Sequence record: KT919972.1
Reading direction: 5' to 3' (one strand)
DNA: 64,000 nt
Part shown: one piece after another, positions 1-64,000 of the stretch
Layout of the letters: every line of letters starts with the position of its first letter
Position numbering within the stretch: position 1 is the stretch's first letter
Notes under the pieces: generated by a model
Told to the model about the DNA's origin: nothing
Seen by the model: only the letters and a program-made list of their open reading frames with translations
The model's database searches: none
Translations under genes and position numbers: made by a program

Positions 1-1
1 C

Positions 2-121
2 ATCGAAGATGGTAATATGCGCAAGAAATGTCGTGAGTTTGAAGAGCGAAAGAAAGCTACAGACGAACGCATTGCAGCATTTGAAGCAACACGAAACAAA
101 TACAAAAGACGAGAGAAATAA
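2..121 (+). CDS. 3' end of a hypothetical protein (truncated by window)
   Basis: Open frame IEDGNMRKK...REK* whose TAA overlaps the gp31 ATG. Confidence 0.6.
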   Translation: MEDGNMRKKCREFEERKKATDERIAAFEATRNKYKRREK

Positions 122-459
122 TGACACTTAAAGCACACGCAATGGGCGAACAAATCATCATCGACACTAAAGCAGTTAAAGAAGGTGAAGAAATCAAATC
201 TGAAGGTGGTATCGTTCTCGGGCGTGCTACTCAACCCGAAGTTCCGCTTCACGGTATTGTGATTTCTGTCGGCGAAGACGTAGACCAAAAGGTCATCAAA
301 GTAGGTGACAAAGTTCTATTACCACTAGGTAATATCAAAAACGTACCTGACCCACGCATTATCGAAGGTATCATGAAGCCAGACGATCAAGATCGTGCGC
401 TATGGGTGCATACACACTACAAAAACATCGCGGCTGTATATCGCGACGACGAGGCATAA
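121..459 (+). CDS. gp31: GroES-like co-chaperonin for capsid folding (T4 gp31 homolog)
   Basis: AMGEQIII..EGGIVLG..VISVGEDV..VGD..NVPDP..HYK parallels T4 gp31. Confidence 0.9.
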   Translation: MTLKAHAMGEQIIIDTKAVKEGEEIKSEGGIVLGRATQPEVPLHGIVISVGEDVDQKVIKVGDKVLLPLGNIKNVPDPRIIEGIMKPDDQDRALWVHTHYKNIAAVYRDDEA

Positions 460-461
460 CA

Positions 462-851
462 ATGAACGACAATCTTAGACTAATTGAAGTATCAGCAACT
501 GGCTACTACAGCAACGCGACCGCAGCACACACGTGCTGGGTTACGGCTGAGTTCGTTGAGAAATATGAAGATGCGATTTGCGCATTTAGCTTTTCTTTCA
601 GTGACCTAGACGGTAAGCATTCTGAAACAGAAGCTGAAGTTTGCATACATGAAGAACAGCGCGACATGGCACTGGCTTGGAGTGAGTCTCAAGGCGAAGA
701 TTGGTCAATCACTGAAATCATGTTCGACCATGAAGCATTCGAGAGCGATGACATTGAAGAAATGATCAGCTTGAACGAAGACATGAACAACACGATTGAA
801 GTCAAGACACAAACAGTCATTACAATCGGTACTGAAACTATCATTGTATAA
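462..851 (+). CDS. Acidic hypothetical protein
   Basis: 129 aa; start re-chosen at 462 after gp31 stop; D/E-rich. Confidence 0.75.
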   Translation: MNDNLRLIEVSATGYYSNATAAHTCWVTAEFVEKYEDAICAFSFSFSDLDGKHSETEAEVCIHEEQRDMALAWSESQGEDWSITEIMFDHEAFESDDIEEMISLNEDMNNTIEVKTQTVITIGTETIIV

Positions 852-878
852 AAAAAGGGAGCTAATTGCTCCCTTTTT
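850..878. terminator. Bidirectional intrinsic terminator
   Basis: A7-GGGAGC-TAATT-GCTCCC-T5 between convergent genes. Confidence 0.9.
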
Positions 879-879
879 G

Positions 880-1386
880 CTATTCGTCATCTCCATAACC
901 ATACTTGTTGTTGTCAAAGTCACAACGCGGGTTATTCAAGAAACTCTTTCTGTAAATCTTTTCCAATTCGCTTTTCTTCGCACCATCTGGGTACTTAATA
1001 CCTAGACTGTCTAAATGTTCTTTTTGTTCTTGCAGTTTTAATCGACTGAAGATCTTAGTTTGGTCTTTTGGGTGCTGAGGGTGATAATCATTATCTGAGT
1101 AATCAGCTTCTAGGTATTCTACTAGATTTTTAAGCCACTGAATGTAATCAATTCCACGACCTTTCAAACCACTTCTTGTAAACTTATGAATCACAACGCC
1201 TTCGTAAGTATTGCACGCTCGACACAGAACGCCTCGAATATGCCCCGTGTTGTGGTCGTGGTCAGTATGTGGCGTGCTTTTCTCTTCACTCAATTTAGTA
1301 CCGCACAACACACATCTGTCCAATTGATCCATGATTAGTTCATTACGGCATTCTGTCAGTTCTGATTGTTTAAGTTGTTTGCTCAT
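880..1386 (-). CDS. gp49: Recombination/packaging endonuclease VII
   Basis: CVLC..HTDHDH..GHIRGVLCRACN..HKFTRSGLKGRGIDY matches T4 gp49. Confidence 0.93.
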   Translation of the reverse strand: MSKQLKQSELTECRNELIMDQLDRCVLCGTKLSEEKSTPHTDHDHNTGHIRGVLCRACNTYEGVVIHKFTRSGLKGRGIDYIQWLKNLVEYLEADYSDNDYHPQHPKDQTKIFSRLKLQEQKEHLDSLGIKYPDGAKKSELEKIYRKSFLNNPRCDFDNNKYGYGDDE

Positions 1387-1405
1387 GTTTTTCTCAAAAA
1401 AGTTA

Positions 1406-1434
1406 TTGACTATGCTATTGTTTATATGTACAAT
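1406..1434 (+). promoter_or_regulatory. sigma70-type early promoter
   Basis: TTGACT-17-TACAAT; overlaps a possible divergent late-promoter variant TATAAACA (minus strand, 1419-1426) for gp49. Confidence 0.7.
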
Positions 1435-1459
1435 GAGAAGGCAAATTCATATAAGGAAT

Positions 1460-1720
1460 ATGACAATGACATTGAGACATTTAAGACAACGACTCGAAAC
1501 TCTTGCGATATGTGAATTCAGCGTCGTCGAAATTCGATACTTTGAAGATGGTCGAGAGCGTTATATCACGCCAGAGTTCGAAATCGAATTCAACCCAGAA
1601 GTGACAATCATCATGTTGTCAGATTCAAAAGGTCGAATCTCTTACAATGAGATCGAAATAGAAAAAGAAATCGCAAGTCATGAAGAGCTTGCACATCGTG
1701 AACGTTTTTTAGGAATTTAA
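1460..1720 (+). CDS. Hypothetical protein
   Basis: AAGGA RBS then ATG 1460; 86 aa. Confidence 0.7.
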   Translation: MTMTLRHLRQRLETLAICEFSVVEIRYFEDGRERYITPEFEIEFNPEVTIIMLSDSKGRISYNEIEIEKEIASHEELAHRERFLGI

Positions 1721-1729
1721 GGTAAAATT

Positions 1730-2737
1730 ATGAGCTTTGTGAAATACACATCATTAGAAAACAGCTACCGTCAAGCATTCGTAGACAAATGTGACATGCT
1801 TGGCGTCAAAGAATGGGTAGCTCTTGAGAAGATCCACGGTGCCAACTTCAGCTTTATCGTCGAATTCAACCCAAGCACTGAGGAAGTACCTGGAGAGATG
1901 TCTGTAACGCCCGCTAAACGCACTTCTACTATTGGCGCTAATGCTATGGGTGATTACGACTTCTACGGTTGTACGAGCGTTGTAGAAGCTCACATCGAAA
2001 AAATGCAAGATATCTCAAATTGGCTATTTGCCAATGATTTTATCAAAAACGATGAAACGATCATCGTCTATGGTGAACTTGCAGGTAAAGGCATTCAAAA
2101 AGAAGTCAACTACGGTGATAAAGATTTCTGGGCTTACGATATCTTATGCCCAGAAACCGGTGAGTTTCTAGATTGGGATGTTGTGCTCAAAGCATGTAAG
2201 TTTGCTGGAGTCAAGACGACTCACGAAATCGCACGCGGTACACTTGATGAACTACTTAAAATCGATCCCCTCTTCAGAAGCTTTCACACGCCCGCTGACG
2301 TTGATAGTGAAAACGTAGCAGAAGGGTTCGTAGTTAAGCAATTGAAAGCGGAGAAACGCTTACACAACGGTTCTCGTGCAATCTTGAAGGTTAAGAATGA
2401 GAAATTCAAAGAGAAAAAGAATAAGCAGGGAAAAACGCCGCGAGCTAAAGTTGTTCTTACAGAAGAACAAGAAAAACTGCACGCTGCATTTAGTTGTTAT
2501 CTAACTGAAAACCGCTTGCGCAATGTACTGAGTAAGATCGGCAAAGTTGAAGCGAAGCAGTTCGGTATGGTAAGTGGTTTGTTTGTCAAAGACGCGAAAG
2601 ATGAGTTTGAACGTGACGAACGAGACGAAGTAGCAATCCCTCGTGATGATTGGGATGTTATCAAGCGTTCTCTAGTCAATGTAGCCAACGAGATCTTGCG
2701 TAAGAACTGGTTGAATATCGTTGATGGTACTTTTTAA
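1730..2737 (+). CDS. rnl2: RNA ligase 2
   Basis: Motif I EKIHGANF, YGELAG, EGFVVK, ILKVKNEKF; 335 aa like KVP40 Rnl2. Confidence 0.95.
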   Translation: MSFVKYTSLENSYRQAFVDKCDMLGVKEWVALEKIHGANFSFIVEFNPSTEEVPGEMSVTPAKRTSTIGANAMGDYDFYGCTSVVEAHIEKMQDISNWLFANDFIKNDETIIVYGELAGKGIQKEVNYGDKDFWAYDILCPETGEFLDWDVVLKACKFAGVKTTHEIARGTLDELLKIDPLFRSFHTPADVDSENVAEGFVVKQLKAEKRLHNGSRAILKVKNEKFKEKKNKQGKTPRAKVVLTEEQEKLHAAFSCYLTENRLRNVLSKIGKVEAKQFGMVSGLFVKDAKDEFERDERDEVAIPRDDWDVIKRSLVNVANEILRKNWLNIVDGTF

Positions 2738-2849
2738 ACACTTTCGTAAACTATACTGCAAGCACACTAACAGGAATGAAACAAGTGTATGTGGCATTAT
2801 ATTCTGGTCGTGTCCTGACTGCGGCGATGATAATTATCGCGATAGATAA
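2724..2849 (+). CDS. Small CxH...CxxC protein (41 aa, not in ORF track)
   Basis: MVLFKHFRKLYCKHTNRNETSVCGIIFWSCPDCGDDNYRDR*; ends at terminator. Confidence 0.55.
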   Translation: MVLFKHFRKLYCKHTNRNETSVCGIIFWSCPDCGDDNYRDR

Positions 2850-2871
2850 AGCTCCTTCGGGAGCTTTTTTT
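2848..2871 (+). terminator. Intrinsic terminator
   Basis: AAAGCTCC-TTCG-GGAGCTTT plus T run. Confidence 0.9.
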
Positions 2872-2886
2872 GTATCTGAAACATGA

Positions 2887-2922
2887 CATAAGTACTCATA
2901 ACAGTATATGAGTGAGACTTAT
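2887..2922 (+). promoter_or_regulatory. RBS-sequestering hairpin with late-promoter-like CATAAGTA in its 5' arm
   Basis: ATAAGT.ACTCATA pairs with TATGAGT..ACTTAT, covering GAGTGAG just before ATG 2924. Confidence 0.55.
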
Positions 2923-2923
2923 C

Positions 2924-3475
2924 ATGGCATTTATGAAAAAAGAGAAAGACACAAAAGACATTACAGAAGCAGATGTACAGTACGCAATTGCCGTACAAAG
3001 CGTATGGATTCACAAGAGATACACAGCGGTTATACCAAACTGTTACACCAAGTTCGATAATGAAGCTGATTTATTTGGTATTCGACCAAGTGGTTTATGT
3101 GATGAGATTGAAATCAAAGTATCTAAAGCAGATTATCGAGTTGACGAGCAGAAAACTGTTCTAATCGAAAATGAGTCTTACGATCACTGGCGTGACAAGT
3201 ATACCAAAACACCAAAACGTGATGCATTGCAAGATGGTAAAATGAGCAATTACTTCTGGTATGCATTCCCGCAAGGTCTTGTAGACCATGCTGATGTACC
3301 TGAGTGGGCTGGTATAATCGAAGTAGATGGTTTTCTCAATGCAAGAGAAGTAAGAATGCCAAAACGTCTACACGGTGGAAAGATGACAATCGAAGAGCAG
3401 TTGAAGCAAATCAAGAAATTGGGCTTTCGATTCTGGAATCTGGTTAAAAAGAACAAGAAGAGCGAAGCGAAATAA
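2924..3475 (+). CDS. PD-(D/E)XK-like (MmcB-type) nuclease-fold protein
   Basis: EADLFG..DEIEIKVSKADY..D..K and NYFWYAFP motifs. Confidence 0.65.
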   Translation: MAFMKKEKDTKDITEADVQYAIAVQSVWIHKRYTAVIPNCYTKFDNEADLFGIRPSGLCDEIEIKVSKADYRVDEQKTVLIENESYDHWRDKYTKTPKRDALQDGKMSNYFWYAFPQGLVDHADVPEWAGIIEVDGFLNAREVRMPKRLHGGKMTIEEQLKQIKKLGFRFWNLVKKNKKSEAK

Positions 3476-3483
3476 CCAACTGA

Positions 3484-3554
3484 GGCCCAAAAATTGGGCA
3501 TCATCTTAGTAGTATTAGTAGTTTTAGTGAAGTTAGAGATATTAGTAATATTAG
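3484..3554. repeat. Hairpin + 6xTTAG (9-bp period) element, copy 1
   Basis: TTAG at 3506, 3515, 3524, 3533, 3542, 3551; near-identical copy at 59620-59689. Confidence 0.9.
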
Positions 3555-3582
3555 GGGATTGAAAAATAACTTGAGAAAGTTG

Positions 3583-3611
3583 TTGACAGTCCCCTTTTTT
3601 GATCGTACTAT
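3583..3611 (+). promoter_or_regulatory. sigma70-type early promoter
   Basis: TTGACA-17-TACTAT. Confidence 0.7.
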
Positions 3612-3645
3612 ACAGTCCTTGAAACAAATTATGTGAGTGAAGACT

Positions 3646-4173
3646 ATGAACTTGAGTGAACGTGAAGAAGAGCTAAAAGCATTAGCTATCGACCATGTGT
3701 ATGATGGTGAAGTTGCTGTCACTATTTCATGTGCTGGTATGAGTGATTACTACACTGTTTGCCCGTCAGAGTTCAAAGACTTTTTGGACAACCATGAGGG
3801 AACAGCTTATGTAGCATTTGAATGGCACAACATGCCATGTGATTTACAAGACGAAGAATTAGACTTCGACGGTCTACTTGCTTGGTTTAATCTCGATGAA
3901 CAAGAACGTGAAATCTGCGAAGCATTGTATAATAACAACGTTTGTATGTCATTCGAAGATGCAGCCGAGAAAATCAGTGACTGTTGGGTGTTCGAAGGCA
4001 CAAGCGAAGACTATGCAAGACATGTAACGTCTGAGCTAATGGGTATTCGCTTAGAAGATATGCCTGTCATTGTAAGCAGCAACATCAACTGGCGTGATGT
4101 ATTCATCGACCTTGACGCAGAAGGTAATATCTACGAAATTGGTCGCGACAAATACTTAACAGTACACGGTTAA
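3646..4173 (+). CDS. ardA: ArdA-like antirestriction (DNA mimic) protein
   Basis: Very acidic 175 aa; SFEDAAE..D..EDYAR..E..EDMP..NINW..DLD..G resembles the ArdA C-terminal domains. Confidence 0.65.
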   Translation: MNLSEREEELKALAIDHVYDGEVAVTISCAGMSDYYTVCPSEFKDFLDNHEGTAYVAFEWHNMPCDLQDEELDFDGLLAWFNLDEQEREICEALYNNNVCMSFEDAAEKISDCWVFEGTSEDYARHVTSELMGIRLEDMPVIVSSNINWRDVFIDLDAEGNIYEIGRDKYLTVHG

Positions 4174-4174
4174 A

Positions 4175-4753
4175 ATGAGTAGCACAAAAGGTAAAGTCAA
4201 CAAAGACGATTACTACGCTACGCCAGACTGGATTGTTGAAGAGTTTCTACTAGAGTTTGAAACTCGCATTCAGCATGAGCACGAGAAGAGCATGGCAGGT
4301 ATGGACGTGCTCGACCCATCATGTGGTGGTTGTTCAGAACACAAAGCAGCATATCCCGTAGCATACAAGAGTTTGTATCATGTTGATATTGACACAATGG
4401 ACATTCGCGAAGACAGTCACGCGCAAATTATCGCGAACTATCTTGAAGCTGATGTTCAAGTGAATTACTACGATATGATCATGACTAACCCACCGTTCAG
4501 CTTATCAGTTGATTTTGCAGAGAAAGCACTGAGCGAAGTCAAGAATGGTGGTTATGTTGTCATGCTACAACGTCTTAACTGGCTAGGTAGTATCAAACGA
4601 AAGCCTTTCTGGGATGAAGCACCCCTGAGAGCAGTGATGGTTCATCATCGAAGACCATCATTTCACGGTACAAAAGGCACAGACTCGATTGAGTATGCGC
4701 ACTTTGTATTTCAAAAAGGTTACGCAGGTAAAGCAGAGATTATAGTAATATGA
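4175..4753 (+). CDS. SAM-dependent amino (N6-adenine/N4-cytosine) DNA methyltransferase
   Basis: DDYYATP, VLDPSCG (motif I), MTNPPF (motif IV). Confidence 0.85.
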   Translation: MSSTKGKVNKDDYYATPDWIVEEFLLEFETRIQHEHEKSMAGMDVLDPSCGGCSEHKAAYPVAYKSLYHVDIDTMDIREDSHAQIIANYLEADVQVNYYDMIMTNPPFSLSVDFAEKALSEVKNGGYVVMLQRLNWLGSIKRKPFWDEAPLRAVMVHHRRPSFHGTKGTDSIEYAHFVFQKGYAGKAEIIVI

Positions 4754-4965
4754 TTACTTCAGTTGAAACTTATGAAGGTCTACTAGACACATTCGACAAA
4801 CCACAACAAATGAAAATCGTAGATGGTGATGTTCATTATTCACTATTCGGCACTCAGTTGTTTAGTCGCAAAAGCGAACTATTGCTAGAGACCTACTTGG
4901 TTTCAACTGAATCTACGCTCGGTGATGTTTACATGTGGAGAGTGGCATGTCGTTTACGAAAATGA
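4750..4965 (+). CDS. Hypothetical protein
   Basis: ATGA overlap with upstream gene; 71 aa. Confidence 0.65.
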   Translation: MITSVETYEGLLDTFDKPQQMKIVDGDVHYSLFGTQLFSRKSELLLETYLVSTESTLGDVYMWRVACRLRK

Positions 4966-4982
4966 GAAAAATAAGGGAATCT

Positions 4983-5339
4983 ATGTCCAATTTTAAAGCA
5001 AATCTAGCAAGTCGTAGTACGATTAAGATCAATGGTACTGAGTATCACGGTACAAGCGTGACAGTTAAGAACGGCAAAGTCGCTGTTGACGGTCGTTTGC
5101 AAGGTGATATTGATGACCGCGTGGTAAACGTGTACATTGATGGTGACTGTACTCTTGTTCAAAACGAGAACGGCAATATTGCATGTCGTAACGTACAAGG
5201 TGACGTGACAACGACTAATGGCGATATTGAATGTGACGATGTTGATGGTTCAGTATCATCAACAAACGGTGATATCAAATGTGGTGATGTTGCTGGTAAT
5301 GTAAGCACAAACAACGGGGATATTATTCGAAAATGGTAG
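4983..5339 (+). CDS. Beta-helix repeat protein (DUF4097-like)
   Basis: Repeated V.G.V.T.NGDI.C units; AAGGGA RBS. Confidence 0.7.
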   Translation: MSNFKANLASRSTIKINGTEYHGTSVTVKNGKVAVDGRLQGDIDDRVVNVYIDGDCTLVQNENGNIACRNVQGDVTTTNGDIECDDVDGSVSSTNGDIKCGDVAGNVSTNNGDIIRKW

Positions 5340-5605
5340 ATAAAACTCGAATCAAAGAAGTAATTGACCTCGCGATTGAAAAAATTGAAGCAGGTTCAAA
5401 TATTGCACACAGCGTGCAAGAGTTTACGCCGTTTGATGTTGTCAACTACTTACAAGAAATTGGCTACGAAGCTCATGATCTTGAGACAAACGGTTGGCAA
5501 GTAGACTTCTGGCAAGATTTCACCAAAGACGGCTGCAAGAAACTTACATTTGCAGGTAGCTGGTATTTCGGTCAATCAACACTGAGTGAGGCATGTGATG
5601 ACTAG
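5333..5605 (+). CDS. Hypothetical protein
   Basis: 90 aa, overlaps neighbours in operon fashion. Confidence 0.7.
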   Translation: MVDKTRIKEVIDLAIEKIEAGSNIAHSVQEFTPFDVVNYLQEIGYEAHDLETNGWQVDFWQDFTKDGCKKLTFAGSWYFGQSTLSEACDD

Positions 5606-5894
5606 ACAAACAGATTTTTTCGGTCGAGAAATTAAAGACGGTGACTTTGTATTGCGTGCAAAGAACTCAGGTCGTTCTTACTCAATGAGCGTACTGCTCG
5701 TTGTTGACTTGCCTGATGATCGTCGTAAATACCTAGAACTCAGACCTTACGGTGGTGTTAGCAACAATGCCAAATTACCTGTCGGTAGTTCAGCGACGGT
5801 TGTCGAACCTGAAATCGTAGAGCAAAAGTACCCAGATGCTTATCGCGCTGCGTTAGTAGAAGCTGCAAATCTTCGCACGGTAATCCCTCGATAG
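5598..5894 (+). CDS. Hypothetical protein (SH3/KOW-like start)
   Basis: TDFFGREIKDGDFV N-terminus. Confidence 0.7.
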   Translation: MTRQTDFFGREIKDGDFVLRAKNSGRSYSMSVLLVVDLPDDRRKYLELRPYGGVSNNAKLPVGSSATVVEPEIVEQKYPDAYRAALVEAANLRTVIPR

Positions 5895-5897
5895 TTG

Positions 5898-5925
5898 TTG
5901 ACGTGAGTTGTCAATTGTGTATAAT
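5898..5925 (+). promoter_or_regulatory. sigma70-type early promoter
   Basis: TTGACG-16-TATAAT. Confidence 0.65.
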
Positions 5926-5950
5926 GCTCTTAAATTGAAGGAGAACTACT

Positions 5951-6088
5951 ATGATTGACAACATGATACGCGACATGATTGAGTCTGAATATGAATTCGA
6001 TGACATCATTCATTGTCTTGAAAAGCAATACAAGATGCCTCATATAGAAGCAGTGGACGCTCTAAACGAGGTAATTAACGATATGTGA
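5951..6088 (+). CDS. Small acidic hypothetical protein (45 aa)
   Basis: GGAG RBS; MIDNMIRDMIESEYEF... Confidence 0.55.
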   Translation: MIDNMIRDMIESEYEFDDIIHCLEKQYKMPHIEAVDALNEVINDM

Positions 6089-6095
6089 GAAATAC

Positions 6096-8165
6096 ATGAT
6101 TATTCATACCCCTGAAAGTAAAGTCCAAACATCTGGTAAGATGCGAACGGCTGGCTTTAATATGAAAGCAAGTGCAAAAGGCTTTCGTATTATTTCGACT
6201 ACACTATACAAAGACCCTATTCTAGCTATTGTACGTGAATTGACATGTAACGGCTGGGATGCTCATCAAATGAACAAAAATATCGATAAAGCAATCGAAG
6301 TACACTTGCCGAATCAGTTTGAACCATGGTTTGCAGTGAAAGATTTCGGTTGTGGTATGAGCGATGACGAGATCTTTGGCGTGTACACGACTGTTTTTGA
6401 TTCGACGAAAGACGACTCGAACGACGTGATTGGTGCAATGGGTCTTGGTTCTAAGACACCGTTTAGCTATAACAACGGTCAATCGTTCACTGTTAAGTCA
6501 ACAAAGAACGGTCTTAAAGCGGTTTACTCTGCTTATCTTGATAATGGCGAACCTGCAATCACTTGTATGTCAGAGCCTGCACCAACTGATGAGCCTGATG
6601 GTGTTGAAGTAATCGTACCAGTACGTAAAGAAGACTTCAATCGCTTCAAAGAAGCTGCAAACAAAGTAATGCCGTACTTCAAAGCACCTGCTGTTGAGAC
6701 GAATATCACTCTTTCTGAGCGTAATTTCACTCATATGGACGGTTACTTCACTGAAAACAAGAAGAATTCATGGCGTTCTGGTGATGTTTACGCAGTAATG
6801 GGCAATGTTTGTTACCCACTAAGTGAATATCACATTCAAGATATTCATCTAGTTCGAAACTACTTCAAGAACTCTGATCTATACATTGAATTCCCGATTG
6901 GTGAACTCGATGTCAGTGCGTCTCGTGAAGAGCTTCACTATGATGACTATACGATTGACAATATCAATAAGCGTGTGAATGAAATCAATTCTAAGTTTCT
7001 AGCTGAAGCACAGAAATGGGTTGATGATCAAAACTTTGATTATATCGGTGATGCATATCGCGCTTGTGACAATCGTTTCAATGACGTTGTGCTGAAGAAG
7101 CTGAAGTTTAATGACGAGCTTGTGGCGACTTATGCAAGTCGTATGCTTAAAGATTTCCCGATTATGGGTAAAACTGTACGTATGCGACCTGAGTGCAGCA
7201 ATAAAGAAGGTGTTCAACGCAATACCCGTGCTGCGCGTCCGTACGACTTGGTCAACCCGCGTAATGATTACTCTAAAAAACCGATTACGGTCATTGTTGA
7301 CGATTTGAAGTCTGGTGGTGTTGCAATCACAAAAGAATATATTCGTCAAGAAAACGTGAGTATTTTCTATCATCATGACGATAAGCCGTCTACGACTGCA
7401 CCGTTGGCATTCTTCAAAGAACGTCTTCGTGATTGTGAGTATCGCGTGTTGAAAACGTCTGATTTGAAAGCGAATTACACGCCTCAGAAGAAGAGCGTCA
7501 AGAAAAAACCAGTGTCAGCTACAATTCGTTTGTATGAAATGCGAATTAATGAAGACGGCGAGCGTACAGTTAAAGCATCTGACGTTAAACGCGAAGTATT
7601 AAAGAGCGGTTCGTTTCATTACGTAAGTCTGTTCCGTGATTACATTGAGAAAGTACCAGAGTGTGGTCATGGTCTTGATTACCATCGTTCGTTGGGTATG
7701 ATCGAGACGATTATGCGTATTAAAGGCATTGATGTTGTTTACATCGCTCGACGTCCTGAGTACGTTCACATCAAAGGTAATGAAAATGCTGTAAATATCT
7801 TTGATATTAAGTTTAACAAGCGTGAATTGCGTAGTAAAATTGATTGGAAATCATACACAGTTGATAACAATCTGTACGGGTATCGCAGTGCGCTTGTGAT
7901 GACGTGGAATAATGATGCTGTTCGTAATCATTTCGGTTACGCTCGTTCTTATCACACGTGTAATCAGACGATTGATCGACTGTGCGACCACTTCTCTGCT
8001 ATTCGCGACGTTCGAACACAAGAGCAAGAAAAGCACTTAGAGAAGTTGAAAAAGATTCAAAATGAATCGAAATATGAATTGCTATTCAAACTTGTTGGTT
8101 CTAACACGTGTGAAGAATCAACTACAAAACTAATTAAACTCTTGAGAGGAAAACGCAATGGTTAA
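6096..8165 (+). CDS. rIIA: rIIA protein
   Basis: GHKL/HATPase N-domain (RELTCNGWDAH, DFGCGM, GAMGLGSKTPF), directly upstream of rIIB. Confidence 0.92.
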   Translation: MIIHTPESKVQTSGKMRTAGFNMKASAKGFRIISTTLYKDPILAIVRELTCNGWDAHQMNKNIDKAIEVHLPNQFEPWFAVKDFGCGMSDDEIFGVYTTVFDSTKDDSNDVIGAMGLGSKTPFSYNNGQSFTVKSTKNGLKAVYSAYLDNGEPAITCMSEPAPTDEPDGVEVIVPVRKEDFNRFKEAANKVMPYFKAPAVETNITLSERNFTHMDGYFTENKKNSWRSGDVYAVMGNVCYPLSEYHIQDIHLVRNYFKNSDLYIEFPIGELDVSASREELHYDDYTIDNINKRVNEINSKFLAEAQKWVDDQNFDYIGDAYRACDNRFNDVVLKKLKFNDELVATYASRMLKDFPIMGKTVRMRPECSNKEGVQRNTRAARPYDLVNPRNDYSKKPITVIVDDLKSGGVAITKEYIRQENVSIFYHHDDKPSTTAPLAFFKERLRDCEYRVLKTSDLKANYTPQKKSVKKKPVSATIRLYEMRINEDGERTVKASDVKREVLKSGSFHYVSLFRDYIEKVPECGHGLDYHRSLGMIETIMRIKGIDVVYIARRPEYVHIKGNENAVNIFDIKFNKRELRSKIDWKSYTVDNNLYGYRSALVMTWNNDAVRNHFGYARSYHTCNQTIDRLCDHFSAIRDVRTQEQEKHLEKLKKIQNESKYELLFKLVGSNTCEESTTKLIKLLRGKRNG

Positions 8166-9198
8166 CTTGCCACTCGAAACAAAACAGTCTATCGTTAAAG
8201 CATCTGCTAATGGTATGACACAGAAAGACAACGCGGCGAAGCATGGGACTTCGCCAACCACTCTACGCCGTGTTCTTGCTGAACATCGTGATGGTAAATT
8301 CAGCTTGAATACTGCAAAGCAAGTTGTCAAACGCCCGCGCCGTAAACAACATTGTCAAGACGTATTCAAAGAAAACCTAGAGAAGTTGCTAGACACTACT
8401 GGTACTAAAGAGCCAACGCCTAAGACGAAAGCACCTAAGCCTGAAAAGACTCTTGATCAAAAGCTTGACGAGGCGATTGAAGAATTCGCTTATGTGATCA
8501 CGCCAGTTAACGTGTCTTTTACTGTTGACGGTCAAGCTTATTCTGCCGATATCACAGCACCGAACTACAGCAAGATCGTTGAAGCATTGCTAGACAATGA
8601 CGGTGCTACCGCAGTTGAACTTCTAGATGTAGCAAAAGGCATTGAAGAGTTTATGCTTGGTAATGTCAAAGTGAAAGGTGGCGTTGTTAAGTACAAAGAC
8701 CTTGATATCGATGGTGGTATGACTGGTCGCATTCTTGAAGCTATGGAAGATGGTGACAAGACTCAAGTGACTAAACTCGTGAAGTTCTTCGAGAATCTAA
8801 TCGAGAACCCATCGCGTCGCGCTGTAGAAGAGCTTTACGGCTTCTTAGAAGCTGCTGACATCGAACTAACCGATGATGGTCACTTCTTAGCGTACAAAAA
8901 GATTCGCGACAACTACAAAGACATTCACAGTAACAAAATGTGCAATAAGCCAGGTACTCGTGTATGGATGTTGCGTCACCAAGTGAATGACAACAAAGAT
9001 CAAACGTGTTCTGCTGGTCTACACGTGTGCTCTAAGGGTTATTTACCACACTTCGGTGGAGCTGCTGGTAATCGCGTCGTGCTTTGTAAAGTCAACCCAC
9101 GTGATGTTGTGTCTGTACCATCTGATTACAACAACACCAAGTTGCGCTGTAGCGAATATCTAGTTCTGAAAGAGCTAGACAAAAATACTTTGAAATAA
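8158..9198 (+). CDS. rIIB: rIIB protein
   Basis: N-terminal HTH-like region; ENPS..ELYGFL..TDDGHFLAYK..CSAGLHVCS..KVNPRDVVSVP.DY...KLRC. Confidence 0.93.
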   Translation: MVNLPLETKQSIVKASANGMTQKDNAAKHGTSPTTLRRVLAEHRDGKFSLNTAKQVVKRPRRKQHCQDVFKENLEKLLDTTGTKEPTPKTKAPKPEKTLDQKLDEAIEEFAYVITPVNVSFTVDGQAYSADITAPNYSKIVEALLDNDGATAVELLDVAKGIEEFMLGNVKVKGGVVKYKDLDIDGGMTGRILEAMEDGDKTQVTKLVKFFENLIENPSRRAVEELYGFLEAADIELTDDGHFLAYKKIRDNYKDIHSNKMCNKPGTRVWMLRHQVNDNKDQTCSAGLHVCSKGYLPHFGGAAGNRVVLCKVNPRDVVSVPSDYNNTKLRCSEYLVLKELDKNTLK

Positions 9199-9203
9199 TT
9201 TTA

Positions 9204-9277
9204 AAAAAAGGGTTGACTTCGGTCAGCCCTTTTGTGTATTATACAACTACTGAAACGAAACAACGAAAGAGAACATT
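9204..9277 (+). promoter_or_regulatory. Terminator/promoter/leader cassette (PeSL-like)
   Basis: AAGGGTTGAC-TTCG-GTCAGCCCTTT hairpin contains -35 TTGACT; -10 TATTAT; GAAACG..GAGAACATT-ATG leader. Confidence 0.85.
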
Positions 9278-9535
9278 ATGACTGCACAACAAATTATCGC
9301 TTCACTAGAATCAACATATGACATCGACTATGCTTGTACAACTACTGATGGTGAAGTTCACACAATCACTGAGTATCGTGAAATCATCGGATGTCTTGTA
9401 ATTTCACCGCGTCGAGGTAGTATTGGTGTTGGTTATGTTCATGATGACGACACAGATGAAGTTCAACCGTATGATATTACGTGGTTCTCGTCTGATGACC
9501 TAAATTCTATCGAAGTTCACATTGATTGCTTATAA
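9278..9535 (+). CDS. Hypothetical protein
   Basis: First gene after cassette; 85 aa. Confidence 0.75.
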   Translation: MTAQQIIASLESTYDIDYACTTTDGEVHTITEYREIIGCLVISPRRGSIGVGYVHDDDTDEVQPYDITWFSSDDLNSIEVHIDCL

Positions 9536-9547
9536 GAGGAAAACATT

Positions 9548-9892
9548 ATGAAAACTATGAACGCTACTGACTTACGCGCTGTTGAAACACTAGTTGAACA
9601 AAATGATGCAGCGGTCGTCGATAAAGAAAAATACCGCAGTGCTCTTGCTTTCGCATATGGTTGCATGAACGGTGTTCAACGAGAAGTATATCGCGATTAC
9701 CACATGAATGTGTTAGTCGAGCGTTACGACATTGAGTACTGCAACGATGCGCAAGTGATCTTGCCTTACGGTGAATTGAAGTCAACTATCAAATTCATCG
9801 AAGAAACTCTAAGTGCTTCTGACTATGCAGAACTTAAAGAATACTTTCAATTCACGATTGCACTGGCGGTGAACGACAATGAAACGATTTAA
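9548..9892 (+). CDS. Hypothetical protein
   Basis: GAGGA RBS; 114 aa. Confidence 0.75.
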   Translation: MKTMNATDLRAVETLVEQNDAAVVDKEKYRSALAFAYGCMNGVQREVYRDYHMNVLVERYDIEYCNDAQVILPYGELKSTIKFIEETLSASDYAELKEYFQFTIALAVNDNETI

Positions 9893-10562
9893 GAAACATA
9901 TTCGAAAATACGATGAGCACGGGGTTGCTCAGTATAATATGCTGATGATATTCGGTTTGATGATAGTAATCGCTCTATCAATAGCACTTACTGCGGCAAA
10001 TATACTATTTTCATTCGAAATACAAAACCCTGACGCGAACATCACAACACCAGGTGATTCGTTCTGGACAGTATGGATGGCAATGAGTACAATCGGTTTT
10101 GGTGACAAGTACCCTGTCACTACGGGTGGTCGATATGTCATCGGATGTATGTTTGTTGTTGGTACATCGTTACTTGGTTTGACTATTGGTATTATCAACT
10201 CATGGGTTGTGTCTAAGTTTGATAAGAGCATTCAGAATCGCGTGTTGAAGAGTCAGAACGATGCATTATTGCACAAACTAGACCGCCTTGAGACGCATTT
10301 AGGCATCGAACAAGAAGTTCGATTTGATAAAGATGCACATGGTATAGATACAATAATTGACCAGTATTTTGACAGCAACGAGAAAGCCGATAGAATCGTC
10401 ACACTTGGTCAAGATGATAGCGGTCGATATGTCGTAGCAATAAATCAGCTAATGGTCGAAACGCAACATACATCAATGAAGTGGCATACTTTCATCAATG
10501 AAAAAGATGCTGTTAAATTCTTTGAAGAAACTAGTGAATTATTTCACACGGAGCTATTATGA
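9879..10562 (+). CDS. Two-TM potassium channel (KcsA-like) with C-terminal domain
   Basis: TM1, pore helix SFWTVWMAMS, filter TIGFGD, P.T..GR, TM2. Confidence 0.88.
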   Translation: MKRFKKHIRKYDEHGVAQYNMLMIFGLMIVIALSIALTAANILFSFEIQNPDANITTPGDSFWTVWMAMSTIGFGDKYPVTTGGRYVIGCMFVVGTSLLGLTIGIINSWVVSKFDKSIQNRVLKSQNDALLHKLDRLETHLGIEQEVRFDKDAHGIDTIIDQYFDSNEKADRIVTLGQDDSGRYVVAINQLMVETQHTSMKWHTFINEKDAVKFFEETSELFHTELL

Positions 10563-11053
10563 TTCGTAAAATTACACTCGTTGCACTAGCAACACTGGCA
10601 CTTGCCGCATGTGACAACAAACCTGCGACGCTTGATACTAACGCTTACTATGCTGAACAAGAAGATGAACAGCTACTAGTTGACGCACCAACCACTGAAA
10701 AGTTTGACGTGACGCTGCCTGTTGTTGAAGAACAACCGCAACAACCACAGACAGTCGTTGTACAGCAAGATGACGGGTTTGATTTAGGTGATGCAGCGAT
10801 TGGTTTTGTTGCTGCTGAGTTAATCGACGAAGTAGGTGATTCTTTTGAGTCGAAGAAGAAGACGCACGTTAAGCAAGTTGTAATCAAGCAGCCTGTAAAG
10901 AAAGCGCCTGTGATTAAACGTGTTGAACCTAAAAAGGTAGAAGCGAAGAAGGTAACAAAGACTGTAGTCAAGAAAGAAAAGAAAAAGGAAAGCTTTTTCA
11001 AGCGAGCAGTCAAAAAAGTGAAAAAATCGAAGTTTAAAAAACGTCGCAGATAA
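10559..11053 (+). CDS. Putative lipoprotein with Lys-rich tail
   Basis: Lipobox LALAA/C at residue 18; acidic middle, strongly basic C-terminus. Confidence 0.7.
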   Translation: MIRKITLVALATLALAACDNKPATLDTNAYYAEQEDEQLLVDAPTTEKFDVTLPVVEEQPQQPQTVVVQQDDGFDLGDAAIGFVAAELIDEVGDSFESKKKTHVKQVVIKQPVKKAPVIKRVEPKKVEAKKVTKTVVKKEKKKESFFKRAVKKVKKSKFKKRRR

Positions 11054-11082
11054 AAAAAAGGGAGCAATTAGCTCCCTTTTTT
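11052..11082. terminator. Bidirectional intrinsic terminator
   Basis: A8-GGGAGC-AATTA-GCTCCC-T6; reverse complement of the 850-878 terminator. Confidence 0.9.
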
Positions 11083-11089
11083 GTTATTT

Positions 11090-11641
11090 TTACTTCTTAG
11101 CGGCTTTTTTAGCACGTTTAGTAGCCTTTTCAATCTTTATCAGCTCTGCTTCCATCTTCTCAAGACCTTGAAGATATTGATCAGATTGCTTGATGTCGCT
11201 ACGAAATACGCCTTTCGCTGTTGCAATATCAATGTCACTGTTGAGACTTGTGCGAAGCTTACGAACTAAGAACAACGAACGCTCTAAGTCTTTTTCAAAT
11301 GCTGCTACTTTCTTCTCAGTGATATCGTCTTGTTTCAGTGAGCGATACTTCTCGATTTTCTTCATAGTCTTTTTGAGTTCGCTGTAGTCTTTGCGTGCTT
11401 GACCGCCTGCAAATAACGCACCACCAATGAGACCATGAATACCGAGACTAATTGCACCCCATGTTGCAAGTGGTACAGCGACTGCCAACCCACCTGTTGC
11501 TGTCGCACCCGCTGCTGCGGTCATAAAGCCAAATGCAGCACCGAGAGATGCACCAGCTAATGCAGAACGACCAGCCCATTGCTTTATTGTAGCTTCTTTA
11601 AGCTCTGTTTCTTTATATTCATCAAATGTTTTAAGTTCCAT
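11090..11641 (-). CDS. Candidate capsid-internal protein with Gly/Ala-rich hydrophobic hairpin
   Basis: N-terminus MELKTFDEYKETELKE resembles the T4 capsid-targeting sequence; one of only two credible minus-strand genes. Confidence 0.7.
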   Translation of the reverse strand: MELKTFDEYKETELKEATIKQWAGRSALAGASLGAAFGFMTAAAGATATGGLAVAVPLATWGAISLGIHGLIGGALFAGGQARKDYSELKKTMKKIEKYRSLKQDDITEKKVAAFEKDLERSLFLVRKLRTSLNSDIDIATAKGVFRSDIKQSDQYLQGLEKMEAELIKIEKATKRAKKAAKK

Positions 11642-11671
11642 CACGGTATTCCTTTGTTGTCAGTAATAAAA

Positions 11672-11745
11672 AACGAGGGAAGCGACTATAGTTGGAACCA
11701 ATACTCGCAGTGACCAATGCGATACATAGTCACGACCCTCGAAAC
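11672..11745 (-). ncRNA. Candidate structured leader/small RNA ending in a U6 run
   Basis: Nested stems CGAGGG/CCCTCG, GACTAT/ATAGTC, TCGCA/TGCGA, TTGG/CCAA. Confidence 0.45.
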
Positions 11746-11828
11746 TGAATAAAATATTGTGTATGATATATTTAGTGCTACAACACTACTTGATTTACAA
11801 TTTTCTCATAAAAAAGACAAAATAATTG

Positions 11829-11857
11829 TTGACTAAAGTGTAAAAAATGCTTATCAT
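11829..11857 (+). promoter_or_regulatory. sigma70-type early promoter
   Basis: TTGACT-17-TATCAT. Confidence 0.7.
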
Positions 11858-11909
11858 AAGGCATATTCTGATTAAACGTTCAATAATCCAACAAAAAGAG
11901 ATTTATATT

Positions 11910-12374
11910 ATGACACCAAAAGACATTCTACGCGCTGCGAACACTACTGTTTCTAAGCTGAGTATTTTAAATGGCGAGTACAGCACAGTTGTTCTAGGCT
12001 CACCTGCAAGTGGTAAAAACACTATGCTATTGGGTATGATGATGCAACGTGGCATCGACAACTGTACAATGATCGTTACAGAAACACATCACGCTAATAT
12101 GGCTAATAAAATTGGTGTTGGTGCATTGGTTGTATGTGGTGGACTGAATCTTGAAAAACTCATTGAGGCAGTTTCATTTGCATGTACTCAAGATCGTGAA
12201 CATATCTTCATCGAGCACGTGCAGCCTATGTTAGGTCACGACATCGTTGAAATTCTAGAGTCAATCGTGAAACCATTCAACAAGCGCATCTACATCGGTA
12301 TTCAAGCTGCACGCAGTAGCGGTCTAGGTGATAACTATAAAACACAAATGATGAATACATTGACACTGGGGTAA
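11910..12374 (+). CDS. Small P-loop-like protein
   Basis: VVLGSPASGKN (Walker A-like); start re-chosen at 11910. Confidence 0.6.
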   Translation: MTPKDILRAANTTVSKLSILNGEYSTVVLGSPASGKNTMLLGMMMQRGIDNCTMIVTETHHANMANKIGVGALVVCGGLNLEKLIEAVSFACTQDREHIFIEHVQPMLGHDIVEILESIVKPFNKRIYIGIQAARSSGLGDNYKTQMMNTLTLG

Positions 12375-12376
12375 TT

Positions 12377-12652
12377 ATGAACTTCTTTCAAATAAGCATG
12401 AATTTAGCTATTGACCCATCAATTGAACCAGACGAAGAGTGGGCTGATAAGCAATTGATCATTGCTTCTAGTCACGAAATGGCTAGAAAACTTGCTGATG
12501 CACGCAAGAAAGGTCGTCATGGTTGGTTCGACCCTAATGTGTGCTCTATCGACTATCTCTATGAGTTGCGCGATAAAGCACTTGAAGATAATGATCACGT
12601 GAGTGTAATGAACTACACCGCAATGATCGCTATGCGGGAGAGTGTACAATGA
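12377..12652 (+). CDS. Hypothetical protein, possibly all-alpha NTP-pyrophosphatase-like
   Basis: KLADARKKGRHGW..C..L..DHVSVMNYTAM pattern seen in small phage proteins; fold call is tentative. Confidence 0.55.
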   Translation: MNFFQISMNLAIDPSIEPDEEWADKQLIIASSHEMARKLADARKKGRHGWFDPNVCSIDYLYELRDKALEDNDHVSVMNYTAMIAMRESVQ

Positions 12653-13662
12653 ATGTACTATTCACGAGTCTATTCGGCTCGAAACTCTATGGCACAGACA
12701 CGCCAGAGTCAGATACAGACTACAAAGCTGTCTTTCAACCTGAAATACGTAAACTGTTGCGCGGTGTTGCAATAAAGAACTCAGTACACACGACTGGCAA
12801 ATCGTTTGAGAAGAACGGTGCAGACGATGAAGACTTTGAATATATACCAGTTCAAGTGTTCATGCGTGACTTTCTTGCAGGTCAGTCGTATGCAATTGAA
12901 TTGGCATTTAATGCACTACAGAACCCAGATGACTGCAACCCTGCATTCTCTGCTATGTGTCGTGAGTTAACAAGTACGTATTTGACATCAAACGTTAAAG
13001 CAATGACTGGTTACGCGCTCAATCAAGCACAGAAGTACGGCATCAAAGGTACGCGACTAAACAGCCTTATGCAATTCGCCCGTGCTGTAGAGACGCACAA
13101 CGTCGATTCTAAAGCGAAGTTGGGTTCAAGCCCTGAGTTGTGCAAACAACTATGGGAACTGTGTGCAGAAGACGCTCACGTGCGTTTTCAGTGGTATCAT
13201 GGGCCTAAAACTAAAGACGCGAGCGATTTGAAAGACCCTGCATTCAGTGTGCTTGAGAAAGTATTCGGTCTTGAGATAACGTTTGAAGAAGCTGCGGGTC
13301 GTCTTGAGAAGATGATGAGCAAATATGGTGCTCGTGCATATCAAGCGCGTGCTGCAAGTGGTTCAGATTGGAAAGCGATATCACATGCCATGCGTGTGAT
13401 CGATCAAGCAATCGATATACTAACAGTAGGTAAGTTGGAATTCCCTTTGAAGAACGCAGCGTTCTATCGTGACGTGAAACAAGGTAAGTACAAGTGGGAA
13501 TATGTGTCTGAAGTGCTGCAAGAACGTCTTGAAGTGCTAGAAAATGCAAAAGATACAACGTCACTTCCGAATCACACACCTGAATTGGTTAATGATTTCT
13601 ACGAGTGGTATGATGACTGGCTTGACGAATTCTACTTCCCTTCAGTATATAGTTACAATTGA
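12649..13662 (+). CDS. Pol-beta superfamily nucleotidyltransferase (T4 NrdC.11-like)
   Basis: GSKLYGTDTPESDTD (GS-x-DxD); DWKAISHAMR. Confidence 0.85.
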   Translation: MNVLFTSLFGSKLYGTDTPESDTDYKAVFQPEIRKLLRGVAIKNSVHTTGKSFEKNGADDEDFEYIPVQVFMRDFLAGQSYAIELAFNALQNPDDCNPAFSAMCRELTSTYLTSNVKAMTGYALNQAQKYGIKGTRLNSLMQFARAVETHNVDSKAKLGSSPELCKQLWELCAEDAHVRFQWYHGPKTKDASDLKDPAFSVLEKVFGLEITFEEAAGRLEKMMSKYGARAYQARAASGSDWKAISHAMRVIDQAIDILTVGKLEFPLKNAAFYRDVKQGKYKWEYVSEVLQERLEVLENAKDTTSLPNHTPELVNDFYEWYDDWLDEFYFPSVYSYN

Positions 13663-13663
13663 T

Positions 13664-13671
13664 TATAAATA
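13664..13671 (+). promoter_or_regulatory. T4-type late promoter
   Basis: Exact TATAAATA 26 nt before ATG 13697. Confidence 0.8.
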
Positions 13672-13696
13672 CGTTAAACAAATAAAGAGGTTTAAC

Positions 13697-13948
13697 ATGA
13701 AAGGTTTTAACGATTTTTTCAAAAAAGGTGAAGTCAAACTGCAAGAAACTGAACAAGAGTTTCACGAGCGTGTTGTCAAGCATCGTAAAGTAGATGATAG
13801 CCGTTACCCAGACTTGTCTAATTCAGGTCTAGAGGGTCCATATACTGACCTGAATGGTAAAGTTTATTACTACGATGCACGTGAGGGTATGTACTACGAC
13901 CCTGACACAGACATCTACATCACTGCAAAAGACTTACGTTTACCGTAA
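13697..13948 (+). CDS. Late small protein, candidate capsid-internal; YYD repeat domain
   Basis: MKGFNDFF..LQE N-terminus; GLEGPY..GKVYYYDAREGMYYDPDTD. Confidence 0.75.
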   Translation: MKGFNDFFKKGEVKLQETEQEFHERVVKHRKVDDSRYPDLSNSGLEGPYTDLNGKVYYYDAREGMYYDPDTDIYITAKDLRLP

Positions 13949-13953
13949 AACAC

Positions 13954-13976
13954 AAAGCGCCTACGGGCGCTTTTTT
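13954..13976 (+). terminator. Intrinsic terminator
   Basis: GCGCC-TACG-GGCGC-T6. Confidence 0.9.
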
Positions 13977-13990
13977 ATTGAGAGAAATAT

Positions 13991-14446
13991 ATGATTACAC
14001 TAATTCAAGACCAAAACTCCCTTCAATTCATGTTCAATGATGACCTTTTGCTATCTGCAACATGGGAATCATACATCGATCAAAACTACAACTGTGAAAT
14101 GTACAAGACAGCTATGGTTGAAATCCCTTCAATTGGCTGCACTGTCGTACGCGAAAAATACGACGCTCGTAATATAATCGAAACACTGCTTAAAACACGC
14201 GAACTAGAACCAGACGAGTTCGAGTTAATCACAGACCTATTCCCTCACGTCGATGTGACTCAAGAAGAACATCACTGGCATTGTGAATGCTGCGGTGGGG
14301 TTCATGATACCACAACAAACATATTCAACCAAGAGACTGGTAAAGAACTTGAGTTTCATTTCGACGGACATTTTGGTGATAGCACATCGCTCATGCCTCA
14401 TCAATTACTTGAGTTCTGTCTATATGGTTGGTTGATTGACCAATGA
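13991..14446 (+). CDS. Hypothetical protein with CxCC/H metal-binding motif
   Basis: HHWHCECCGGVH; 151 aa. Confidence 0.7.
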   Translation: MITLIQDQNSLQFMFNDDLLLSATWESYIDQNYNCEMYKTAMVEIPSIGCTVVREKYDARNIIETLLKTRELEPDEFELITDLFPHVDVTQEEHHWHCECCGGVHDTTTNIFNQETGKELEFHFDGHFGDSTSLMPHQLLEFCLYGWLIDQ

Positions 14447-14817
14447 TGTCACCGAGAGTACTCGTCTGTGGTGGTCGTAAGTTCAGAGATAGAAAACTTG
14501 TTTATGCTGCGTTAGATAAGCTATACAATAGCTTCTATATAGGGCGAATGACTATTATAGAAGGCGGCGCACTTGGTGCTGATCGACTTGCGCAAGATTG
14601 GGCGAATCAAGCGCACATCGATGTTGATTTAATCACGTGCGAAGCTGAGTGGGACAAATATGGCGATTCTGCGGGTTTTAAACGCAACTCCGACATGGCT
14701 GATCTCAAGCCAGACATATGTTTGGCATTCAAAGGCGGTCGCGGCACTCAGAACATGATTGACATTTGTCGAGAGCGTTCAATCAAAGTGCATACGATCA
14801 ATTGGAAATATAGATGA
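14443..14817 (+). CDS. YspA/DUF2493 SLOG-family protein
   Basis: RVLVCGGR..IIEGGALGAD..AG..RN..M..GGRGT.NM. Confidence 0.88.
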   Translation: MMSPRVLVCGGRKFRDRKLVYAALDKLYNSFYIGRMTIIEGGALGADRLAQDWANQAHIDVDLITCEAEWDKYGDSAGFKRNSDMADLKPDICLAFKGGRGTQNMIDICRERSIKVHTINWKYR

Positions 14818-14827
14818 GGAAAAGATA

Positions 14828-16093
14828 GTGGGTTTAACTAATTGCCAACAAGGTGCAATGAATGCGTTTCTCGACTCTGATGGGCATATGACTATTTCTG
14901 GTCCCGCGGGTTCTGGTAAGACATTCTTAATGAAGTCTATTCTCGCTGCGCTTGACGCAAAAGGCAAGAACGTAGCAATGGTAGCACCAACTCACCAAGC
15001 AAAGAACGTGCTACACAAAATGACAGGTCGTGATGTATCAACGATTCACAGTCTACTGAAAATTCACCCAGACACGTATGAAGATCAGAAGCACTTCAAG
15101 CAAGCTGGTGATGTTGAAGGTCTAGACGAAATTGATGTGCTTGTGGTCGAAGAAGCAAGTATGATCGACAATGAGCTATACGACATCATGGGTAAAACAA
15201 TGCCACGCAAGTGTCGCATTCTAGGTGTTGGTGATAAGTATCAGCTTCAACCAGTGAAACATGAGCCTGGTATTATCTCACCGATGTTCACTAAGTTCAA
15301 CACTTATGAAATGACTGAAGTTGTACGACAAGCAAAAGACAACCCGTTGATTCAAGTCGCAACTGAAGTACGTCAAGGTGAATGGCTACGCACTAACTGG
15401 TCAAAAGAGCTGCGTCAAGGCGTTTTGCACGTTCCGAACGTGAATAAAATGCTAGACACTTACTTGAGTAAAATCAACACACCTGAAGACTTGCTTGACT
15501 ATCGTATTCTTGCTTACACAAACGATTGTGTTGATACGTTCAATGGTATTATTCGTGAGCACATTTACAACACGAGCGAACCATTTATCCCGAATGAGTA
15601 TCTTGTAACACAAATGCCAGTTATGCAGTCAAACGGGAAGTACCCTGTTTGTGTCATTGACAATGGTGAAATCGTTAAGATTCTTGATGTTCGTCAGAAA
15701 ACAATCGATGGTATGTTACCAAAAGTAGACAACGAATCGTTTGATGTTGCTGTGCTAACTGTTGAGAAAGACGATGGTAATGTGTATGAGTTCACTGTTC
15801 TGTGGGATGACCTACAGAAAGAACGCTTTGCGCGTTACTTGATGGTTGCTGCTGGTACTTACAAGTCGATGCGTGGTAATACTAAACGCTACTGGCGTGC
15901 TTTCTGGGGCTTGAAAGAGCAGATGATTGAAACTAAGTCTCTTGGTGCATCAACAACTCACAAGTCACAAGGTACGACTGTTAAAGGTGTGTGTATCTAC
16001 ACTCAAGACATGGGATACGCCGAACCAGAGATTGTTCAGCAACTTGCTTATGTTGCACTAACTCGACCAACAGATTGGGCATTGTACAATTAA
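14828..16093 (+). CDS. dda: Dda SF1B DNA helicase
   Basis: GPAGSGKT, APTHQA, STIHSLL, VEEASM, GDKYQLQPV, THKSQG, YVALTR; GTG start after GAGGA. Confidence 0.93.
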   Translation: MGLTNCQQGAMNAFLDSDGHMTISGPAGSGKTFLMKSILAALDAKGKNVAMVAPTHQAKNVLHKMTGRDVSTIHSLLKIHPDTYEDQKHFKQAGDVEGLDEIDVLVVEEASMIDNELYDIMGKTMPRKCRILGVGDKYQLQPVKHEPGIISPMFTKFNTYEMTEVVRQAKDNPLIQVATEVRQGEWLRTNWSKELRQGVLHVPNVNKMLDTYLSKINTPEDLLDYRILAYTNDCVDTFNGIIREHIYNTSEPFIPNEYLVTQMPVMQSNGKYPVCVIDNGEIVKILDVRQKTIDGMLPKVDNESFDVAVLTVEKDDGNVYEFTVLWDDLQKERFARYLMVAAGTYKSMRGNTKRYWRAFWGLKEQMIETKSLGASTTHKSQGTTVKGVCIYTQDMGYAEPEIVQQLAYVALTRPTDWALYN

Positions 16094-16106
16094 TTTCAAA
16101 AAGTAG

Positions 16107-16135
16107 TTGACAAAACGTGTGAGTGGCAGTAATAT
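16107..16135 (+). promoter_or_regulatory. sigma70-type early promoter
   Basis: TTGACA-17-TAATAT with cassette-like leader. Confidence 0.7.
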
Positions 16136-16171
16136 GTCACTCAACGCCTAACGAAACAAGAGAACAAAATC

Positions 16172-16495
16172 ATGAAATTCAAAATGCCGAAAATGCCTAA
16201 CTGGCTTGACAACACTGTGATTCTCGCTCAAGAAGCTAAATCACACCCTCGTATCACTGCTGCTGTTCTTGTAGCTGTATTAGCACTTGGTTATGTCAGT
16301 TATACTCGTGTACCTGCAATTGCATCGTGTACATGGACTGCTGTAATCGATCAATCTGTACCATGGGATTTGTGGCGTCACAACATGTGGAACAATAACT
16401 GTCAATACTACAATGGCACTCGTTGGATTGCATTAGAGAAAGTCATGGACGTTGGCGCAGGTTCTGCTGAAGAACTAGAGGAATTGGCTCTATGA
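16172..16495 (+). CDS. Membrane-anchored hypothetical protein
   Basis: One TM segment, Cys pair in C-terminal part. Confidence 0.75.
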   Translation: MKFKMPKMPNWLDNTVILAQEAKSHPRITAAVLVAVLALGYVSYTRVPAIASCTWTAVIDQSVPWDLWRHNMWNNNCQYYNGTRWIALEKVMDVGAGSAEELEELAL

Positions 16496-16671
16496 TCTTA
16501 GCAACTGCTGAAGAAGTTCAAGAATACTTAGACAAAGCGGGTGCATGGTTATGCACGCCGTCTGGTAGAATGTTCAACGATTGTAAGTCTGTTGCTCGTA
16601 CGGCATATGCAGAAGCATTAGCAAACGTAGACGGTAAAACAATCTACAATTTGAAACAAAAGCGAGATTAA
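16492..16671 (+). CDS. Hypothetical protein (59 aa)
   Basis: ATGA overlap; GAGGA RBS. Confidence 0.55.
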   Translation: MILATAEEVQEYLDKAGAWLCTPSGRMFNDCKSVARTAYAEALANVDGKTIYNLKQKRD

Positions 16672-16735
16672 TAGCAAATTCATATGAAATCATGTGAATA
16701 ATGTGTTAAATTCCAATAAATAAGAGTGATATATT

Positions 16736-17497
16736 ATGAGTATTGCAACTACATCTGGGCATCGCTTCGGCATGCTTGTTAAATCAATCACAACTGGCAT
16801 CGAAGGTACGGTAATCGGTATCACACAGTGCATCGCAGGGTGTGAATTGCTTGAAGTTCGAGCAAAAGACGCTAAAAATGAAGTGAAAACTCATGTTTTT
16901 AGCTCGAAATTAGTCGAAATCGTCAATTCTAATCGAGTTGAAGAGTATGAAGCTATCTTCGCAGAGACAAATACTACAATGCCAATTCGTCTTGGTGATG
17001 AAGTTGAAGACACAGTTTCAGAAGCGAAAGGTATCGTAACTGAAATTCAATACTCGGTGAACGCAGCACCTAATGTGCTTTTGATCAAGCCATACGCAGA
17101 GCATGAAACGAATATTTATGCATCTGCGCGGGTCATTAGCTGTAAGCAAACAGGTCACTCGATTCACGATAAGATCATCAACAATCGTCAAAAGCGTGAG
17201 CGTGATGAGCTTAAAGTGGAATTGCTGCAAAAAGCTCGATGCATGGCAACTGGCGCAACTGGCTTAGTCACTGCCATTTTCAATCAAGCAAACGGGACAA
17301 TCTCGGTTGGTATTCAACCCGTGAGTAAAGAAGGTCGACTACTCGATACTCATTATACCGATATTGAATTAGTCGAAATCATCACTGAAGAAGCAAAGAA
17401 AATCGTTCAACCTAAAGAGACAAAGCTCAAGAAAAGTGGCTCACTGCGCTCCCATGAACTGTCTTCATTGCGACGCAGTGGTATGCATACAGTGTAA
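16736..17497 (+). CDS. Hypothetical protein with three SH3/KOW-like repeats
   Basis: Three units of pattern G..V....TG..G.V..I. Confidence 0.7.
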   Translation: MSIATTSGHRFGMLVKSITTGIEGTVIGITQCIAGCELLEVRAKDAKNEVKTHVFSSKLVEIVNSNRVEEYEAIFAETNTTMPIRLGDEVEDTVSEAKGIVTEIQYSVNAAPNVLLIKPYAEHETNIYASARVISCKQTGHSIHDKIINNRQKRERDELKVELLQKARCMATGATGLVTAIFNQANGTISVGIQPVSKEGRLLDTHYTDIELVEIITEEAKKIVQPKETKLKKSGSLRSHELSSLRRSGMHTV

Positions 17498-17548
17498 AAC
17501 TAACAGCGCCATATTTGCACGTGTGCAACAAGCACAAGGAAGCACAAT

Positions 17549-18010
17549 ATGAAGTTCGCATTGTTAAGCTTGGCAATAATGCCATTGATTGCGAACGCAC
17601 ACGTACACGATGATTGGATGACTGTTCATCGTGTTGATGTTCGCACACATGAGGCAATACACACTGCAAGCACGAACTCAGTCAATCGTCTTGCTGTGCT
17701 CACAATTGACTGTGATAAAGCAATCACGTTGTATGAAACGAGAGCATACCTGACCGCTGCAAAACCGGACGAAATCTGGTATTCACTAGATGGGAACCCA
17801 TACGTGCGAGTCGAGAGTAATCAGTTACAACAACAATCATCTGTCACGACTTATCTTGGTAATAGTGATGATGTTATCGATACGCTCAAAACAGGAAATA
17901 TGCTCGAATATGTTGTAAACAACGGGCACGGTGTGTCATACTCGTATCATTTTAGTCTACACGGCATGAATGATGCATATGACGCACTCGGTGAATTATG
18001 CAAGTGGTAA
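17549..18010 (+). CDS. Secreted/periplasmic hypothetical protein
   Basis: Signal peptide ending ANA; W..D..A..L.I.C..DG..FSLHG pattern. Confidence 0.7.
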   Translation: MKFALLSLAIMPLIANAHVHDDWMTVHRVDVRTHEAIHTASTNSVNRLAVLTIDCDKAITLYETRAYLTAAKPDEIWYSLDGNPYVRVESNQLQQQSSVTTYLGNSDDVIDTLKTGNMLEYVVNNGHGVSYSYHFSLHGMNDAYDALGELCKW

Positions 18011-18014
18011 CAAA

Positions 18015-18530
18015 ATGAAAGTTATATTCTTGGACATAGACGGCGTTCTAAACAACGCTTTAGAAGTCGATGAGCACATGGACGTGCTATTGAATGGCGA
18101 GTATCAAGGGATTTATTCGCCTCGATGTGTCGACCGTTTAAATGATCTCATTAAAAGAACTGACGCACGCATTGTGCTTACAAGTGTGTGGCGGTGTGGT
18201 CTTAGTATCGATGAGATCAATACAGTGCTTAATGATATGGGTGTTAATGGTGAATGTATCGGCAAGACAGATATGCTCGACCATCAATACTCATGGGCTT
18301 TTCGTGGTAATGAGATTCTTAAATGGATTCAAGACAACGAAGAGTTGCTTGGTAAGCGATACGACTTTCGAAGCTATGTCATCTTAGATGATGACACTGA
18401 TATGTTGTTATGGCAACGTCATAACTATGTAAACTGCGACCCAGAGATCGGCTTAACTGATCGTGTAGTCGCAAAAGCCGTGGCAATACTTAATAACGCA
18501 ATTTGTTCTGATGCAGGTCAAGAGTTTTAA
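18015..18530 (+). CDS. HAD-family protein (RNA-repair 'Swiss army knife'-type HAD domain)
   Basis: KVIFLDIDGVLN, IVLTSVWR, RG.EI..W, YVILDDD. Confidence 0.85.
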   Translation: MKVIFLDIDGVLNNALEVDEHMDVLLNGEYQGIYSPRCVDRLNDLIKRTDARIVLTSVWRCGLSIDEINTVLNDMGVNGECIGKTDMLDHQYSWAFRGNEILKWIQDNEELLGKRYDFRSYVILDDDTDMLLWQRHNYVNCDPEIGLTDRVVAKAVAILNNAICSDAGQEF

Positions 18531-18535
18531 AGTGG

Positions 18536-18564
18536 TTGACACAAACAACAATAGATGTAATAAT
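18536..18564 (+). promoter_or_regulatory. Probable early promoter for natV
   Basis: TTGACA-17-AATAAT. Confidence 0.55.
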
Positions 18565-18599
18565 CTAATCTCAATCAATGACAAAATGGGGAGCCCAAT

Positions 18600-19625
18600 A
18601 TGTCACACGCAATCTTTATCGGACGCTTTCGTCCATTCCACAACGGTCATCTATCTGCAATCACTCAAGCATTCGACGCGCTTGATCTAGACAAGATGAC
18701 TATCTTAATCGGTAGCTCTAATCGACATCGTTCAGTTAAAAACCCTTTCACGTTCGAAGAAGTACGCGATATGATGGGTGTTGCTTTACCTGACGATATT
18801 CGAAGCAAAGTTCGCTTTGTACCACTAGGTGATTACGCGAAAGACGACGTTTGGCAGTCAAATGTTCGTGCTAGTACGAAAGGCGCCACTCACATCGTTG
18901 GTTACGACAAAGACGAAAGCAGCTACTATCTCAAGCTATTCCCTGAGCTAAAACTATTTCAACCTGAACCAGTGAAGATGTATAACAGAGTTATCTCTGC
19001 AACTGACTTCAGAGAACTGTACTTCAGCGAGATTCTACTGAATCACCCTGTTATGTCTGGTCTGATTCCCAAGCAAACAATGATGTTTCTTGACGATTGG
19101 AGCAAAACAGAGCATTTCACTGAAATGAAAGCTGAATACGATAGCTCAGTGCGCGAAATCGAGAAGTTTCTCGACTACCCTTACCAAGGTCACTTGAATA
19201 TCGCGTGTGCTGACAGCGTTGTGATGTGTGCAGGTCATGTTCTTCTTGTCGAGCGTAAGTTCAACCCAGGCAAAGGCTGTTTAGCATTACCTGGCGGTCA
19301 TAAGCATGAGAAAGAAACATTCTTAACTGCTGCGATTCGTGAACTACAAGAAGAAACTAACATCAAAGTCCCAGAGAAAGTCTTGCGTGGCTCGCTCAAA
19401 GATGAGAAGATGTTCGATAACCCAAATCGCTCTTACCCACACACTCGCATCACAATGGCATATCACTTCAAAGTGCAGCCAAACCCTGACAACACTTTCC
19501 CGAAAGTGAAGCCAGCCGATGATGCTGTATCAGCGAAATGGTACTCACTGAGTGAAGTAATGGACATGCAAGAACGTTTGTATGACGATCACTACCAAAT
19601 CATTCAGTATTTCACTGGCATCTAA
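18600..19625 (+). CDS. natV: Bifunctional NMN adenylyltransferase / Nudix ADP-ribose hydrolase (NadM-Nudix)
   Basis: FIGRFRPFHNGH, SATDFR; Nudix box GG..E..AAIRELQEET; DDA..A.W..DH. Confidence 0.93.
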   Translation: MSHAIFIGRFRPFHNGHLSAITQAFDALDLDKMTILIGSSNRHRSVKNPFTFEEVRDMMGVALPDDIRSKVRFVPLGDYAKDDVWQSNVRASTKGATHIVGYDKDESSYYLKLFPELKLFQPEPVKMYNRVISATDFRELYFSEILLNHPVMSGLIPKQTMMFLDDWSKTEHFTEMKAEYDSSVREIEKFLDYPYQGHLNIACADSVVMCAGHVLLVERKFNPGKGCLALPGGHKHEKETFLTAAIRELQEETNIKVPEKVLRGSLKDEKMFDNPNRSYPHTRITMAYHFKVQPNPDNTFPKVKPADDAVSAKWYSLSEVMDMQERLYDDHYQIIQYFTGI

Positions 19626-19631
19626 CTAATG

Positions 19632-19650
19632 GGGGCAGTAATGCCCCTTT
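19632..19650 (+). terminator. Probable terminator
   Basis: GGGGCA-GTAA-TGCCCC-TTT. Confidence 0.65.
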
Positions 19651-19662
19651 GAGGAAATTAAT

Positions 19663-19935
19663 ATGAGCATTAAACAATTAGCAAAAACTGAAGTAAACAA
19701 TTACAACACTGCATACGTAGATGTATACAAAATTCGTGAAGATATGATTGCAAAGTACTCTGCTGCTCGTGCATGTGTTGAACGCGGCGATGGTACTATG
19801 AAAAACTGTACATTACGTCGTGAAATCTGTCGCGCTCTTGATAATTCTAGTGATTGGAATAAAGTTGCTAAGACTGATTCTGGTCGTCTATTGTATCAAC
19901 GAGTGAAAAGCAATTCACTAGAGAACTTTGTATGA
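19663..19935 (+). CDS. Hypothetical protein
   Basis: GAGGA RBS; 90 aa. Confidence 0.7.
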   Translation: MSIKQLAKTEVNNYNTAYVDVYKIREDMIAKYSAARACVERGDGTMKNCTLRREICRALDNSSDWNKVAKTDSGRLLYQRVKSNSLENFV

Positions 19936-20282
19936 ACGCATACCGAATCAACACATCAATCGAAGATCTAGCAATAGTAAAAGGCGATTTGTTTGTTCAA
20001 AGTCCATTCAATGAACATGAATATAAAATGGCTCGTCAACCCCAACGACCACCAATGCACATCGACTTGATTACTCAGTTTCATCATCTTTATAATGAAA
20101 CGACTGCTACTGATGACGAAATCGCTGAATTGGTTCTAGAATGGAAGAATCAATTCAAAACACGAACCGAAGCATTGAATATGTTTCGCCAATCACTAAT
20201 CGAACAGCGCCAATCGATTGATGAACAAATCAAACAAACTACATCTACCATTGAACAATTACGTGAAAAGTTCGGAGAGTAA
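19932..20282 (+). CDS. Hypothetical coiled-coil protein
   Basis: 116 aa; ATGA overlap. Confidence 0.7.
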   Translation: MNAYRINTSIEDLAIVKGDLFVQSPFNEHEYKMARQPQRPPMHIDLITQFHHLYNETTATDDEIAELVLEWKNQFKTRTEALNMFRQSLIEQRQSIDEQIKQTTSTIEQLREKFGE

Positions 20283-20283
20283 T

Positions 20284-20910
20284 ATGCACGCATATGACTT
20301 AGTAAGAAAAATGCAAAAGGTTGTTGAGTCTTGCGAGACAATTGAACAACTACGCAATGCAAGAAAGTACCTCATGCGCTGTCAAGACTATGCACTCGAT
20401 GGTGGCAATGATAGCTACATCACTACTATCATGGTAGAAGTGCAAGACTTAGACGAACGCATCACCGATAAGATTGTTGAGTTGTCTGATACTCGTGGCA
20501 TGAACGCTATCGAAACTGGCGTTATCAAAGTCGGCATCGATATTCATGGCGTAATTGATCAATCACCAGAGTTCTTCGCGCTGTTAAGCAAACTACCAGT
20601 TGAAGTGCATATCATCACTGGCATTAAAGAAGAACTCGATACTGATGTACCAGATGACTTAGAGTATGAGCACTGGTTTAGCATTCATCAATCATGTGAA
20701 GACGACGGCGTTGAAATCTTGTACGACGAGAAAGGTCGCCCATGGGTCGATGACGAAATCTGGAACAACAAGAAAGCTGAATACTGCCGTGAGAATCAAA
20801 TCAATATCATGATCGATGACTCACCAACGTATGCTAGAACCTTCGAAGGTCTTGATACTTTCTATCTACAACTAACCAATACTGTTCGTGATGAATGGAG
20901 ACGCAAATGA
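20284..20910 (+). CDS. HAD-like phosphatase/nucleotidase domain fused to a helical N-domain
   Basis: VGIDIHGVID and IMIDDSP motifs. Confidence 0.7.
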   Translation: MHAYDLVRKMQKVVESCETIEQLRNARKYLMRCQDYALDGGNDSYITTIMVEVQDLDERITDKIVELSDTRGMNAIETGVIKVGIDIHGVIDQSPEFFALLSKLPVEVHIITGIKEELDTDVPDDLEYEHWFSIHQSCEDDGVEILYDEKGRPWVDDEIWNNKKAEYCRENQINIMIDDSPTYARTFEGLDTFYLQLTNTVRDEWRRK

Positions 20911-21092
20911 GAAATTACGGCATTATAGACCGAGAAGGTCGACATCTACTTGAACTTGAGATTGACAATGAGATAAAAGTCATGGCAATCTTTTCTGAAA
21001 TCGAAGATGCAAATCGTGTGCTGTACAAATATGATTTCGACAAACAAGGCTTTCGCGTAATCGAACTACAACCATTGGAAAAGAAACTATGA
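20907..21092 (+). CDS. Hypothetical protein
   Basis: 61 aa; GGAG RBS. Confidence 0.6.
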   Translation: MRNYGIIDREGRHLLELEIDNEIKVMAIFSEIEDANRVLYKYDFDKQGFRVIELQPLEKKL

Positions 21093-21304
21093 ACGTATCA
21101 AATGTAATGTCACAACACGCTGAAATTCAAGATGCACTTATTGCTATGCTCGACGATGAGTTCAACGGCAAAGGTCATATCGAATATGCAGATTACTTCG
21201 ATGACGAACAACTATGGGAAGTGCAATACTTCGATGGTGAAACAGTACAAGAAGTCATTGTAACTACAGTCGCGCTCGAAAAATGGATGCATAAGAACAA
21301 ATGA
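21089..21304 (+). CDS. Small acidic protein
   Basis: 71 aa; resembles next ORF. Confidence 0.65.
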   Translation: MNVSNVMSQHAEIQDALIAMLDDEFNGKGHIEYADYFDDEQLWEVQYFDGETVQEVIVTTVALEKWMHKNK

Positions 21305-21513
21305 TTCATGACATAATCATCGAGCATCGTCGCATAATGAACATAATCACTGAGTTATGCCAACTCAAATCATATGAATTCATTGATGACATCGAGTACG
21401 ATGAAGACAAACAAATATTCTATGTCACTATCGCTGAAGAAACTCAAAACGGCACTGAATACATAGAATGTAAAATCACTCTGCAATTAGTAGAAAACTA
21501 CTATAAGGCTTGA
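21301..21513 (+). CDS. Small acidic protein
   Basis: 70 aa; resembles previous ORF. Confidence 0.65.
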   Translation: MIHDIIIEHRRIMNIITELCQLKSYEFIDDIEYDEDKQIFYVTIAEETQNGTEYIECKITLQLVENYYKA

Positions 21514-21515
21514 CA

Positions 21516-21686
21516 ATGAAATTACCAGAATACTTAAAGCACATCAAAGTAAACGAAAACGTAATCACTGTTGACTCAGCACGCGATAAAGCTTTGGTCA
21601 TCGATTACCTACAATCAATCAAAGCACGATTCCATACTGTACAAAAGACAGTTAGCCGCTGCGAAATTCACGTGAAGAGAGCTTAA
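21516..21686 (+). CDS. Hypothetical protein (56 aa)
   Basis: Fills the gap between neighbouring genes. Confidence 0.55.
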   Translation: MKLPEYLKHIKVNENVITVDSARDKALVIDYLQSIKARFHTVQKTVSRCEIHVKRA

Positions 21687-21688
21687 TC

Positions 21689-22045
21689 ATGAAAGAACTA
21701 CTTAAAACAATGACAGAAACTGAAGAAGCCATCGCAGCTAAGTTTGGTCTCGACCATCTATGGCACGGACTAGTAGACTGCACCGATGTACTATTCACAT
21801 GCGATCTAGTAACTGATGACGTGAAAGATATGCATACTGTCATTGATCAAATACGTGAGTTTCAATACGGCTTTGAAGACGCTAATGCATTAGAAGAAGG
21901 CGAATGCTATGCAGTAGAAGTGTACGGCACAAGCGTGTGGCTATCAACTGATGGCAAATACATGTTGACTGTTGCCAATGACGGACGTGCCAGAGACTTC
22001 TATATCTTCGATATGAATAATCTCAGATCATATGAATTATATTAA
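21689..22045 (+). CDS. Acidic hypothetical protein
   Basis: 118 aa. Confidence 0.7.
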   Translation: MKELLKTMTETEEAIAAKFGLDHLWHGLVDCTDVLFTCDLVTDDVKDMHTVIDQIREFQYGFEDANALEEGECYAVEVYGTSVWLSTDGKYMLTVANDGRARDFYIFDMNNLRSYELY

Positions 22046-22048
22046 AGA

Positions 22049-22114
22049 AAAGGGTTGACAGTTGTCAGCCCTTTCGCGTATCATACACATATCAAATCAA
22101 GAAAGGAAAACATT
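22049..22114 (+). promoter_or_regulatory. Terminator/promoter cassette
   Basis: AAAGGGTTGACA-GT-TGTCAGCCCTTT with -35 TTGACA, -10 TATCAT. Confidence 0.8.
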
Positions 22115-22288
22115 ATGATCGGACTATCTATTATTATACTTGTGTTCACTGTAGTCTTGACGTTCGACTCAGTTGAAAGCATCATGAGCAAAGAATACAA
22201 AACTTTCATCTGTATCTTCCTTGTCATATGCGCTGTCGTTAATGTAGCTAACATGATTGTGATTCACAAATACGGAGTAATATCATGA
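22115..22288 (+). CDS. Small two-TM protein
   Basis: 57 aa, hydrophobic; AGGAA RBS. Confidence 0.6.
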   Translation: MIGLSIIILVFTVVLTFDSVESIMSKEYKTFICIFLVICAVVNVANMIVIHKYGVIS

Positions 22289-22449
22289 GCTTGACAATAC
22301 TACTAATGACACTTCTATGCTGTGCAATACTCACTGGCATGAGTATCTTCAGCTTCATTAACAAACCTAGATTCGTGAAACTAGTAATCACTGCTGTTCT
22401 AGGCTTTGTCTCGTATGTTCTACTACACGTAACGGCAGGCGCAATATGA
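22285..22449 (+). CDS. Small membrane protein
   Basis: 54 aa, hydrophobic; GGAG RBS. Confidence 0.55.
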   Translation: MSLTILLMTLLCCAILTGMSIFSFINKPRFVKLVITAVLGFVSYVLLHVTAGAI

Positions 22450-22661
22450 ATCAAACTATCAAAGCAATATGCATCGACAATACTTCAACTCGTATCGATA
22501 AACCCGAACCACCAAGCGGCATTACTCTAGGCAAAGAATATGTCGTTCACATGTATAACGTAAACGAACATACAAATAAACCACCTATGATTCGTATTAC
22601 TAATGACAACAACCAACGAGCAAGCTATGTCGCTGCACGCTTTAATCTATCAATAGGATAA
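22446..22661 (+). CDS. Hypothetical protein
   Basis: IKAICIDN..ITLGKEY.V pattern; 71 aa. Confidence 0.65.
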   Translation: MNQTIKAICIDNTSTRIDKPEPPSGITLGKEYVVHMYNVNEHTNKPPMIRITNDNNQRASYVAARFNLSIG

Positions 22662-22665
22662 ACTC

Positions 22666-22833
22666 ATGTTCGCACTATCAATCTTAATTCTGATTCTCAC
22701 TACATATCTGTTTGTAACCGATAAATCAAAACGAACAGTTCCATTCGTGGCTCTGCTAATAACAACTGCGTTTAACTGTATCATTCAGTATTACCTAATT
22801 GATATTCTATCATTGAGCTTTAAACTATCGTAA
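22666..22833 (+). CDS. Small two-TM protein
   Basis: 55 aa, hydrophobic; AGGA RBS. Confidence 0.5.
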   Translation: MFALSILILILTTYLFVTDKSKRTVPFVALLITTAFNCIIQYYLIDILSLSFKLS

Positions 22834-22949
22834 TGCAAACACTAATCAATCTACTAAACGATATACCTATCGGCTACATTATGCTTGTTCTATGTGCTCT
22901 AGCAGCTATAGCCGGTTGGTGCCTGAGCGATATATCAAACAATGACTAA
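22833..22949 (+). CDS. Small one-TM peptide
   Basis: 38 aa; TAATG overlap. Confidence 0.45.
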   Translation: MQTLINLLNDIPIGYIMLVLCALAAIAGWCLSDISNND

Positions 22950-22964
22950 AAAAGAGAAAATATT

Positions 22965-23510
22965 ATGAAATTAGTTACTACTACTCGTACAAAACATTAT
23001 GTCAAAAACTTCGATTACATCCGTATGACACGAGGCGAAAAATCTCGTATGGGAAATGTTGTACGTACGTTCAGTCCTAAAACAAAAGAACCAATCTTTA
23101 TCATTGAAGATGTTTTCGGCGGACACACAACTCAAATCAAATCCGATGAGTGGAAATATGAAATTCAACTCAATGATTTGTGGCACAAAGCAGAGTTCGC
23201 TTGGTACGACCGTGACGTGAAAGAATCAAATGTACTAGTATACTACAAAACAAAAGAAGACGTGAAAGAACTCAATGTAGGCGATGTTATCCCTGTTCAT
23301 GCTAGTACGTGGGAGAGCGGCAAAGGCGACAGAGTTCTGAGTGAAACAACTGTCAATGCTTGTATCATTGCATTGAATAACATGCAACTAGTGACAGTCA
23401 TCAACGGAAAATATGTCGTATTTGATTTGCGAACGTTCGACTATACTCATTATAAGCGTTCTACAACAGATGGCTATTATCTGCGTGCAGACTGTTCATT
23501 ACGTGCGTAA
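22965..23510 (+). CDS. Hypothetical protein (paralog of 24666-25274)
   Basis: ELNVGDVI..NGKYVVF..DGYY. Confidence 0.75.
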   Translation: MKLVTTTRTKHYVKNFDYIRMTRGEKSRMGNVVRTFSPKTKEPIFIIEDVFGGHTTQIKSDEWKYEIQLNDLWHKAEFAWYDRDVKESNVLVYYKTKEDVKELNVGDVIPVHASTWESGKGDRVLSETTVNACIIALNNMQLVTVINGKYVVFDLRTFDYTHYKRSTTDGYYLRADCSLRA

Positions 23511-23601
23511 AAACGCTTAGAATCGCTCTCACAGCGTCTCAGAGCATGGTACAGATATAACGCTTTTTAATATATCGCACCATGCCTCGTTTAAATGCAC
23601 A

Positions 23602-23710
23602 TGTGTATAAATCTGTGGATAATATGTGTATGAGATTGTGCATAAGTGTCTGAAATCTGTGTATAAAAACATGATTTAGCTGTGCATAAGTCTGTGGATA
23701 ATGTGGATAA
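23602..23710. promoter_or_regulatory. Cluster of eight co-oriented DnaA boxes (candidate origin or DnaA-titration site)
   Basis: TGTGGATAA at 23614, 23693, 23702; TGTGTATAA at 23602, 23658; TGTGCATAA at 23637, 23681; TGTGTATGA at 23625; in a ~370-bp noncoding gap. Confidence 0.8.
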
Positions 23711-23817
23711 CTTTTTAGTGAAAAAATGGTGAAAGTCTCATCGGCTCCTGTGTGGTACGCGGCAGTCTAAAACCTTACACCATTTATGAAAATCTAATTC
23801 GCTTCGCATCTTCTTGC

Positions 23818-23847
23818 TTGACAGCCAGCGGCATTATGTGAGAGAAT
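23818..23847 (+). promoter_or_regulatory. Probable sigma70 promoter
   Basis: TTGACA-18-GAGAAT with upstream TG. Confidence 0.55.
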
Positions 23848-23880
23848 GCAAAGAGATTTGAACTGCCTACGGAGGTAATT

Positions 23881-24027
23881 GTGATTACATTGGCGTTATT
23901 TTATATGAGTCGCGACATGAAATACTGTGAGCGACCAAGTGACTTGTACCTTGGTACATGTATTTTAGACTTTGCATTAATCGCCACGATGTTCTGTGGT
24001 GTAATGATGTTCACAGGGAATTGGTAA
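23881..24027 (+). CDS. Small membrane protein (48 aa)
   Basis: GGAGG RBS, GTG start, TAATG overlap with next gene. Confidence 0.55.
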   Translation: MITLALFYMSRDMKYCERPSDLYLGTCILDFALIATMFCGVMMFTGNW

Positions 24028-24350
24028 TGTTGTTTAAGAATTACAGAGTGAATCGCCATGTTCGTGCTCGTGCTATAGAGTTATTGAATTGTGGTGAGTT
24101 GCATCGCGTGTATACTTGTTTAGAGTTACATCGTGGTGTGAGTGACGAGATGGTTAGTTTGATTAAGCTTAAACTAAAGCATTTGCAGCGTATGTACGTA
24201 CGGCAGAGTGATTTGCCGAATGATTTAGAAGATTGTTATTCTTTTATCTGTGCGTATCACCCGCCTTGTGAGCGTCGTAAGTTGCGTGAATATGAGCGTA
24301 AGTCGTGGTTGAAATACATTATAGAGAACATTAATAAGGTTAAGATATGA
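24027..24350 (+). CDS. YTC/RxxWL family protein, member 1
   Basis: VRARAIELL..YTC..FIC..RKSWLKYI. Confidence 0.7.
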   Translation: MLFKNYRVNRHVRARAIELLNCGELHRVYTCLELHRGVSDEMVSLIKLKLKHLQRMYVRQSDLPNDLEDCYSFICAYHPPCERRKLREYERKSWLKYIIENINKVKI

Positions 24351-24655
24351 AGAAGTACAGATTAGGTAATTTGTTGCGTGGTGGTTGGTCTGGTGAGTTT
24401 TCCAGTCTTGAAGAAGCGTGGGTTCAGTTAGGTTCGCGTTTTCTACTATCATTTCCGTGTGAGAAATGGGAGAAAGACATTGGTATGTCTATCAATGAAG
24501 ATGGTGGTCGTACTGTGTATATGTATGTTCAAGAAGAGAACAAGTATGGTCAATTAGATTGGGCTTGTTGTAAGAACGGTGTGTTCTATATGAACGAACG
24601 AGTGCCAGTAACGGCAGACGATTACAAGCGTTGCAGTGATGTAGAATTTTTCTAA
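24347..24655 (+). CDS. Hypothetical protein
   Basis: 102 aa; ATGA overlap. Confidence 0.7.
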   Translation: MKKYRLGNLLRGGWSGEFSSLEEAWVQLGSRFLLSFPCEKWEKDIGMSINEDGGRTVYMYVQEENKYGQLDWACCKNGVFYMNERVPVTADDYKRCSDVEFF

Positions 24656-24665
24656 GGGTTATAAG

Positions 24666-25274
24666 ATGAAACGAATTGAAAGACATAAGAAAGTAGTAGA
24701 CAAGAAAGCGATTATGCCGAGCGGTAGTATGGTACGAGTTGAGACGTACTACAACACATGGTCTGGTTATTTGAATTGCCTTGACTCAGGTGATGGTATA
24801 CGTGGTATAGAGCAACCGACTTATATGCTAGTATCTGACAATGGTGCTTTTTACTCAGTTGAAGAAGATAAAGTAAATGGTAACAAGCAGACACAGACAA
24901 AATACGATGGTCAGTTGGTACTTGTACATGCTCGATTGAAGTTGTCAGCGAAAGATTGGGATTGGTACCCTTGTAAGTGGAAGAGTGGTCGTCTTGTATA
25001 TGCGTATAAAGAAACTGATTTTGTCGATGAAGAGCACGAGCTAGTGGTTGGTGAGATTATAGACATTTATGCCGCAAGCGATAGTACATCGTCATATGCA
25101 CATGACGCGACAGTTGTTGTATCACGTCCGACACAAATTGCTGTTGAGACGTATGGTAAACTAGTAGTGTTTACGGTTGGTTCTGATACAGATGAACTAG
25201 TATCTGATTGTGGTGATTATCGTATTGATGGTCGATATGCTGCTAGTCAGTACGATGAAGAGCTTCATTCGTAA
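24666..25274 (+). CDS. Hypothetical protein (paralog of 22965-23510)
   Basis: ELVVGEII..YGKLVVF..DGRY. Confidence 0.75.
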   Translation: MKRIERHKKVVDKKAIMPSGSMVRVETYYNTWSGYLNCLDSGDGIRGIEQPTYMLVSDNGAFYSVEEDKVNGNKQTQTKYDGQLVLVHARLKLSAKDWDWYPCKWKSGRLVYAYKETDFVDEEHELVVGEIIDIYAASDSTSSYAHDATVVVSRPTQIAVETYGKLVVFTVGSDTDELVSDCGDYRIDGRYAASQYDEELHS

Positions 25275-25280
25275 AAGTTA

Positions 25281-25319
25281 AAGAAAAGGGTTGCGCTATG
25301 CAGCCCTTTTTTATATTCT
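25281..25319 (+). promoter_or_regulatory. Terminator/promoter cassette; left 31-bp direct repeat
   Basis: AAGAAAAGGGTTGCGCTATGCAGCCCTTTTT; TTGCGC-17-TATTCT. Confidence 0.85.
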
Positions 25320-25343
25320 ACAGTTTTTGAATTGGAGGATAAT

Positions 25344-26414
25344 ATGACTAGAATTAAATGGACACCTGAACGTCTTAAAGAAGATGCGTTGAAATACAAG
25401 ACTCGCCAAGAATGGAAGAAAATGTCATCTGGATACTCTGCTGCTCAGAGTAGGGGTATAATTGATGAGTGTTGTGGTCATATGACAATGCATCAAAAAC
25501 CTAAAGGGTATTGGACACTTGAACGTCTTAAAGAAGATGCGTTGAAATACAATACTAGAAGTGATTGGCAGAAAATGTCAGGCAGTGCTTATGATGCTGC
25601 TCATAAGAAAGGGTTGCTTGACAAGTGTTGTGGTCATATGAAGGCATCAACTAAAAACGCATTTTCTCGCTGTATATATCGAATCTATGCAGGTAATGAG
25701 ATTTACATTGGGTTGACTTACGATACTAAGCAACGCTTTAGTTCTCATCGAAAGAAAACAACTCAGGTCATAGACCTAATCGAACGTCATGGCATTGAAA
25801 ACGTCAAGTTCGAGCAATTGACTGAGTATATGAATCAAGAACTGGCGCAAATTGCAGAGAAAGAACACATTGAGTACTACAGAAACAATGGATGGATTAT
25901 TTTAAATCGTTCTAAAGCTGGTGCATTGGGGAGTTCAACATTAAAATGGACACCTGAACGTCTTAAAGAAGATGCGTTGAAATACAAGACAAGTTCTGAG
26001 TGGCGGAAAATGTCACCCAGTGCTTACGCTGCTGCTCATAAGAAAGGATTACTTGACGAGTGTTATGCTCATATGACAATGCATCAAAAACCTAATGGAT
26101 ATTGGACACTTGAACGTCTTAAAGAAGATGCATTGAAATATAAGACTCGCCGAGAATGGAGGGAAAACTCTAGCGGTTGTAGTAATGCTTATAACCAGGG
26201 TATAATTGATGAGTGCTGTGCTCATATGGAATTACAAAGAAAACCTAATGGATATTGGACACTTGAACGTCTTAAAGAAGATGCATTGAAATATAAGACT
26301 AGAAGTGATTGGCAGAAAAACTCTAGCGCGGCTTATTCTTCTGCTAATAGAAAGGGGTTTCTTGATGAGTGCTGTGCTCATATGACAAAGAACGCTCGTT
26401 GCAAGCGAAAATAA
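25344..26414 (+). CDS. GIY-YIG (Seg-like) free-standing endonuclease with five ~50-aa repeats
   Basis: CIYRI..IYIGLT..KQR..H..E..I..Y..LN core; 2 N-terminal and 3 C-terminal WT.ERLKEDALKY..C..HM repeats. Confidence 0.85.
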   Translation: MTRIKWTPERLKEDALKYKTRQEWKKMSSGYSAAQSRGIIDECCGHMTMHQKPKGYWTLERLKEDALKYNTRSDWQKMSGSAYDAAHKKGLLDKCCGHMKASTKNAFSRCIYRIYAGNEIYIGLTYDTKQRFSSHRKKTTQVIDLIERHGIENVKFEQLTEYMNQELAQIAEKEHIEYYRNNGWIILNRSKAGALGSSTLKWTPERLKEDALKYKTSSEWRKMSPSAYAAAHKKGLLDECYAHMTMHQKPNGYWTLERLKEDALKYKTRREWRENSSGCSNAYNQGIIDECCAHMELQRKPNGYWTLERLKEDALKYKTRSDWQKNSSAAYSSANRKGFLDECCAHMTKNARCKRK

Positions 26415-26417
26415 TTG

Positions 26418-26492
26418 AAGAAAAGGGTTGCGCTATGCAGCCCTTTTTAGTATTATAGCTTTATCGAAACGACAACGACTAAAGAGAATATT
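26418..26492 (+). promoter_or_regulatory. Terminator/promoter/leader cassette; right 31-bp direct repeat
   Basis: Same 31-mer as 25281; TTGCGC-17-TATTAT; ATCGAAACG leader. Confidence 0.85.
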
Positions 26493-26810
26493 ATGCAAAT
26501 CATCAACGAAACTAAGTCATTTACTGTTTCACGTCACCCGCGTGGTGGTATGCGCCATGAGCTTGATAAAAGCATGTACGCGAAGAACGGTAATGCTTTG
26601 TCTTCAGTTCGCATTTATCTAGCTGCTGAATATGGTATGATTGAAGGTCAAGACTACACAATTGACAGTGGTATGACTTATACACTGCTACGTATTGAGC
26701 GCATTAACGAGATTAATGCCAAGAATAATTTCTTTCAAGTCGGCGAATACTACGATTTAGACATCGATTTTGCTTCTAACACTGTACGTATGTACCAAGA
26801 TAAGGGATAA
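26493..26810 (+). CDS. Hypothetical protein
   Basis: First gene after cassette; 105 aa. Confidence 0.75.
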   Translation: MQIINETKSFTVSRHPRGGMRHELDKSMYAKNGNALSSVRIYLAAEYGMIEGQDYTIDSGMTYTLLRIERINEINAKNNFFQVGEYYDLDIDFASNTVRMYQDKG

Positions 26811-26814
26811 AACT

Positions 26815-27222
26815 ATGAAAATTCTACCAGATTTCCTTGATAACACTGAAATTCGCCGTGTAATTAGCGAAAAAGCACTGGAATTACGTCAAAATACCGC
26901 GATTTTAAGCGATGAAGACGCTTACACGTGTCATATTTTAGAAGATTTCGTTGCTGACACGCTTGGTGAACTGTGTCGCTTAAAGGCTATGCGTATCATT
27001 CAAGATAACGGTAATGCTTTCTGTGAGCATTTACAAGCTAACCCTGAAGCTGTATTTGGTCGTGAATTGACTTCAACTGAAGCTGAATATCTCAACGAGA
27101 TTTTTCAAAACAAGCTTAGTGCATTTGTACATAGCGTATCGCGTGTATTTGAAGATGCCGATGATATTGATTTTGTATTTGTGCGTAAAGCATGGTTAAA
27201 ATTCTTGATTAATTCACTATAA
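26815..27222 (+). CDS. YTC/FxH/RxxWL family protein, member 2
   Basis: ISEKALEL..AYTC..AFVH..RKAWLKFL. Confidence 0.75.
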   Translation: MKILPDFLDNTEIRRVISEKALELRQNTAILSDEDAYTCHILEDFVADTLGELCRLKAMRIIQDNGNAFCEHLQANPEAVFGRELTSTEAEYLNEIFQNKLSAFVHSVSRVFEDADDIDFVFVRKAWLKFLINSL

Positions 27223-27240
27223 AAGCAAAAAAAGTACAAA

Positions 27241-27308
27241 AAGTGGTTGCGTGATGTAGCCACTTACTGTATTATTCTCTTATCGAAACGAGATACAGAG
27301 AGAACATT
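27241..27308 (+). promoter_or_regulatory. Terminator/promoter/leader cassette
   Basis: AAGTGGTTGCG..TGTAGCCACTT hairpin; TTGCGT-17-TATTAT; ATCGAAACGAGATAC. Confidence 0.85.
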
Positions 27309-27482
27309 ATGACTTACGCAAACGCTACTAAAATCGACGCAATTGAACTTGTTATGTCAATGACAGAAGACCAGTTCTACGACCTTATTGCTGAATCAAA
27401 TGCAAATGATGATTACGCGTTTTCTGCAAAAGTCATGAAAGCTCAATCTGACTTACGTCGCGCTGGTAAAATTAACTACTAA
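27309..27482 (+). CDS. Hypothetical protein (57 aa)
   Basis: Begins at the cassette ATG. Confidence 0.65.
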   Translation: MTYANATKIDAIELVMSMTEDQFYDLIAESNANDDYAFSAKVMKAQSDLRRAGKINY

Positions 27483-27486
27483 GTGC

Positions 27487-27543
27487 TTGACACTTCCACC
27501 AGCAATAGCCGATAATAGCTTTATTGAAACGAGAGAGAACATT
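27487..27543 (+). promoter_or_regulatory. Early promoter with cassette leader
   Basis: TTGACA-18-GATAAT; GAAACGAGAGAGAACATT-ATG. Confidence 0.75.
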
Positions 27544-27795
27544 ATGAACTTAATCACACGCAGCAAAATCAATCACGATTCACTTTGGCTTAAAATCTTG
27601 ACTGCTGATAAGAGCGAAGTAAAGCTATTCATCGGTCGTACTGGTGTTAAAATCAGTCACAAAACGACTGCTGCTTCAGCTACTGTTATGCGTGAAATCG
27701 CGAACAACGTAAACAAAATGTTCAATGAGCTATACAAGAGTGGTTTGCCTTACGGTCAAATCATTGAGAAAATCGAAGCAGCTTACAAGGGATAA
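27544..27795 (+). CDS. Hypothetical protein
   Basis: 83 aa from the cassette ATG. Confidence 0.7.
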   Translation: MNLITRSKINHDSLWLKILTADKSEVKLFIGRTGVKISHKTTAASATVMREIANNVNKMFNELYKSGLPYGQIIEKIEAAYKG

Positions 27796-27798
27796 GAT

Positions 27799-28233
27799 AT
27801 GAGAGCAATTGAGAAATCAGAAATCATCAAAGAAATTCGCGCAATGGCTGCTGAAATGTCTAATGACAATGGCTTACTTGCAGACTCTTACGAGTATAGC
27901 TGTTGTATTGTCATTAATCGTGTTTCAGATTTGTTTGAAGCTCGATATGACTTGTCGAAAAGAGAAAAAGCAAGACTTTATGCACCATGTAATGAACATG
28001 TAGAAGAAGCAGGTCTTGAGTTTGTTAAAACTGTCATTGCAGACTCTTACGGTGTACTTGGTTTTATTCTACCAGAAGATACAATCGATGAACTACAAGA
28101 CGATTTTGATTGGGGTCTAGCAGGTGCTTTTGTACACGCGATTGCTCGTGCATACGGGCCGTTGAATAAAGAACATTTCGTAGCAGCACGTAAAGCATGG
28201 TTGAAATTCTTGTCACAGTACGAGGGAAAATAA
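27799..28233 (+). CDS. YTC/FxH/RxxWL family protein, member 3
   Basis: IRAMAAEM..YSCC..AFVH..RKAWLKFL. Confidence 0.75.
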   Translation: MRAIEKSEIIKEIRAMAAEMSNDNGLLADSYEYSCCIVINRVSDLFEARYDLSKREKARLYAPCNEHVEEAGLEFVKTVIADSYGVLGFILPEDTIDELQDDFDWGLAGAFVHAIARAYGPLNKEHFVAARKAWLKFLSQYEGK

Positions 28234-28234
28234 A

Positions 28235-28612
28235 ATGAATCTACATGAACGCATTCGCCAAGCCGCGACTGAATTACTTGAAGATGACATCACTTCAAAC
28301 ATCAATAGCTATACGTGCAATCGCATTGCCGATGATATTTCATCTAGTAGCATTTACACTCATTGCGAGGTTAAAGCAGTTATTCGTGAACTCGCTGAGT
28401 CGTTCTTATATGCTGTATTGCGTAAGCCAGTCGAAACACTTGGTTTTGAACCAGAAGAGGCAGCGCGTTCTGAACTAAAGTCTATCGTAGCTGATAAATT
28501 CTATTCGTCTGCTTTCATTCACGTGATTGCTATGCACGATAAAGACGTTGACTCAGAGTGTTTTGCAACAACTCGTAAAGCATGGCTGAAACATATCGTG
28601 GAGAATGTGTAA
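28235..28612 (+). CDS. YTC/FxH/RxxWL family protein, member 4
   Basis: IRQAATELL..YTC..AFIH..RKAWLKHI. Confidence 0.75.
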   Translation: MNLHERIRQAATELLEDDITSNINSYTCNRIADDISSSSIYTHCEVKAVIRELAESFLYAVLRKPVETLGFEPEEAARSELKSIVADKFYSSAFIHVIAMHDKDVDSECFATTRKAWLKHIVENV

Positions 28613-29034
28613 TGAAACATCTAAGTGAAATCAAAGTAGCTGCCGCTGAACTGCTAGAAGATGGTGATATTTTAACTGATATGTACGGCTATACGTGTAA
28701 TGAAATTGCGTTTCTTGTACGTTCTACAAAAGATGTAATGGAAAAATATTCGTCTTACGTTGACGTGAAAACCACGTTATCCGAGATTGCAGCCCCATTT
28801 GTTAAGCGAGTTTATGACAACGCAGTACAAGGCAAAATCGACTTGTCTGAAGCAGCAATGTCTAAGCTCAAAGCATGTCTAAACGTCGATTATTACCGCG
28901 GTACGTTTATTCATGATATTGCAATTAAAGACGATGGTAAAATTGACATTGAGTTATTTACTGAATATCGTCGCCAATGGCTAGAGTTTATCTTGACTCA
29001 ACCAAGCGAATACGAGAACCGTAGAAATGCTTAG
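28612..29034 (+). CDS. YTC/FxH/RxxWL family protein, member 5
   Basis: IKVAAAELL..YTC..TFIH..RRQWLEFI. Confidence 0.75.
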   Translation: MKHLSEIKVAAAELLEDGDILTDMYGYTCNEIAFLVRSTKDVMEKYSSYVDVKTTLSEIAAPFVKRVYDNAVQGKIDLSEAAMSKLKACLNVDYYRGTFIHDIAIKDDGKIDIELFTEYRRQWLEFILTQPSEYENRRNA

Positions 29035-29509
29035 TCTAGATGAACGGCTTGGTATTCTCGATGAGATACTAAGCTCTAAAACACCAGATGAGATACTAGC
29101 TGAATTGCATTCGTATCCCGCCATTGGTCCAACTGTAGAAGAATTCACAGAGAATTTCCCTATGACGTTACAAGAACATATCAAAGCGGCTGCTGAGAAT
29201 CTACTCGCTGAATCGAAAACTGACAGTACAGTGTTAAACGATTACACTTGTTGCCAGATTGCTGAAACCTTGTTTAATGACAAGCGTAATGCACATGAGC
29301 TTAGAACAACATACGAAGAACTGGATAAAATCAAAGTACCATTCTTAGATTCGCTTGATATTCCGCCTCAAGACAAAAAAGCTGCAAGTCATTTGTCTGC
29401 ATTCTTGAGCTTTATTACAAGGGATGACAAGTCGAAATTGCATGAGTATCGTGTACAATGGTTGGAATTTATCATCGCCAATATAGAGGTATCAAATGAC
29501 TTTAACTGA
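29027..29509 (+). CDS. YTC/RxxWL family protein, member 6 (N-terminal extension)
   Basis: IKAAAENLL..YTCC..AFLS..RVQWLEFI. Confidence 0.75.
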   Translation: MLSLDERLGILDEILSSKTPDEILAELHSYPAIGPTVEEFTENFPMTLQEHIKAAAENLLAESKTDSTVLNDYTCCQIAETLFNDKRNAHELRTTYEELDKIKVPFLDSLDIPPQDKKAASHLSAFLSFITRDDKSKLHEYRVQWLEFIIANIEVSNDFN

Positions 29510-29846
29510 ACTAGCAGTAGATCATCCGTATTACTGTGCCGATTGTAATTACTATAGTAACGAGTCGGGTGGCGTATTTGAAACAATGACAGAGTTTTTA
29601 GACGAGTTTGAAGGCGCTGACGTTGACATGAACTTGGTATTCCGTTGGGATGTGAAGCCGAACTTGTCTGAAGAAGATGAAACACCGCTTGATACGTACT
29701 ACGCCGAGATCTTTATGATGCATCAACGTAAAGGTATTTTCGCTCCGTTCTTCATTCGTTCTATTACTGAAGACGAAGTACCACGCTTTGTCGAGTACTT
29801 GAAAGAACATCATCAAACACTACAACAACTATGGCAGCCACTATGA
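29496..29846 (+). CDS. Conserved acidic phage hypothetical protein
   Basis: DHPYYC..D.DMNLVFRWD..QRKG. Confidence 0.75.
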   Translation: MTLTELAVDHPYYCADCNYYSNESGGVFETMTEFLDEFEGADVDMNLVFRWDVKPNLSEEDETPLDTYYAEIFMMHQRKGIFAPFFIRSITEDEVPRFVEYLKEHHQTLQQLWQPL

Positions 29847-30085
29847 TCATTAATATTATAGCGTTTTATCTACTCGTTGCACTTGGTGCTTATCTGTATA
29901 TTGCTGGTGGTGATTATGCCATGTACAAGCTCAAAGGCAAGTTAGATCACAAGTTCCCGATTACATCAATCGAAACTCATAAGTGTATTGCGTTCTTTAG
30001 TTTAATCTGGTTCGCACTTGTGCTATTCTTTATCAGAGACCGTATGCTTGATATGGTCAACTATTTCACGGGAAATAAAAAATGA
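29843..30085 (+). CDS. Membrane protein
   Basis: Two hydrophobic segments. Confidence 0.65.
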   Translation: MIINIIAFYLLVALGAYLYIAGGDYAMYKLKGKLDHKFPITSIETHKCIAFFSLIWFALVLFFIRDRMLDMVNYFTGNKK

Positions 30086-30303
30086 AAGATTTAATTGTAG
30101 GTATTGCGACTGTTTTCGTAGTCGCGTTTATGGCGATTGTTGGGGTTATCTGGTCGATAATTGAATTTCTCGTCGGGCTGGTGGTACTATTAGGTGCTGT
30201 CATTATCGGCATTGTTGCGACTGTACTCGGGGCGTTTCTAGCAGCAATTACATGGCCATTCGTTGAAGCTCATAAAGCTTTCAAACGTAAGAACAATGAT
30301 TAA
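30082..30303 (+). CDS. Membrane protein
   Basis: Long hydrophobic stretch; 73 aa. Confidence 0.65.
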   Translation: MKDLIVGIATVFVVAFMAIVGVIWSIIEFLVGLVVLLGAVIIGIVATVLGAFLAAITWPFVEAHKAFKRKNND

Positions 30304-30769
30304 TCTAAGATCATTGCTTGCTAGAGTCAAACAAGAGCGTGATGGTCCTGTATTCGATGAATGTCGATGTACTGTATGTCATAAAGACTTTACAGTTGCA
30401 GATTGTATTCATGATTACGGGCATCACGACGGTTGGGAAATGCCACCTTATACTGAAATTCAATGCCCTGAGTGTGAATGTGGTGGTTGTATTGAAGATT
30501 TCTGGTCGAGTGAAAAAGCAATTATTGAACATGGTGAATATCTACGCGAACATAAACCATGTCAATTTGAAGAATACAAGACGTACTTCCCAGACGTGTA
30601 TTGCAAAACGCTAACGGTAGTAAAGAGCCGTGTCGAGTCAGAACCACGCGAGTTAGTTCACCTTGAATATGAAACAGGGGAGCCAGTGATGCTTCACAGC
30701 ATTGATGTTGAAGAAGAGCTTGCACGCATTCTAACAGAAGAGGTTAGAAATGAAACTCAAAAAGGGTAG
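30296..30769 (+). CDS. Zn-finger hypothetical protein
   Basis: CTVC and CPEC motifs. Confidence 0.7.
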   Translation: MINLRSLLARVKQERDGPVFDECRCTVCHKDFTVADCIHDYGHHDGWEMPPYTEIQCPECECGGCIEDFWSSEKAIIEHGEYLREHKPCQFEEYKTYFPDVYCKTLTVVKSRVESEPRELVHLEYETGEPVMLHSIDVEEELARILTEEVRNETQKG

Positions 30770-30956
30770 TGTTTTAGAAGAGACTTTGCTCGGCGATGCG
30801 TTCAACTATGAAATTGTCTCGCCAGTGACGGTTCGGAAAGACAAGTATTCATTTGTAATGCAAGTTATAAGTGTAGCTGGTAAGAAGATCGTTAATGGTT
30901 ATCGTGCAAACATGACCATTCACAAAACGTCTAGTCGATTTAAAGTAATAAAGTGA
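30750..30956 (+). CDS. Hypothetical protein
   Basis: 68 aa; GAGG RBS. Confidence 0.6.
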   Translation: MKLKKGSVLEETLLGDAFNYEIVSPVTVRKDKYSFVMQVISVAGKKIVNGYRANMTIHKTSSRFKVIK

Positions 30957-30963
30957 GAAGCAA

Positions 30964-31542
30964 ATGTATAATGGTAATATGAACACTCCCGCGGGAATAG
31001 ACTTAGACAAGCGTTCAGAATCGTACGAGGATTTCCTACTGAAGAGTAATGACAACTCTGAATATTCCCGTCGTGTAAAGCGAAACGAGCAAAGCGAGGT
31101 TATTAACATGATTTACCGTTTCTGGCAAACATCAAATGATATCTGTCTTATTGAAATGACAGACGACCATGCCAACGAAGGCAAACGAGCGTATATGACT
31201 GACATGAATGATCTATACAAAGAAGAACATGGTCGTTATATTCTTCTCGGTCATATTCACGCGTGGGGTACTATTGACTTTAGTACTTACGATATTCGCG
31301 AGTTACGTTGTCTCGGTTCTATTGAAACACAAGACCTGACTTTATCAGCTCAAGATAAATCTATCTTACAGCGTTGTATTGATAAAGAAGGTTTTGATTA
31401 CGCCATGTTCGATTACAGTGATTATCACACTGTCGAGCGCAATCGAGTTCACTCTAAAGATTTTCATGCACTGAGAAACAATCTAGTCAATGCTAAACGT
31501 GAACTTGAAACATGGTTATCTATGCAAGGGGTCGAGTTATGA
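30964..31542 (+). CDS. Hypothetical protein
   Basis: 192 aa. Confidence 0.7.
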   Translation: MYNGNMNTPAGIDLDKRSESYEDFLLKSNDNSEYSRRVKRNEQSEVINMIYRFWQTSNDICLIEMTDDHANEGKRAYMTDMNDLYKEEHGRYILLGHIHAWGTIDFSTYDIRELRCLGSIETQDLTLSAQDKSILQRCIDKEGFDYAMFDYSDYHTVERNRVHSKDFHALRNNLVNAKRELETWLSMQGVEL

Positions 31543-31724
31543 AAGTAGGTGACGTTGTTAAAGTCTCTGCTGCGCCAGCTAGTCGTTATCACAATATCGA
31601 CGGTCAGCCAGTGACTATAATTGCTATTACTGAACATGATAACAAGCCGTTATATGTGTTCTTTCATGGTGGTCAGAACGGGACTGGTTATGGGGCAATG
31701 TTAGAGCACGGGTTTAAACGATGA
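31539..31724 (+). CDS. KOW/SH3-like small protein
   Basis: MKVGDVVKV N-terminus. Confidence 0.65.
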   Translation: MKVGDVVKVSAAPASRYHNIDGQPVTIIAITEHDNKPLYVFFHGGQNGTGYGAMLEHGFKR

Positions 31725-31872
31725 ACAAAATGTATGCCGTTCGTTCTTCTCTATACGGGTTGTTATGGAAAGTCGTTATATTCTCAGACAACTACGACCG
31801 AAGAACTGTTTCATATCATTTCACTTACAACGGGGCTTATGAGTTATGTCGTAAGCTAAACGAGGAAAGACA

Positions 31873-32193
31873 ATGAGCCAGATGGAATATAACAAAGGTG
31901 TATTGACACCAGTTCATAAATCTATTGAAGAACTAGCTGAAGAACTAGTGACAGATTTACCAGGTTTCTACGATTCTAAAGTTGAATATCTACGTGATAA
32001 CGCTTGTGAGTTTGGGTTGGAGTTTATTTTAGACAAGCCTTACACTGTCACGTTCTCGCATGAGCGCGAAGAACTGTGTCATATTGCCAATGCTGACGTT
32101 CAAGAGAACGGTGATATTCATTTCGAGACGTATCACTATAACGGTGGTGCTCATTGGACTGAAGTAGTAGAAGGGGCATTGCGTGAAAGTTGA
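31873..32193 (+). CDS. Acidic hypothetical protein
   Basis: GAGGA RBS; YHYNGG motif. Confidence 0.7.
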   Translation: MSQMEYNKGVLTPVHKSIEELAEELVTDLPGFYDSKVEYLRDNACEFGLEFILDKPYTVTFSHEREELCHIANADVQENGDIHFETYHYNGGAHWTEVVEGALRES

Positions 32194-33097
32194 TTCAGTA
32201 GACAAGATTGCCATGTACATGTCGATGGTGAGTAAAAACCCTTTTCGATACAAGGGTAATTTGTACGTCCCTAAGACGATGCGCATTCAAGAGAACATAC
32301 GCAAGGGATTTTTATGTCCAGCGTCTTGTGGTTCATGTTGTGGTCGTTGGAGTTTAGATTATCTACCAAATGACTATCTCGATGAACATGACACGCATGG
32401 TGTAGAGACACGAGCTCCGTTAGAAACTCAATCTGATTTATACGAAAAGCGTGTAATCAATGTCAACGGAAAAGACGTAGTTTTACTTTCTGATACTCAA
32501 GAAAAAGATTACACGAATCGAACCTTAAAGCCGAATGCATGTCGTAATGTCAGTATGACAGGTCGTTGTGATATTCACAATTTCGTATTACAAGGTGATT
32601 ATGGTCAACCGTTCTCATGTGATTTCGAAATCATACGTTTCATCTCACCTGCGGGTCATGCTCAAGGTCATGTAACAGAGAAGCAATTCAAAGAGGGTAT
32701 TAGATACTCGATTGGTCGTATTACAACTGATCTGTATGCCAATGACCGTCATATGCGCGACGTACATGGCAAATGGCGTGAAATGAAGAGCTTGTCACAC
32801 CCTGATTTCATCGATGTTAAACATGTTGATTTACCTGGCCCTAAGTGTAAACTAACTGACGTAGATGAAGACAGCGTTGCCGATGCGATTCGTAAGTTTC
32901 GTCGTCTACAAGTATGGAGTGATTACTTCGGTATTGAGACGTGGTTAGATGAGATAATCGACTGGCTTGAAACAAAGAAATTCGGTTCGTTTGTTGTTAA
33001 TGCACAACCACAGACGAAATACAAAGAATCAGATACTGGTTATACGAATATGAAGGCGTATAATCTAAGTGATTACGAGAAGAATGAAGATAAGTGA
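32183..33097 (+). CDS. YkgJ-like (CxxxCxxCC) Fe-S/Zn cluster protein
   Basis: CPASCGSCC, C..GRCDIH, PFSCDF. Confidence 0.65.
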   Translation: MKVDSVDKIAMYMSMVSKNPFRYKGNLYVPKTMRIQENIRKGFLCPASCGSCCGRWSLDYLPNDYLDEHDTHGVETRAPLETQSDLYEKRVINVNGKDVVLLSDTQEKDYTNRTLKPNACRNVSMTGRCDIHNFVLQGDYGQPFSCDFEIIRFISPAGHAQGHVTEKQFKEGIRYSIGRITTDLYANDRHMRDVHGKWREMKSLSHPDFIDVKHVDLPGPKCKLTDVDEDSVADAIRKFRRLQVWSDYFGIETWLDEIIDWLETKKFGSFVVNAQPQTKYKESDTGYTNMKAYNLSDYEKNEDK

Positions 33098-33380
33098 ATT
33101 TATAGCAACGCCGTATGTACGTTCTAGACTATCGTTGGTGGACAAATACGGTGATGTGATTGTCAAGTGTGGTAGTGAATGGCATATGAATCAAGTTGAG
33201 AAAATGCTATTGGAAAATGCTAGCCTAAAAGAAGCTCTTGGTAATACACTTACGCACATTGAACAGCTAGAAAACAGCATGGCGCGAATGGGTGTTGATG
33301 AAGTCGTACACGAAGATTTACCACGCGATTTACCAGAGTGGGATTTTCAAGAGTACGTGAGGTTGAGCAATGATTCTTGA
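33084..33380 (+). CDS. Hypothetical protein
   Basis: 98 aa, coiled segment. Confidence 0.65.
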   Translation: MKISEFIATPYVRSRLSLVDKYGDVIVKCGSEWHMNQVEKMLLENASLKEALGNTLTHIEQLENSMARMGVDEVVHEDLPRDLPEWDFQEYVRLSNDS

Positions 33381-33422
33381 GTTTATTGCGCATACGCAGG
33401 GAACTATATCGGTGATTATCTA

Positions 33423-33728
33423 ATGAGAATAGTTGAATTGGAAAAACAGATGTTATCACTCCAGAAAGAGATTGACGAAGAGCGTGATAAATGTCGTCAT
33501 ACAAGAGTCACGTATACTATTGGTTCAAATGACAGTGGTGATTGGCGTGATGTTCGTTGTATTGACTGCAAGACCGTACATCGTTTCTACTCTCATGTTG
33601 ATATATTAAACTATCATATGCAACGTGAGATTGGTAGTGATTTGAGTATTGAAGAAGAGAAGTACAAAATCTACTTGCAAGTTAAAGCAGCGATTGACGG
33701 TGAGCCAGTTCCACCATATCCATATTAA
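33423..33728 (+). CDS. CxH...CxxC protein (paralog of 34307-34609)
   Basis: ERDKCRHTRV..VRCIDC. Confidence 0.75.
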   Translation: MRIVELEKQMLSLQKEIDEERDKCRHTRVTYTIGSNDSGDWRDVRCIDCKTVHRFYSHVDILNYHMQREIGSDLSIEEEKYKIYLQVKAAIDGEPVPPYPY

Positions 33729-33736
33729 GGACTAAC

Positions 33737-34306
33737 ATGGCAAAACTTTACTACAATTATTCCGCTATGAACGCGGGCAAATCTGCACAGCTATTACAAG
33801 CTGCTCATAACTATGAACAGACTGGTTCTACTGTGTGGTATTTTAACTACTATCAAGACAATCGTTTTGGTGGAACTGGTAAGATCTCAAGTCGTATTGG
33901 CTTAGAGCATGATGCAGTATTGTACTCTGAGGACTTCGACTTCATTGACTATGCGTTATTTGAACTAGTTCCTGCTGCGATTTTCGTTGACGAATGTCAG
34001 TTTCTAACTGAGAAACAAGTACTTCAGCTTGCTACTCTGGTTGATCAGTACAACATACCAGTGCTTTGTTATGGCATACGTAATGATTACATGGGTAATT
34101 TGTTTGCGGGGTCTGCTGCGTTGATGTGTCATGCCGATGAGATTCGCGAAATCAAAGCAATGTGTTCAGTTGATGGTTGTCATAAGAAAGCAACTCATAT
34201 TGGCTTGTACATCGATGGTGAGCGCGTAACAGAAGGCGAGCAGACACATATCGGTGATACTGATTACCGTAGTATGTGTCGTAAGCATTTTCTAAAGGGG
34301 ATTTAG
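33737..34306 (+). CDS. tk: Thymidine kinase (type II)
   Basis: YSAMNAGKS, SRIG, FVDECQFL, CYGIRNDY, F.GS..L..AD, C..C and C..H Zn site. Confidence 0.95.
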   Translation: MAKLYYNYSAMNAGKSAQLLQAAHNYEQTGSTVWYFNYYQDNRFGGTGKISSRIGLEHDAVLYSEDFDFIDYALFELVPAAIFVDECQFLTEKQVLQLATLVDQYNIPVLCYGIRNDYMGNLFAGSAALMCHADEIREIKAMCSVDGCHKKATHIGLYIDGERVTEGEQTHIGDTDYRSMCRKHFLKGI

Positions 34307-34609
34307 ATGGACAGCGTATTTGAATTAGAAGCGCAGATTGCCGAGCTTCAGCATAAGTTAGAACAAGAGCGCAGTCGTTGCCAACATACTCGTGTGGCTT
34401 ATGAACTCAAGTCTAACACGGGCAATTACGACCCGACGTGTGATTGTTATTGGAATGAAGTGAAATGCATTGACTGTGGTACTCGTATGCATTTTGATTC
34501 AGACGATGACAATATAAATTATCGTCTTAAAGGTGTAATCGGTTCTGAAGCGCGAATTCAGAAGAGCGATTACGAAACATATTTGAAAGTGAAAAGGGTG
34601 TTGGGATGA
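34307..34609 (+). CDS. CxH...CxxC protein (paralog of 33423-33728)
   Basis: ERSRCQHTRV..VKCIDC. Confidence 0.75.
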   Translation: MDSVFELEAQIAELQHKLEQERSRCQHTRVAYELKSNTGNYDPTCDCYWNEVKCIDCGTRMHFDSDDDNINYRLKGVIGSEARIQKSDYETYLKVKRVLG

Positions 34610-34953
34610 AATACGTACGTTATACAGAATATAACGATCACGAAGGTGAAACATGGCATCGTTTTATACCGATGACAGACCCGTGTTTAGACAAGTTTCT
34701 AGATGTCATGAAGCTAGTTGAAGATGATCCCGAAGAATCGTATTCGATTGAAGTCGATGCCGACGGTAAAGTTGTTCAATACGACGAATCATACGTGAAA
34801 GTTCTTGAAGAAGAAAGTACGTATATGAGCGGTTACATGGACGTGTATGCCGTATGTAATATTAACGAAAAGCTATTCGAATGGGTTGCCGATGTCGAAA
34901 ATGACGTTGAAGCAACTTGCGAACTACTATACAAAATGGGGTGGGCAAAATGA
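34606..34953 (+). CDS. Acidic hypothetical protein
   Basis: EYNDHEGETW motif; 115 aa. Confidence 0.7.
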   Translation: MKYVRYTEYNDHEGETWHRFIPMTDPCLDKFLDVMKLVEDDPEESYSIEVDADGKVVQYDESYVKVLEEESTYMSGYMDVYAVCNINEKLFEWVADVENDVEATCELLYKMGWAK

Positions 34954-35273
34954 GCCAAGCACTATATGACGCAGTAAAAGCGTACAACGACGAACATGGT
35001 TATTCAAACGAGCCAGATTCGATGTATGAAACATTTGTAGAATGTTTGAGCAAGCGAGTCGTCCAAGAAGAAACCGATTCTGAGCATCGTTGGTATGACG
35101 TTCGTTCTGTCGTACATGCTGTTGACATCGACGGTGTAGAGCGTTACTTCGCTACGTTTGATTATCACATTACTGGTGATAACTGTGCAAGTGACATGTG
35201 TTTAGACATGCCGACACTTGACGATGTAACAGAAGTACACCCGCATCAAGTGACAATGACTGTTTACAAGTAA
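34950..35273 (+). CDS. Acidic hypothetical protein
   Basis: HRWY..V..EVHP.QVT.TVY pattern. Confidence 0.7.
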   Translation: MSQALYDAVKAYNDEHGYSNEPDSMYETFVECLSKRVVQEETDSEHRWYDVRSVVHAVDIDGVERYFATFDYHITGDNCASDMCLDMPTLDDVTEVHPHQVTMTVYK

Positions 35274-35557
35274 TGGACAAATGTACATTAACTGCGTTAT
35301 GTGAGCGGGCGGCTTTGTTGTCTGTTCACTTACCAGTTGAGAAGCGTGACCGTTGTCTATCTATGATTGATGTGCTACTAGCTAATTCACATTGGCCCGA
35401 TCTAAAGATTGGTGGTTGGTTAGAGCACATTATCACAGTGTGTATTGAAAACGATATAACGACTATCGACGCAGAGCGTGAATTCAGTCGTCCGATAAAA
35501 CATGCGTATTACAGAAGTATAGGTCTTGAACCGCCAGTGACAATTGATCTATCATAA
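35273..35557 (+). CDS. Hypothetical protein
   Basis: TAATG overlap; WPDLKIGGWL..EREFSR. Confidence 0.7.
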   Translation: MDKCTLTALCERAALLSVHLPVEKRDRCLSMIDVLLANSHWPDLKIGGWLEHIITVCIENDITTIDAEREFSRPIKHAYYRSIGLEPPVTIDLS

Positions 35558-35589
35558 GTAATACGTAAGTCATCAAATAAGGAACAACA

Positions 35590-35883
35590 ATGAAAAGCTT
35601 TAAAGAATTCAACGAGTCGGTCATGCGCGTATCGAAAAATTTCATATACAACACGCCGAATCGAAACATCGATCTAGTTGTGTTAGATGTAACTGATGAT
35701 TCTGGTAATTGGAATGTATCAGGTGATACAGTTCATTATGTTGAGTATACAGGTGTGAGTGTAAGTGAAGTGAAAACAGCAAGCGTCGCGCAGTTTACTT
35801 CTCTTGTAACTAAACGCGGTTCTCGATTAGATCGTGGTCAGATTGAAAAGATAAAAAGCGGTGAAGATTTAATTAGCCGTTAA
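35590..35883 (+). CDS. Candidate capsid-internal protein
   Basis: MKSFKEFNE N-terminus; CATAAGTA at 35553-35560. Confidence 0.65.
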   Translation: MKSFKEFNESVMRVSKNFIYNTPNRNIDLVVLDVTDDSGNWNVSGDTVHYVEYTGVSVSEVKTASVAQFTSLVTKRGSRLDRGQIEKIKSGEDLISR

Positions 35884-35884
35884 T

Positions 35885-35910
35885 AAAAGCCCCTTAATTG
35901 GGGCTTTTTT
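35885..35910 (+). terminator. Intrinsic terminator
   Basis: AAAAGCCCC-TTAATT-GGGGCTTTTTT. Confidence 0.9.
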
Positions 35911-35954
35911 AGGTCTGAAGAAAAATAAAAGAAAAAAGTTTAAGTTTTTTGCAA

Positions 35955-36045
35955 AAAGTGGTTGCGTGGTGAATGGTGATTTAGTATTATATCTACATCG
36001 AAACGAGATACACAATCTTAAACGACTTAACTAAGAGAGAACATT
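35955..36045 (+). promoter_or_regulatory. Early promoter/leader cassette
   Basis: TTGCGT-17-TATTAT; ATCGAAACGAGATAC; GAGAGAACATT-ATG. Confidence 0.85.
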
Positions 36046-36630
36046 ATGCCAAGCAATCTAAACAACATCAAAATCAAAGACATTCGCGAATTCGGTATCA
36101 GCACTATTTTATACAAAGATTTCACTATCTTTGCTACTGAAGAAGCAGATGAGATTGTACTACGCGCTGCTGTATGTTACGACGAAAACTCAGACGCACA
36201 CGTATCAGTGACTGAAGTATGCGGTGACACACTTAAAGAAGCGAAAGCTTACTTGCAAGCTGAGTTGAATGATGTTCAGCACACTGCGGGTCAAATTGCT
36301 GAAATGGCGATTGCACAAAATGACTTCGTTGGTCAATACGAAGAGCTAGTTGCGAAAGTCACTGCGCCAAAAGTTGAGAAAGCAGTTGAGCCGAAAGCGA
36401 AGGCAGTTGAGAAAACTGAAGCGCCAAAGAAAACTAACGTACGTGGTCAAGCAGCACGTGATTTAGTAGCTGAGAAAGCAACAGAGATTCTTGGTATGAC
36501 TGACATCACATTTGAGCAGCGTGGCAAGTACAAAGATTGGTACATCATGAGCAACGACGCTGAAGGCAATGCATTTGAGCAACGTCTAGACGTATTCAAG
36601 AAGAAACTAGTAGTAATGGGAGCACTGTAA
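36046..36630 (+). CDS. Hypothetical protein
   Basis: 194 aa from cassette ATG; K/A/E/P linker. Confidence 0.75.
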   Translation: MPSNLNNIKIKDIREFGISTILYKDFTIFATEEADEIVLRAAVCYDENSDAHVSVTEVCGDTLKEAKAYLQAELNDVQHTAGQIAEMAIAQNDFVGQYEELVAKVTAPKVEKAVEPKAKAVEKTEAPKKTNVRGQAARDLVAEKATEILGMTDITFEQRGKYKDWYIMSNDAEGNAFEQRLDVFKKKLVVMGAL

Positions 36631-36790
36631 TGACGTATTTGAATCAATTGAGAGAAGTATTCGGACGAGCATTTACGGTGCAATCATACGACGCAGCCAG
36701 TGGATTATACACGTTACATTACCATGGGTTTACGATTCAAGCAAATGAGAAATGTGTTCGACAATATAATTTTTTAGGGATGGTGTAGTA

Positions 36791-37027
36791 ATGACAAGAC
36801 AACAAGAGCGGATTCTAGAAGGTCTACGCAACGGCACAATGATTGCATACGCTTATACTAGCAATAACAAGCTATGCTTTCATGAGCAGCAAAACAGACC
36901 GTGTGTATTGCCGATGACAATTACGTGTCGTGCTTTACTCAAGAAAGGTTTAATCACGCTTGCAGATCATACGAGCGTATCATTAGAGCATTATCAAGGT
37001 GAGGCACAGCATGTTAGCGTTAATTAA
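36791..37027 (+). CDS. Hypothetical protein
   Basis: 78 aa. Confidence 0.6.
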   Translation: MTRQQERILEGLRNGTMIAYAYTSNNKLCFHEQQNRPCVLPMTITCRALLKKGLITLADHTSVSLEHYQGEAQHVSVN

Positions 37028-37271
37028 ATCGCGAGTTGTATACGACAGAATCCCGATTAACACTGCTGAAGAGCTTCGCGATAACATTACTGATGTTCGC
37101 ATGTTCAATGACGAATTAGACTTGTTCTACCCGTGCGGTAAGCCAGGTATGGTTAAGCGTCTGTGTTTTGTCAAAGCGGCAGATGTTGATTTCGACGGTG
37201 AGACATACGATGATGCACTGACGCACTTTCAAGAGAATTACAAGAAGTATTGGGAGGTGATAAATGTCTGA
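37011..37271 (+). CDS. Hypothetical protein
   Basis: GAGG RBS; 86 aa. Confidence 0.65.
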   Translation: MLALIKSRVVYDRIPINTAEELRDNITDVRMFNDELDLFYPCGKPGMVKRLCFVKAADVDFDGETYDDALTHFQENYKKYWEVINV

Positions 37272-37509
37272 TATTACAGCTATCGTATACTTCGGTTCGT
37301 ACTTCGGTGTTATGTTGTTGATTATCGCGTATTACATTTACTACGAAGTTAAAAACAACAAAGAGAAGACAACGAGTGATTTTGCTCAACGTGTTCTAGT
37401 GATTGGTATGTTATGGCCCTTTATTTCAATCTTTATAATTGTGATTGGGTCGGCAATTGCTGTAGAAAAGTTATTCATAATGGTTGTAAACAAGCTAAAA
37501 GGCAGATAA
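37264..37509 (+). CDS. Two-TM membrane protein
   Basis: GGAGG RBS; LWPF motif. Confidence 0.7.
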   Translation: MSDITAIVYFGSYFGVMLLIIAYYIYYEVKNNKEKTTSDFAQRVLVIGMLWPFISIFIIVIGSAIAVEKLFIMVVNKLKGR

Positions 37510-37510
37510 A

Positions 37511-37681
37511 ATGGTAAATCAAATCAGACGCATTAACGGTGAAGATTTCATTGTGAAATCTCATCGAGATAACAAGTGTGAAGTACAAAAGCTTTCACAT
37601 GCTGAATTAGTTCTTGACACGTACGAAGTTCATGAGCTAGAATCTTTCGAACTGATTACAACACTATCTGATACATTTTAA
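37511..37681 (+). CDS. Hypothetical protein (56 aa)
   Basis: Fills the gap between neighbouring genes. Confidence 0.5.
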   Translation: MVNQIRRINGEDFIVKSHRDNKCEVQKLSHAELVLDTYEVHELESFELITTLSDTF

Positions 37682-37690
37682 GGACATATT

Positions 37691-38263
37691 ATGAAATTTC
37701 AAAAAGGTCAAATCGTAGTTTCAACGGCAAATTCCCATCGTTCAGTTGCTAAGAAGGGCGAGTACGGGTTGGTTATGCACGCTAATAACACTCTAGCAAT
37801 CGTATATTGGCCAAACGCAGGTCGTTGTGCAAAGCAATTTTTTACAAATCCGACTATTGAATTACGACCGTCTAGAACTACGTTTGATACCAATATCAAT
37901 ATCGATAAAGCCGAAGCTGCATACGCACAATACAAAAACGATACTAAACCGGGAAAACGCAAACAAGAGCAAGTAAGTGAAGATAATCAACCGTCATTGA
38001 ATACAGCGATGGGATTTGCAGTTGCGTTGATGCGCAATGACTTATCGGCTCGCGAACTACTATCAATGCATGACGGTCTTGCTTCTTCCGAGCAAATGTA
38101 TTTGAAACACGTCGAGAACGTTACAGGTGAACCGAGAGGTTCGGCAACAATTTTCAATGCAAAACGATTGTTAAAAACGACTCTACGTTCACAAGAAATC
38201 TCAGAAATCAATGCAGAGATTCAACGTCTTGAACAACTAAAAGCACAACTTGCGAACAAATAA
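37691..38263 (+). CDS. Hypothetical protein
   Basis: MKFQKGQIV SH3-like start; 190 aa. Confidence 0.75.
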   Translation: MKFQKGQIVVSTANSHRSVAKKGEYGLVMHANNTLAIVYWPNAGRCAKQFFTNPTIELRPSRTTFDTNINIDKAEAAYAQYKNDTKPGKRKQEQVSEDNQPSLNTAMGFAVALMRNDLSARELLSMHDGLASSEQMYLKHVENVTGEPRGSATIFNAKRLLKTTLRSQEISEINAEIQRLEQLKAQLANK

Positions 38264-38294
38264 AACTTTATACCAAACTTGAGAGAAAAACATT

Positions 38295-38852
38295 ATGAAC
38301 AAATCAGTACAACTAGTAATCGCATTCGCTGGAACTTACATGCCAACTGCATACGAACTTGGTCAGAATTTCTACGACGAAAGTAAAAGCAATACTTATA
38401 TTGACTCAGTGCGTCGTCAATGTGCTAAAGAGCTTGAAGAAGGCGTGAAAGCGGGATTACTAACTCGTGTTAAAGGTAAGAAATACGCAGGTTCAACTAA
38501 GTTTGCACACCGTTACACATGTCGTAAGTACGCTGACAAGATTGGTCTAAAGAACGTACCTTACCGTAACGGTCGTAATGCTCCACCACGCACTGGTATT
38601 ATTGCACTGATTGAAAAATGTGTTGCTGAAATGATTGTAGACAAAACGTACCGTCATAAGAAGTTCACTTCAAATGAAGTTGGTATCGAGACTATTATTC
38701 AATACATTCGAGAAGGCAAAACACCTGCTGCACGCAAGATCTTGAGCCGTCACGCGAACACATATGAAAAGAACGTGAAATACGTTGTTCGCAACCATCG
38801 TGGTGTCCTTGATGACAACGGGCTTAACTTACGCGACTTAGTGAAAGCATAA
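38295..38852 (+). CDS. Basic hypothetical protein
   Basis: 185 aa, K/R-rich. Confidence 0.75.
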   Translation: MNKSVQLVIAFAGTYMPTAYELGQNFYDESKSNTYIDSVRRQCAKELEEGVKAGLLTRVKGKKYAGSTKFAHRYTCRKYADKIGLKNVPYRNGRNAPPRTGIIALIEKCVAEMIVDKTYRHKKFTSNEVGIETIIQYIREGKTPAARKILSRHANTYEKNVKYVVRNHRGVLDDNGLNLRDLVKA

Positions 38853-39244
38853 TGCAACCAATAGACGTAAGAGAAAGATTGCCGCGTGAAAGCGGCACTT
38901 ATCTCTGTATCAGATACGGTATGCCGTATAAACCAGAGCCAATTGAATTCGATGCGGGTGATGATCAACTAGATGAAGAGCCAAGATGGTTTGATTCTCT
39001 AAGTCACATGCATGGTGGTGGCGGTGGTGTTAAACGTTACTGTGAGCTGACTAACGCAGAGAAATACTGGCGAACCAACTTCGGTAAAGTGATTTACTGG
39101 TTCGAAGCACCTGAGAATCACATGAGCGGTCATGATTTCAAAGATTACATGATTGCAGAACTTAGCAGTCGCGGTATTGACCCTGATGAAATCACTGGCG
39201 ATTGGGAAAAGATTGAACACGGAGATATCAAATGCATCAAATGA
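38852..39244 (+). CDS. DUF551-like protein
   Basis: IDVRERLP..GTYL..W pattern. Confidence 0.6.
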   Translation: MQPIDVRERLPRESGTYLCIRYGMPYKPEPIEFDAGDDQLDEEPRWFDSLSHMHGGGGGVKRYCELTNAEKYWRTNFGKVIYWFEAPENHMSGHDFKDYMIAELSSRGIDPDEITGDWEKIEHGDIKCIK

Positions 39245-39825
39245 CAGTACACGTATGCGACTACTGCGATTTTCAAAGCATATTGCAAGGCGAAGTTGCA
39301 GCTCATGAAAAGCGTTGCGCACAGCACGACACGTTTTTAAAAGTCAAAGCAATTCAGCAAGCACAAGCAAGCGCATATCTTGATACGATTCGTTTACGTG
39401 CATGTTCGTTCAAGCACTTGTTTGAAATCATTCAAGATGAAGAAGACATGATCATCGAAGCGGTTCACGTGTTACACTACTACGGTGAAGAGCGTAAAAC
39501 ACCGCGAATGATGAATGTCAGATGGGAATATTGTCTTTTCAGTACTCAACACAAGCCATTTATCGAAGCGCGTATGACACACAGTGCGCCAGTTGGTGAG
39601 AATACTTGCTCGATGTGGTCAGAAAACAACGAAGATATTAAGCGCGGTCTAGCTTGCAATATTCGTTGTCATTGGGAACAACAAGGTAGTAGAAAATCGT
39701 TTGATTTGTATCGCAAGTATCTAGGACACATACCAGGTGTTAACTGTGGTTCGGGCGGTGGGGTTGGACAATGCAATTCTTATCTAACACTATGGAAAGA
39801 TGACTTTCCGTTAATTCGAGGTTAA
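39232..39825 (+). CDS. Hypothetical protein with N-terminal CxxC..H finger
   Basis: CDYC..AHEKRC; GSGGG. Confidence 0.7.
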   Translation: MHQMTVHVCDYCDFQSILQGEVAAHEKRCAQHDTFLKVKAIQQAQASAYLDTIRLRACSFKHLFEIIQDEEDMIIEAVHVLHYYGEERKTPRMMNVRWEYCLFSTQHKPFIEARMTHSAPVGENTCSMWSENNEDIKRGLACNIRCHWEQQGSRKSFDLYRKYLGHIPGVNCGSGGGVGQCNSYLTLWKDDFPLIRG

Positions 39826-39826
39826 C

Positions 39827-40228
39827 ATGAATTTAGAAGAATACCGAGCAAAGTGCGAAGAAATTTTAGAAAACGCTGAACGTTACGCGAACGCGATTCA
39901 CCCTTATTTGAGTGATTATGAAAATCGAGAGATTCATGGTTCTATGCGATTTGTCAGTGCTACAATCGACGAAGAAGGTGATATCTGTATTCTATTTGAA
40001 GATCGTTTCCGCGGTGAAGTGTTTGACGACAGCGTTTACACGTACGACATTGGTGATTTCTTTACCACTGAATCGACAGACGCAGAGATTGCTTCATATA
40101 TCGAACAAGCAGAAAAAAGAAAGCTTGAACGCGAAGCGCGAATCGAAAAGAAAAAAGAAGACGAGAAAGCCGCAATTGAAGCGCGAGAACGCGCTGAGTT
40201 GAAACGTCTTTCTGAAAAATACCAATAG
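39827..40228 (+). CDS. Hypothetical protein (paralogous to C-domain of next ORF)
   Basis: IDEEGDICILF..DFFTTEST plus charged coil. Confidence 0.75.
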   Translation: MNLEEYRAKCEEILENAERYANAIHPYLSDYENREIHGSMRFVSATIDEEGDICILFEDRFRGEVFDDSVYTYDIGDFFTTESTDAEIASYIEQAEKRKLEREARIEKKKEDEKAAIEARERAELKRLSEKYQ

Positions 40229-40236
40229 AGGTCAAC

Positions 40237-40890
40237 ATGAAATACGTATTGAAAGAAGAAGGTCGCAACTCAAGTCACATCCCTACTGGCGACATTGGTT
40301 TACTCGCACACGAAGATGAAGAAAATTACGTCTACGTGTATTGGTTTAGTGTTGATGAGTTGCATCATTATCATAAGTCCGATAATGCAATCTCAATTCA
40401 AACCAACGACTGTCCTGACAAGAAAGCTATTGCGCGTGCTAAACATCTACTTGAAATGGGTCAGACAACTGACGAAGAACGCGAAGAAACGATGACGTTC
40501 TTCCAGAATAAAGTTCAAAATATTCTTCACAACGCGACTGAGTTTGCAAATCGCATCAAATACAATTTGTCAGAATTTGAACAATTCGACTGCTCTGAAT
40601 TCACACTGACAAGCGTAGTGTTAGACGAAGATGGTGATGTCTGTATTCGCTTTGATGAAATGTATGCGGGTGGCGATGAGGGTGTAATTACGTACTCTCA
40701 TAACATCAAAGACTTCTGGGACGCTGAAAGCACTGTAAAAACGATTCAAGGTTACATTGACGAGGCGACGCAACGAGACAAGAAAATGAAACTCGAACAA
40801 GAGCGCGAAATGAAAGAAAATGAAACGCAAGAGAAAAAAGAGCTTAAACGTCTCATGCAGAAATACATTTTCAGCGAATTACAAATTTAA
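40237..40890 (+). CDS. Two-domain hypothetical protein
   Basis: LDEDGDVCIRF..DFWDAEST plus charged coil. Confidence 0.75.
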   Translation: MKYVLKEEGRNSSHIPTGDIGLLAHEDEENYVYVYWFSVDELHHYHKSDNAISIQTNDCPDKKAIARAKHLLEMGQTTDEEREETMTFFQNKVQNILHNATEFANRIKYNLSEFEQFDCSEFTLTSVVLDEDGDVCIRFDEMYAGGDEGVITYSHNIKDFWDAESTVKTIQGYIDEATQRDKKMKLEQEREMKENETQEKKELKRLMQKYIFSELQI

Positions 40891-40892
40891 CT

Positions 40893-40964
40893 AAAAAAAG
40901 GGTTGCTTCGGCGACCCTTTTTGCGTATTATAGCTACATCGAAACGAGATACAGAGAGAACATT
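40893..40964 (+). promoter_or_regulatory. Terminator/promoter/leader cassette
   Basis: GGGTTGC-TTCG-GCGACCC hairpin; TTGCTT-17-TATTAT; ATCGAAACGAGATAC. Confidence 0.88.
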
Positions 40965-41255
40965 ATGAACTACACAACTGAAACAATCAAAGCTTGCATG
41001 AATCTAGTTGCTACATTGAAATCAGACAAGATTACAAAAGGTAATGTTGAGAAGCTTCGCGCTGCATATCGCGCACAGCAAGATCAAGAAGTGTCTATTG
41101 CTATGTCTTCTATCTGTTCGATTGCAGAGCGTCATTTAGACCGCAAAGCAGCGAATCGTCCTGCAATGAGCAAGTGTGCTGAATCTTACTTGAACTTTGA
41201 TTGGCGTACAATCCCGGGTTGTGTTGGTTTTTCACGTGAAGTACTAGAGGTGTAA
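40965..41255 (+). CDS. Hypothetical protein
   Basis: 96 aa from cassette ATG. Confidence 0.75.
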   Translation: MNYTTETIKACMNLVATLKSDKITKGNVEKLRAAYRAQQDQEVSIAMSSICSIAERHLDRKAANRPAMSKCAESYLNFDWRTIPGCVGFSREVLEV

Positions 41256-41256
41256 C

Positions 41257-41538
41257 ATGGTTAGTCTTTTAAAAGCAGTTAATAGTGAGTTCACGAGCTA
41301 TACAGATCGCGTACTGCCTTCTGAAATCGCAGAGAAAGTCGCTCGTGCGTGTGAGCAAGAATATTGGGCAACGTTTTACACACATGGTTGCACGTCACTA
41401 GACACTGCTGATCGCGATCAAGTATTCGATATGATTGCCTCAGAACTTGGCCTCGAAAATGGTTGGCCGATGTACGGTTCTTCTGACGAATACAAACAAC
41501 ACTTCAAACAAGAGCTTGAGAAATTGGAGTTAGCATGA
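41257..41538 (+). CDS. Hypothetical protein
   Basis: GAGG RBS; WPMYG motif. Confidence 0.7.
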   Translation: MVSLLKAVNSEFTSYTDRVLPSEIAEKVARACEQEYWATFYTHGCTSLDTADRDQVFDMIASELGLENGWPMYGSSDEYKQHFKQELEKLELA

Positions 41539-41804
41539 AACTACTGACTAAAATCAAAGATTTTCTTTTCCCAACGCTTACACCACCTGAAATCGGTGAA
41601 AGATATCTTCAAATTGGCAAAGATTGGGTTGACACGAGCGTTGGAGCGAATATAATCGAAGTCGTGAATGTATCGAAAGACGGTAAGCATATACAATATG
41701 ATTGGGTGTGCATCGAGGGCAAAGAGATGTCGATATCGGCTAGAACTACATACGAAATGTCAACACACCACCTTTATAACTATTTCGAGAAACATAATGA
41801 CTAG
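41535..41804 (+). CDS. Hypothetical protein (IG[DE].Y family)
   Basis: PEIGERY..IEVVNVSKDGKHIQY. Confidence 0.7.
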   Translation: MKLLTKIKDFLFPTLTPPEIGERYLQIGKDWVDTSVGANIIEVVNVSKDGKHIQYDWVCIEGKEMSISARTTYEMSTHHLYNYFEKHND

Positions 41805-42219
41805 AATCAATTGTATGCCGGTTGAAACGCTCTCTGACAAACATTTGCTTGCAGAGTACAAAGAGATAACTCGTCCCTTTAACAAGGTGGAGAAGCGCAT
41901 ACAAGCGCATACAATGAGTAATGTGGTCATTCCTTGTCATTATGTGCTTGGTGCAGGTCATGAAACGTTCTTTTTTGATAAGTTGCATTATCTTTATGTT
42001 CGTTATCGTGACCTTTGCGAAGAGTTATTACATCGTGGTGTGAATATCAACGTTGAACAGTTCGATGATATATGCGAATGGATTGAACGTACGTTCGTTG
42101 ACACGCCGTATTGGAATTATTGGACACCGCGACCAGAAGACATGTATTTGAATATGGCGCGATTAGTCAAGCGCAGCAACTTTGACGCCGCGAAATCTGA
42201 AGCATTAACATTAAACTGA
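41797..42219 (+). CDS. denV: Pyrimidine-dimer DNA glycosylase / endonuclease V
   Basis: MTRIN..L.DKHLLAEY.EI.R..LGAGH.TFF.DKL..RG.N matches T4 DenV. Confidence 0.92.
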   Translation: MTRINCMPVETLSDKHLLAEYKEITRPFNKVEKRIQAHTMSNVVIPCHYVLGAGHETFFFDKLHYLYVRYRDLCEELLHRGVNINVEQFDDICEWIERTFVDTPYWNYWTPRPEDMYLNMARLVKRSNFDAAKSEALTLN

Positions 42220-42229
42220 GGAAAGTATC

Positions 42230-42667
42230 ATGACAATAGCACAGTTTCAACAAGATGAATTATACGAGCGTTCTGATTTTAAAGTGCCAGAAAAGCCACC
42301 GATTCGTAAGACACGCTGTAAAGTAACTGAAGAAAAAGAAGATAAGAAAATACTCAAAATCATTATGATTTGGTTCTTCGTGACTATAGCAGGTATCGCA
42401 TTGTCAGCTTGCTTCGGGCTACTGTCAAACAAGATTGAAATCGGTGACCGTTATTATCTTCTAAACGATGTGGGATGGGAGCGAAGTCAGAGTGTTGATT
42501 TTGGCATTGTTGTAACTGACGTGAATTACAATGCTGAGAGAATACGTTACAAGTACATTGGATTGGATGCGCTACCCGAGAAAGAAATGTCGTTTACGGC
42601 GCTAAAGTATTCTTATGTCCATGAAGACAGCGTTGACATCAATACTACAACGGAGAAAACAAAATGA
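42230..42667 (+). CDS. Membrane-anchored protein (IG[DE].Y family)
   Basis: TM then IEIGDRY..IVVTDV..IRY. Confidence 0.7.
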   Translation: MTIAQFQQDELYERSDFKVPEKPPIRKTRCKVTEEKEDKKILKIIMIWFFVTIAGIALSACFGLLSNKIEIGDRYYLLNDVGWERSQSVDFGIVVTDVNYNAERIRYKYIGLDALPEKEMSFTALKYSYVHEDSVDINTTTEKTK

Positions 42668-43020
42668 CCGCCCCGAGATTCGTAGGTTTAATTGTAACTA
42701 CATGGATTGGCATTCTTATTTTCTTCATGATCCACATGTCGGGATATTCGATGCTCAAACCTGATATTAAAGTCGGTGATGTTTATCAAACTGTCAAGGT
42801 ATCAGAATTCGCAAGCGACCCCGACGAAGTAACGATGATCGAAATCACTGAAATCAGCAAAGACGGCGACGACGTTCGTTACATTTACAAAATGATAGAC
42901 AATAAGGCGTATAACGACGACGGCGAGCAATATCAGTGGAAAATGAAAAAGCGCCATATCTACCGCAACTACGAGAAAATCAATCATGAAAGCAACCGAC
43001 AAGCAGATCGAACTATGTAA
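42664..43020 (+). CDS. Membrane-anchored protein (IG[DE].Y family)
   Basis: TM then IKVGDVY..IEITEISKDGDDVRY. Confidence 0.7.
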   Translation: MTAPRFVGLIVTTWIGILIFFMIHMSGYSMLKPDIKVGDVYQTVKVSEFASDPDEVTMIEITEISKDGDDVRYIYKMIDNKAYNDDGEQYQWKMKKRHIYRNYEKINHESNRQADRTM

Positions 43021-43210
43021 CTTGCTTATTGACAACGGTGCGCCGTTTGAACTCAAGCACCCACACGAAGATTCGATTGAAGCTGCCGACCAGTTCATCA
43101 AAGCGAATCGTCATTATCTACAGCGTGGTATTGTCAAGCACGAGAACTATTATCACAAAGCAGTCGAGAACGGATTGATGCCTGAAGATATTGGTGTGTG
43201 GAATATGTAA
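42986..43210 (+). CDS. Hypothetical protein
   Basis: MKATDKQI N-terminus. Confidence 0.65.
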   Translation: MKATDKQIELCNLLIDNGAPFELKHPHEDSIEAADQFIKANRHYLQRGIVKHENYYHKAVENGLMPEDIGVWNM

Positions 43211-43273
43211 AAAGTGGTTGCATTGTCGAATCAGATGCGTATAATGAACTCATCAACTGAAGAGAGAATCATT
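43208..43273 (+). promoter_or_regulatory. Early promoter with cassette-type leader
   Basis: AAAAAGTGG-TTGCAT-16-TATAAT; GAGAGAATCATT-ATG. Confidence 0.75.
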
Positions 43274-43687
43274 ATGAAAAAAACAAGCATCGACAACGAT
43301 TTGAAATGGGTTTTGAATTTATTAATTGCAGCGTGCGTAATCGGGATTGCATTTATCGCGTGTCTGACTTACTCTTCGTTATCGAAGTCTGACACAGTTC
43401 TAAGAACGCTGACTACTGATTACGGTAAAGTCGTGTCAGTATCATCATGTGATAGTCGAAAGCATTCAATAGATTGTTTAGTTAGAACTGACAAATACAA
43501 TCTTGGTAGAATTCGCGTGACAGATTACCCAGGTGATGATATGATATACGTCGGCGACAAAATCTTTCTAGAGCGTCGCGTATACGAAGATCGTGTTGAA
43601 ACACGCAAAGGTCGTAACGGTTATACTGTAAGGTATTCTGTATGTTACTCATGGATGCCATGTTTTGACAAATATGATAACAATTAA
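43274..43687 (+). CDS. Membrane-anchored hypothetical protein
   Basis: One TM; Cys pairs. Confidence 0.7.
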   Translation: MKKTSIDNDLKWVLNLLIAACVIGIAFIACLTYSSLSKSDTVLRTLTTDYGKVVSVSSCDSRKHSIDCLVRTDKYNLGRIRVTDYPGDDMIYVGDKIFLERRVYEDRVETRKGRNGYTVRYSVCYSWMPCFDKYDNN

Positions 43688-43912
43688 TCGAGGGAATATA
43701 TATGAGCTTTAAAACACGAGTGCAAATCTGGCGAGTTTCACGTTCAATCGTGATGTTCACTTACAATCTATTGATTGCGGTCTCGCGCAGCTTCTAACAC
43801 AAAAGGGATGGTATGCAGTTCACGCTATCCCTTAACGACTTATCACCAATGGGATTCGACGAGTTTAGCAAAGAAGTCGATAAAGTCAGGGAAGAATTAG
43901 AGGAAGAGAATT

Positions 43913-44137
43913 ATGAAAGTAGTATACGAAAACGCGACGAAGCACGAAAAAGGCTTGTTAGTTTTCTTGCGTTTCAATGACGAAACTGAATATCGCGTTG
44001 GCAAAAACGGTAAAGTTCAACGAGGTGTATCGTTCAACGGTAAAGTGAAGCGCGGTGAAAAAGTTTACGCCAATGATTTCGTTGTAGGTCATTCTAGCAA
44101 AACCGTTGATGAAGCAAACAAGAGAGTATGCAAATGA
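43913..44137 (+). CDS. Hypothetical protein
   Basis: GAGGA RBS; 74 aa. Confidence 0.6.
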   Translation: MKVVYENATKHEKGLLVFLRFNDETEYRVGKNGKVQRGVSFNGKVKRGEKVYANDFVVGHSSKTVDEANKRVCK

Positions 44138-44319
44138 ACGATAACGAACGCAAAGGCTTGCCAGCCGACATCGACTTGTTAGAAAGTGCATTGAAATTGT
44201 TACGCACAAACCCGAGCGACATTCGCAGAGTGAAACATCTAGCAGATGTAATGGCTCGCGTCAACCCACAAGTATTAGATAAAATTAAAGAACTGGAGGC
44301 ATCATGCACGCAGGTGTAA
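44134..44319 (+). CDS. Hypothetical protein
   Basis: 61 aa. Confidence 0.6.
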   Translation: MNDNERKGLPADIDLLESALKLLRTNPSDIRRVKHLADVMARVNPQVLDKIKELEASCTQV

Positions 44320-45284
44320 TTGGAAAGTTTAATAACTATCATCAAGGTCATTTCAAGCTGATTAAGTTCGCGCTATCGCTTGCAGACAAAGTAACTGTTT
44401 TGCTTTGCACTGAAAACACTGACCCGATTCCAGTTGAAACACGCATGAAATGGATGCATCAAGACTTCGGTAATCGAATTTGTATCAAAGTAATTTGCCC
44501 GAGTGATGAAGGGTTGTCGAACAAATCTGAGTCTGATCGTGAAGTTTCAAAGCAGTGGGCTGAGTACATCGACGAACATTTCCCAGAGATTGATGCATTC
44601 GTTGGTTCAGAACAGTACATCAATTACTGTGCCGAGTACGGTAACTTTGACGGAATCATCTACGACGAAGCACGAGAGATCACGCCTTGTTCGAGTACAT
44701 CGGTTCGTGAGAACAATTCACACGAGTTTTACAGCCCGAGCGCACAGCAAGATCGCGTAAAGAGAATTGCATTCATCGGTCCCGAGTCTTGTGGTAAGTC
44801 ATGGAACGCAGCATCAATCGCGGCAGCAAATGGTTACGAGCTTGTACTTGAAGCAGCACGCGACATCATGAGCGACAATCATTACACTGAACATGACGTT
44901 CTAGAGTTCGCAATTGCTCAGACTGCACGAATTGAAGCAACTGGTAAAGAAAGTGACACTGTAATCGTTGATTCTTCTGCAATCACGTCGGCTGTTTACA
45001 GTCAGTTTCAGTTCAATCAATCATCGTTTCTTCTTAATGCCTTAGCTGCATTTGAAAGCATTGATGCTTACGTGTTGTTTCGACCGAACTGTGAATTTGT
45101 TCAAGACGGGACTCGTACGCAGTCACAAGAAGACCGCGAACGTTGGTTTGAACTTGCTCATGCCATGCTTCGTCGTTTGAATAAGCCATTCATGATTGTT
45201 CAGAAAGGTAACAATTGGGAAGAACGTTTACACGAAACAGCAAGTCATGTTTCACTACTAAGAGATAAAGTAAAATGGGATTAA
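44304..45284 (+). CDS. nadR: NadR-like NMN adenylyltransferase / ribosylnicotinamide kinase (no HTH)
   Basis: GKFNNYHQGH, CSSTSVR; P-loop IGPESCGKS; FVQDGTR. Confidence 0.9.
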   Translation: MHAGVIGKFNNYHQGHFKLIKFALSLADKVTVLLCTENTDPIPVETRMKWMHQDFGNRICIKVICPSDEGLSNKSESDREVSKQWAEYIDEHFPEIDAFVGSEQYINYCAEYGNFDGIIYDEAREITPCSSTSVRENNSHEFYSPSAQQDRVKRIAFIGPESCGKSWNAASIAAANGYELVLEAARDIMSDNHYTEHDVLEFAIAQTARIEATGKESDTVIVDSSAITSAVYSQFQFNQSSFLLNALAAFESIDAYVLFRPNCEFVQDGTRTQSQEDRERWFELAHAMLRRLNKPFMIVQKGNNWEERLHETASHVSLLRDKVKWD

Positions 45285-45610
45285 TATGGATTTGTAATAT
45301 CGGTATTGTTGTTGCTACGTTGTTAGCTACAATAATCATGAAGTGTGTGTTTATGATGGACATCGAGTTCAATCGATACCTCGATAAGCTACAACTTTTC
45401 AAATATCGTCACATATTCACCAACAAAATGATGCATGAAATTACTAAAGATAAAGACGATATGGCGTTCTGGGCGTTTACATTCATGGTGTTTGACGTTG
45501 TTATATTGGGCTTGTTATGGTTACTGAGCGTTGCGTTTCCTGTAATCGCATTTATCATACTCATTCTGATTCTAATTCGAATCATCGTTATTAAGGTGAA
45601 AAAATGTTAA
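45275..45610 (+). CDS. Membrane protein
   Basis: Three hydrophobic segments; MVFD..LWLL. Confidence 0.65.
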   Translation: MGLIWICNIGIVVATLLATIIMKCVFMMDIEFNRYLDKLQLFKYRHIFTNKMMHEITKDKDDMAFWAFTFMVFDVVILGLLWLLSVAFPVIAFIILILILIRIIVIKVKKC

Positions 45611-45948
45611 TAAAAACGGTCGGCGCAATACTGATCCTGATGTGGCTGATTAACTTAGCCACCCCTATTGTACTTTCAGTGGGTGGGACATTGGTAAACT
45701 TCATGTTTCGCAGTGAAATCCCGTTCGTAGATTGGGCTAGAGCTTATCAAGAATTCAAGTATGAATGGGCCACAAATGGGTTTATGCACAATGATGATCA
45801 CGTCGTCGCGTACTTAATGTTTGACTTGATTGTGGGATTCATAGTAACATTAATCAGCTTGTGGCTGTTAGAGCAAAGCGCCGTCATATGGTTTATGATT
45901 GCCATCCCATTCATTGTCCGATTTATTACAGGGTTTATTAAAAAATGA
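45604..45948 (+). CDS. Membrane protein
   Basis: Hydrophobic; LMFD..LWLL. Confidence 0.65.
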   Translation: MLIKTVGAILILMWLINLATPIVLSVGGTLVNFMFRSEIPFVDWARAYQEFKYEWATNGFMHNDDHVVAYLMFDLIVGFIVTLISLWLLEQSAVIWFMIAIPFIVRFITGFIKK

Positions 45949-46211
45949 GTTTATCAAATTACACAGAAAACGATTTACGCGAAGAACTACAACGTCGCGA
46001 AGCTGAACGCGAACTACTTGGTAGCATTAAAGTATGCATTCAAAACAAATCTGCTCAAGCAATCGAGACGAAGCTCGTAGAACTTGCTAAGTCTTATCTT
46101 GAGGATGAATTGCAAGATCGAGAAATCGACGCGCAATGGGCATACGAGCAGTTAATGCAACTCGTATATGGTGATGATGTGTTCGTCAAACTGAACCGCC
46201 TACGTCGCTAA
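45945..46211 (+). CDS. Hypothetical protein
   Basis: 88 aa. Confidence 0.7.
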   Translation: MSLSNYTENDLREELQRREAERELLGSIKVCIQNKSAQAIETKLVELAKSYLEDELQDREIDAQWAYEQLMQLVYGDDVFVKLNRLRR

Positions 46212-46234
46212 CTCCAACTTGAGAGAAAAATATT

Positions 46235-46909
46235 ATGTTTGATTTACTGTTTAACATTAACCACACTGTGTTTTCAATTGGTGATTATGCAGTGTCTGGT
46301 CTAGAACTCTGGGCAACTCTTACTGGTTTGATTTGTGTCATCATGGCACGAATGAATATGAAGCACAACTTCACAGTCGGCATTGTGAACTGTATCGGGT
46401 TCGCAATTCTGTTCTTCCAGATTCAGTTGTATAGTGACGTGCTCTTGCAGGGATTCTTCATTGCAATGTCGATCTTCGGCTTCTACCAATGGAACAAACA
46501 AGGTGAGAACGAAGTCAAGATCAGATATTTGAAAATGCGAAAATTCGTTGGTTCAATTGTCGCGACGTTGTTAGGTACTACTGCACTAGCTTACTTCATC
46601 GACCCGATTATGCACTTTAGCGGTTCACTACTTGTTAGTGATTACGTACACGTACCTGCTGAACTCGCTGTACAAGATGCATTCACGACCGTAGCAAGTA
46701 TCATGGCATTCATGCTTATGATTCAGCGTAAAGTCGAAGCATGGTGGTACTGGGTTGCAGTCAACGTAGTGTGCATTGTGAACTACAGCACACAAGGCGT
46801 TATTGTAGTTGCTGCCGAGTACTGTATTTTCTTGGCAAACGCTGCGTATGCTATCGCAATCTGGCATAAAGAAGGCATGAAAAACGAATACATTGAGGTG
46901 AATTCATGA
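46235..46909 (+). CDS. pnuC: PnuC nicotinamide riboside transporter
   Basis: ELWA..G..N..GIVN..LYSD..LQ..YQW; DAFTT..RKVEAW.YW..N. Confidence 0.92.
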   Translation: MFDLLFNINHTVFSIGDYAVSGLELWATLTGLICVIMARMNMKHNFTVGIVNCIGFAILFFQIQLYSDVLLQGFFIAMSIFGFYQWNKQGENEVKIRYLKMRKFVGSIVATLLGTTALAYFIDPIMHFSGSLLVSDYVHVPAELAVQDAFTTVASIMAFMLMIQRKVEAWWYWVAVNVVCIVNYSTQGVIVVAAEYCIFLANAAYAIAIWHKEGMKNEYIEVNS

Positions 46910-47319
46910 GACAAATCATATTCAACGGTTACAACGGCAAAGAAGTTGAAGAATTTCACAACGGGCTTGAATATATCCCACAAGAAGGTGAAATCAAATT
47001 CAACGGCAAGTACTACAAAGCAAATACCACGTTCTTGGTTGATGCAGATAATTGCCTTGGTGTTATCGACGATAGCACATGGGACGAAGTGAAAGACGCT
47101 GTAAACGCCGTTTTCAAGACAACAGGTGAATTCACGAAGCGTTTTCCAGATACTGACGTTGTAGCAGTTGTCTTTGATAACGCACTACCGCAAGCATTAG
47201 ACAAAGCATTGCAGCTTGCATTCATTCACGATCTCGACCGTAACAGCGTTGATTGTCAAGTCATGCTAAACGGTTACGAGCAACTAAAAACAAAAGGTTG
47301 GATTGGCGATGGTTGTTAA
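46906..47319 (+). CDS. Hypothetical protein
   Basis: GAGG RBS; 137 aa. Confidence 0.7.
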   Translation: MRQIIFNGYNGKEVEEFHNGLEYIPQEGEIKFNGKYYKANTTFLVDADNCLGVIDDSTWDEVKDAVNAVFKTTGEFTKRFPDTDVVAVVFDNALPQALDKALQLAFIHDLDRNSVDCQVMLNGYEQLKTKGWIGDGC

Positions 47320-47599
47320 AGGGTTACCAGTTTATCTAGTTGGCTCACCGTGCATCATGATCGATGCGCAAACTAAAGCTCCACTAAATGGCACTGTTCA
47401 AGAAGATGTCGAAAAGCAAGTATTGGAAATGCGAAGCTTCTTGAGCAAACCGAATTTGTGGCTTGAGAAAGTACTTGAAGAACTAGCGGACGGCGCGATT
47501 CAAGAAGGTGCAACTGCACTATACTTGTACGACGTTGACCATTATGCAGAAATCCCGAACACGGGTACCATTTACAAGATTCGAGGGGCGTGGGCATGA
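47309..47599 (+). CDS. Hypothetical protein
   Basis: 96 aa. Confidence 0.65.
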   Translation: MVVKGLPVYLVGSPCIMIDAQTKAPLNGTVQEDVEKQVLEMRSFLSKPNLWLEKVLEELADGAIQEGATALYLYDVDHYAEIPNTGTIYKIRGAWA

Positions 47600-48093
47600 C
47601 ATATCGAAAGTTCGACTTACGTGAGAACTTCGAGCACTGCACTGACGAGCAAATGACGAATTTGCATTTCGTATTTGATAAAGTCGAACCTTATTGGCGT
47701 GATTGCAAGATGCTAACCGAAGAACAGCGTTATCGGTTAGCTCAGTGTCATACAATGGCGGTTGCTCAGACGTTAAGAAACGCTATCATTGATCGTGAAC
47801 GCCATCAAATCATGGAACGATTACGTCAAGAAGAAGCAGATCGTATTTACGATGGTGATGTATCGAAGTTATATTTGTACTACCCACACCATCTTGTAGA
47901 TGACGAATACAAAGTCAAAGCACTATGGTGGGTTGAGTATTGTGATGAAGATATCGAAAATATCGAAGCTGCTCTTGTGAAAAGTCGCTACAGTGAAGGT
48001 CGCTTTATGACCCGTGATCGTTATCACCTCGAAACGATGATGAATGTTTTTGATGTAGTACGTGAAAAACTTGAAAGAAGATACTTGATGTAG
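47596..48093 (+). CDS. Hypothetical protein
   Basis: 165 aa; ATGA overlap. Confidence 0.7.
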   Translation: MTYRKFDLRENFEHCTDEQMTNLHFVFDKVEPYWRDCKMLTEEQRYRLAQCHTMAVAQTLRNAIIDRERHQIMERLRQEEADRIYDGDVSKLYLYYPHHLVDDEYKVKALWWVEYCDEDIENIEAALVKSRYSEGRFMTRDRYHLETMMNVFDVVREKLERRYLM

Positions 48094-48132
48094 TGTTTTG
48101 ATTCGTGTATACTCTTAAAAAAGGAGTATCAC

Positions 48133-48327
48133 ATGAACCAAGTACCAGATTTAATCTTCCATCTAATGAACGACAATGAAATCATCACAATGTGTTTCAT
48201 TGTTGCTCTAACACTCGTGATAATGCACGCAATTACGTTTAGAAATTGCGTTGTGTTATTCTTTTCATCATTTATTCACGGCATCATGACGTTTGTTGCC
48301 TTATTCTATACGCCTATGGGAGGCTAA
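48133..48327 (+). CDS. Small membrane protein
   Basis: AAGGAG RBS; hydrophobic. Confidence 0.65.
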   Translation: MNQVPDLIFHLMNDNEIITMCFIVALTLVIMHAITFRNCVVLFFSSFIHGIMTFVALFYTPMGG

Positions 48328-48328
48328 T

Positions 48329-48598
48329 ATGAGCGCACCTAGTACTGCACATTTCTTCGCTGTTCATGAAGACGGCGAGCGAGAACATTTAGGTTATATT
48401 TTCTGCAACTGTGGTTGGGTCTTCCATGAAGAACACTTCTTGGCTGATCTTGCAGACGACATCGAACACAGCGCGATTCTAAACGGCACTATGAAGAAAG
48501 GTGTTGAGTGGGATTATGTCGAGGCATATGGCATGGTATGGTCAAAAGAAACTGTAATGAGCCATTTACCAGATCTCGCACCAACAAGAGGTGAGTGA
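48329..48598 (+). CDS. Hypothetical protein
   Basis: GGAGG RBS; 89 aa. Confidence 0.7.
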   Translation: MSAPSTAHFFAVHEDGEREHLGYIFCNCGWVFHEEHFLADLADDIEHSAILNGTMKKGVEWDYVEAYGMVWSKETVMSHLPDLAPTRGE

Positions 48599-48813
48599 TG
48601 TTAGATGCGATTCACTTCACTATCATCAAGTCGCCTATCTTGTTCACTGTGTTAGAATCATTTCTTATTCTATTCACAGCGGGAGCAATGGAGTGGATAC
48701 CTGAGTCAGATGAATCAGAAATCGGAATCGCCGTATGTCTGTTTTTGTTCTTCATGTCAATGATGATATTCATACCGTACATGTGGGTTTTCTATGAACC
48801 ATCATACTTCTAA
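48598..48813 (+). CDS. Small membrane protein
   Basis: Two hydrophobic segments. Confidence 0.6.
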   Translation: MLDAIHFTIIKSPILFTVLESFLILFTAGAMEWIPESDESEIGIAVCLFLFFMSMMIFIPYMWVFYEPSYF

Positions 48814-48835
48814 GACGCTTCGGCGTCTTTTTTTT
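48812..48835 (+). terminator. Intrinsic terminator
   Basis: AAGACGC-TTCG-GCGTCTT plus T run. Confidence 0.9.
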
Positions 48836-48856
48836 CGGTTTGAATAAAATAATTTG

Positions 48857-48925
48857 AAAAAGTGGTTGCATTGAATGACGAATACCCCTAATATAGCTAC
48901 ATCGAAACGAGATACAGAGAACATT
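48857..48925 (+). promoter_or_regulatory. Early promoter/leader cassette
   Basis: TTGCAT-17-TAATAT; ATCGAAACGAGATAC; GAGAACATT-ATG. Confidence 0.85.
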
Positions 48926-49288
48926 ATGAAAACTCATCTACGCGACAATGCAGTAACAAGCACGACTCACATTGAACTTGAAATCACGACACCTGTTCTT
49001 GGTTGGTTCAATAATGAATTCAATCAAGCTGACGGCTGGGTGATTGTTGCACTAGACGAGTTCGAAAAAGCGTTTCTTGAAAATGCATCAATCGACCACT
49101 CAAATGTGTATCGCGTTATGAACGATGATCGCACTAGCTTGTGTCGAATCGACGTTGAAAATGAAACATATGCGTTTCTCGACAACGGTGAGTTAATGGA
49201 AACTGGTATGTACAAATTCGAGCGACCTGCTAAGTACAGTTCACTGTACATTGACAGTACGAATGAATTATTCAATCAAGGGAAATAA
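48926..49288 (+). CDS. Acidic hypothetical protein
   Basis: 120 aa from cassette ATG. Confidence 0.75.
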   Translation: MKTHLRDNAVTSTTHIELEITTPVLGWFNNEFNQADGWVIVALDEFEKAFLENASIDHSNVYRVMNDDRTSLCRIDVENETYAFLDNGELMETGMYKFERPAKYSSLYIDSTNELFNQGK

Positions 49289-49289
49289 T

Positions 49290-49520
49290 ATGTTGAAACT
49301 AACTGTTTTTGACGTTGAACAAGTTGTTCAAGTCGGTATGCCAATTCGCGTACAGAATATTCGCACTGAAGAAGTATTTACGACTCATGTCGGGTTGATT
49401 CGCGGTCACTTCGTTGCCGTGTATGACGATGACAGCATTTACATTTTCACCGATGGTACTCGCTTAGATGAAACTGAGCTGTTTCGTCTAGCTGACAACG
49501 CAACACTAACACACATTTAA
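49290..49520 (+). CDS. Hypothetical protein
   Basis: 76 aa. Confidence 0.65.
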   Translation: MLKLTVFDVEQVVQVGMPIRVQNIRTEEVFTTHVGLIRGHFVAVYDDDSIYIFTDGTRLDETELFRLADNATLTHI

Positions 49521-49531
49521 AGGAAAACATC

Positions 49532-49771
49532 ATGTTTGGTTTTGTAGAAGATATGTTTGACAGTGCAGTTAACACAGTAGACGACTTCATCAACGACCCG
49601 ATTGGTCAGACTGTGCATCATGCAACATCACCGATTCGCGACGCTGCTGAGATCATCGACGGTCTAACTGAAGGCGAAATCAGAGGCATGGCTGTTGCTC
49701 GATTAGGCGCAGATGTTGCGGCTGGTATGGCAATTTCTGAAATCATCGAAGTACTTGAATTGGGAGAATAG
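49532..49771 (+). CDS. Small acidic hypothetical protein
   Basis: AAGGA RBS; 79 aa. Confidence 0.7.
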   Translation: MFGFVEDMFDSAVNTVDDFINDPIGQTVHHATSPIRDAAEIIDGLTEGEIRGMAVARLGADVAAGMAISEIIEVLELGE

Positions 49772-49773
49772 TA

Positions 49774-50052
49774 GTGACAGTGCAAAAAGAAATTATATGG
49801 AAACGTCACGTATGTTTAACGTACTATCATTCGTTCATAATCACTTTCAATGCATTCATTGCATCGTCAATATATGAACATGCAGTAGCAACAATCATCG
49901 GGTTACTACCTGGTATGGCTATTGGAATTAGTTCATGGCTAATTTTTGACATGTGGTTCGATAACAAAAAAACATTCTTTAAAGATGTACAGGCTCCTGT
50001 AAAACATCTAGTCACTTACCTTATTGAAAAGATGAGTAAGAAAAATGCCTAA
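49774..50052 (+). CDS. Membrane protein
   Basis: Two hydrophobic segments; GTG start. Confidence 0.6.
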   Translation: MTVQKEIIWKRHVCLTYYHSFIITFNAFIASSIYEHAVATIIGLLPGMAIGISSWLIFDMWFDNKKTFFKDVQAPVKHLVTYLIEKMSKKNA

Positions 50053-50201
50053 AGCAATCTTCACACTATTTCGAATAGTAGCAATATATGCAGTTGGTGT
50101 AATGACATCTTCTTTATACGCACACAGCCCAATGATGCTCATCGCACCTGCGATGGTTGTAATCGGGTTCGGTGTTTCACTAATGACGGATATAGTATCA
50201 A

Positions 50202-50936
50202 ATGAAAAAAACTAAAATCGACGCAAGAATCGGGATGTCGTCTCTTTGTGGTGTATCAGGTTCATTCCCGTTCGCACACGGAAATTACTGTAGCAACTCA
50301 CAAGGTTATTACTTTGTCAACTTATGGGCAGAGAATCTTAAACATCTAGTAGCTAACGATTACTTGCCTGACGGGCAAATCGAAGTGCTGTTGTTTAGAG
50401 ACAATATGCAACAGAACTACGTTTATGCCTACGTTATTGACGAGCGTGTGCCGAAAGAAGCAATTCACGCGCCATACTTCTGCGGTATTGCGACCTCAGT
50501 TGAGATTATGCGCTATCATCATCAAACACCAGACGATAAATGTCTATGCCATTCTGAAGACCACAGATTGCTTAGTGTGCGTTCGCAAGACTTCAAAGGT
50601 CGTACAGTACGCCATTGCCCTGAGTGTGACACTCGCTACACTATTCAGATGCCAAGGCGCGACGCTATCTTCCGTGTTCAGACGTTTACCGAGGACGGCT
50701 GGGGTAAGTGGAAGCTACTGTATCACAAGAACGGTGTTTTCTACACGATTCCTGAAAATGAGCCGGTAGCTGCCGAAGACATCATCAAGGTTGACGTGAA
50801 ACCGGTGAATGAATTCGGTACTGGCGACGATCAGCAAGCGGCAATCTCGCTTGAGCAATTTAACTTCAGTGGCGTTGTTGAGAAAGCAATCCCACAAGAA
50901 GTAGACGGCAAGATTGAATATATTGTACAAAAATAG
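50202..50936 (+). CDS. Hypothetical protein with Cys-rich finger
   Basis: 244 aa; CLCH..CPEC. Confidence 0.7.
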   Translation: MKKTKIDARIGMSSLCGVSGSFPFAHGNYCSNSQGYYFVNLWAENLKHLVANDYLPDGQIEVLLFRDNMQQNYVYAYVIDERVPKEAIHAPYFCGIATSVEIMRYHHQTPDDKCLCHSEDHRLLSVRSQDFKGRTVRHCPECDTRYTIQMPRRDAIFRVQTFTEDGWGKWKLLYHKNGVFYTIPENEPVAAEDIIKVDVKPVNEFGTGDDQQAAISLEQFNFSGVVEKAIPQEVDGKIEYIVQK

Positions 50937-51010
50937 TACAAAAATCGGCGTTCCTGCGGAGCTGAGTGTCTGGCGACACTGTTTCAGCTCCTTGGTTTAT
51001 TGAGGTACTT

Positions 51011-51328
51011 ATGGTATTCACTGAAGAGCAGCTTGATCAAGTCGAGCACAACTACTCGCATATTGATACTGTCAATCTTGCAGATAGAAAGGGCGTGCCA
51101 CAAGCGAAGTATGTCATAGAGATACGACAAGGCACGTATACTAAATTCAAAACATCTTGGTTAAGTCAAGATTCATGCGAAGAGCGAGATATTGACCCGG
51201 AGCTAGTCGGTTATTGGATCTTATCAGACGCAATCGACCCTTATTGGTACTCAGTTCAAGAATGCTTAGAGCAGTATGAATGGGAACCAGCACGCGAAGT
51301 AACAATCACAACATGGGAAGCAATTTAA
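51011..51328 (+). CDS. Acidic hypothetical protein
   Basis: GAGGT RBS before ATG 51011. Confidence 0.65.
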   Translation: MVFTEEQLDQVEHNYSHIDTVNLADRKGVPQAKYVIEIRQGTYTKFKTSWLSQDSCEERDIDPELVGYWILSDAIDPYWYSVQECLEQYEWEPAREVTITTWEAI

Positions 51329-51702
51329 TGAGCACAAATTCAAGCATTAGCATTACACAAGAAAACGGTCAAGTTCGTTCAATCTACTGTCACTGGGATG
51401 GCGGTTTATGGGATGGCGGTGTAGCTGACAATCTACTTCAGTTCTATCGCACAGAAGACGAAATCAATGCACTTATCGATCAAGGTGAATGTAGCTCACT
51501 TGGTGGTACAATCGAAGATAGCGTTTTCTACGCTCGTGATCGTGGTGAAGACATTACGATTTACATCGACAACATCCCAGAGCAAGAATACAACTACATG
51601 TTTAAAGACGGTAAATGGTTTGTATGTTGTCCTGAAACAAATTGGGAAGATGTCGTTCTAACAAACGAGCTTCGAATTGAACTTGAAAACTGTGAAGACT
51701 AA
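51328..51702 (+). CDS. Conserved phage protein (IYCHWDG family)
   Basis: RSIYCHWDG..L..G..SSLG..YARDRGE..EYNY.F. Confidence 0.75.
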   Translation: MSTNSSISITQENGQVRSIYCHWDGGLWDGGVADNLLQFYRTEDEINALIDQGECSSLGGTIEDSVFYARDRGEDITIYIDNIPEQEYNYMFKDGKWFVCCPETNWEDVVLTNELRIELENCED

Positions 51703-51704
51703 TC

Positions 51705-52064
51705 ATGTCAAATTATCAACCCGAAGAAATAATCAAAGACGCTTCTGGTAACGAATATCAGATCGGCGCGTATTATAAAGTCACTGAGACTGAACCCAAT
51801 TGGGGGTTTCGAGAATCTAGAATCGTACAGATGGTTCCTAATTTCGATTTTGCATATCATACAGTCGAAGAAGTTCACGGCGTATTCGGTACAATCCGCA
51901 AGCCGCCTCCGAAATTAATCGAAGGTAAAGCATATATGTTCTGCATGTGTGATTCTAACGAGCGTAGCGTGGGTATATGGGGCGGAATAGACAAAGGCTT
52001 TGTATGCGGTCCCGTTAATCTTAAAATGTCTCAAATCGACGCACAGACGCTCTCAGAGGTATAG
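51705..52064 (+). CDS. Hypothetical protein
   Basis: 119 aa. Confidence 0.65.
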   Translation: MSNYQPEEIIKDASGNEYQIGAYYKVTETEPNWGFRESRIVQMVPNFDFAYHTVEEVHGVFGTIRKPPPKLIEGKAYMFCMCDSNERSVGIWGGIDKGFVCGPVNLKMSQIDAQTLSEV

Positions 52065-52343
52065 ATGAAAACTACGTTCTTTAATGCATCGGGAAATGAG
52101 ATGAGCTATCAATGGTTTCACGTACCGTTTGCTTATACAAAATTAAATCTCGGTAACAAGCAATTAGTGATTGCTGAGATTTCACGTAATGTAAAACGCA
52201 TCGCGTATGCATTACGAAACAACGAAACAGGTCGTATTGGTATTGTTCGCTTTAAACCGATTCATGAAGATCGTAAGCGCGGAAAATACTTCGAATACAA
52301 AGGTAATAAAGTTTTCTTGAAAGATGTCGGGGTTGTTCTATGA
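52065..52343 (+). CDS. Basic hypothetical protein
   Basis: GAGG RBS; 92 aa. Confidence 0.7.
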   Translation: MKTTFFNASGNEMSYQWFHVPFAYTKLNLGNKQLVIAEISRNVKRIAYALRNNETGRIGIVRFKPIHEDRKRGKYFEYKGNKVFLKDVGVVL

Positions 52344-52519
52344 AGTGTGAAATCTGCGGACACCCTGACGGGTACAGTGATGGTGTTGGTATGATTCTGT
52401 GCAATGACTGCTACAGTTTAGCACGCAGACCATTTATTGGCTATGCTGAAGAAGAAAAGCCAGTTATCGTGCCGCCGTCACTTATAGACAAAATCAAAAA
52501 ACTTTTCGAAAAGGGTTGA
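52340..52519 (+). CDS. Small Zn-finger protein (59 aa)
   Basis: CEICG..CNDC; stop lies inside the next cassette. Confidence 0.6.
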   Translation: MKCEICGHPDGYSDGVGMILCNDCYSLARRPFIGYAEEEKPVIVPPSLIDKIKKLFEKG

Positions 52520-52579
52520 CAGATGTCAGCCCTTTTTTGTATTATAGCTACATCGAAACGAGATACTAAAGAGAACATT
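52508..52579 (+). promoter_or_regulatory. Terminator/promoter/leader cassette
   Basis: GGGTTGACA-GA-TGTCAGCCC hairpin; TTGACA-18-TATTAT; ATCGAAACGAGATAC. Confidence 0.88.
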
Positions 52580-52888
52580 ATGATTACACTATCTACAAAC
52601 AAAGAACAACTAGCTATCTTCTGCGTACTTGATTCAGCACTAAGTGCCCCAATCATGAACTTCGTTAAAACAAAGACAGTTCTAGACTCCAGTGCGTATG
52701 AACTTGAGTTGTTGTATCATCTTGAGTTGTCTCGCGGAGATGTTCTTGCACTAGCAAAAGCAGTTGAAGCAAGTGACTTCGACCACGAAGACGAAATCGG
52801 TCTTATCTTCAACGAATCAATGTCAGAAATGCTTTTTGAAATTTACGAAGAAAACGACACAGATTCTATTCACGGTATTGCACTATAA
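52580..52888 (+). CDS. Acidic hypothetical protein
   Basis: 102 aa from cassette ATG. Confidence 0.75.
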   Translation: MITLSTNKEQLAIFCVLDSALSAPIMNFVKTKTVLDSSAYELELLYHLELSRGDVLALAKAVEASDFDHEDEIGLIFNESMSEMLFEIYEENDTDSIHGIAL

Positions 52889-52898
52889 GGAGCGCATT

Positions 52899-53351
52899 AT
52901 GATTTACCCATTACCACCTGTACTTTGGTCTTTTCAAGATTATGAGCGCGAAACTGGTCTTCGCATTTGGGAAGAAATGATCTCTAACGTCGAGGGTACT
53001 GGTATTCGTCTGTTTGCTGCGAAGTACAACAACTTTGTATTCGACGCTGTTCACCCTAAAGTACCTCTGTGCGATCACTTTAATGTACTCGAACCGCTAG
53101 ATGCGACAATCAACTTTCATAGCAATAGCTATACGATTGTCATCATCACAGAAGATTCATTCGATGTGCTTTTCTCAGAGCGTGCAAGCGAACGTACAAT
53201 CGCAGACGTTGAACGTATTATTAACAACTGTGCTGAAAGATGGAATGAAGACCGTCTTTGTACTCACGAGCAGCGTTACACAATCGAGTGGTGCAGTGCA
53301 AGTCAAGACTACATCATCAACACAGTGACATTTGAACGTAAGTGGGGTTAA
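52899..53351 (+). CDS. Hypothetical protein
   Basis: AAGGAG RBS; 150 aa. Confidence 0.7.
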   Translation: MIYPLPPVLWSFQDYERETGLRIWEEMISNVEGTGIRLFAAKYNNFVFDAVHPKVPLCDHFNVLEPLDATINFHSNSYTIVIITEDSFDVLFSERASERTIADVERIINNCAERWNEDRLCTHEQRYTIEWCSASQDYIINTVTFERKWG

Positions 53352-53353
53352 TC

Positions 53354-53611
53354 ATGGAATGGCTTATTTTCTCGGGAGTATGTGCTTGTATTGCCATATA
53401 TCTGACTTGCAAAAAAGACTGCAAGCATGACTGGATGATCGTCAAAGACGAAACAACGAAATCAAGTGGTGAAGTATACGGCGAAATGACAGGCAACGTC
53501 CCAACACCTCGTAACTCATATCACATGCAAGAACTCACGTCACGCAAGCGTATTATCATTATGACGTGCGTGAAATGTGGTAAGATAGACAAAACAGTGG
53601 AGACTATCTAA
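53354..53611 (+). CDS. TM-anchored CxH...CxxC protein
   Basis: CKHDW..CVKCGK. Confidence 0.7.
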   Translation: MEWLIFSGVCACIAIYLTCKKDCKHDWMIVKDETTKSSGEVYGEMTGNVPTPRNSYHMQELTSRKRIIIMTCVKCGKIDKTVETI

Positions 53612-53898
53612 TGCAGTACACGTTAGAATTACTAAATGAAAAGCTCGAATCTCTGAAGAAAAAACAATTTGGGTGGGTTGTAGCATTGCCTCACAAACAA
53701 GGTGGTGAAATTGCAGTTGTTCAGAAAATCATTTCTGACATTGCAGTACAGATTACATCAATCGAGCACGATATTAAACTTATCGAAGCTTCACGCGGGT
53801 TAAACGCAACGACTGTTAAGCAATTAGTTGATGAGCACTACCGTGTACATCACGGACTTGATGAAAACGACAACTTTATTACACGAGCGGCAGACTAA
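53611..53898 (+). CDS. Hypothetical coiled-coil protein
   Basis: TAATG overlaps; 95 aa. Confidence 0.65.
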   Translation: MQYTLELLNEKLESLKKKQFGWVVALPHKQGGEIAVVQKIISDIAVQITSIEHDIKLIEASRGLNATTVKQLVDEHYRVHHGLDENDNFITRAAD

Positions 53899-54722
53899 TG
53901 GAAATTGAAATCGAACGTAAATGGCTAGTTACTGGCGAACAATATCGCGAATTTGTAAACTGGCTGAGCTATCGTGACAGCGACATCACGAGGATGAACA
54001 TATATCAACGTTATTTCAAGAAAAATGAAATCGCTTTTATTGATGGTTCGTTTTACATCAACAGTCGAGTGAAAGCACATCGCGGTTATCTAATCAAAGC
54101 ACCGAAAGATTGCCCTGACTTAACTGGCGTGAATCTACGTAAGCTCGGTGCCCGTATGCGTCGAACTGTGCATGAAGATTCATCTGAAAGTCTTGAATTC
54201 ACTATCAAGTTACCTCACGGTGACGGAATTTCAAAGCGTGAAATCAACATTCCACTAGAGTCTGGTTATACAGATTTGATCGTTGATGCGATTGAGAAAG
54301 ATGACAAGCTCAATCACAATACAACTGAAGTGACACCAACTGGTTTGATTAAAAAAGTTCGTTGGTCTGGTGAAGTTGATGACGTGCATTATGACGCTGA
54401 TCGATTCACCAATCGCCCGTTTTACATCATCGAAGCTGAATTCAATAACGAAGAAGATGCAGATGCATTCGTCGCGCCTTTTGAGTTCATTCGAGAAGTA
54501 ACCGAAGATAAACGTTTCAGCAACAAGCGCATGGCATGGAATCACGATGTCGCAGACGGTTTGGTTAATAACATTCGCATGTATATCGAGAAGCTTGAGA
54601 AAGAAGCGCAAGCATTGCGAGGCGACACGCTAGTTTCAATGCGCGAAAGCGTAACGAACGAAATCATGGCAGAAAATTACGAGAAAATTGCTCGTGACTT
54701 AAAACACATTGTAGGTGCGTAA
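53898..54722 (+). CDS. CYTH-domain (triphosphate tunnel metalloenzyme) protein
   Basis: EIEIERKW (ExExK), R.RR, TIK, RE.N, IKKVR, D.D.F, IIEAEF, EVT.D.R.SN. Confidence 0.85.
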   Translation: MEIEIERKWLVTGEQYREFVNWLSYRDSDITRMNIYQRYFKKNEIAFIDGSFYINSRVKAHRGYLIKAPKDCPDLTGVNLRKLGARMRRTVHEDSSESLEFTIKLPHGDGISKREINIPLESGYTDLIVDAIEKDDKLNHNTTEVTPTGLIKKVRWSGEVDDVHYDADRFTNRPFYIIEAEFNNEEDADAFVAPFEFIREVTEDKRFSNKRMAWNHDVADGLVNNIRMYIEKLEKEAQALRGDTLVSMRESVTNEIMAENYEKIARDLKHIVGA

Positions 54723-55204
54723 TGAAAGTATATGCAATTCACATTAACAATTTAACAACTGGTATGATGTGCGGTTCATCAATCGCACAGGGATGTTTCA
54801 ATCTAATCGTAGACCGATTACCAGCCGAAGCAGTATATGAACGCCACGGGCGCTTTCTAATCAGCAACACAGACGGTGTTTGGCGTCACTTTACAATCGG
54901 CGAGCAAGGTGGGTTTGCGGGTCGCACATTCAAACTACGAATGAAAGGTGGTACTGTATTCAAGAACAAAGGTTATCACTATGAAGAATTCAAAGGTAAT
55001 CTTTGGGATACCGCTGCGGGTTTGCAGAAGTGCATGGAACTTGCAGGCGGGCCATTGATGAGCGTTTCACTGCGACCAGATCATGAAAACGGCTGTTTCA
55101 TTGGCGGGTATTACTTTAGTCAAGAGGAAATCTTACTGAAGTTCAGCCACTTGATTCGTTTCGCATCACCGACACAAAACAAAGCAATTACATTTGGTGA
55201 GTAA
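54722..55204 (+). CDS. Hypothetical protein
   Basis: GGFAGR.F..GNLWD pattern. Confidence 0.7.
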   Translation: MKVYAIHINNLTTGMMCGSSIAQGCFNLIVDRLPAEAVYERHGRFLISNTDGVWRHFTIGEQGGFAGRTFKLRMKGGTVFKNKGYHYEEFKGNLWDTAAGLQKCMELAGGPLMSVSLRPDHENGCFIGGYYFSQEEILLKFSHLIRFASPTQNKAITFGE

Positions 55205-55738
55205 ATGAATAGTCATAGAGCAGAAATCATCGCGTTGAAAAGGCGAGTATCTAAGCTTGAAGATCTAGTGAAAACTCTCATGCAACGTGACGTTACACCC
55301 CGTAACGTTTCAGAACTAGACGAAGATGAAGAGTTTATTTCTCTTCATCCCGTCGATGACATGTTCGATATGTTCAGAATCAAACGCGAGTTGTTGCAAA
55401 AGATGACACAGCCATCAGAGCGTTATCTAAAAATCACATTTGATAACTACCCTGACGTAGCGAGACACAAAGTGTATCAGAATCATCTAATGGTAGATGT
55501 TGGTATGTCATACGCGGAACGTAAGAAACTTGCAAAGACTCGTTACATGATTGCCGATGAAATGTCAATTGGTGATGAGTTTGAATGCCCTGGGTGTGGT
55601 GAGAAAGTTATCAAGAAATCTTATCAACATCGTTTCTGTGGCGTGAAGAAGCAAGGTCAGAGCAATTGCAAAGACTTTATCAACAATTGGTTTAACCCGA
55701 AGCGTTTAGAACGCACGCTAAAATGGTTGGAGTCATGA
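55205..55738 (+). CDS. Hypothetical protein with C-terminal Zn finger
   Basis: CPGCG..KKSYQHRFC..C. Confidence 0.7.
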   Translation: MNSHRAEIIALKRRVSKLEDLVKTLMQRDVTPRNVSELDEDEEFISLHPVDDMFDMFRIKRELLQKMTQPSERYLKITFDNYPDVARHKVYQNHLMVDVGMSYAERKKLAKTRYMIADEMSIGDEFECPGCGEKVIKKSYQHRFCGVKKQGQSNCKDFINNWFNPKRLERTLKWLES

Positions 55739-55974
55739 TGAAAATCAGATTTATTGAACTAGAAAATGGCTACGGTAAAAAAGTATATCAAATTCAAGAA
55801 AAGGTTTGGTATTGGCCATTCTGGACAACCGTAACTAAACCAAATGGTTACGGCGGTAGTTATGTCGTTGAGAGGGATAATGTCGAAGCACTTGTTGAGT
55901 TCTTGCAACTAGAAGAGCGAAAAGAACGCAGAAAAGCGCGAAAGTTTAGAAAGGTAGTAGGGACTTATGATTAA
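55735..55974 (+). CDS. Hypothetical protein
   Basis: Y.IQEK.W.WPFW pattern. Confidence 0.65.
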   Translation: MMKIRFIELENGYGKKVYQIQEKVWYWPFWTTVTKPNGYGGSYVVERDNVEALVEFLQLEERKERRKARKFRKVVGTYD

Positions 55975-56317
55975 TTTGATAACACAATTCTTTTCGAAGA
56001 AGCACTGGAAAGTCATAGGTCGTTCTGAAAACATAGATCTGTGGACAGTAACAGATCGCAAACCACAAGTGAAGTGTCGCTTGCTATTAAAAGAAGACCA
56101 ATTCGGTAATCGAGATTACGAGCTAGACATGCTCGACGATTCGAAATTGAATTATAATTCACATACTCGCTACTTAATGATCGAACAAATCATCCCGCGT
56201 GAGTATGTTCAAAAGTTCTTGAAAGGTTGGTCAGTCGATAAAATCAACCGCATTTACGGTAAAACTGTCTTTACCATAGAGAAAACACCATACGAGTCTT
56301 TCAAAGACTGGCGCTAA
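55967..56317 (+). CDS. Hypothetical protein (paralog of 59191-59619)
   Basis: WKV..KCRLLL..D..R. Confidence 0.7.
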   Translation: MINLITQFFSKKHWKVIGRSENIDLWTVTDRKPQVKCRLLLKEDQFGNRDYELDMLDDSKLNYNSHTRYLMIEQIIPREYVQKFLKGWSVDKINRIYGKTVFTIEKTPYESFKDWR

Positions 56318-56321
56318 TAAC

Positions 56322-56345
56322 AGCCCCTTGTTCGGGGCTTTTTTT
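56322..56345 (+). terminator. Intrinsic terminator
   Basis: AGCCCC-TTGTTC-GGGGCT-T6; followed by AGGTCTGAAGAAAA as after 35910. Confidence 0.88.
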
Positions 56346-56367
56346 AGGTCTGAAGAAAATTAATCAA

Positions 56368-56440
56368 AAAAAGTTCTTGACGAGTGTTTAGAATTTACCT
56401 ATTATGTGTCTATCGAAACGAAACACAGAAAGAGAAAATT
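56368..56440 (+). promoter_or_regulatory. Early promoter/leader cassette
   Basis: TTGACG-17-TATTAT; ATCGAAACGAAAC..GAGAAAATT-ATG. Confidence 0.82.
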
Positions 56441-56770
56441 ATGACAAAAATTACTATGACAAGCGATATTCACTTCGGTCACGCTTCTGTATCATCAAAT
56501 GATTTAGTGACTAAGCTGTTCAAAGAAGTACTGCGTAGTAACAACGTTGGTTATGGCAAGCTTTACCGCGAGAAACGCACGTCAACGCATCGTAGCAACA
56601 TTTCGGGTAAGAGCGTACGATTCGTCGGGATACGTCTTTCTGTCCCTGAGAAGACGATACAGAAGATTCTACGCGAGTTTAACAACATGCTTCCAAATGA
56701 CTATGTTGCCGAGTACAACAAGCCGTGGTGTCGTTATGCACATGCATCATTTCAAATTTTTAAGAAGTAG
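56441..56770 (+). CDS. Basic hypothetical protein
   Basis: 109 aa from cassette ATG. Confidence 0.7.
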   Translation: MTKITMTSDIHFGHASVSSNDLVTKLFKEVLRSNNVGYGKLYREKRTSTHRSNISGKSVRFVGIRLSVPEKTIQKILREFNNMLPNDYVAEYNKPWCRYAHASFQIFKK

Positions 56771-56773
56771 ATT

Positions 56774-57121
56774 ATGATTAAAAAAGACGTTAGTCGCCTT
56801 ACTGTAGGCGACATTACAGACGATACATTCTGGAATAGAACTGAATGTCTTAAAGAAGGCAAGTACTTACTAACTGGCGTTCAGAAAAACGGTGAAAAAT
56901 TACCCGAATACGAGCACGACGATCTAGAACATATTGTCGCAGTCGTCGAACAGTCGATTTTAGATCGAAGCAGTGGTTCTTACATGCGCCAGTTCAATCG
57001 TCACATTGTGATTGAGTCATCTGAAAATGTATTGCACGTTCGTCTCGGTTACGGTTCAAAAGATAATCGTTCACCAGGTAATTATCTTCACGAAATTAAA
57101 ATAGAGGTTAAAAATGACTAA
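56774..57121 (+). CDS. Hypothetical protein
   Basis: 115 aa. Confidence 0.65.
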   Translation: MIKKDVSRLTVGDITDDTFWNRTECLKEGKYLLTGVQKNGEKLPEYEHDDLEHIVAVVEQSILDRSSGSYMRQFNRHIVIESSENVLHVRLGYGSKDNRSPGNYLHEIKIEVKND

Positions 57122-57596
57122 AGGTTGGTCTGATTACGAGCTTGAAGGTCGCTCGAAGCCAAAAGACCCTGAGCGTCACAAAATGCAAGACTCAGTTGAT
57201 GAAATGTGTCGTATAATGAAAGAAGAACATGAACGTTTTTCAGTTTCAACGCACACGGTCGAATTCGATAACGGTATCGAATTGTGGCGCAGTGATATGA
57301 AACGTATCTGGGCAGGTCGTTCTTCGCAGATTGTATTTACTGAATCGCAAGCACGACAATTACGTGATGCGTTTGTAATCGGCATGAAAACGAAAAAAAC
57401 ACAAGCGCAAGAAGAGATTGAACGTCGATTTTTGCCTCGCGAACCTGAAGAAGAATCACTTCGTTCTGAAGAAGATTCACTTCGTTCTGAAGAAGATTCA
57501 CTTCGTTCACAAAAAGAGCGTGATCGCGGTATCGGTGTAGTAGTTCTCGGTGAAACTAAGAAAAAAGACAAGAAATGGTGGGAGTTTTGGAAATGA
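57114..57596 (+). CDS. Hypothetical protein with 7-aa tandem repeat and KKWWEFWK tail
   Basis: EE[ED]SLRS x3. Confidence 0.75.
   Translation: MTKGWSDYELEGRSKPKDPERHKMQDSVDEMCRIMKEEHERFSVSTHTVEFDNGIELWRSDMKRIWAGRSSQIVFTESQARQLRDAFVIGMKTKKTQAQEEIERRFLPREPEEESLRSEEDSLRSEEDSLRSQKERDRGIGVVVLGETKKKDKKWWEFWK
57447..57509 (+). repeat. 21-bp tandem repeat x3 (in frame)
   Basis: GAAGAAGA[A/T]TCACTTCGTTC[T/A] at 57447, 57468, 57489. Confidence 0.95.
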
Positions 57597-58057
57597 AATC
57601 ACAAGATGAAATGACACGACAAGCTATGCGTGTAAGAGCCGCAGTCGGCTTATTCGATACTGAAATTCGCTTTCAAGATGCGTTAAACGATGATTTATCT
57701 TATCATGGACAGCGTGTGATGTCTGCGCTACCAGAAAACATTCAATTCATGTGGCAGAAACGCGACGAATTGAACGACAAAATCCTAGCTGAGGTCAGTC
57801 GTGTTGAAAAACAAATTGACAAGACGCTATGCGAAATCAACGATCCGTTACATGCAATCGGGAAATATGTAGCGAAGAAATCAGGCAAGCCGTTTAAAGG
57901 CGGCGAAGATATTGTCAAAGTGACTGGTATTACAAAGCACCCGTACACTGAAGGTTATGCGTTTACTTACAACTACTCTGAAGACAACGGTCAACTTGCA
58001 CAATCATACATTCACACGGCGATGGTAATCATCAACTATCCGAATTTAAACCTATGA
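57593..58057 (+). CDS. Hypothetical protein
   Basis: IGK.V.KKSGKPFK..V.G...HPYT...AF motif. Confidence 0.75.
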   Translation: MKSQDEMTRQAMRVRAAVGLFDTEIRFQDALNDDLSYHGQRVMSALPENIQFMWQKRDELNDKILAEVSRVEKQIDKTLCEINDPLHAIGKYVAKKSGKPFKGGEDIVKVTGITKHPYTEGYAFTYNYSEDNGQLAQSYIHTAMVIINYPNLNL

Positions 58058-58524
58058 TTATTTACGAAAACGGTCTACCAGTTAATAAATCAAAACCCAA
58101 ACAAGAGAGTAAAACAATGTTAGAAAAAGTAAATGAATTTGTAAAAGCAAAGCCACTTGTATCACTTTTAATCGCAGTTGCACTAGGTGTAGTCGGTACT
58201 AAAGTGATTCAGTCAGACCCGTTAGCTGAAAAGCCGCTACTAAAATACCGCGTTGTATACGAATACAACAAAGACTACGGTCGCGATTGTGGTGAATTAG
58301 GTAATGGTTACTACTGGTACACTCAAGAACTCAACGAAGGTATTATCTTCGATCACTGGGAGCCAAGTGGTTGGTGTGATGAAACAGAATCAGGTGCACG
58401 CGCTTTAGCTGAATCAGCTATCAAAAATCGCATCGAAACAGAGAACTCAAAGAAACGAGTTTATCAAGCATGGGCAACTAAGGAAGACTCGGTACGATTC
58501 GAGGCTCTAAAGGTGATTGAATGA
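58054..58524 (+). CDS. Membrane-anchored hypothetical protein
   Basis: Single TM segment. Confidence 0.7.
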   Translation: MIIYENGLPVNKSKPKQESKTMLEKVNEFVKAKPLVSLLIAVALGVVGTKVIQSDPLAEKPLLKYRVVYEYNKDYGRDCGELGNGYYWYTQELNEGIIFDHWEPSGWCDETESGARALAESAIKNRIETENSKKRVYQAWATKEDSVRFEALKVIE

Positions 58525-58850
58525 TCTCATTAACAACTTTACTTGCACTGTTCGCAGTGCATTTCATTGCGGATTTCTTCGTACAGACAGAACATCAAGC
58601 GTTAAACAAAAGCAAAAACATGTGGCCATTAGCAAGACACTGTATCACGTATGCAATCTGTTTCTTGCCATTCGGTATCGTGTTTGCAATATTAACTGGT
58701 ATGTTGCACATGGTCGTTGATTACGCGACTTCGAGAATGACAAGCTCACTCTGGGCGAAAGGTGAAACTCGTAAGTTCTTCCAAGTCATTGGCTTTGACC
58801 AGTTCTTACATGCAGCTAGTTTGGTAACGATGTACGTTATTTTAAATTAA
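58521..58850 (+). CDS. DUF3307-like membrane protein
   Basis: HFIADFFVQ..K..H..Y..HMVVDY..DQFLH. Confidence 0.8.
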   Translation: MISLTTLLALFAVHFIADFFVQTEHQALNKSKNMWPLARHCITYAICFLPFGIVFAILTGMLHMVVDYATSRMTSSLWAKGETRKFFQVIGFDQFLHAASLVTMYVILN

Positions 58851-58852
58851 TT

Positions 58853-58932
58853 GAAAAAGTGGTTGCGCTATGCAGCCACTTTTATTATTATAGTCACATC
58901 AGCTAACGAGTTAAACAAAAAGAGAGAACATT
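58853..58932 (+). promoter_or_regulatory. Terminator/promoter/leader cassette
   Basis: AAGTGGTTGC..GCAGCCACTT hairpin; TTGCGC-17-TATTAT; GAGAGAACATT-ATG. Confidence 0.85.
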
Positions 58933-59181
58933 ATGAAAATCAATCTTCGCAAACTTCTAATGTGGTGGGACGAAAACGAGAAAGTAGCAGACGAGTTCAC
59001 CAACTTCGTTCTTGAATATGCAATGAAAGCTGGAAATGACAACTTCGTATCAGACTACGCACGTGTTCTACGTGAATCTGGCAAGTACACTGTACCAAAT
59101 CTAGCAGACTTAGAATCTCTTCTTCGTCATGCAGGTCTTAACACTGAGTTTGATGGTCGTCATACTCGCATCGTTCTATAA
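58933..59181 (+). CDS. Hypothetical protein
   Basis: 82 aa from cassette ATG. Confidence 0.75.
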   Translation: MKINLRKLLMWWDENEKVADEFTNFVLEYAMKAGNDNFVSDYARVLRESGKYTVPNLADLESLLRHAGLNTEFDGRHTRIVL

Positions 59182-59190
59182 GAGGTCAAT

Positions 59191-59619
59191 ATGTTAAAGA
59201 AACTGTTGAAAAAAATATTTCCTGATCGTGAATGGAAAGTAGCAGCTTACACAGAACAGAAATCATTCGAAGTGTCTAGTTCATTTACATTTAAAGGAAC
59301 GATCAAATGCCGTGCAGTTGTGTTAGTAGACAAGCATGATAGACGACAGGTCAGAGTCGTATTCGATGAGTACGATTATGGTCGCGAAATATCACCGTAC
59401 AACGAGAATTTGATTAGCAAGATTTTAAAGAACAGCAGTCTTGAATTGATTCGAAGCTCTATAAGTACTCGCAAGCTGAATAGCTATGACGGATTCAATC
59501 TATGCGAACATCATGAAGCATTCTACGATTGGGACACATTCAAAAACGACTTTATCTACGGTGAATTTGATTTGAACGGAAAATCAATCGAGAAGAGCGA
59601 AGCGACAGAAATCGATTAG
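59191..59619 (+). CDS. Hypothetical protein (paralog of 55967-56317)
   Basis: WKV..KCRAVV..D..R. Confidence 0.7.
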   Translation: MLKKLLKKIFPDREWKVAAYTEQKSFEVSSSFTFKGTIKCRAVVLVDKHDRRQVRVVFDEYDYGREISPYNENLISKILKNSSLELIRSSISTRKLNSYDGFNLCEHHEAFYDWDTFKNDFIYGEFDLNGKSIEKSEATEID

Positions 59620-59689
59620 GCGGAAAAATTCCGTCTCATCTTAGTAGTATTAGTGGTTTTAGTGAAGTTAGAGATATTAGGAGTATTAG
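59620..59689. repeat. Hairpin + 6xTTAG (9-bp period) element, copy 2
   Basis: TTAG at 59641, 59650, 59659, 59668, 59677, 59686. Confidence 0.9.
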
Positions 59690-59690
59690 A

Positions 59691-60392
59691 GTGAAGAAAT
59701 CAATTCTCGTGGCAGTTACAGTCGCAGTACTGGCAGGTTGTGGTGAAAGACCACAGCTTGAAACTAAAACTGGTAAAAAATTCACGACTGTAAATGCAGT
59801 TGTGAATAAAAAAGAGCGTGAAATGATCAACTACTGGCTGGCAGATGCTGACGCTAGTAACTATCTGTATAACCCATTGTGGACTGCTCTTGCCACTCGT
59901 AACAAATACGGTTCTAACGCGGTACGACGTTCAGACGATGAAATCCCTTTCTGTGATGTGATTGCATCACTTGTCGAAGCCGAAGAAGGAATTCGCAGTA
60001 CATACGAACGCACGATGAGTAACCAGTGGCGAACGCAGTATGGTATTAGTTTGAGTGAGCAATGTAATTACGATGCTCCTGAATCTCTTGAAGAGAAGGC
60101 AAAACGCATTGAAAAACTTGAAATGCAAGCTGATTTGAACCAACGCGAGAAAAACGCATTGTCAGGCAACATCAACAATATGAATGATGTCCAAGACGCG
60201 ACAATTGAGCTGCTAGACCCGCATGAGTATGACTATCTCATCGAGTCTGCACGCGACTGCAATCGAGCGAAAACAAAACTGCTTGAGTTAACTCAAGTCG
60301 GTAAACCGTTAACTCAAGCTGACGGTTCTGAAGCGCGTAAGTTGATAATCGAGTGTAAAATGCACAAACTTGAAGTTGAATTAAACAAGTGA
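59691..60392 (+). CDS. Putative lipoprotein
   Basis: GTG start; lipobox LAG/C. Confidence 0.7.
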   Translation: MKKSILVAVTVAVLAGCGERPQLETKTGKKFTTVNAVVNKKEREMINYWLADADASNYLYNPLWTALATRNKYGSNAVRRSDDEIPFCDVIASLVEAEEGIRSTYERTMSNQWRTQYGISLSEQCNYDAPESLEEKAKRIEKLEMQADLNQREKNALSGNINNMNDVQDATIELLDPHEYDYLIESARDCNRAKTKLLELTQVGKPLTQADGSEARKLIIECKMHKLEVELNK

Positions 60393-60399
60393 GAAAAAC

Positions 60400-61170
60400 A
60401 TGTTAAGAACGAATACCGCAATTGAAGAACTAAAGATCAAAATGCACCCCTTTGACCGCGTGGCGAATTCAGCGAACGACGATAGCTCAGTTCGCGATTG
60501 GCGACAATGCCCTGACGTTATGAACGATAATATCTTGAAGAACTCGATATTACCGTCGTGGATTATTCGTGAGTTTCACTGGCGTGACTATGCATTCAAT
60601 CAACCGTCAATTAGCAATCTACCAGTCGAATATAAAACTGAAAGTGGTGAAGTTGGTCGATGTCAATCACACTATCTCGGCGAGCTTGATTCGTGTAAGT
60701 CATGGCGCCCTGATCTATCTTCGTTAAACGCTCAGTACATTGACGCAACAGACGTAGATAAAGCATTGTGCGAGTTACAAGCCATTGATGTATTTTCACC
60801 GTCTGAGGGGTTTGAAGAAGGTCGAACTGAACCTATTAACAACACTCATCATGGCATTACCGATCTTGAGCTTGAAGAAGCACTTGTCGAAGCTGAACTA
60901 GAATCAGCCATTGAAACAAGTCAGCAAAATTCTGACGTAGAACATGTTTATTACATGGACGAAAAGTATTATATTATAGGTGATGATCCGTTCGATGATG
61001 ATTACTGTTATGCGTTGTCTAGTAACAAGCATCCTCAGAGAATTGCAAAATCACAGATTGTAACGGCAGAACAGTACAAAGAAGCTGAAGTGTTGTCACA
61101 CCAATTCCCTAGAATGTTTAAACCACAAGACTACGCCAAGCTTGTAAAATACATTCGTGAAAACGGTTAA
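60400..61170 (+). CDS. Acidic hypothetical protein
   Basis: 256 aa. Confidence 0.7.
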   Translation: MLRTNTAIEELKIKMHPFDRVANSANDDSSVRDWRQCPDVMNDNILKNSILPSWIIREFHWRDYAFNQPSISNLPVEYKTESGEVGRCQSHYLGELDSCKSWRPDLSSLNAQYIDATDVDKALCELQAIDVFSPSEGFEEGRTEPINNTHHGITDLELEEALVEAELESAIETSQQNSDVEHVYYMDEKYYIIGDDPFDDDYCYALSSNKHPQRIAKSQIVTAEQYKEAEVLSHQFPRMFKPQDYAKLVKYIRENG

Positions 61171-61175
61171 TCATG

Positions 61176-61183
61176 TATAAATA
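61176..61183 (+). promoter_or_regulatory. T4-type late promoter
   Basis: Exact TATAAATA upstream of ATG 61211. Confidence 0.8.
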
Positions 61184-61210
61184 CGATTTTAACATGAAAG
61201 GAATAACATA

Positions 61211-61744
61211 ATGGGATTACCATCAACTGGTCCAATATCACTTAATGATGTTCGAATCGAGTTGGACAGACCTAGCGGGTCTATATCGCTAGGTGATGCA
61301 GATGTTCGTGATCTAGCAGAGAGACCAAGTGGGTCTATATCATTGGGAGATCTTAGAGGTAAATCTGCATTCTCGCATACTATAGTTCGAGGGTTGTTGT
61401 ATCGTTTTGGTGAACCTCGTTCTTCTGGTTGGGGTTATGCGAAAAATAGTACTAACTTCGAAAACGCAGGTTCGTTGAGTCCTACTACTATTGGTGGTAG
61501 AAGTGTAACTGACATAGCATACAGCGAAGACCAAATATCAACTGAATCGTTCATTGCATTGTCTTCTGATTTGACGCAATCAACACTGCGAGTTACAACT
61601 GAAAGTGGTACTGTGTTTATATTCAGCCATCGCTCGCCTTCAAAGCGTTTTTACGAGTTGACATCTGGTAATGAATCGCAATGGAAGAGTTTCTTATCGA
61701 CTGCGGTAGGGTCTTCAGCTAAAATTAACATCGAATATTATTAA
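61211..61744 (+). CDS. Late virion protein with tail-adhesin-type N-terminal motif
   Basis: LP..GPISL.DV..EL..SG.ISL.D.DVR.LA..PSG.ISL.DL.GKS N-terminus; Ser/Gly/Thr-rich beta C-domain. Confidence 0.65.
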   Translation: MGLPSTGPISLNDVRIELDRPSGSISLGDADVRDLAERPSGSISLGDLRGKSAFSHTIVRGLLYRFGEPRSSGWGYAKNSTNFENAGSLSPTTIGGRSVTDIAYSEDQISTESFIALSSDLTQSTLRVTTESGTVFIFSHRSPSKRFYELTSGNESQWKSFLSTAVGSSAKINIEYY

Positions 61745-61751
61745 AAAAAGC

Positions 61752-61780
61752 TTGCAATGTGAGAAAAAGAATAATATAAT
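61752..61780 (+). promoter_or_regulatory. sigma70-type early promoter
   Basis: TTGCAA-17-TATAAT. Confidence 0.75.
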
Positions 61781-61807
61781 GTATTCATTCAATAAGAGGA
61801 AGACATT

Positions 61808-62311
61808 ATGAAAAAACTTACTGCACTATCACTATTGCTTTTATCTAGCGTTGCAAGCGCAAATGTATCTACTAACGAACCGACTACGTTCCTTGACGAT
61901 GTTCAGGTTCGATTAGGCGGATGGTCTTATCATCTTTCAGGTGACGGATATTGTCCTGATTTAGCAGATAAATGTAAAACGTCTGTTTTTAAAGAGTACA
62001 ATGAAACAAACAATGCAATTGGTGTTAGATATAAAAATTGGGAAGTTATGACTTTAGAAAACAGCTTCTATGAGCGTAGTTTTGTCGCTGGTTATCACTT
62101 CACATACACACCAAGCAAAGAAATTGACTATGATTTATTTCTTGGTCTAGCGACTGGTTATACTGAAGTTTATGATTTAGGTATTCTACCTGCGATTCAG
62201 CCATCAGTTACTTATTGGGCTACTGATAACTTAGGTGCAGAGCTTGGGTTGTTGATGGGTTCTGATATCTGGGTGCCAGTCGTAACTATGTCATTTAAAG
62301 CTCGTTTTTAA
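61808..62311 (+). CDS. Small outer-membrane beta-barrel protein (PagP-like)
   Basis: Signal peptide ASA/; GGWSYH, YNE.N..IG, NSFY, GLATGY, alternating beta strands, C-terminal Phe. Confidence 0.7.
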   Translation: MKKLTALSLLLLSSVASANVSTNEPTTFLDDVQVRLGGWSYHLSGDGYCPDLADKCKTSVFKEYNETNNAIGVRYKNWEVMTLENSFYERSFVAGYHFTYTPSKEIDYDLFLGLATGYTEVYDLGILPAIQPSVTYWATDNLGAELGLLMGSDIWVPVVTMSFKARF

Positions 62312-62368
62312 TGACACTTACACTCGAACATTCGAGAAACTTTAACAGCATAAAATGGGAGCCATACA

Positions 62369-63862
62369 ATGCTTAATCTTAATCAAAATATCGCAATCGC
62401 AACAGACAGCTACAAAGTTTCACACTGGTCTCAATTCCCTCGTGGTTTAGAGTACAGTCAATATTACGTTGAAAGCCGGGGCGGCAAGTTCGACAAAATT
62501 ATGATCGATGGTATGGCATACATGTGTCGTATTCTCGAAAAAGGTGTTGTAATGAACGATGTCAAGCGTGCGAAACGTCTGTTCAAAAAGCACTTCGGTT
62601 CTGAAGTCTTCAATGACAAGGGTTGGGAAATCATCGTTAACGAACTGAACGGCAAACTGCCTATTAAGATTCGTGCGGTAAAAGAAGGTACTGTAGTACC
62701 AGTTAAGCACCCTATCTTGACGATTGAGAACACAGATCCACGTTTCGGTTGGCTACCTGGTTATCTTGAAACGTTTATCTTACGTGCGATTTGGTACCCG
62801 ACAACTGTAGCAACGATCTCGTTCGAAGTGAAGAAAATCATTCGTGAATTCATGAAGAAAACGGTTGATGATGAACGCATTGCAGAACAAGAGCCGTTTA
62901 AACTTCACGACTTCGGTTCTCGTGGTGTATCAAGTGGCGAATCAGCAGCTATTGGCGGCGCTGCTCACTTGAAAAACTTCTTGGGAACTGACAATGTAGA
63001 AGCACTTGTTGCAGTTGAAGAGCTTTACGCTGAAGATGTTGAAGACTTCATTGCGGGATTCTCTATCCCTGCACGTGAACATTCAACAACTACAATCTAC
63101 AAAGAATTTGGCGAAGATCAGGCATTCTTGAATTCCATCGAGCAATGGGGCGCAGCTCTATACGCTTGTGTAATGGACAGCTACGACTACGAAGCAGCAA
63201 TGAATCGTGTCTCAACTGGTCGTTTCAAAGAGCTAATCATCAGTAAAGGCGGTACGTTTGTTGCTCGTCCTGACTCTGGTGTACCAGTAGATGTAGTAAT
63301 GAAAGGTCTTGAGATTCTTGGTAAGAACGTTGGTTACACAATCAACAGCAAGGGTTACAAAGTTCTACACCCTAGTTACCGTATCATTCAAGGCGACGGC
63401 GTGAACATCGAAGAAATTCGTCGAATTCTATCTTACATGGAAAGTAAAGGTTGGTCGGCAGAAAACATTGCATTCGGTATGGGTGGTGGTTTGCTTCAGC
63501 AACTTGACCGTGATACTCAACGTTTTGCAATGAAAATGTCAGCGGCGATCATCAACGGCGAATACGTTAGTGTGTTCAAAATGCCGAAGACTGACCCAAC
63601 AAAAGCATCAAAAGCAGGTTTCTTAGATTTGATTGCAGTCGATGCAGAAAATCCGAACCCAGCAGCTCGTGGTTACGTGACGTTCTCTACTGAAGATTAC
63701 GACACTCGCGTACACCCGAAAAGCGTGATGCAGACAATCTTCGAAGACGGTGTAACAGTTGCTGACTTCTCACTTGAAGAAGCTCGTAAACTGTCTGACG
63801 TGCAAGCTGATTTTATCAACGAAGGTGAATGGAAAATCGCCAAGAAGATTCGAACAGCGTAA
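62369..63862 (+). CDS. nadV: Nicotinamide phosphoribosyltransferase
   Basis: TDSYKVSH, LHDFGSRG, IPAREHS, DSYD, RPDSG, IIQGDG, FGMGGGLLQ..RDT..FA.K. Confidence 0.95.
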   Translation: MLNLNQNIAIATDSYKVSHWSQFPRGLEYSQYYVESRGGKFDKIMIDGMAYMCRILEKGVVMNDVKRAKRLFKKHFGSEVFNDKGWEIIVNELNGKLPIKIRAVKEGTVVPVKHPILTIENTDPRFGWLPGYLETFILRAIWYPTTVATISFEVKKIIREFMKKTVDDERIAEQEPFKLHDFGSRGVSSGESAAIGGAAHLKNFLGTDNVEALVAVEELYAEDVEDFIAGFSIPAREHSTTTIYKEFGEDQAFLNSIEQWGAALYACVMDSYDYEAAMNRVSTGRFKELIISKGGTFVARPDSGVPVDVVMKGLEILGKNVGYTINSKGYKVLHPSYRIIQGDGVNIEEIRRILSYMESKGWSAENIAFGMGGGLLQQLDRDTQRFAMKMSAAIINGEYVSVFKMPKTDPTKASKAGFLDLIAVDAENPNPAARGYVTFSTEDYDTRVHPKSVMQTIFEDGVTVADFSLEEARKLSDVQADFINEGEWKIAKKIRTA

Positions 63863-63892
63863 AACGTGACATTGATCACTAAAAATCGTAAA

Positions 63893-63970
63893 TTTAGGGT
63901 TGCTTCGGCAACCCTTTTTTTTGTATTATATCTACATCGAAACGAGATACGAAAACAAAGAGAGAACATT
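63893..63970 (+). promoter_or_regulatory. Terminator/promoter/leader cassette
   Basis: AGGGTTGC-TTCG-GCAACCCT-T run; TTGCTT-18-TATTAT; ATCGAAACGAGATAC. Confidence 0.88.
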
Positions 63971-64000
63971 ATGCAACTAACTACTAACATGACTAAAGCT
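63971..64000 (+). CDS. 5' end of hypothetical protein (truncated by window)
   Basis: Cassette ATG, MQLTTNMTKA... Confidence 0.6.
   Translation, partial: MQLTTNMTKA

Follow-up and report, generated by a model that had tools for sequence, protein, structure and literature searches.

A non-coding module of about 75–95 bp is present at six places in the genome of phi-Grn1, a Vibrio phage of the genus Schizotequatrovirus (KVP40-like T4-type myovirus, 248.6 kb), and is conserved throughout the clade of its relatives. Terminator, module and early promoter together make up a duplicated cassette, restricted to KVP40-like Vibrio phages, of which the module is the conserved core. Our preferred reading, which we hold tentatively and with less than even confidence, is that it may be a protein-nucleated DNA-opening site for replication initiation. 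Its anatomy is unusual and well defined and, as far as searched, it appears undescribed. Neither Rfam nor the searchable literature yielded a prior description, and none of the papers retrieved has the repeat sequence in such a setting; that search did not extend to the first publication of the KVP40 genome, where a brief mention is possible.

The window, that is the whole stretch of 64,000 nucleotides analysed here, is the last 64 kb of the phi-Grn1 record KT919972.1, window position 1 being record position 184606; its positions 2900-4200 match phi-Grn1 at 100% identity. The sequence-only reading of this window had reported two arrays of six TTAG boxes with an exact 9-bp period. Both are found where it placed them, at 3506/3515/3524/3533/3542/3551 and from 59641 to 59686. 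Within the window the four-box phased pattern occurs at these two loci only, and none is expected from 100 dinucleotide shuffles. The two copies are therefore real, but they are only two among six: a scan of the whole phi-Grn1 genome gave exactly six element loci (c1–c6), and a search of the genome and related phages, as suggested in the same reading, revealed a six-copy, clade-wide family. The six phi-Grn1 loci are as follows.

c1: record position about 48.2 kb, minus strand
c2: record position about 74.6 kb, plus strand
c3: record position about 101.4 kb, minus strand
c4: record position about 143.4 kb, plus strand
c5: record position about 188.1 kb, plus strand, first copy in the window
c6: record position about 244.2 kb, plus strand, second copy in the window

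All six copies are co-oriented with their flanking genes. At most three TTAGs fall in phase by chance anywhere else in phi-Grn1, so that no partial or decayed array exists across the 248.6 kb scanned.

The anatomy of the module was derived from alignments A2–A4, with conservation counted on 23 distinct copies and pairing on 21. Read in the orientation of the flanking genes (5′ to 3′), it comprises an optional AGCGAAGCG box, hairpin 1 (a 6-bp stem with an AAA loop, 8–14 nt after the box), the sequence TCATC and six TTAG boxes with five variable bases after each, which gives a period of exactly 9 bp. The features located in the window are listed below.

3461..3469, plus strand: AGCGAAGCG box of c5, serving as the final codons (S-E-A) of ORF 2912-3475
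3485..3499, plus strand: hairpin 1 of c5, stem GCCCAA/TTGGGC with an AAA loop
3501..3505, plus strand: TCATC linker of c5, between the hairpin and box 1 (invariant columns 25–29 of alignment A4)
3506..3554, plus strand: six-TTAG array of c5, 9-bp period, duplex stability in the lowest 0.08% of the genome (50-bp windows)
3583..3611, plus strand: sigma-70 early-type promoter of c5, TTGACA-17-TACTAT, 28 bp past the array, driving ORF 3637-4173
59596..59604, plus strand: AGCGAAGCG box of c6, within the final codons of ORF 59191-59619
59620..59634, plus strand: hairpin 1 of c6, GCGGAA/TTCCGT with an AAA loop and a G.T closing pair
59641..59689, plus strand: six-TTAG array of c6, 9-bp period

The c5 hairpin had been noticed from the sequence; its true span begins one base to the right of the start first given, and it can be extended to 3481-3503 with one mismatch. 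As also noticed, the altered stem of c6 still pairs; its basal pair is a G.T. The TAG that ends the upstream ORF directly precedes this second hairpin, and the spacer after box 5 of c6 contains the GGAG Shine-Dalgarno sequence (59680-59683) of a lipoprotein gene with a GTG start at 59691.

The AGCGAAGCG box varies as AGCGCAGCG, CGCGAAGCG and GCGTCAGCG. The exact 9-mer occurs only three times in phi-Grn1, each time adjoining an element (c1, c5, c6), and c2 and c3 have one-base variants. It is missing in c4 and in the c5 copies of KVP40 and nt-1, and is thus an optional part. The box contains the motif GCGAAGC, which forms a very stable DNA mini-hairpin, and its translation accounts for the K-S-E-A tail common to the ORFs upstream of the two window copies.

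BLAST searches with an 85-bp element returned 51 phage records, all from KVP40-group Vibrio phages, with 4–7 detectable places per full-length KVP40-like genome and six in most. With the most diverged copy as query, 50 records were obtained, again all Vibrio phages of the KVP40 group. The element is also carried, in six copies, by nt-1, a phage of the non-pathogenic Vibrio natriegens that belongs to a second genus (Mylasvirus), and synteny of the six positions extends over at least two genera. A 25-base core pattern matched, in IMG/VR, only KVP40 and VH7D (six each) and three metagenome contigs, and it had no match in 185,579 bacterial and archaeal species genomes, which argues against a host-derived repeat of the REP or MITE kind. 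A loose five-box pattern retrieved from IMG/VR only unrelated coding tandem repeats of giant viruses. This restriction to the KVP40 group, second genus included, together with the lack of any match in bacteria and archaea, indicates that the element is phage-specific and old.

Conservation and strand asymmetry

Boxes 1–2, TCATC and the hairpin loop are invariant in all 23 distinct copies, and the spacers and flanks drift. TTAG is found in 126 of the 138 boxes, and the 12 exceptions all fall in boxes 3–6 (TTCG seven times, TTTG twice, TTAA and TTCA once each, and one missing unit). The 11 substituted boxes all stay in phase; in K566, for example, some boxes have changed to TTCG or TTCA with the phase retained. 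From TCATC onward no indel is seen in the 23 copies except in c3 of K566, which has five units and a remodelled hairpin, promoter sequence coming directly in place of the sixth unit. Retention of the boxes and of the 9-bp phase while the 5-bp spacers change is clearest in c3 of phage 1.081.O, which keeps all six TTAG in phase although every spacer differs from that of phi-Grn1 c3, and it agrees with the iteron-like multimer site first proposed. Had the repeat been a recent neutral duplication, relatives were predicted to lose both phasing and stem pairing; this was not observed, boxes and phase being kept and the stem covarying.

The array is strongly asymmetric between strands. The spacers use A, G and T, and C is almost absent: it makes up 12 of 1029 sense-strand bases of the arrays (1.2%), against 24.5% for G, and 12 of 462 bases at the 22 variable columns. 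By nearest-neighbour energy, the arrays rank among the least stable 0.06–0.5% of all 50-bp windows of the genome.

The copies evolve both as orthologs and by exchange within a genome. Orthologs keep copy-specific features, such as the TTTG last box of c4 in both phi-Grn1 and KVP40. Gene conversion is visible between c1 and c5 of phi-Grn1, which differ at one of 70 positions as against seven between the c5 copies of phi-Grn1 and KVP40, and between c1 and c2 of K566, which have identical TTCG units. In nt-1-type phages similarity to phi-Grn1 starts exactly at hairpin 1, so the module is also a synteny breakpoint.

Standard pairing holds at the six core positions of hairpin 1 in 18–21 of the 21 distinct copies. 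At pairs 11-21 and 12-20 both sides have changed in four copies, from GC to CG (or U.G), the double compensatory change reading CC/GG to GG/CC. At the closing position, 11 of 21 copies have G.U(T) and seven have G-C, and the stem is broken in one recombinant metagenome copy (L141). We regard this covariation as good, not overwhelming, evidence for the stem, since the independent events are few and gene conversion or quasipalindrome-templated repair could spread such changes. Folding energies computed with DNA parameters favour the sense-strand hairpin over its complement by 1.0–2.6 kcal/mol, and in phage F86 the complement barely folds.

The structured RNA that had been offered as an alternative is not supported for the array. 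RNAfold predicts for the array a 22-bp G.U-rich stem, with fold z-scores of only -1 to -4. None of its 20 pairs shows a compensatory change among 21 copies, and four spacer pairs are broken in 6–10 of the 21; an array RNA hairpin was therefore rejected as a selected feature. The predicted stem is read as a by-product, because UUAG is self-complementary through G.U pairs. Rfam 15 covariance models gave no match to the element, the one chance hit (a mammalian lncRNA, E=5.8) lying outside it.

A coding function was rejected as well. Translated in the TTA frame, the array gives a hydrophobic peptide, and in both window copies the stop codon that ends the upstream ORF lies in this same frame. Read-through into it is contradicted by upstream proteins that are unrelated, by the lack of a conserved start and by in-frame stops in other copies (TGA in phi-Grn1 c2, TAA in F86). 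Substitutions across copies show no third-codon-position bias, and the 64-kb window contains no tRNA gene, suppressor or other. Several GenBank records call short "hypothetical proteins" over the element, a point of consequence for annotation; those annotated across it in 6E35.1a and K566 are probably spurious.

Genomic setting of the six copies

The sequence-only reading had seen no promoter or terminator at the first window copy. This is incorrect for the promoter, a sigma-70 sequence being present downstream of c5. Three things had escaped that reading: the six-copy clade-wide family, the terminator–module–promoter cassettes and the promoter after the first copy. The setting of each phi-Grn1 copy is given below, with the distance from array to promoter.

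c1: upstream terminator with GC-rich stem, tetraloop and 6–7 T; promoter TTTAGA-17-TATAAT at 23 bp; next gene dNMP kinase
c2: upstream intrinsic terminator; promoter TTTAAT-17-TATTAT at 13 bp; next gene wac
c3: upstream intrinsic terminator; promoter TTTAAG-17-TATACT at 2 bp; next gene uvsY
c4: upstream intrinsic terminator; promoter TTTAAT-17-TATAAT at 0 bp; next gene glutaredoxin
c5: no terminator in phi-Grn1, KVP40 or nt-1; promoter TTGACA-17-TACTAT at 28 bp; next gene an uncharacterised protein
c6: no terminator and no promoter, the array abutting a Shine-Dalgarno sequence and GTG; next gene lipoprotein

The c3 promoter has TTTACA as its -35 element in KVP40 and 1.081.O, and its distance from the array differs among orthologs (2 bp in phi-Grn1 versus 11 bp in 1.081.O). 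The gene downstream of c3 was identified as uvsY by Pfam (E=3.6e-50). At c5 the promoter is conserved in KVP40, nt-1 and 1.081.O. The upstream ORF stops inside or just before the module in phi-Grn1, KVP40 and nt-1, and 1.081.O has a terminator upstream. Around c6 no promoter or terminator was found within 59400-59900, and neither a scan nor visual inspection revealed a promoter inside the element. The promoters of c1 and c4 are paralogs with a common spacer sequence, which indicates that the whole cassette was duplicated. MotA-type middle promoters downstream of the module were considered and rejected: the 19-bp spacing from TGTTTA to the -10 misfits a Mot box, and these sequences are T4-like early -35 elements.

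Because they lie between an intrinsic terminator and a promoter, copies c1–c4 (and c5 of 1.081.O) should be largely shielded from transcription. The early-type promoter of c2 is conserved, K566 included, ahead of wac, a late gene already served by a TATAAATA late promoter of its own; the c2 cassette suggests a role other than gene expression. Examination of neighbouring proteins with Pfam and PHROGs yielded nothing useful for a candidate binder and no replication-initiator domain.

Candidate functions

Several properties of the module fit a cooperative binder that nucleates at one end: the fixed phase and unit number, the free spacers, and the conserved 5′ end (hairpin loop, TCATC and boxes 1–2). 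Hairpin covariation with G.T(U) pairs, the near absence of C and the instability of the duplex point to the sense single strand rather than to a symmetric duplex. Single-stranded DNA is favoured over RNA because most copies are shielded from most transcription. We thus propose that the small hairpin would fold on the sense strand and, together with TCATC and TTAG boxes 1–2, nucleate a sequence-specific protein, probably phage-encoded. The protein could then coat the remaining boxes cooperatively, with one protomer or dimer per 9 nt, and the easily melted array would open beside the active early promoter, the opened region being an entry point for replication initiation or priming. Protein binding, DNA opening and a role in replication rather than in transcription control are all three things that we infer here. 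Such a scheme would follow the logic of T4 origins (promoter plus unwinding element), but with one sequence common to all six sites. A stronger version, with six sequence-identical origins served by a dedicated initiator that reads the sense-strand hairpin and polymerises on single-stranded TTAG at 9 nt per unit, in a TAG triplet register that recalls DnaA-trios, seems to us unlikely.

Two positional parallels add modest weight to the origin reading. Copy c3 lies just upstream of the uvsY promoter, which T4 oriF overlaps (PMC3016281), and phi-Grn1 c5 is one gene away from dam, the annotated place of oriA in T4 being the dam/56 junction. Several observations stand against it. The unstable array lies upstream of the promoter, which fires away from it. 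Of the features of a T4-type R-loop origin, the cis promoter is found 0–28 bp past the array in c1–c5 and is absent from c6, and no unwinding element follows the promoter, the short leaders not being AT-rich tracts. Only c3/uvsY among the six positions matches a T4 origin exactly, in a comparison made post hoc, and c6 has no promoter and adjoins a ribosome-binding site. GC skew shows no inflection at the six sites and tracks gene orientation instead. We know of no initiator protein for the KVP40-like clade. The confidence given to the origin reading is kept low because the array is upstream, T4 provides no shared motif, a single position matches exactly, c6 is promoterless and GC skew is silent.

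A competing explanation, possible although rather doubtful, is that the module is an upstream control element or insulator, in which a DNA-binding protein of phage or host would coat the double-stranded TTAG array, either as a timed switch of the adjacent early promoter or as a roadblock to polymerase reading through the terminator. The array lies directly upstream of, and co-oriented with, an early-type promoter in c1–c5, in c3 and c4 its final box abuts the -35 region, and in c1 and c4 module and promoter were duplicated together. Short boxes at a sub-helical period also typify cooperative operator arrays (ParG tetramer boxes, omega heptads). However, the distance from array to -35 is 0, 2, 13, 23 or 28 bp among paralogs and varies among the c3 orthologs, so there is no fixed geometry, and c6 has no promoter to control. 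The downstream genes (dNMP kinase, wac, uvsY, glutaredoxin, uncharacterised protein) form no obvious common class, and a double-stranded operator leaves unexplained the hairpin covariation with G.T pairs and the scarcity of C on one strand. Both of these features, as well as the common orientation of all six copies with their flanking genes, could be accommodated by an RNA element in read-through or intercistronic transcripts, either a processing or stability site or a platform for an RNA-binding protein, and possibly an RNase E entry site (an RN|WUU-type motif recurs in the array) or, in c6, a device for translation control. Copies c5 and c6 of phi-Grn1, which have no upstream terminator, must be co-transcribed with the upstream ORF, the c6 array contains the Shine-Dalgarno sequence, and in c6 and two metagenome copies the array ends 1–5 nt before the start codon. 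Nevertheless, c1–c4 and 1.081.O c5 should be absent from most transcripts, yet they are conserved like c5 and c6; the long array hairpin is contradicted by its lack of compensatory pairs and its broken spacer pairs; and the fold z-scores, with no Rfam match beside them, derive largely from self-pairing of TTAG through G.U. We therefore find an RNA function quite unlikely.

The module might also be a neutral or selfish repeat, a passenger of PeSL-like cassettes homogenised by gene conversion and at most a substrate for recombinational shuffling. PeSL cassettes have been described as shuffling points in nt-1 and KVP40 (PMC4122927). The gene conversion described above, the break of synteny exactly at the module in nt-1-type phages and the upstream ORFs that run into the AGCGAAGCG box are all in line with this idea. 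It is nevertheless improbable, as the six sites keep their syntenic positions in at least two genera, boxes 1–2, TCATC and the loop are invariant while spacers and flanks drift, and the phi-Grn1 genome has no decayed or partial copy. Six direct repeats of 75 bp are a deletion hazard in a highly recombinogenic T4-type phage, and their retention despite it argues for selection. Least probable by far, and barely worth retaining, is that the boxes are targets of 7-deazaguanine modification, DpdA2 swapping the invariant G of the TTAG box for preQ1-type bases. Pathway and element do occur in the same clade: phi-Grn1 DNA contains 816 dPreQ1 and 35 mdPreQ1 per million nucleotides, and nt-1 DNA 232, 72 and 44 per million of three 7-deazaguanine derivatives (PMC10516641 Table 1; PMC6884629). 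But 816 per million corresponds to about 400 sites per genome, ten times the 36 box guanines, and the near agreement in number of the minor species (about 17 per genome) is no proof. Nothing ties DpdA2 to TTAG, and other reported DpdA motifs are GA or GGC.

The choice of origins in T4-type phages is a long-standing question, and one sharp module in six copies makes it testable in a clade of large marine and aquaculture vibriophages. If true, the origin reading with a dedicated initiator would be the first case in the T4 superfamily of a defined origin motif together with its initiator system. Even promoter or RNA control would imply a new sequence-specific protein and a new class of genome punctuation.

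Comparison with known systems

T4 has at least five dispersed active origins, dependent on a promoter plus an AT-rich unwinding element and without a common motif, the role of the oriE repeats being undefined (PMC3016281). Like oriF and oriG, the module forms several dispersed, promoter-tied sites with an easily melted AT-rich segment of about 50 bp, and oriF and c3 are both found at the uvsY promoter region. In T4, however, a MotA-dependent middle promoter comes first and is followed by the unwinding element, for which no particular sequence is required, whereas the unstable array of the present module precedes its early-type promoter and is highly sequence-specific. No TTAG array, hairpin or sequence homology was found in T4 oriF. 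The T4 oriE iterons, to which the array had first been likened, are also direct repeats near an origin in a T4-type genome and proposed protein-binding sites. This analogy is weak, because the oriE repeats have a 24/48-nt periodicity at a single locus within the coding sequence of gene 5, as opposed to a non-coding array with a 9-bp period at six loci. No sequence similarity between the two is apparent.

The cassettes also resemble the PeSL/PmSL cassettes (PMC4122927), in which an intergenic stem-loop terminator is followed by a sigma-70-type early promoter, as in c1–c4, and which are likewise repeated in the genome and tied to synteny breakpoints. Copies c1–c4 show the whole series that defines a PeSL (terminator, sigma-70-like early promoter, Shine-Dalgarno and start); c5, without a terminator, and c6, without terminator or promoter, fall outside this definition. 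What the published description places ahead of the promoter, after the stem-loop, is only a "generally AT-rich region"; its stem-loop consensus for nt-1, A3-4G3-loop-C3T3-4, differs from the module, and it includes neither the AGCGAAGCG box nor the covarying hairpin, TCATC and phased TTAG array (PMC4122927).

REP/BIME repeats and T7 RNase III sites are, like the element, repeated, co-oriented and intergenic, with a hairpin at gene ends. REP/BIME repeats are nevertheless host elements in hundreds of copies, whereas bacterial genomes lack the TTAG element. The sites of T7 RNase III are hairpins of double-stranded RNA whose structure is conserved, whereas the long hairpin of the element is unsupported. 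With plasmid and lambdoid iteron origins the array shares tandem direct repeats beside an AT-rich region and an expectation of cooperative binding. Iterons are 17–22 bp long, about two helical turns, and occur at one locus with the cognate rep gene adjacent. The array has 4-bp boxes at 9-bp spacing in six loci, and no initiator gene was found nearby. Given these 9-bp units with a 4-bp core, and neighbours without a replication-initiator domain, an iteron-type origin was rejected.

Ribbon-helix-helix arrays (ParG, omega) have very short boxes, short free spacers, 5–10 contiguous units and a sub-helical period. The operator and centromere arrays of this kind are similar to the TTAG array in their sub-helical short boxes, which imply cooperative coating. 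They differ in belonging to plasmid partition and operator regions and in having no adjoining hairpin and no strand asymmetry; the likeness is one of form, no such gene being linked to the element. The DnaA-trios of bacterial oriC consist of TAG/TAA triplets on one strand by a GC-rich segment and are recognised as single strands. In the array, 9 of 16 triplets are TAG or TAA and every third is invariably TAG; it differs from DnaA-trios in having no adjacent DnaA box, in trios interrupted every 9 nt and in that no AAA+ initiator is implicated. The closest formal analogues of the module would thus seem to be ribbon-helix-helix arrays, for the 4-bp boxes, and DnaA-trios, for the TAG register.

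Variation and exchange among terminator cassettes

In phi-Grn1, six copies (c1-c6) of the element, in which six TTAG boxes at a 9-bp period follow a small hairpin, are found in the genome, and the cassettes carrying them (terminator, TTAG module, early promoter) vary in composition. One terminator lies in the window upstream of the ORF at 2912-3475:

Window 2848-2877: ordinary terminator, consisting of a stem capped by a TTCG loop and then a T-run-GTATCT tail

This tail is the same as in the c1 cassette, and the terminator is found without a TTAG module, evidence that terminator cassettes of this kind carry the module as an optional insert. In the metagenome phage contig L142, a module made up of AGCGAAGCGA, a small GC hairpin and CAATTGAAGACC is repeated at 3380-3440 (-) and 3690-3740 (-). 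Because the TTAG array follows only the first of these two occurrences, about 300 nt apart, the box may be an independent repeat unit. Immediately 3' of the c2 array of the related Vibrio phage K566, a perfect T4-type late promoter, TATAAATA, is present (L148:5868-5875), and the same site in phi-Grn1 c2 (L003:24637-24645) and KVP40 carries TATTAAATA, one base longer. All three phages have a second perfect TATAAATA ahead of wac, about 70 nt beyond this site.

The phi-Grn1 copies c1 (L002, around 48226-48330) and c5 (window 3477-3560) are on opposite strands and 140 kb apart. They differ by 1 nt in 70, whereas c5 and its KVP40 ortholog show 7 differences, a pattern that indicates recent gene conversion between dispersed copies.

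Coding sequences that meet the element

The ORFs at window 2912-3475 and 59191-59619 encode unrelated proteins (BLASTP E=9.8) that share the C-terminal end K-S-E-A. In both ORFs the element's AGCGAAGCG box forms the final codons, so that the reading frames enter the repeat and terminate within or just past it. On the other side of c6, the spacer after box 5 (window 59680-59693), GGAGTA, supplies the Shine-Dalgarno sequence of the following gene:

Window 59691-60392: lipoprotein gene, GTG start, LPAM_1 signal (E=0.002, slightly short of the Pfam cutoff)

KVP40 has the identical arrangement of a Shine-Dalgarno sequence within the array, but with an ATG start.

Short 'hypothetical proteins' are annotated over the element in GenBank:

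L145:395-514: phage 6E35.1a
L148:5746-5919: phage K566
L149:7547-7699: phage K566

Translation of one such ORF gives a leucine/valine-rich 39-mer with a TTG start; these annotations probably reflect gene-calling errors caused by the absence of stops in the TTA frame.

DNA modification, uvsY and the T4 origins

A complete preQ0/preQ1 gene cluster is located just upstream of the window (L005, phi-Grn1 record 178.5-183.3 kb). According to PMC10516641, the content of phi-Grn1 DNA per million nucleotides is 816 for dPreQ1 and 35 for mdPreQ1; a genome would thus hold no more than roughly 400 sites of the first and 17 of the second.

The gene at L004:930-1343 (-), record 100930-101343, encodes UvsY (Pfam PF11056, E=3.6e-50); its annotation reads 'single stranded DNA-binding protein'. 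Copy c3 lies directly upstream of the promoter of this gene, the same position as that of T4 oriF. The T4 oriE 'iterons' are a 24/48-nt periodic repeat (Tandem Repeats Finder; L152:4927-5058, T4 record 79426-79557) that lies within the coding sequence of gene 5, some 70-200 bp away from the position annotated as oriE.

Follow-up and report, generated by a model that had tools for sequence, protein, structure and literature searches.

Comparison of phage genomes identifies a real, conserved and unannotated family of structured RNA that is confined to KVP40-like vibriophages. We consider it somewhat better than an even bet (a probability of about 0.55) that the element is a discrete late small RNA of ~75–100 nt with a second role as a leader, which probably represses translation in trans; in all likelihood it belongs among the regulatory small RNAs of phages as a new one, and is more than a leader alone.

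Fold and distribution of the RNA element

Positions 11000–12400 of the window (the whole stretch of 64,000 nucleotides that was analyzed) match Vibrio phage phi-Grn1 (Schizotequatrovirus valkk3) with 100% identity and ten sister records with 98.9–99.6% identity. The phage is of the T4 type and belongs to the KVP40 group. Whole-genome analyses were run on the public phi-Grn1 record, KT919972.1 (248.6 kb). The RNA element lies within a 265-bp divergent intergenic region. Downstream of it is a gene of the family phrog_14713 (11090–11641, or to 11644 as listed; minus strand; 183–184 amino acids). On the plus strand, a divergent sigma-70-type early promoter, TTGACT-17-TATCAT (11829–11857), forms a block that is kept in all lineages and stands before genes for a P-loop protein (start at 11910), a small protein and an NrdC.11-like nucleotidyltransferase.

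The structured core is a 68-nt domain on the minus strand (11674–11741), described by our covariance model R1. It is closed by P1, a helix of 6 bp, five of them G-C, between CGAGGG (11741–11736) and CCCUCG (11679–11674), and is followed directly by a U6 tract (11668–11673) that can be read from the sequence. The 101-nt stretch has a minimum free energy of –29.2 kcal/mol, compared with –17.6 ± 3.3 kcal/mol for dinucleotide shuffles (z = –3.57), and none of 200 shuffles was as good. A first-pass annotation, made from the sequence alone, had described a branched, structured leader at this site. The folding energies bear out the structured RNA, and all of the strings that were quoted (P1, strands X and Z, the inner hairpin, U6 and the promoter-like ACTAAATA) lie on the minus strand where they had been placed.

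Within P1, two folds compete. In the rod fold, strand X, GUGACUAUG (11725–11733), pairs with UAUAGUCGC (11690–11682) to form the 9-bp helix X/Z, which is followed by an inner 5-bp hairpin, UCGCA (11722–11718) with UGCGA (11709–11705), whose 8-nt loop is UUGGUCAC (11710–11717); this hairpin was also found by a scan. In the other fold, the first 7 nt of strand X pair instead with 11710–11716, and GUGACUA/UGGUCAC, GCGA/UCGC and P1 make up a three-way junction with joining strands of merely 1–2 nt. The two folds are mutually exclusive, lie 0.1–2 kcal/mol apart in every lineage and both retain P1. The alternative GUGAC/GUCAC pairing, which had been suggested as a disruption of the inner stems, is thus real and conserved. 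A third hairpin in the same annotation, UUGG-UU-CCAA, must be given up: its loop would have just 2 nt, and VS2, nt-1, K566 and F86 have no CCAA arm.

Covariation supports both folds. In a model-guided alignment of six sequence types, to which the inner hairpin of 5 bp contributes 4 pairs, 99.1% of the cells of the rod fold are paired, and six pairs are altered on both sides, as against 1.8 ± 1.0 in column shuffles. Pairing fell to 26–52% in all of the register-shifted controls. Compensation is found in 4 of the 6 pairs of P1 among the six types, and in 5 of 6 when 1.081.O (UGAGAG/CUUUCA) is included. Both strand-X helices are 100% paired in six lineages with one compensated pair each, the alternative pairing becoming GUGACCG/CGGUCAC in K566. 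The closing pair of the inner hairpin changes from A-U to U-A in F86, and the version in 1.081.O consists of a stem of 4 bp and a loop of 10 nt. For the three-way junction, 99.0% of cells are paired and five pairs, including those in P1, are compensated.

Model R1 scores 93.6 bits on the minus strand and 27.1 bits on the plus strand. Together with the presence of G-U pairs, this asymmetry identifies the RNA as a minus-strand transcript and led us to reject an element that acts at the DNA level, such as an origin or a binding site.

The element is present once per genome and only in large Vibrio Straboviridae, where it falls into seven sequence types: the ValKK3 group, which includes the window (type 1), the KVP40 group (type 2), VS1/VS2/QD01 (type 3), K566/D48x (type 4), F86 (type 5), nt-1/CZ01 (Mylasvirus; type 6) and 1.081.O (type 7), which was detected at the syntenic position through the covariance model. 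In VS2, the core is 91.5% identical, compared with 75.6% for the protein-coding flanks. The 21-mer GGUCACUGCGAGUAUUGGUUC (11695–11715) is unchanged in the window, KVP40, VS2 and K566, and carries a single change each in F86 and nt-1. The flanks in K566 have only 67% identity, yet the 21-mer is invariant. Overlapping it is the candidate seed, AGUAUUGGUUCC (11694–11705), which is unpaired in both folds and has a mean unpaired probability of 0.5–0.7.

Among viral contigs, the invariant-core pattern was found only in KVP40 and VH7D. Metagenome contigs gave 22 matches to the core pattern, all of which are coding coincidences (for example, G-H-S-E-Y-W or the GGDEF-type V-T-A-S-I-G), and a gapped version of the pattern gave 80 loci, none of which fits the covariance model. 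As the 18-base RNA core also occurs by chance inside unrelated coding genes of metagenome contigs, exact-pattern matches beyond vibriophages should not be read as homologs.

Searches for a known RNA class at the site were negative. With cmscan at E up to 10 across 11000–12500, Rfam gave no match overlapping 11660–11780, in agreement with the earlier statement that no riboswitch or ribozyme could be recognized by eye. ARAGORN recognized no tRNA gene anywhere in the window and no tRNA or tmRNA at the site, and the 28 tRNAs of phi-Grn1 form a separate cluster away from the element. A link to preQ1 or 7-deazaguanine was dropped for want of a preQ1 match in Rfam and of a UGU motif in the loop. We also considered a small protein, as a 13-codon ORF begins within the stem of the window copy. 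However, VS2 and F86 do not share the frame in which the window copy reads the invariant 21-mer, and an AUG is absent from K566. Since the reading frame is not conserved, the constraint does not act on a peptide.

Predicted transcript ends and the downstream gene

The motif that would drive transcription of the element is ACTAAATA (11769–11776, minus strand), a variant of the gp55-type late box TATAAATA. Its CTAAATA is invariant upstream of the element in all seven lineages, amid otherwise variable sequence, and occurs only once in the 64-kb window, at the RNA element. The initial description of this motif as late-promoter-like was a reasonable guess, given its conservation and the fact that NCTAAATA precedes late genes in phi-Grn1. 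There it lies 15–53 nt upstream of the genes for the tail tube, the straight tail fiber and the prohead protease inhibitor, and its place before late structural genes argues that phi-Grn1 uses NCTAAATA as a variant late promoter. We enumerated NNTAAATA 8-mers throughout the phi-Grn1 genome, counting sites no more than 90 nt upstream of a co-oriented ORF start. Such positions were occupied by 10 of 14 copies of TATAAATA, 9 of 15 copies of TCTAAATA and 4 of 9 copies of ACTAAATA. We infer that ACTAAATA acts as a late promoter at the RNA element.

Some features of the late promoters of phi-Grn1 may be recorded here. The canonical T4 late box, TATAAATA, is present in just 14 copies in the 248.6 kb of the genome; NCTAAATA often takes its place (for example, at 84418–84424 and 107938–107944); and TCTAAATA is found upstream of the tail tube, the straight tail fiber and further late genes.

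With T4-like spacing, transcription would start near 11762–11763, ~6 nt past the motif, giving an RNA of ~95 nt with a putative 5′ leader at 11742–11763 (minus strand), of which CAGUUU is kept in five lineages. This leader is predicted to measure between 0 and ~21 nt. It would be missing in nt-1/CZ01 and 1.081.O, where a distance of 4–5 nt between motif and P1 puts the predicted start at P1 itself.

The 3′ end would be set by P1 and the U tract. A U-rich tract follows P1 in six of the seven lineages, and 1.081.O has a separate canonical terminator instead. Like an intrinsic terminator, the element has a GC-rich stem, P1, directly before U6, which we take to be the terminator tail. As a terminator, however, P1/U6 would be atypical. 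The stem encloses a 56-nt branched or bulged interior with invariant loops, and it was missed by a simple terminator scan. Moreover, there is no co-oriented upstream gene to terminate, and P1 of 1.081.O lacks the U tract and is followed by the separate terminator.

How is the RNA related to the gene that follows it? The product of phrog_14713 combines hydrophobic segments rich in Gly and Ala with a charged tail that forms a coiled coil, and belongs to a PHROG without an assigned function; these features lend no support to the first-pass label of a candidate injected protein. The distance from U6 to its start codon in the window is 23–26 nt, and 26 nt for the AUG at 11641, which had been placed about 30 nt past the element. 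Across the five lineages with the gene, 15–26 nt separate the U tract from the start codon. As this gap leaves no space for a promoter of its own, phrog_14713 must be transcribed solely through the element, and in that sense the element is its leader.

The element nevertheless persists where this gene has been lost. In VS1/VS2/QD01, phrog_14713 is absent and the element is kept with every pair intact, followed by U5, a bidirectional terminator and a converging gene. In 1.081.O, both phrog_14713 and its neighbor are absent, and TCTAAATA, the domain closed by P1 and a canonical hairpin-U5 terminator form what looks like a compact stand-alone RNA gene. The RNA thus has its own predicted promoter and a 3′ end without a downstream gene in both groups. 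Our main argument is that, because the element is kept where phrog_14713 is lost, the RNA itself is the selected product. The first-pass annotation had left the choice between a discrete late RNA and an attenuator open, and these lineages favor the first of the two.

The second, that the element is purely an attenuator acting in cis, is unlikely, though it is the strongest of the alternatives. According to this proposal, two folds would set the passage of polymerase through P1/U6 into phrog_14713 under the control of a protein, a ligand or folding kinetics, and the short product would have no function. It would account for the element being the only possible 5′ UTR of phrog_14713 in five lineages, for the U tract after P1 and for the conservation of two exclusive, nearly isoenergetic folds. 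However, an attenuator would be expected to form its terminator stem in only one of its two exclusive folds. Since P1 is kept in both, and neither fold is an obvious antiterminator, there is no clear terminator/antiterminator logic. Nor would it explain why the element is retained, with its pairs intact, in VS1/VS2/QD01 and 1.081.O. A kinetic version has no need of a 21-nt invariant stretch that is largely single stranded, and a ligand-dependent version finds no riboswitch family among the Rfam matches.

An improbable alternative is that the element is a structural 5′ cap, a stable stem that shields the late mRNA from 5′-end-dependent decay and carries no regulatory information. The GC-rich stems and the coincidence of the predicted start with the first base of P1 in nt-1/CZ01 and 1.081.O would fit, but the proposal does not explain why unpaired nucleotides are invariant, why there is a U tract and a conserved alternative fold, or why the element persists without a downstream gene.

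The RNA is syntenic with the P-loop/NrdC.11-like operon in every lineage, including those without the downstream gene. It could therefore be a protein-binding or decoy RNA tied to this divergent operon (P-loop, small and NrdC.11/RlaP-type proteins), for example as a mimic of a tRNA anticodon arm, although we regard this as more doubtful still. NrdC.11 has been placed in the RlaP family, which adds 1–2 nucleotides to damaged RNA 3′ ends and has been assayed on tRNA-Asp (bioRxiv 10.64898/2025.12.29.696909). The 5-bp stem of the inner hairpin carries a loop ending in GUCAC, and the loop of the phage tRNA-Asp is CUGUCAC. However, the window protein matches Pfam RlaP below threshold (E = 0.0035), a 5-nt loop match to 1 of 28 phage tRNAs is within chance, and the position equivalent to 33 is G, not U. 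The 4-bp stem and 10-nt loop of the 1.081.O hairpin do not fit such a mimic, and the operon lies on the opposite strand with an early promoter.

A ligand-binding riboswitch, with the three-way junction as its aptamer, is very improbable: the compact junction, invariant unpaired nucleotides and two folds are what one might expect, but Rfam gave no match at the site with E values of up to 10, the joining strands of the junction measure only 1–2 nt, and the downstream gene gives no metabolic clue and is outlasted by the element.

A candidate target at phrog_15749

If the element is a discrete small RNA, what might it act upon? When the conserved unpaired parts of the RNA were compared with the phi-Grn1 genome for complementarity, we found that one gene, phiGrn1_0030 (phrog_15749; 18192–18767 of the phi-Grn1 record, outside the window), carries two sites. 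Its product of 191 amino acids combines a membrane anchor at the N terminus with a coiled coil. The gene has a TATAAATA and a terminator of its own and lies directly after the distal tail-fiber gene and before asiA, a slot that holds genes 38 and t on the T4 map. Pfam and PHROGs gave nothing on the function of the protein, and blastp found no homology between the phrog_14713 and phrog_15749 products (E = 0.32).

Site 1, GGAACCAAUACU, occupies positions –12 to –1 relative to the AUG and forms 12 Watson-Crick pairs with AGUAUUGGUUCC. Site 2, CAGUGACCAA, spans the stop codon and forms 10 pairs with UUGGUCACUG (11708–11717), which consists of the hairpin loop and two stem bases. In phi-Grn1, when the seed is compared with start regions, phrog_15749 ranks first of 351 (–19.4 kcal/mol, z = –4.8), and when the hairpin loop is compared with 3′ ends, the phrog_15749 mRNA is again first of 351. 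With their own seed variants, nt-1 and F86 also place the start of the phrog_15749 ortholog first (of 362 at –19.7 kcal/mol and of 294 at –15.3 kcal/mol, respectively). In nt-1, the seed GGUCCUAC and the site GUAGGACC form 13 of 14 possible pairs. Across six lineages, the duplex of seed and site comprises 11–13 bp at the Shine-Dalgarno-to-AUG region, with energies of –15.7 to –20.1 kcal/mol, and a 29-nt query of four genomes returned phrog_15749 as the best ortholog group.

The target site is identical at 17 of 18 positions between phi-Grn1 and F86, the proteins of which are 51% identical; of 153 ortholog pairs, only 10 retain at least 17 of 18 upstream bases. In K566 and F86, where the position of the stop codon has shifted, the motif GUGACCAA stays in the 3′ UTR. 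We also noted that ACAUAGGAACCAAUACU, the stretch of 17 nt that leads up to the phrog_15749 AUG (phi-Grn1 18768–18790), is the same in five lineages, with proteins that are 51–88% identical.

As a control for chance, shuffled seeds attain –19.4 kcal/mol in 0.7% of trials, which favors the pairing. Several results temper the assignment. Genomic 18-mers of the same GC content attain this energy in 6.3% of trials, with self-antisense cases counted in. Since seed and site may simply be inherited through shared ancestry, the three top ranks should not be counted as independent events. In 1.081.O, the seed lacks GUA, pairing with phrog_15749 is reduced to 7 bp (–8.0 kcal/mol, rank 89 of 330) and the 3′ site ranks 73 of 330. 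Moreover, with the full 29-mer as query, the start region of nrdA scores equally in phi-Grn1 and nt-1, so the target assignment is not unique. From these comparisons, we give roughly even odds that the pairing with phrog_15749 is a genuine target contact.

The nrdA gene (phi-Grn1 4386–6611) may be considered a secondary candidate. Its start region AUGCUUGUAGUGA and the invariant RNA segment UCACUGCGAGUAU can form 13 pairs, three of them G-U. The nrdA site is constrained by coding, and its changes in F86 and 1.081.O are uncompensated.

The reading that we prefer, a late small RNA that is also a leader, can be put together as follows. Late in infection, host RNA polymerase that carries the late sigma factor of the phage (gp55 type) would initiate at NCTAAATA and copy the 68-nt domain closed by P1. 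Some polymerases would stop at the U tract past P1, releasing a free RNA of ~75–100 nt, and the remainder would read through to produce, where the gene is present, the mRNA of the downstream membrane-type protein. The free RNA would expose the invariant, single-stranded AGUAUUGGUUCC, which could pair with the Shine-Dalgarno-to-AUG region of phrog_15749, and its hairpin loop could do likewise with site 2, at the 3′ end of that message. Translation of phrog_15749 would then probably be repressed or timed.

A broader version of this scheme is possible, and we offer it tentatively. A lytic T4-type phage may use a late, two-state, trans-acting small RNA in which one invariant region represses several phage mRNAs, namely those of the membrane-anchored protein in the slot of holin t, thereby affecting lysis timing, and of the early gene nrdA, as a RegA-like late shut-off. 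If so, it would be the first regulatory small RNA with a defined target in Straboviridae.

Relation to known RNAs and neighboring features

Base-pairing small RNAs can arise by premature termination in a 5′ UTR, as do the riboswitch-derived SreA and SreB of Listeria. Like these, the vibriophage element combines a promoter, a structured leader, a terminator-like end and a gene reached by read-through with a conserved unpaired stretch whose complement lies in the ribosome-binding region of a distant mRNA. Unlike SreA and SreB, it has no recognizable ligand-binding family, belongs to a strictly lytic T4-type phage, has a predicted late (gp55-type) promoter and a phage late gene as its candidate target, and is a stand-alone gene in two lineages.

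T4-type phages are the best-studied lytic phages, and their post-transcriptional control is almost wholly protein based (RegA, RegB, gp32 and gp43). According to a 2010 review, T4 had by then yielded neither a riboswitch nor a trans-acting small RNA with a characterized function (PMC3014915). Short phage-encoded RNAs that pair with mRNAs are known elsewhere, and the vibriophage RNA would resemble them in this respect: VpdS of vibriophage VP882, which acts in Vibrio and binds Hfq, PreS of lambda, 24B_1 and AgvB are covered by a 2025 review of phage small RNAs (PMC12197685). Of the examples named there, VpdS, PreS and 24B_1 come from temperate phages or prophages, whereas the vibriophage RNA comes from a lytic phage; a search of the review for the terms "phage T4," "lytic phage" and "virulent phage" gave no occurrence (PMC12197685). 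We detected no similarity in sequence or structure between the vibriophage RNA and the known small RNAs in Rfam.

T4 RNAs C and D (species 1 and 2), which are encoded in the tRNA region, are likewise small non-coding RNAs of a T4-type phage. The vibriophage RNA differs from them in lying outside the tRNA cluster and in having a predicted late promoter, a terminator-type end and a candidate target.

On these comparisons, the element most likely represents a new RNA family, absent from Rfam, among the base-pairing or leader-derived small RNAs of phages. Its interest lies in the fact that regulatory small RNAs are uncharacterized in T4-type phages, as far as the 2010 review and the term search of the 2025 review show (PMC3014915; PMC12197685), and it offers a concrete RNA-target pair that can be tested. 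If confirmed, the pair would add RNA-based regulation to the late development of large vibriophages that are considered for aquaculture, and would provide a function-linked handle on two membrane proteins, the products of phrog_14713 and phrog_15749.

Finally, we note several features of the surrounding DNA. The early operon occupies 11910–13662 (plus strand) in the window and encodes the P-loop protein, which has a GSPASGK motif, a 91-amino-acid protein and the NrdC.11-like nucleotidyltransferase. PDB sequence searches with two neighbor proteins were uninformative. There is no annotation at the RNA site in any record, save for two short ORFs that look like spurious gene calls: the K566/D482 records have a short "hypothetical protein" ORF laid across the element (1259–1381 in the coordinates of the examined locus), and the F86 record has one just upstream of it (1333–1425). 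On the far side of phrog_14713, a strong bidirectional intrinsic terminator (11054–11082), with a 12-bp stem and A6 and T6 flanks, separates the converging genes at 10559–11053 (plus strand) and 11090–11641 (minus strand), and it is to this terminator that all of the weak Rfam small RNA matches of the region are drawn.

Follow-up and report, generated by a model that had tools for sequence, protein, structure and literature searches.

Near position 23.6 kb of the window, the + strand of Vibrio phage phi-Grn1 (KT919972) changes from A/C-rich to G/T-rich across a non-coding gap, which raises the question of whether DNA replication starts there. The window covers the final 64 kb of this KVP40-like, T4-type phage genome of 248,605 bp, and positions are those of the window unless given as record positions. 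An earlier note had proposed a bidirectional origin at the gap, citing four spot counts. The counts are exact (22801-22860, C12/G6; 22981-23040, C14/G9; 24061-24120, G17/C8; 24361-24420, G21/C6), and the A/C-rich left and G/T-rich right sides were recovered both in 300-bp windows and in a genome-wide step scan. In the 300-bp windows, GC skew is lowest at 22550-22849 (-0.29) and highest at 24350-24649 (+0.42), and AT skew lies at about +0.07 to +0.26 on the left and -0.04 to -0.16 on the right. Among window tiles of the same size, the block 21301-22950 (skew -0.093) falls in the lowest 0.08% and the block 23881-25274 (skew +0.326) in the top 0.3%. Gene direction does not change, as had been noted: beyond 11.9 kb the window carries only + strand genes, apart from one 41-codon ORF.

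The step scan, in which 1, 1.5 or 2.5 kb were compared on each side over the whole genome, placed the biggest positive GC-skew step of the 248,605 bp at record 208201, which is window 23596 (delta 0.31-0.39), and the runner-up (0.23) is the main coding-strand switch. The switch point is thus at the gap, and the polarity is that expected around a bidirectional start. The cumulative minimum predicted at 23.5-23.9 kb was found in the detrended curve, at 23602, but not in the raw G-C curve, which climbs across the entire window and has a local minimum at 23144. The flip covers a short range: left of ~20.2 kb and right of ~26.45 kb the skew has ordinary values, and background composition returns within ~3 kb leftward and 1.4-2.8 kb rightward. 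It is therefore not a replichore boundary, nor the genome-scale leading/lagging signal that the earlier note took as its premise, since over the genome as a whole the skew goes with the coding strand, and the cumulative curve reaches its global minimum at a strand switch (record 54139). The phi-Grn1 genome paper takes the same view of the genome-wide skew (PMC5107563).

In the third-codon check suggested earlier, the skew flip is present at synonymous sites in all codon classes. Amino-acid composition supplies about half of the skew effect and codon choice the rest, both moving in the same direction. The codon-choice effect points the same way whether codons are R-ending, Y-ending or four-fold (left versus right block, p = 1.6e-9, 8e-6 and 1.6e-8, respectively), which argues for a mutational-type pattern rather than optimal-codon selection. 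The earlier note would have given up its reading if the full calculation had no inflection or if amino acids explained the shift; the raw curve has no replichore-type inflection, and amino acids explain only about half. Its statement that codon bias or transcription alone is insufficient stands in that neither gene direction nor amino acids alone suffice, but a cause intrinsic to the operons is still a close rival (see below). Along the gene order, the longest A/C-rich gene run of the genome (nine genes) is followed by its longest G/T-rich run (four), with runs of at most two elsewhere.

The products of the left block (Table 1) include hydrophilic as well as small membrane proteins. Third-position GC skew of its genes lies between -0.08 and -0.73 and AT3 skew is positive, and nine consecutive genes have a third-position keto skew below -0.1, a level found in just 12.5% of the genome's genes and otherwise in runs of two at most. 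A-ending codons reach 82% (66% genome-wide) and C-ending codons 57% (48% genome-wide), and the four-fold G-C skew is -0.34 versus +0.21 genome-wide. A promoter at 22055 lies inside the block, which covers at least two transcription units. Since the block spans a promoter and mixed protein types, and other small or hydrophobic genes of the genome lack an A/C-rich composition, the bias is positional and not an effect of gene class. Between this block and the gap lies phiGrn1_0284 (GC skew +0.05, GC3 -0.26), a sporadic gene present in phi-Grn1, phi-pp2 and VS2 only, missing from the run X2 contig (22946-23508 skipped), and a weak paralog of the gene at 24666-25274 (E=0.002). Its presence shifts the raw skew minimum to ~0.5 kb left of the gap.

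The G/T-rich operon on the right opens with a 48-aa ORF that matches phrog_16778 and has homologs first in or within the right block of KVP40, nt-1, QD01, F86 and D484. The three genes that follow (24027..25274) show GC skew of +0.28 to +0.41, GC3 of +0.38 to +0.52 and AT3 of -0.22 to -0.53; they had no Pfam match and matched only PHROGs of unknown function, and the 202-aa family is restricted to KVP40-like Vibrio phages. G-ending codons make up 59% (34% genome-wide), T-ending codons 70% (52%) and four-fold C only 4% (11%). The right boundary of the strongly skewed operon is marked by a PeSL (fold energy -18.2 kcal/mol, z = -5.3), which fits the nt-1/KVP40 consensus of the PeSL paper (A3-4 G3-loop-C3 T3-4 plus a TTGYVH...TAWWAT promoter; PMC4122927). 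The same element follows the right block in VH7D, KVP40, nt-1, QD01 and F86 (six lineages in all), and the right-hand skew stops there irrespective of block length, so that its extent (QD01, 0.76 kb; F86, 2.7 kb) varies with the operon and is not a fixed distance. In phi-Grn1 the positive-skew stretch is extended by 1.1 kb by a homing-endonuclease gene (GC3 +0.35), which is absent in ValKK3 and in the run X2 contig (25312-26450 skipped).

Table 1. Features on both sides of the composition switch in phi-Grn1 (window positions).
Feature	Position	Strand	Description
Left A/C-rich block	20221..22949	+	10-11 tightly packed small genes
phiGrn1_0284	22965..23510	+	181 aa, near-average composition
Conserved non-coding gap	23511..23880	.	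~370 bp
Most conserved non-coding gap motif ATATATCGCACCATGCCTCGTT	23570..23591	+	Mostly invariant columns, 8-lineage alignment A2
DnaA-box consensus array, TGTGNATAA = TTATNCACA	23602..23710	+	7 same-orientation sites in 109 bp
Predicted early-type sigma-70 promoter	23818..23847	+	TTGACA, 18-nt spacer, TG-extended GAGAAT
Conserved 48-aa ORF, first gene of G/T-rich operon	23881..24027	+	GTG start after GGAGG Shine-Dalgarno
107-aa gene, G/T-rich	24027-24350	+	
102-aa gene, G/T-rich	24347-24655	+	
202-aa gene, G/T-rich	24666-25274	+	
PeSL stem-loop terminator with embedded early promoter	25282..25312	+	A-run/GGG-loop-CCC/T-run
GIY-YIG homing-endonuclease gene, mobile insert	25344..26414	+	Pfam PF01541, PHROG homing-endonuclease families

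The gap itself sits in a genome with 91% of bases under ORF calls; it is alignable across eight lineages (alignment A2), and no Rfam family matched it. Its array is the only DnaA-box cluster of the genome, holding seven of the 21 genome sites and seven of the 12 in the window (4.4 expected); three sites are perfect TGTGGATAA, and one further degenerate box lies at 23625-23633. By consensus match these are candidate DnaA-binding sites. A+T near the array reaches a maximum of 70% in 40-bp windows, and the sole AT run is of 12 bp (23565-23576). The predicted promoter, with 10/12 consensus matches and a TG ahead of the second hexamer, would drive the right-hand operon, and is kept in the ValKK3 clade, VS2, QD01 and KVP40 in the alignment.

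A flip at the same syntenic gap was found in nine relatives (ValKK3, phi-ST2, VH7D, KVP40, nt-1, VS2, QD01, F86 and D484), with a left-block sign common to KVP40, nt-1, QD01, F86 and D484. It persists where the right-hand genes are merely 29-65% identical or additional, and lineage-specific extra right-block genes carry the same bias. The DnaA-box positions are retained in the ValKK3 clade, nt-1, VS2 and QD01, and in part in F86, but KVP40 and D484 have other sequence in place of the box segment and no DnaA boxes there, although both retain the gap and its flip. The flip is independent of DnaA boxes, and the skew therefore gives a DnaA-box origin no corroboration; the "independent support" once claimed fails on these two phages. 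Four-fold-site identity exceeds expectation in KVP40, nt-1 and QD01 (0.53-0.68 vs 0.33-0.42 expected); these sites are short of full saturation, so part of the apparent conservation is shared ancestry. Close relatives differ by indels of phiGrn1_0284, the 102-aa gene and the homing endonuclease, and the polarised substitutions among them were too few to reveal an ongoing bias.

The reading that we prefer, tentatively and with a probability of about 0.4, places a local initiation zone in the gap, with opposite strands exposed single-stranded on either side. The right + strand and the left - strand would spend extra time single-stranded and undergo C-to-T and A-to-G deamination; the form of the flip matches such exposure, with G/T up and C strongly depleted on the right + strand and the mirror image on the left, and its most economical source would be a process initiated within the gap and moving outward in both directions. 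Rightward, the early promoter would transcribe the G-rich, C-poor operon and displace the non-template strand; an R-loop may form there and prime DNA synthesis, as it does at T4 oriA/oriF/oriE, and the effect would end with the transcript at the PeSL. Leftward, a retrograde fork would expose the - strand over a few kb. The DnaA-box array, found in most lineages, would be an accessory and not a cause. The analysis establishes the composition pattern, that it is unique in the genome and conserved among relatives, where it ends, and that it does not depend on the boxes; single-strand exposure as the cause, any R-loop and any replication initiation we infer.

Several observations speak for an initiation zone: the biggest step of the genome lies exactly at the gap, as does the detrended minimum; all codon classes share one sign and the amino acids follow; the longest runs are neighbours and the left block is positional; and the flip recurs at a conserved syntenic gap with repeats and a predicted early promoter, a combination akin to T4 oriE. 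Against it stand the unsaturated four-fold sites, the few polarised substitutions, the lack of a clear AT-rich unwinding element (A+T maximum 70%), the recombination-dependent replication of T4-type phages, the stepless T4 oriA, oriE and oriG, and the dependence of the right-hand extent on the operon, which would also fit an operon-intrinsic cause.

In T4, no local skew step was found at the mapped oriA, oriE and oriG (z <= 1.7), and every large skew step is a strand switch, including the one near oriF (uvsW/uvsY), so a skew step is no validated mark of a T4-type origin. A T4 review likewise places oriA and oriC outside skew shifts, and describes mostly recombination-dependent initiation in T4-type phages, for which a lasting origin footprint is unexpected a priori (PMC3016281). 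At T4 oriE, iterons occur together with an early promoter, and the primers of T4 origins also serve as mRNAs (PMC3016281; T4 record notes). The gap resembles oriE in having a direct-repeat array adjoining a predicted early promoter, and its candidate primer transcript would also serve as a downstream mRNA, as annotated for oriA/oriF; like oriE and the oriA/oriF/oriG origins, it lies in a non-structural region. The gap repeats, however, are host DnaA-box consensus sites and not the 12-nt phage iterons of T4, and the mapped T4 origins, unlike this candidate, have no local flip. There is also no synteny with a T4 origin: oriA is upstream of dda in the direction of transcription, and the gap is 7.5 kb downstream of dda.

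The closest rival, which we regard as quite possible, is that the composition is intrinsic to the operons or cassettes, with no link to replication. The right block would be a single early operon, bounded by the PeSL, in which very heavy or very early transcription (non-template deamination) or mRNA selection, e.g., for C-poor RNA resistant to Rho loading, maintains a G/T-rich coding strand; the left block would be a separate A/C-rich, C-over-G gene set, e.g., a Rho-utilisation-like RNA ending a long early unit, and their adjacency would reflect a transcription-unit boundary at the gap. This is consistent with a right block that runs from the predicted promoter to the PeSL in six lineages at any length, with genome-wide skew that follows transcription in phi-Grn1 and T4 (also PMC5107563, PMC3016281), with a flip that needs no DnaA boxes, and with indels among close relatives in a region of a kind that PMC4122927 describes, PeSL-rich and hyperplastic with shuffled cassettes. 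The locus matches the PeSL-bounded cassettes of T4-like hyperplastic regions (Arbiol 2010, PMC2839356; Comeau 2014, PMC4122927) in its canonical nt-1/KVP40-type PeSL and nearby cassette indels, but the part of the PeSL paper that describes gene shuffling mentions no strand-composition switch, and what lies upstream of the right block is not a PeSL but a 370-bp conserved non-coding region.

Transcription alone meets difficulties on the left. Within a transcription unit, transcription-associated asymmetry makes the non-template strand richer in G than in C and in T than in A. GC-skew-linked R-loop regions downstream of promoters are known from ColE1 and CpG-island promoters, and the right block resembles them in its G-rich, C-poor non-template strand from predicted promoter to terminator. 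It differs from them in having only about 27% G and few G-clusters, and fits the asymmetry, whereas on the coding strand of the left block the sign is reversed: sense transcription is unable to make a coding strand A/C-rich, the block spans two or more units, and the R-loop principle gives no account of this mirror image. The 25 other sigma-70-like promoters of the genome showed no downstream G/T enrichment (mean skew 0.076 upstream, 0.078 downstream), so ordinary promoter proximity is insufficient. Judged by the known codon preference of the host, G- and T-ending codons in every class also differ from the host-optimal pattern. Finally, an operon-intrinsic cause would leave the adjacency of the two most extreme runs of the genome, in origin-like order, as a coincidence.

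If a second promoter, within the gap or close by, drove antisense transcription leftward alongside the rightward one, both non-template strands would become G/T-rich and mimic an origin, yielding exactly the mirror symmetry seen. Antisense transcripts are known in T4 biology, and a weak promoter-like site lies on the - strand at 23862-23833 (9/12). This site decays to 3-4/6 per hexamer in KVP40, VS2 and QD01 (alignment A2), no late-promoter motif TATAAATA was found within 9 kb on either strand, and - strand genes are absent, which makes divergent transcription improbable.

Also unlikely is a mosaic relic, in which two cassettes from donors of differing strand composition abut by chance at the gap. 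The PeSL-mediated shuffling reported for the hyperplastic region in PMC4122927 would allow it, as would the variable gene content and the proteins, all ORFans limited to this phage group. However, the flip occurs in every lineage examined, down to 29-44% protein identity, which also speaks against the recently acquired block considered in the earlier note; four-fold sites are close to random in F86 (identity 0.59 vs 0.51 expected) and D484 (0.47 vs 0.32), so a foreign composition should have decayed by then. The lineage-specific extra genes share the bias, and left-block singletons (40 toward keto, 34 toward amino) show no drift back to the genome mean.

A classical chromosome-type bidirectional origin with bacterial-style leading/lagging bias, which the gap recalls in its sign (C/A-rich to G/T-rich on the + strand), position and DnaA-box array at the switch point, is contradicted at genome scale and very improbable, as the change is local and gone within 1.4-3 kb, the cumulative skew rises through the window with its global extremes at coding-strand switches, the flip occurs without boxes, and the T4 control is negative. 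Unlike bacterial oriC, the gap has no adjacent dnaA or other initiator gene, and an AT-rich unwinding element is not evident in it. Of the bidirectional-origin interpretation, polarity and location survive, and the replichore-scale signal and the link to the boxes do not.

The short-range flip is a hint of a replication start site and not proof of one. The switch of strand composition itself is real, conserved and position-linked, and at its centre lies a conserved non-coding control region, within the hyperplastic early-gene region of this KVP40-like phage of the T4 type.

The window matched, at 100% identity, the final 64 kb of the genome of Vibrio phage phi-Grn1 (KT919972.1, 248,605 bp), a KVP40-like T4-type phage (Schizotequatrovirus); window positions are record positions minus 184,605. 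Around the locus, small early genes follow one another on the + strand over a long stretch, and the dda helicase gene lies approximately 7.5 kb upstream; passages of PMC4122927 describe this type of region as the hyperplastic region of T4-like phages, rich in stem-loop terminators with an embedded early promoter (PeSLs). It comprises a non-coding gap (23511-23880), a left block of small A/C-rich + strand genes (20221-22949) and a right block formed by a G/T-rich operon. The gene set was a simple one, the longest ATG-ORF calls (383 genes), with the coordinates at the locus corrected for the analysis of codon classes. Three small conserved ORFs of the left side are missing from the KT919972 annotation (22285-22449, 22666-22833 and 22833-22949), two of which are annotated in the related phage ValKK3. 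Gene 0285 probably starts at the GTG at 23881, with GGAGG ahead of it, and gene 0286 probably at the ATG at 24027, overlapping the preceding stop codon.

The earlier note had proposed, from four hand-picked spot counts, that a flip of G/C skew supports a bidirectional origin with DnaA boxes at about 23.6 kb. All four counts were exact on recount, and the flip is confirmed as a stronger feature than that note could know. In 300-bp windows the GC skew has its minimum (-0.29) at 22550-22849 and its maximum (+0.42) at 24350-24649, while the AT skew shifts in the opposite sense. When 1, 1.5 or 2.5 kb on each side of every position were compared along the whole genome, rebuilt from five record pieces, the largest positive skew step (0.31-0.39) was found at record position 208201, which is window position 23596; the main switch of coding strand, around 54 kb, gives a step of 0.23. 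The skew of the left block falls in the lowest 0.08% of same-size window tiles and that of the right block in the top 0.3%, and chance is excluded as the cause. A cumulative minimum had been expected at 23.5-23.9 kb. It is absent from the raw G-C curve, which rises across the whole window with a sole, local dip at 23144, but once the mean trend of the window is subtracted, the lowest point falls at 23602, the position of the first DnaA box. The raw dip is displaced by about 0.5 kb by phiGrn1_0284 (0284; 22965-23510), a gene of ordinary composition.

The amino-acid composition of the proteins is excluded as the sole cause: it accounts for about half of the effect when the skew of each gene is compared with the value that genome-wide codon usage would give for its protein; the remainder lies in codon choice. 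The skew of a 55-aa membrane protein (22666-22833; -0.27) is wholly amino-acid-driven. Nevertheless, coherent codon-choice residuals are left over, negative in seven consecutive left genes and positive in four right genes, with AT residuals of opposite sign. In the right block, G ends 59% of the two-fold codons with a purine in third position (34% in the genome), T ends 70% of those with a pyrimidine (52% in the genome), and C occupies only 4% of four-fold sites (11% in the genome). In the left block, 82% of purine-ending codons end in A and 57% of pyrimidine-ending codons in C; at four-fold sites the G-C skew is -0.34, compared with a genome value of +0.21. A keto-versus-amino bias that is uniform over codon classes is the product expected of strand-specific mutational pressure, and is probably not the host's optimal-codon pattern. 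The left genes form a run of nine with third-position keto skew below -0.1, and the right genes a run of four above +0.2; all other such runs in the genome comprise at most two genes. A gene-class cause for the left block, with its tiny and membrane proteins, was also rejected, as the mean keto skew of other genes under 80 aa is +0.016 and that of hydrophobic ones +0.013. Since such genes are not A/C-rich elsewhere, and a promoter-like site is found inside the block at 22055, the left half is a matter of position rather than of gene class or of a single operon.

The effect is local. GC skew is positive in almost all 1-kb bins of the window, and the only further negative bin, at 11-12 kb, corresponds to the minus-strand gene phiGrn1_0260 (11090-11641), in line with a skew that tracks the coding strand throughout, the studied locus excepted. 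Genome-wide, negative skew is confined to blocks of minus-strand genes, and the minimum of the whole-genome cumulative curve is not at the gap, where an origin of the classical kind would place it, but at record position 54,139, a divergent strand switch. Thus the step proposed in the earlier note is real and located at the gap, but the genome-scale skew contradicts its reading as a replichore boundary, and the inference of an origin has no more than partial support. The phi-Grn1 genome paper reads the curve in the same way and sets a "putative origin" at 51,089; the term DnaA does not occur in it, and the passages found give no second origin position (PMC5107563). This is the only origin proposal found for phi-Grn1; derived from cumulative skew, it reflects no more than a coding-strand switch. 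A general promoter-proximal effect was discarded, as 25 other sigma-70-like promoters with co-oriented genes showed a skew of 0.076 upstream and 0.078 downstream.

On the right, the strong skew coincides with one predicted transcription unit, from a promoter at 23818-23847 to 25274. The homing-endonuclease gene beyond its terminator extends the positive skew by 1.1 kb in milder form. This gene is missing in ValKK3 and in a close relative's contig from public sequencing run X2, which skips 25312-26450, and is shorter in phi-ST2.

Features at the right end of the locus (window positions; the nt-1/KVP40 PeSL consensus is from passages of PMC4122927)
Feature	Position	Strand	Place	Remark
48-aa ORF, then three ORFs	23881-24027, then to 25274	+	Right transcription unit	
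Stem-loop, PeSL	25282-25312		Right end of strong skew	Fits nt-1/KVP40 PeSL consensus
GIY-YIG homing-endonuclease gene	25344-26414		Between PeSL and next cassette	

The stem-loop and promoter that follow the right block are near-identical in KVP40, nt-1 and QD01 (L007 8899-8990; L011 5685-5775; L013 5075-5165), and in KVP40 the leader upstream of the downstream genes is annotated as their N-termini ("CSHLLYYLYIETR"-like translations).

The public sequencing runs found comprised only assembler contigs of related phages; none was identifiable as an RNA library (kinds given as "DNA?" or "?") or as an infection time course. Laid against the window, these contigs showed nothing but indels, which affect 0284, a 102-aa gene (24347-24655) and the homing endonuclease. 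The 102-aa gene is deleted in the contigs of runs X1 and X17, which skip approximately 24351-24613, indicating that close relatives differ in the cassettes that make up the G/T-rich operon. The 0284 gene (181 aa) was found only in phi-Grn1, phi-pp2 and VS2, always immediately left of the gap, and the X2 contig, which skips 22946-23508, lacks it. Although weakly paralogous to the 202-aa gene (24666-25274), it does not share the G/T-rich codon usage of that gene.

The gap is conserved as non-coding DNA in eight aligned lineages, most of which keep its promoter. It contains an array of seven TTATNCACA sites in one orientation (23602-23710), which represent 7 of the 21 such sites of the genome and the only DnaA-box cluster in its 248.6 kb. 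Box positions are retained in the ValKK3 clade (seven), nt-1 (four), VS2 and QD01 (five) and partly in F86, while in the KVP40 subclade and D484 the box segment, of about 120 bp, was replaced and no boxes are present. The skew flip is found at the syntenic gap in all these phages, including the box-less ones, and therefore does not serve as independent evidence for a DnaA-driven origin. In KVP40 the flip at 1 kb is -0.13 on the left and +0.31 on the right, and in nt-1, QD01, F86 and D484 the GC3 values are -0.1 to -0.7 in left-hand genes and +0.1 to +0.5 in right-hand genes. The right-hand 200-aa protein shares just 29-65% identity across these lineages, and at four-fold sites the comparison with F86 and D484 is close to random, but with KVP40, nt-1 and QD01 some sharing persists. 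Conservation of the flip with and without boxes indicates that it is old, tied to the locus and separable from the DnaA boxes. The right block varies in length, with extremes of 0.76 kb in QD01 and about 2.7 kb in F86, and ends at the PeSL in six lineages, so that the flip is operon-bounded on the right.

All eight aligned lineages have in common a near-invariant non-coding motif, ATATATCGCACCATGCCTCGTT (23570-23591), which precedes the box array; an Rfam search of the gap, this motif included, returned no relevant match. The independently deposited GenBank records of R10Z, R11Z, PVA23, PVA8 and PC-Liy1 start or end within about 50-250 bp of the gap, at the equivalent of window position ~23777-23806, with the box array on one side and the promoter on the other; a convention, a break in the assembly and a real end are all conceivable reasons. 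Double-strand-break resection or linear ends at the gap, suggested by these records, were rejected on reasoning only, as the polarity they predict is opposite to the one observed.

Our favored reading, to which we assign a probability of about 0.4 on the sequence evidence, is that the gap holds a local initiation zone. A transcript from the promoter at 23818, possibly in the form of an R-loop that primes synthesis, would displace the + strand up to the PeSL, and leftward DNA synthesis from the gap would expose the - strand for a few kb. Such a zone accounts for both halves of the flip, their mirror symmetry, the conserved non-coding position and the independence from boxes. Composition could instead be intrinsic to the operon or cassette, which we regard as nearly as probable: it fits the sharp boundary on the right, but leaves the A/C-rich coding strand on the left unexplained. 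A variant in which divergent transcription shapes the two sides is quite improbable, given that it would operate without a conserved leftward promoter; no late-promoter motif for antisense transcription was found nearby. A mosaic of foreign cassettes is unlikely, since the flip is conserved in relatives with no drift back toward the genome mean. Substitutions polarised as singletons among phi-Grn1, ValKK3 and VH7D, with phi-ST2 as the fourth taxon, gave 40 changes toward keto and 34 toward amino in the left block, a count that is uninformative; in the right block, no more than 11 changes were usable.

The local initiation zone finds no precedent in T4 as a skew footprint at an origin. The T4 record annotates oriA (16763), oriE (79355), oriF (115321) and oriG (152947), and no local skew step was detected at oriA, oriE or oriG (z <= 1.7); the large skew steps of T4 are all coding-strand switches, including one near oriF. 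Passages of a T4 replication review agree with this skew result, and describe oriE as iterons plus an early promoter and the T4 origin primers as R-loop transcripts (PMC3016281). Synteny of the gap with T4 oriA through dda was rejected because the orientation is mismatched. T4 DNA contains glucosylated hydroxymethylcytosine, the phi-Grn1 annotation includes no dCMP hydroxymethylase and no glucosyltransferase, and deamination-driven footprints may differ between the two phages.

A more ambitious proposal, rather unlikely as we see it, is that 23511-23880 is the principal origin of the KVP40-like phages (here Schizotequatrovirus/Mylasvirus): an early-promoter, R-loop-primed origin to which most lineages would have added an array of host DnaA boxes, leaving a mutational footprint of about one Okazaki-fragment length on each side. 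Such a local footprint would arise because much of the burst inherits the products of the first, origin-dependent replication round.

The literature searched yielded neither a replication origin of KVP40-like vibriophages nor a description of this locus; the titles and abstracts found on KVP40 and DnaA held nothing bearing on it, and a broad search on DnaA boxes in phages was uninformative. If the origin is real, it would be, as far as we found, the first of a T4-type phage tied to host DnaA, and the first in this phage family located by a local synonymous-site skew flip without a change of coding strand. The conserved switch, the non-coding region, the DnaA-box array and the early promoter together make a precise and cheap experimental target. 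Should the gap prove not to be an origin, what is left is an unexplained compositional phenomenon, a short operon whose strand bias ranks among the strongest of the genome and is mirrored by its upstream neighbours, and a caution against equating skew flips in phages with origins. If the gap is an origin, local skew at synonymous sites could find origins in other large T4-type phages whose whole-genome skew reflects transcription only.
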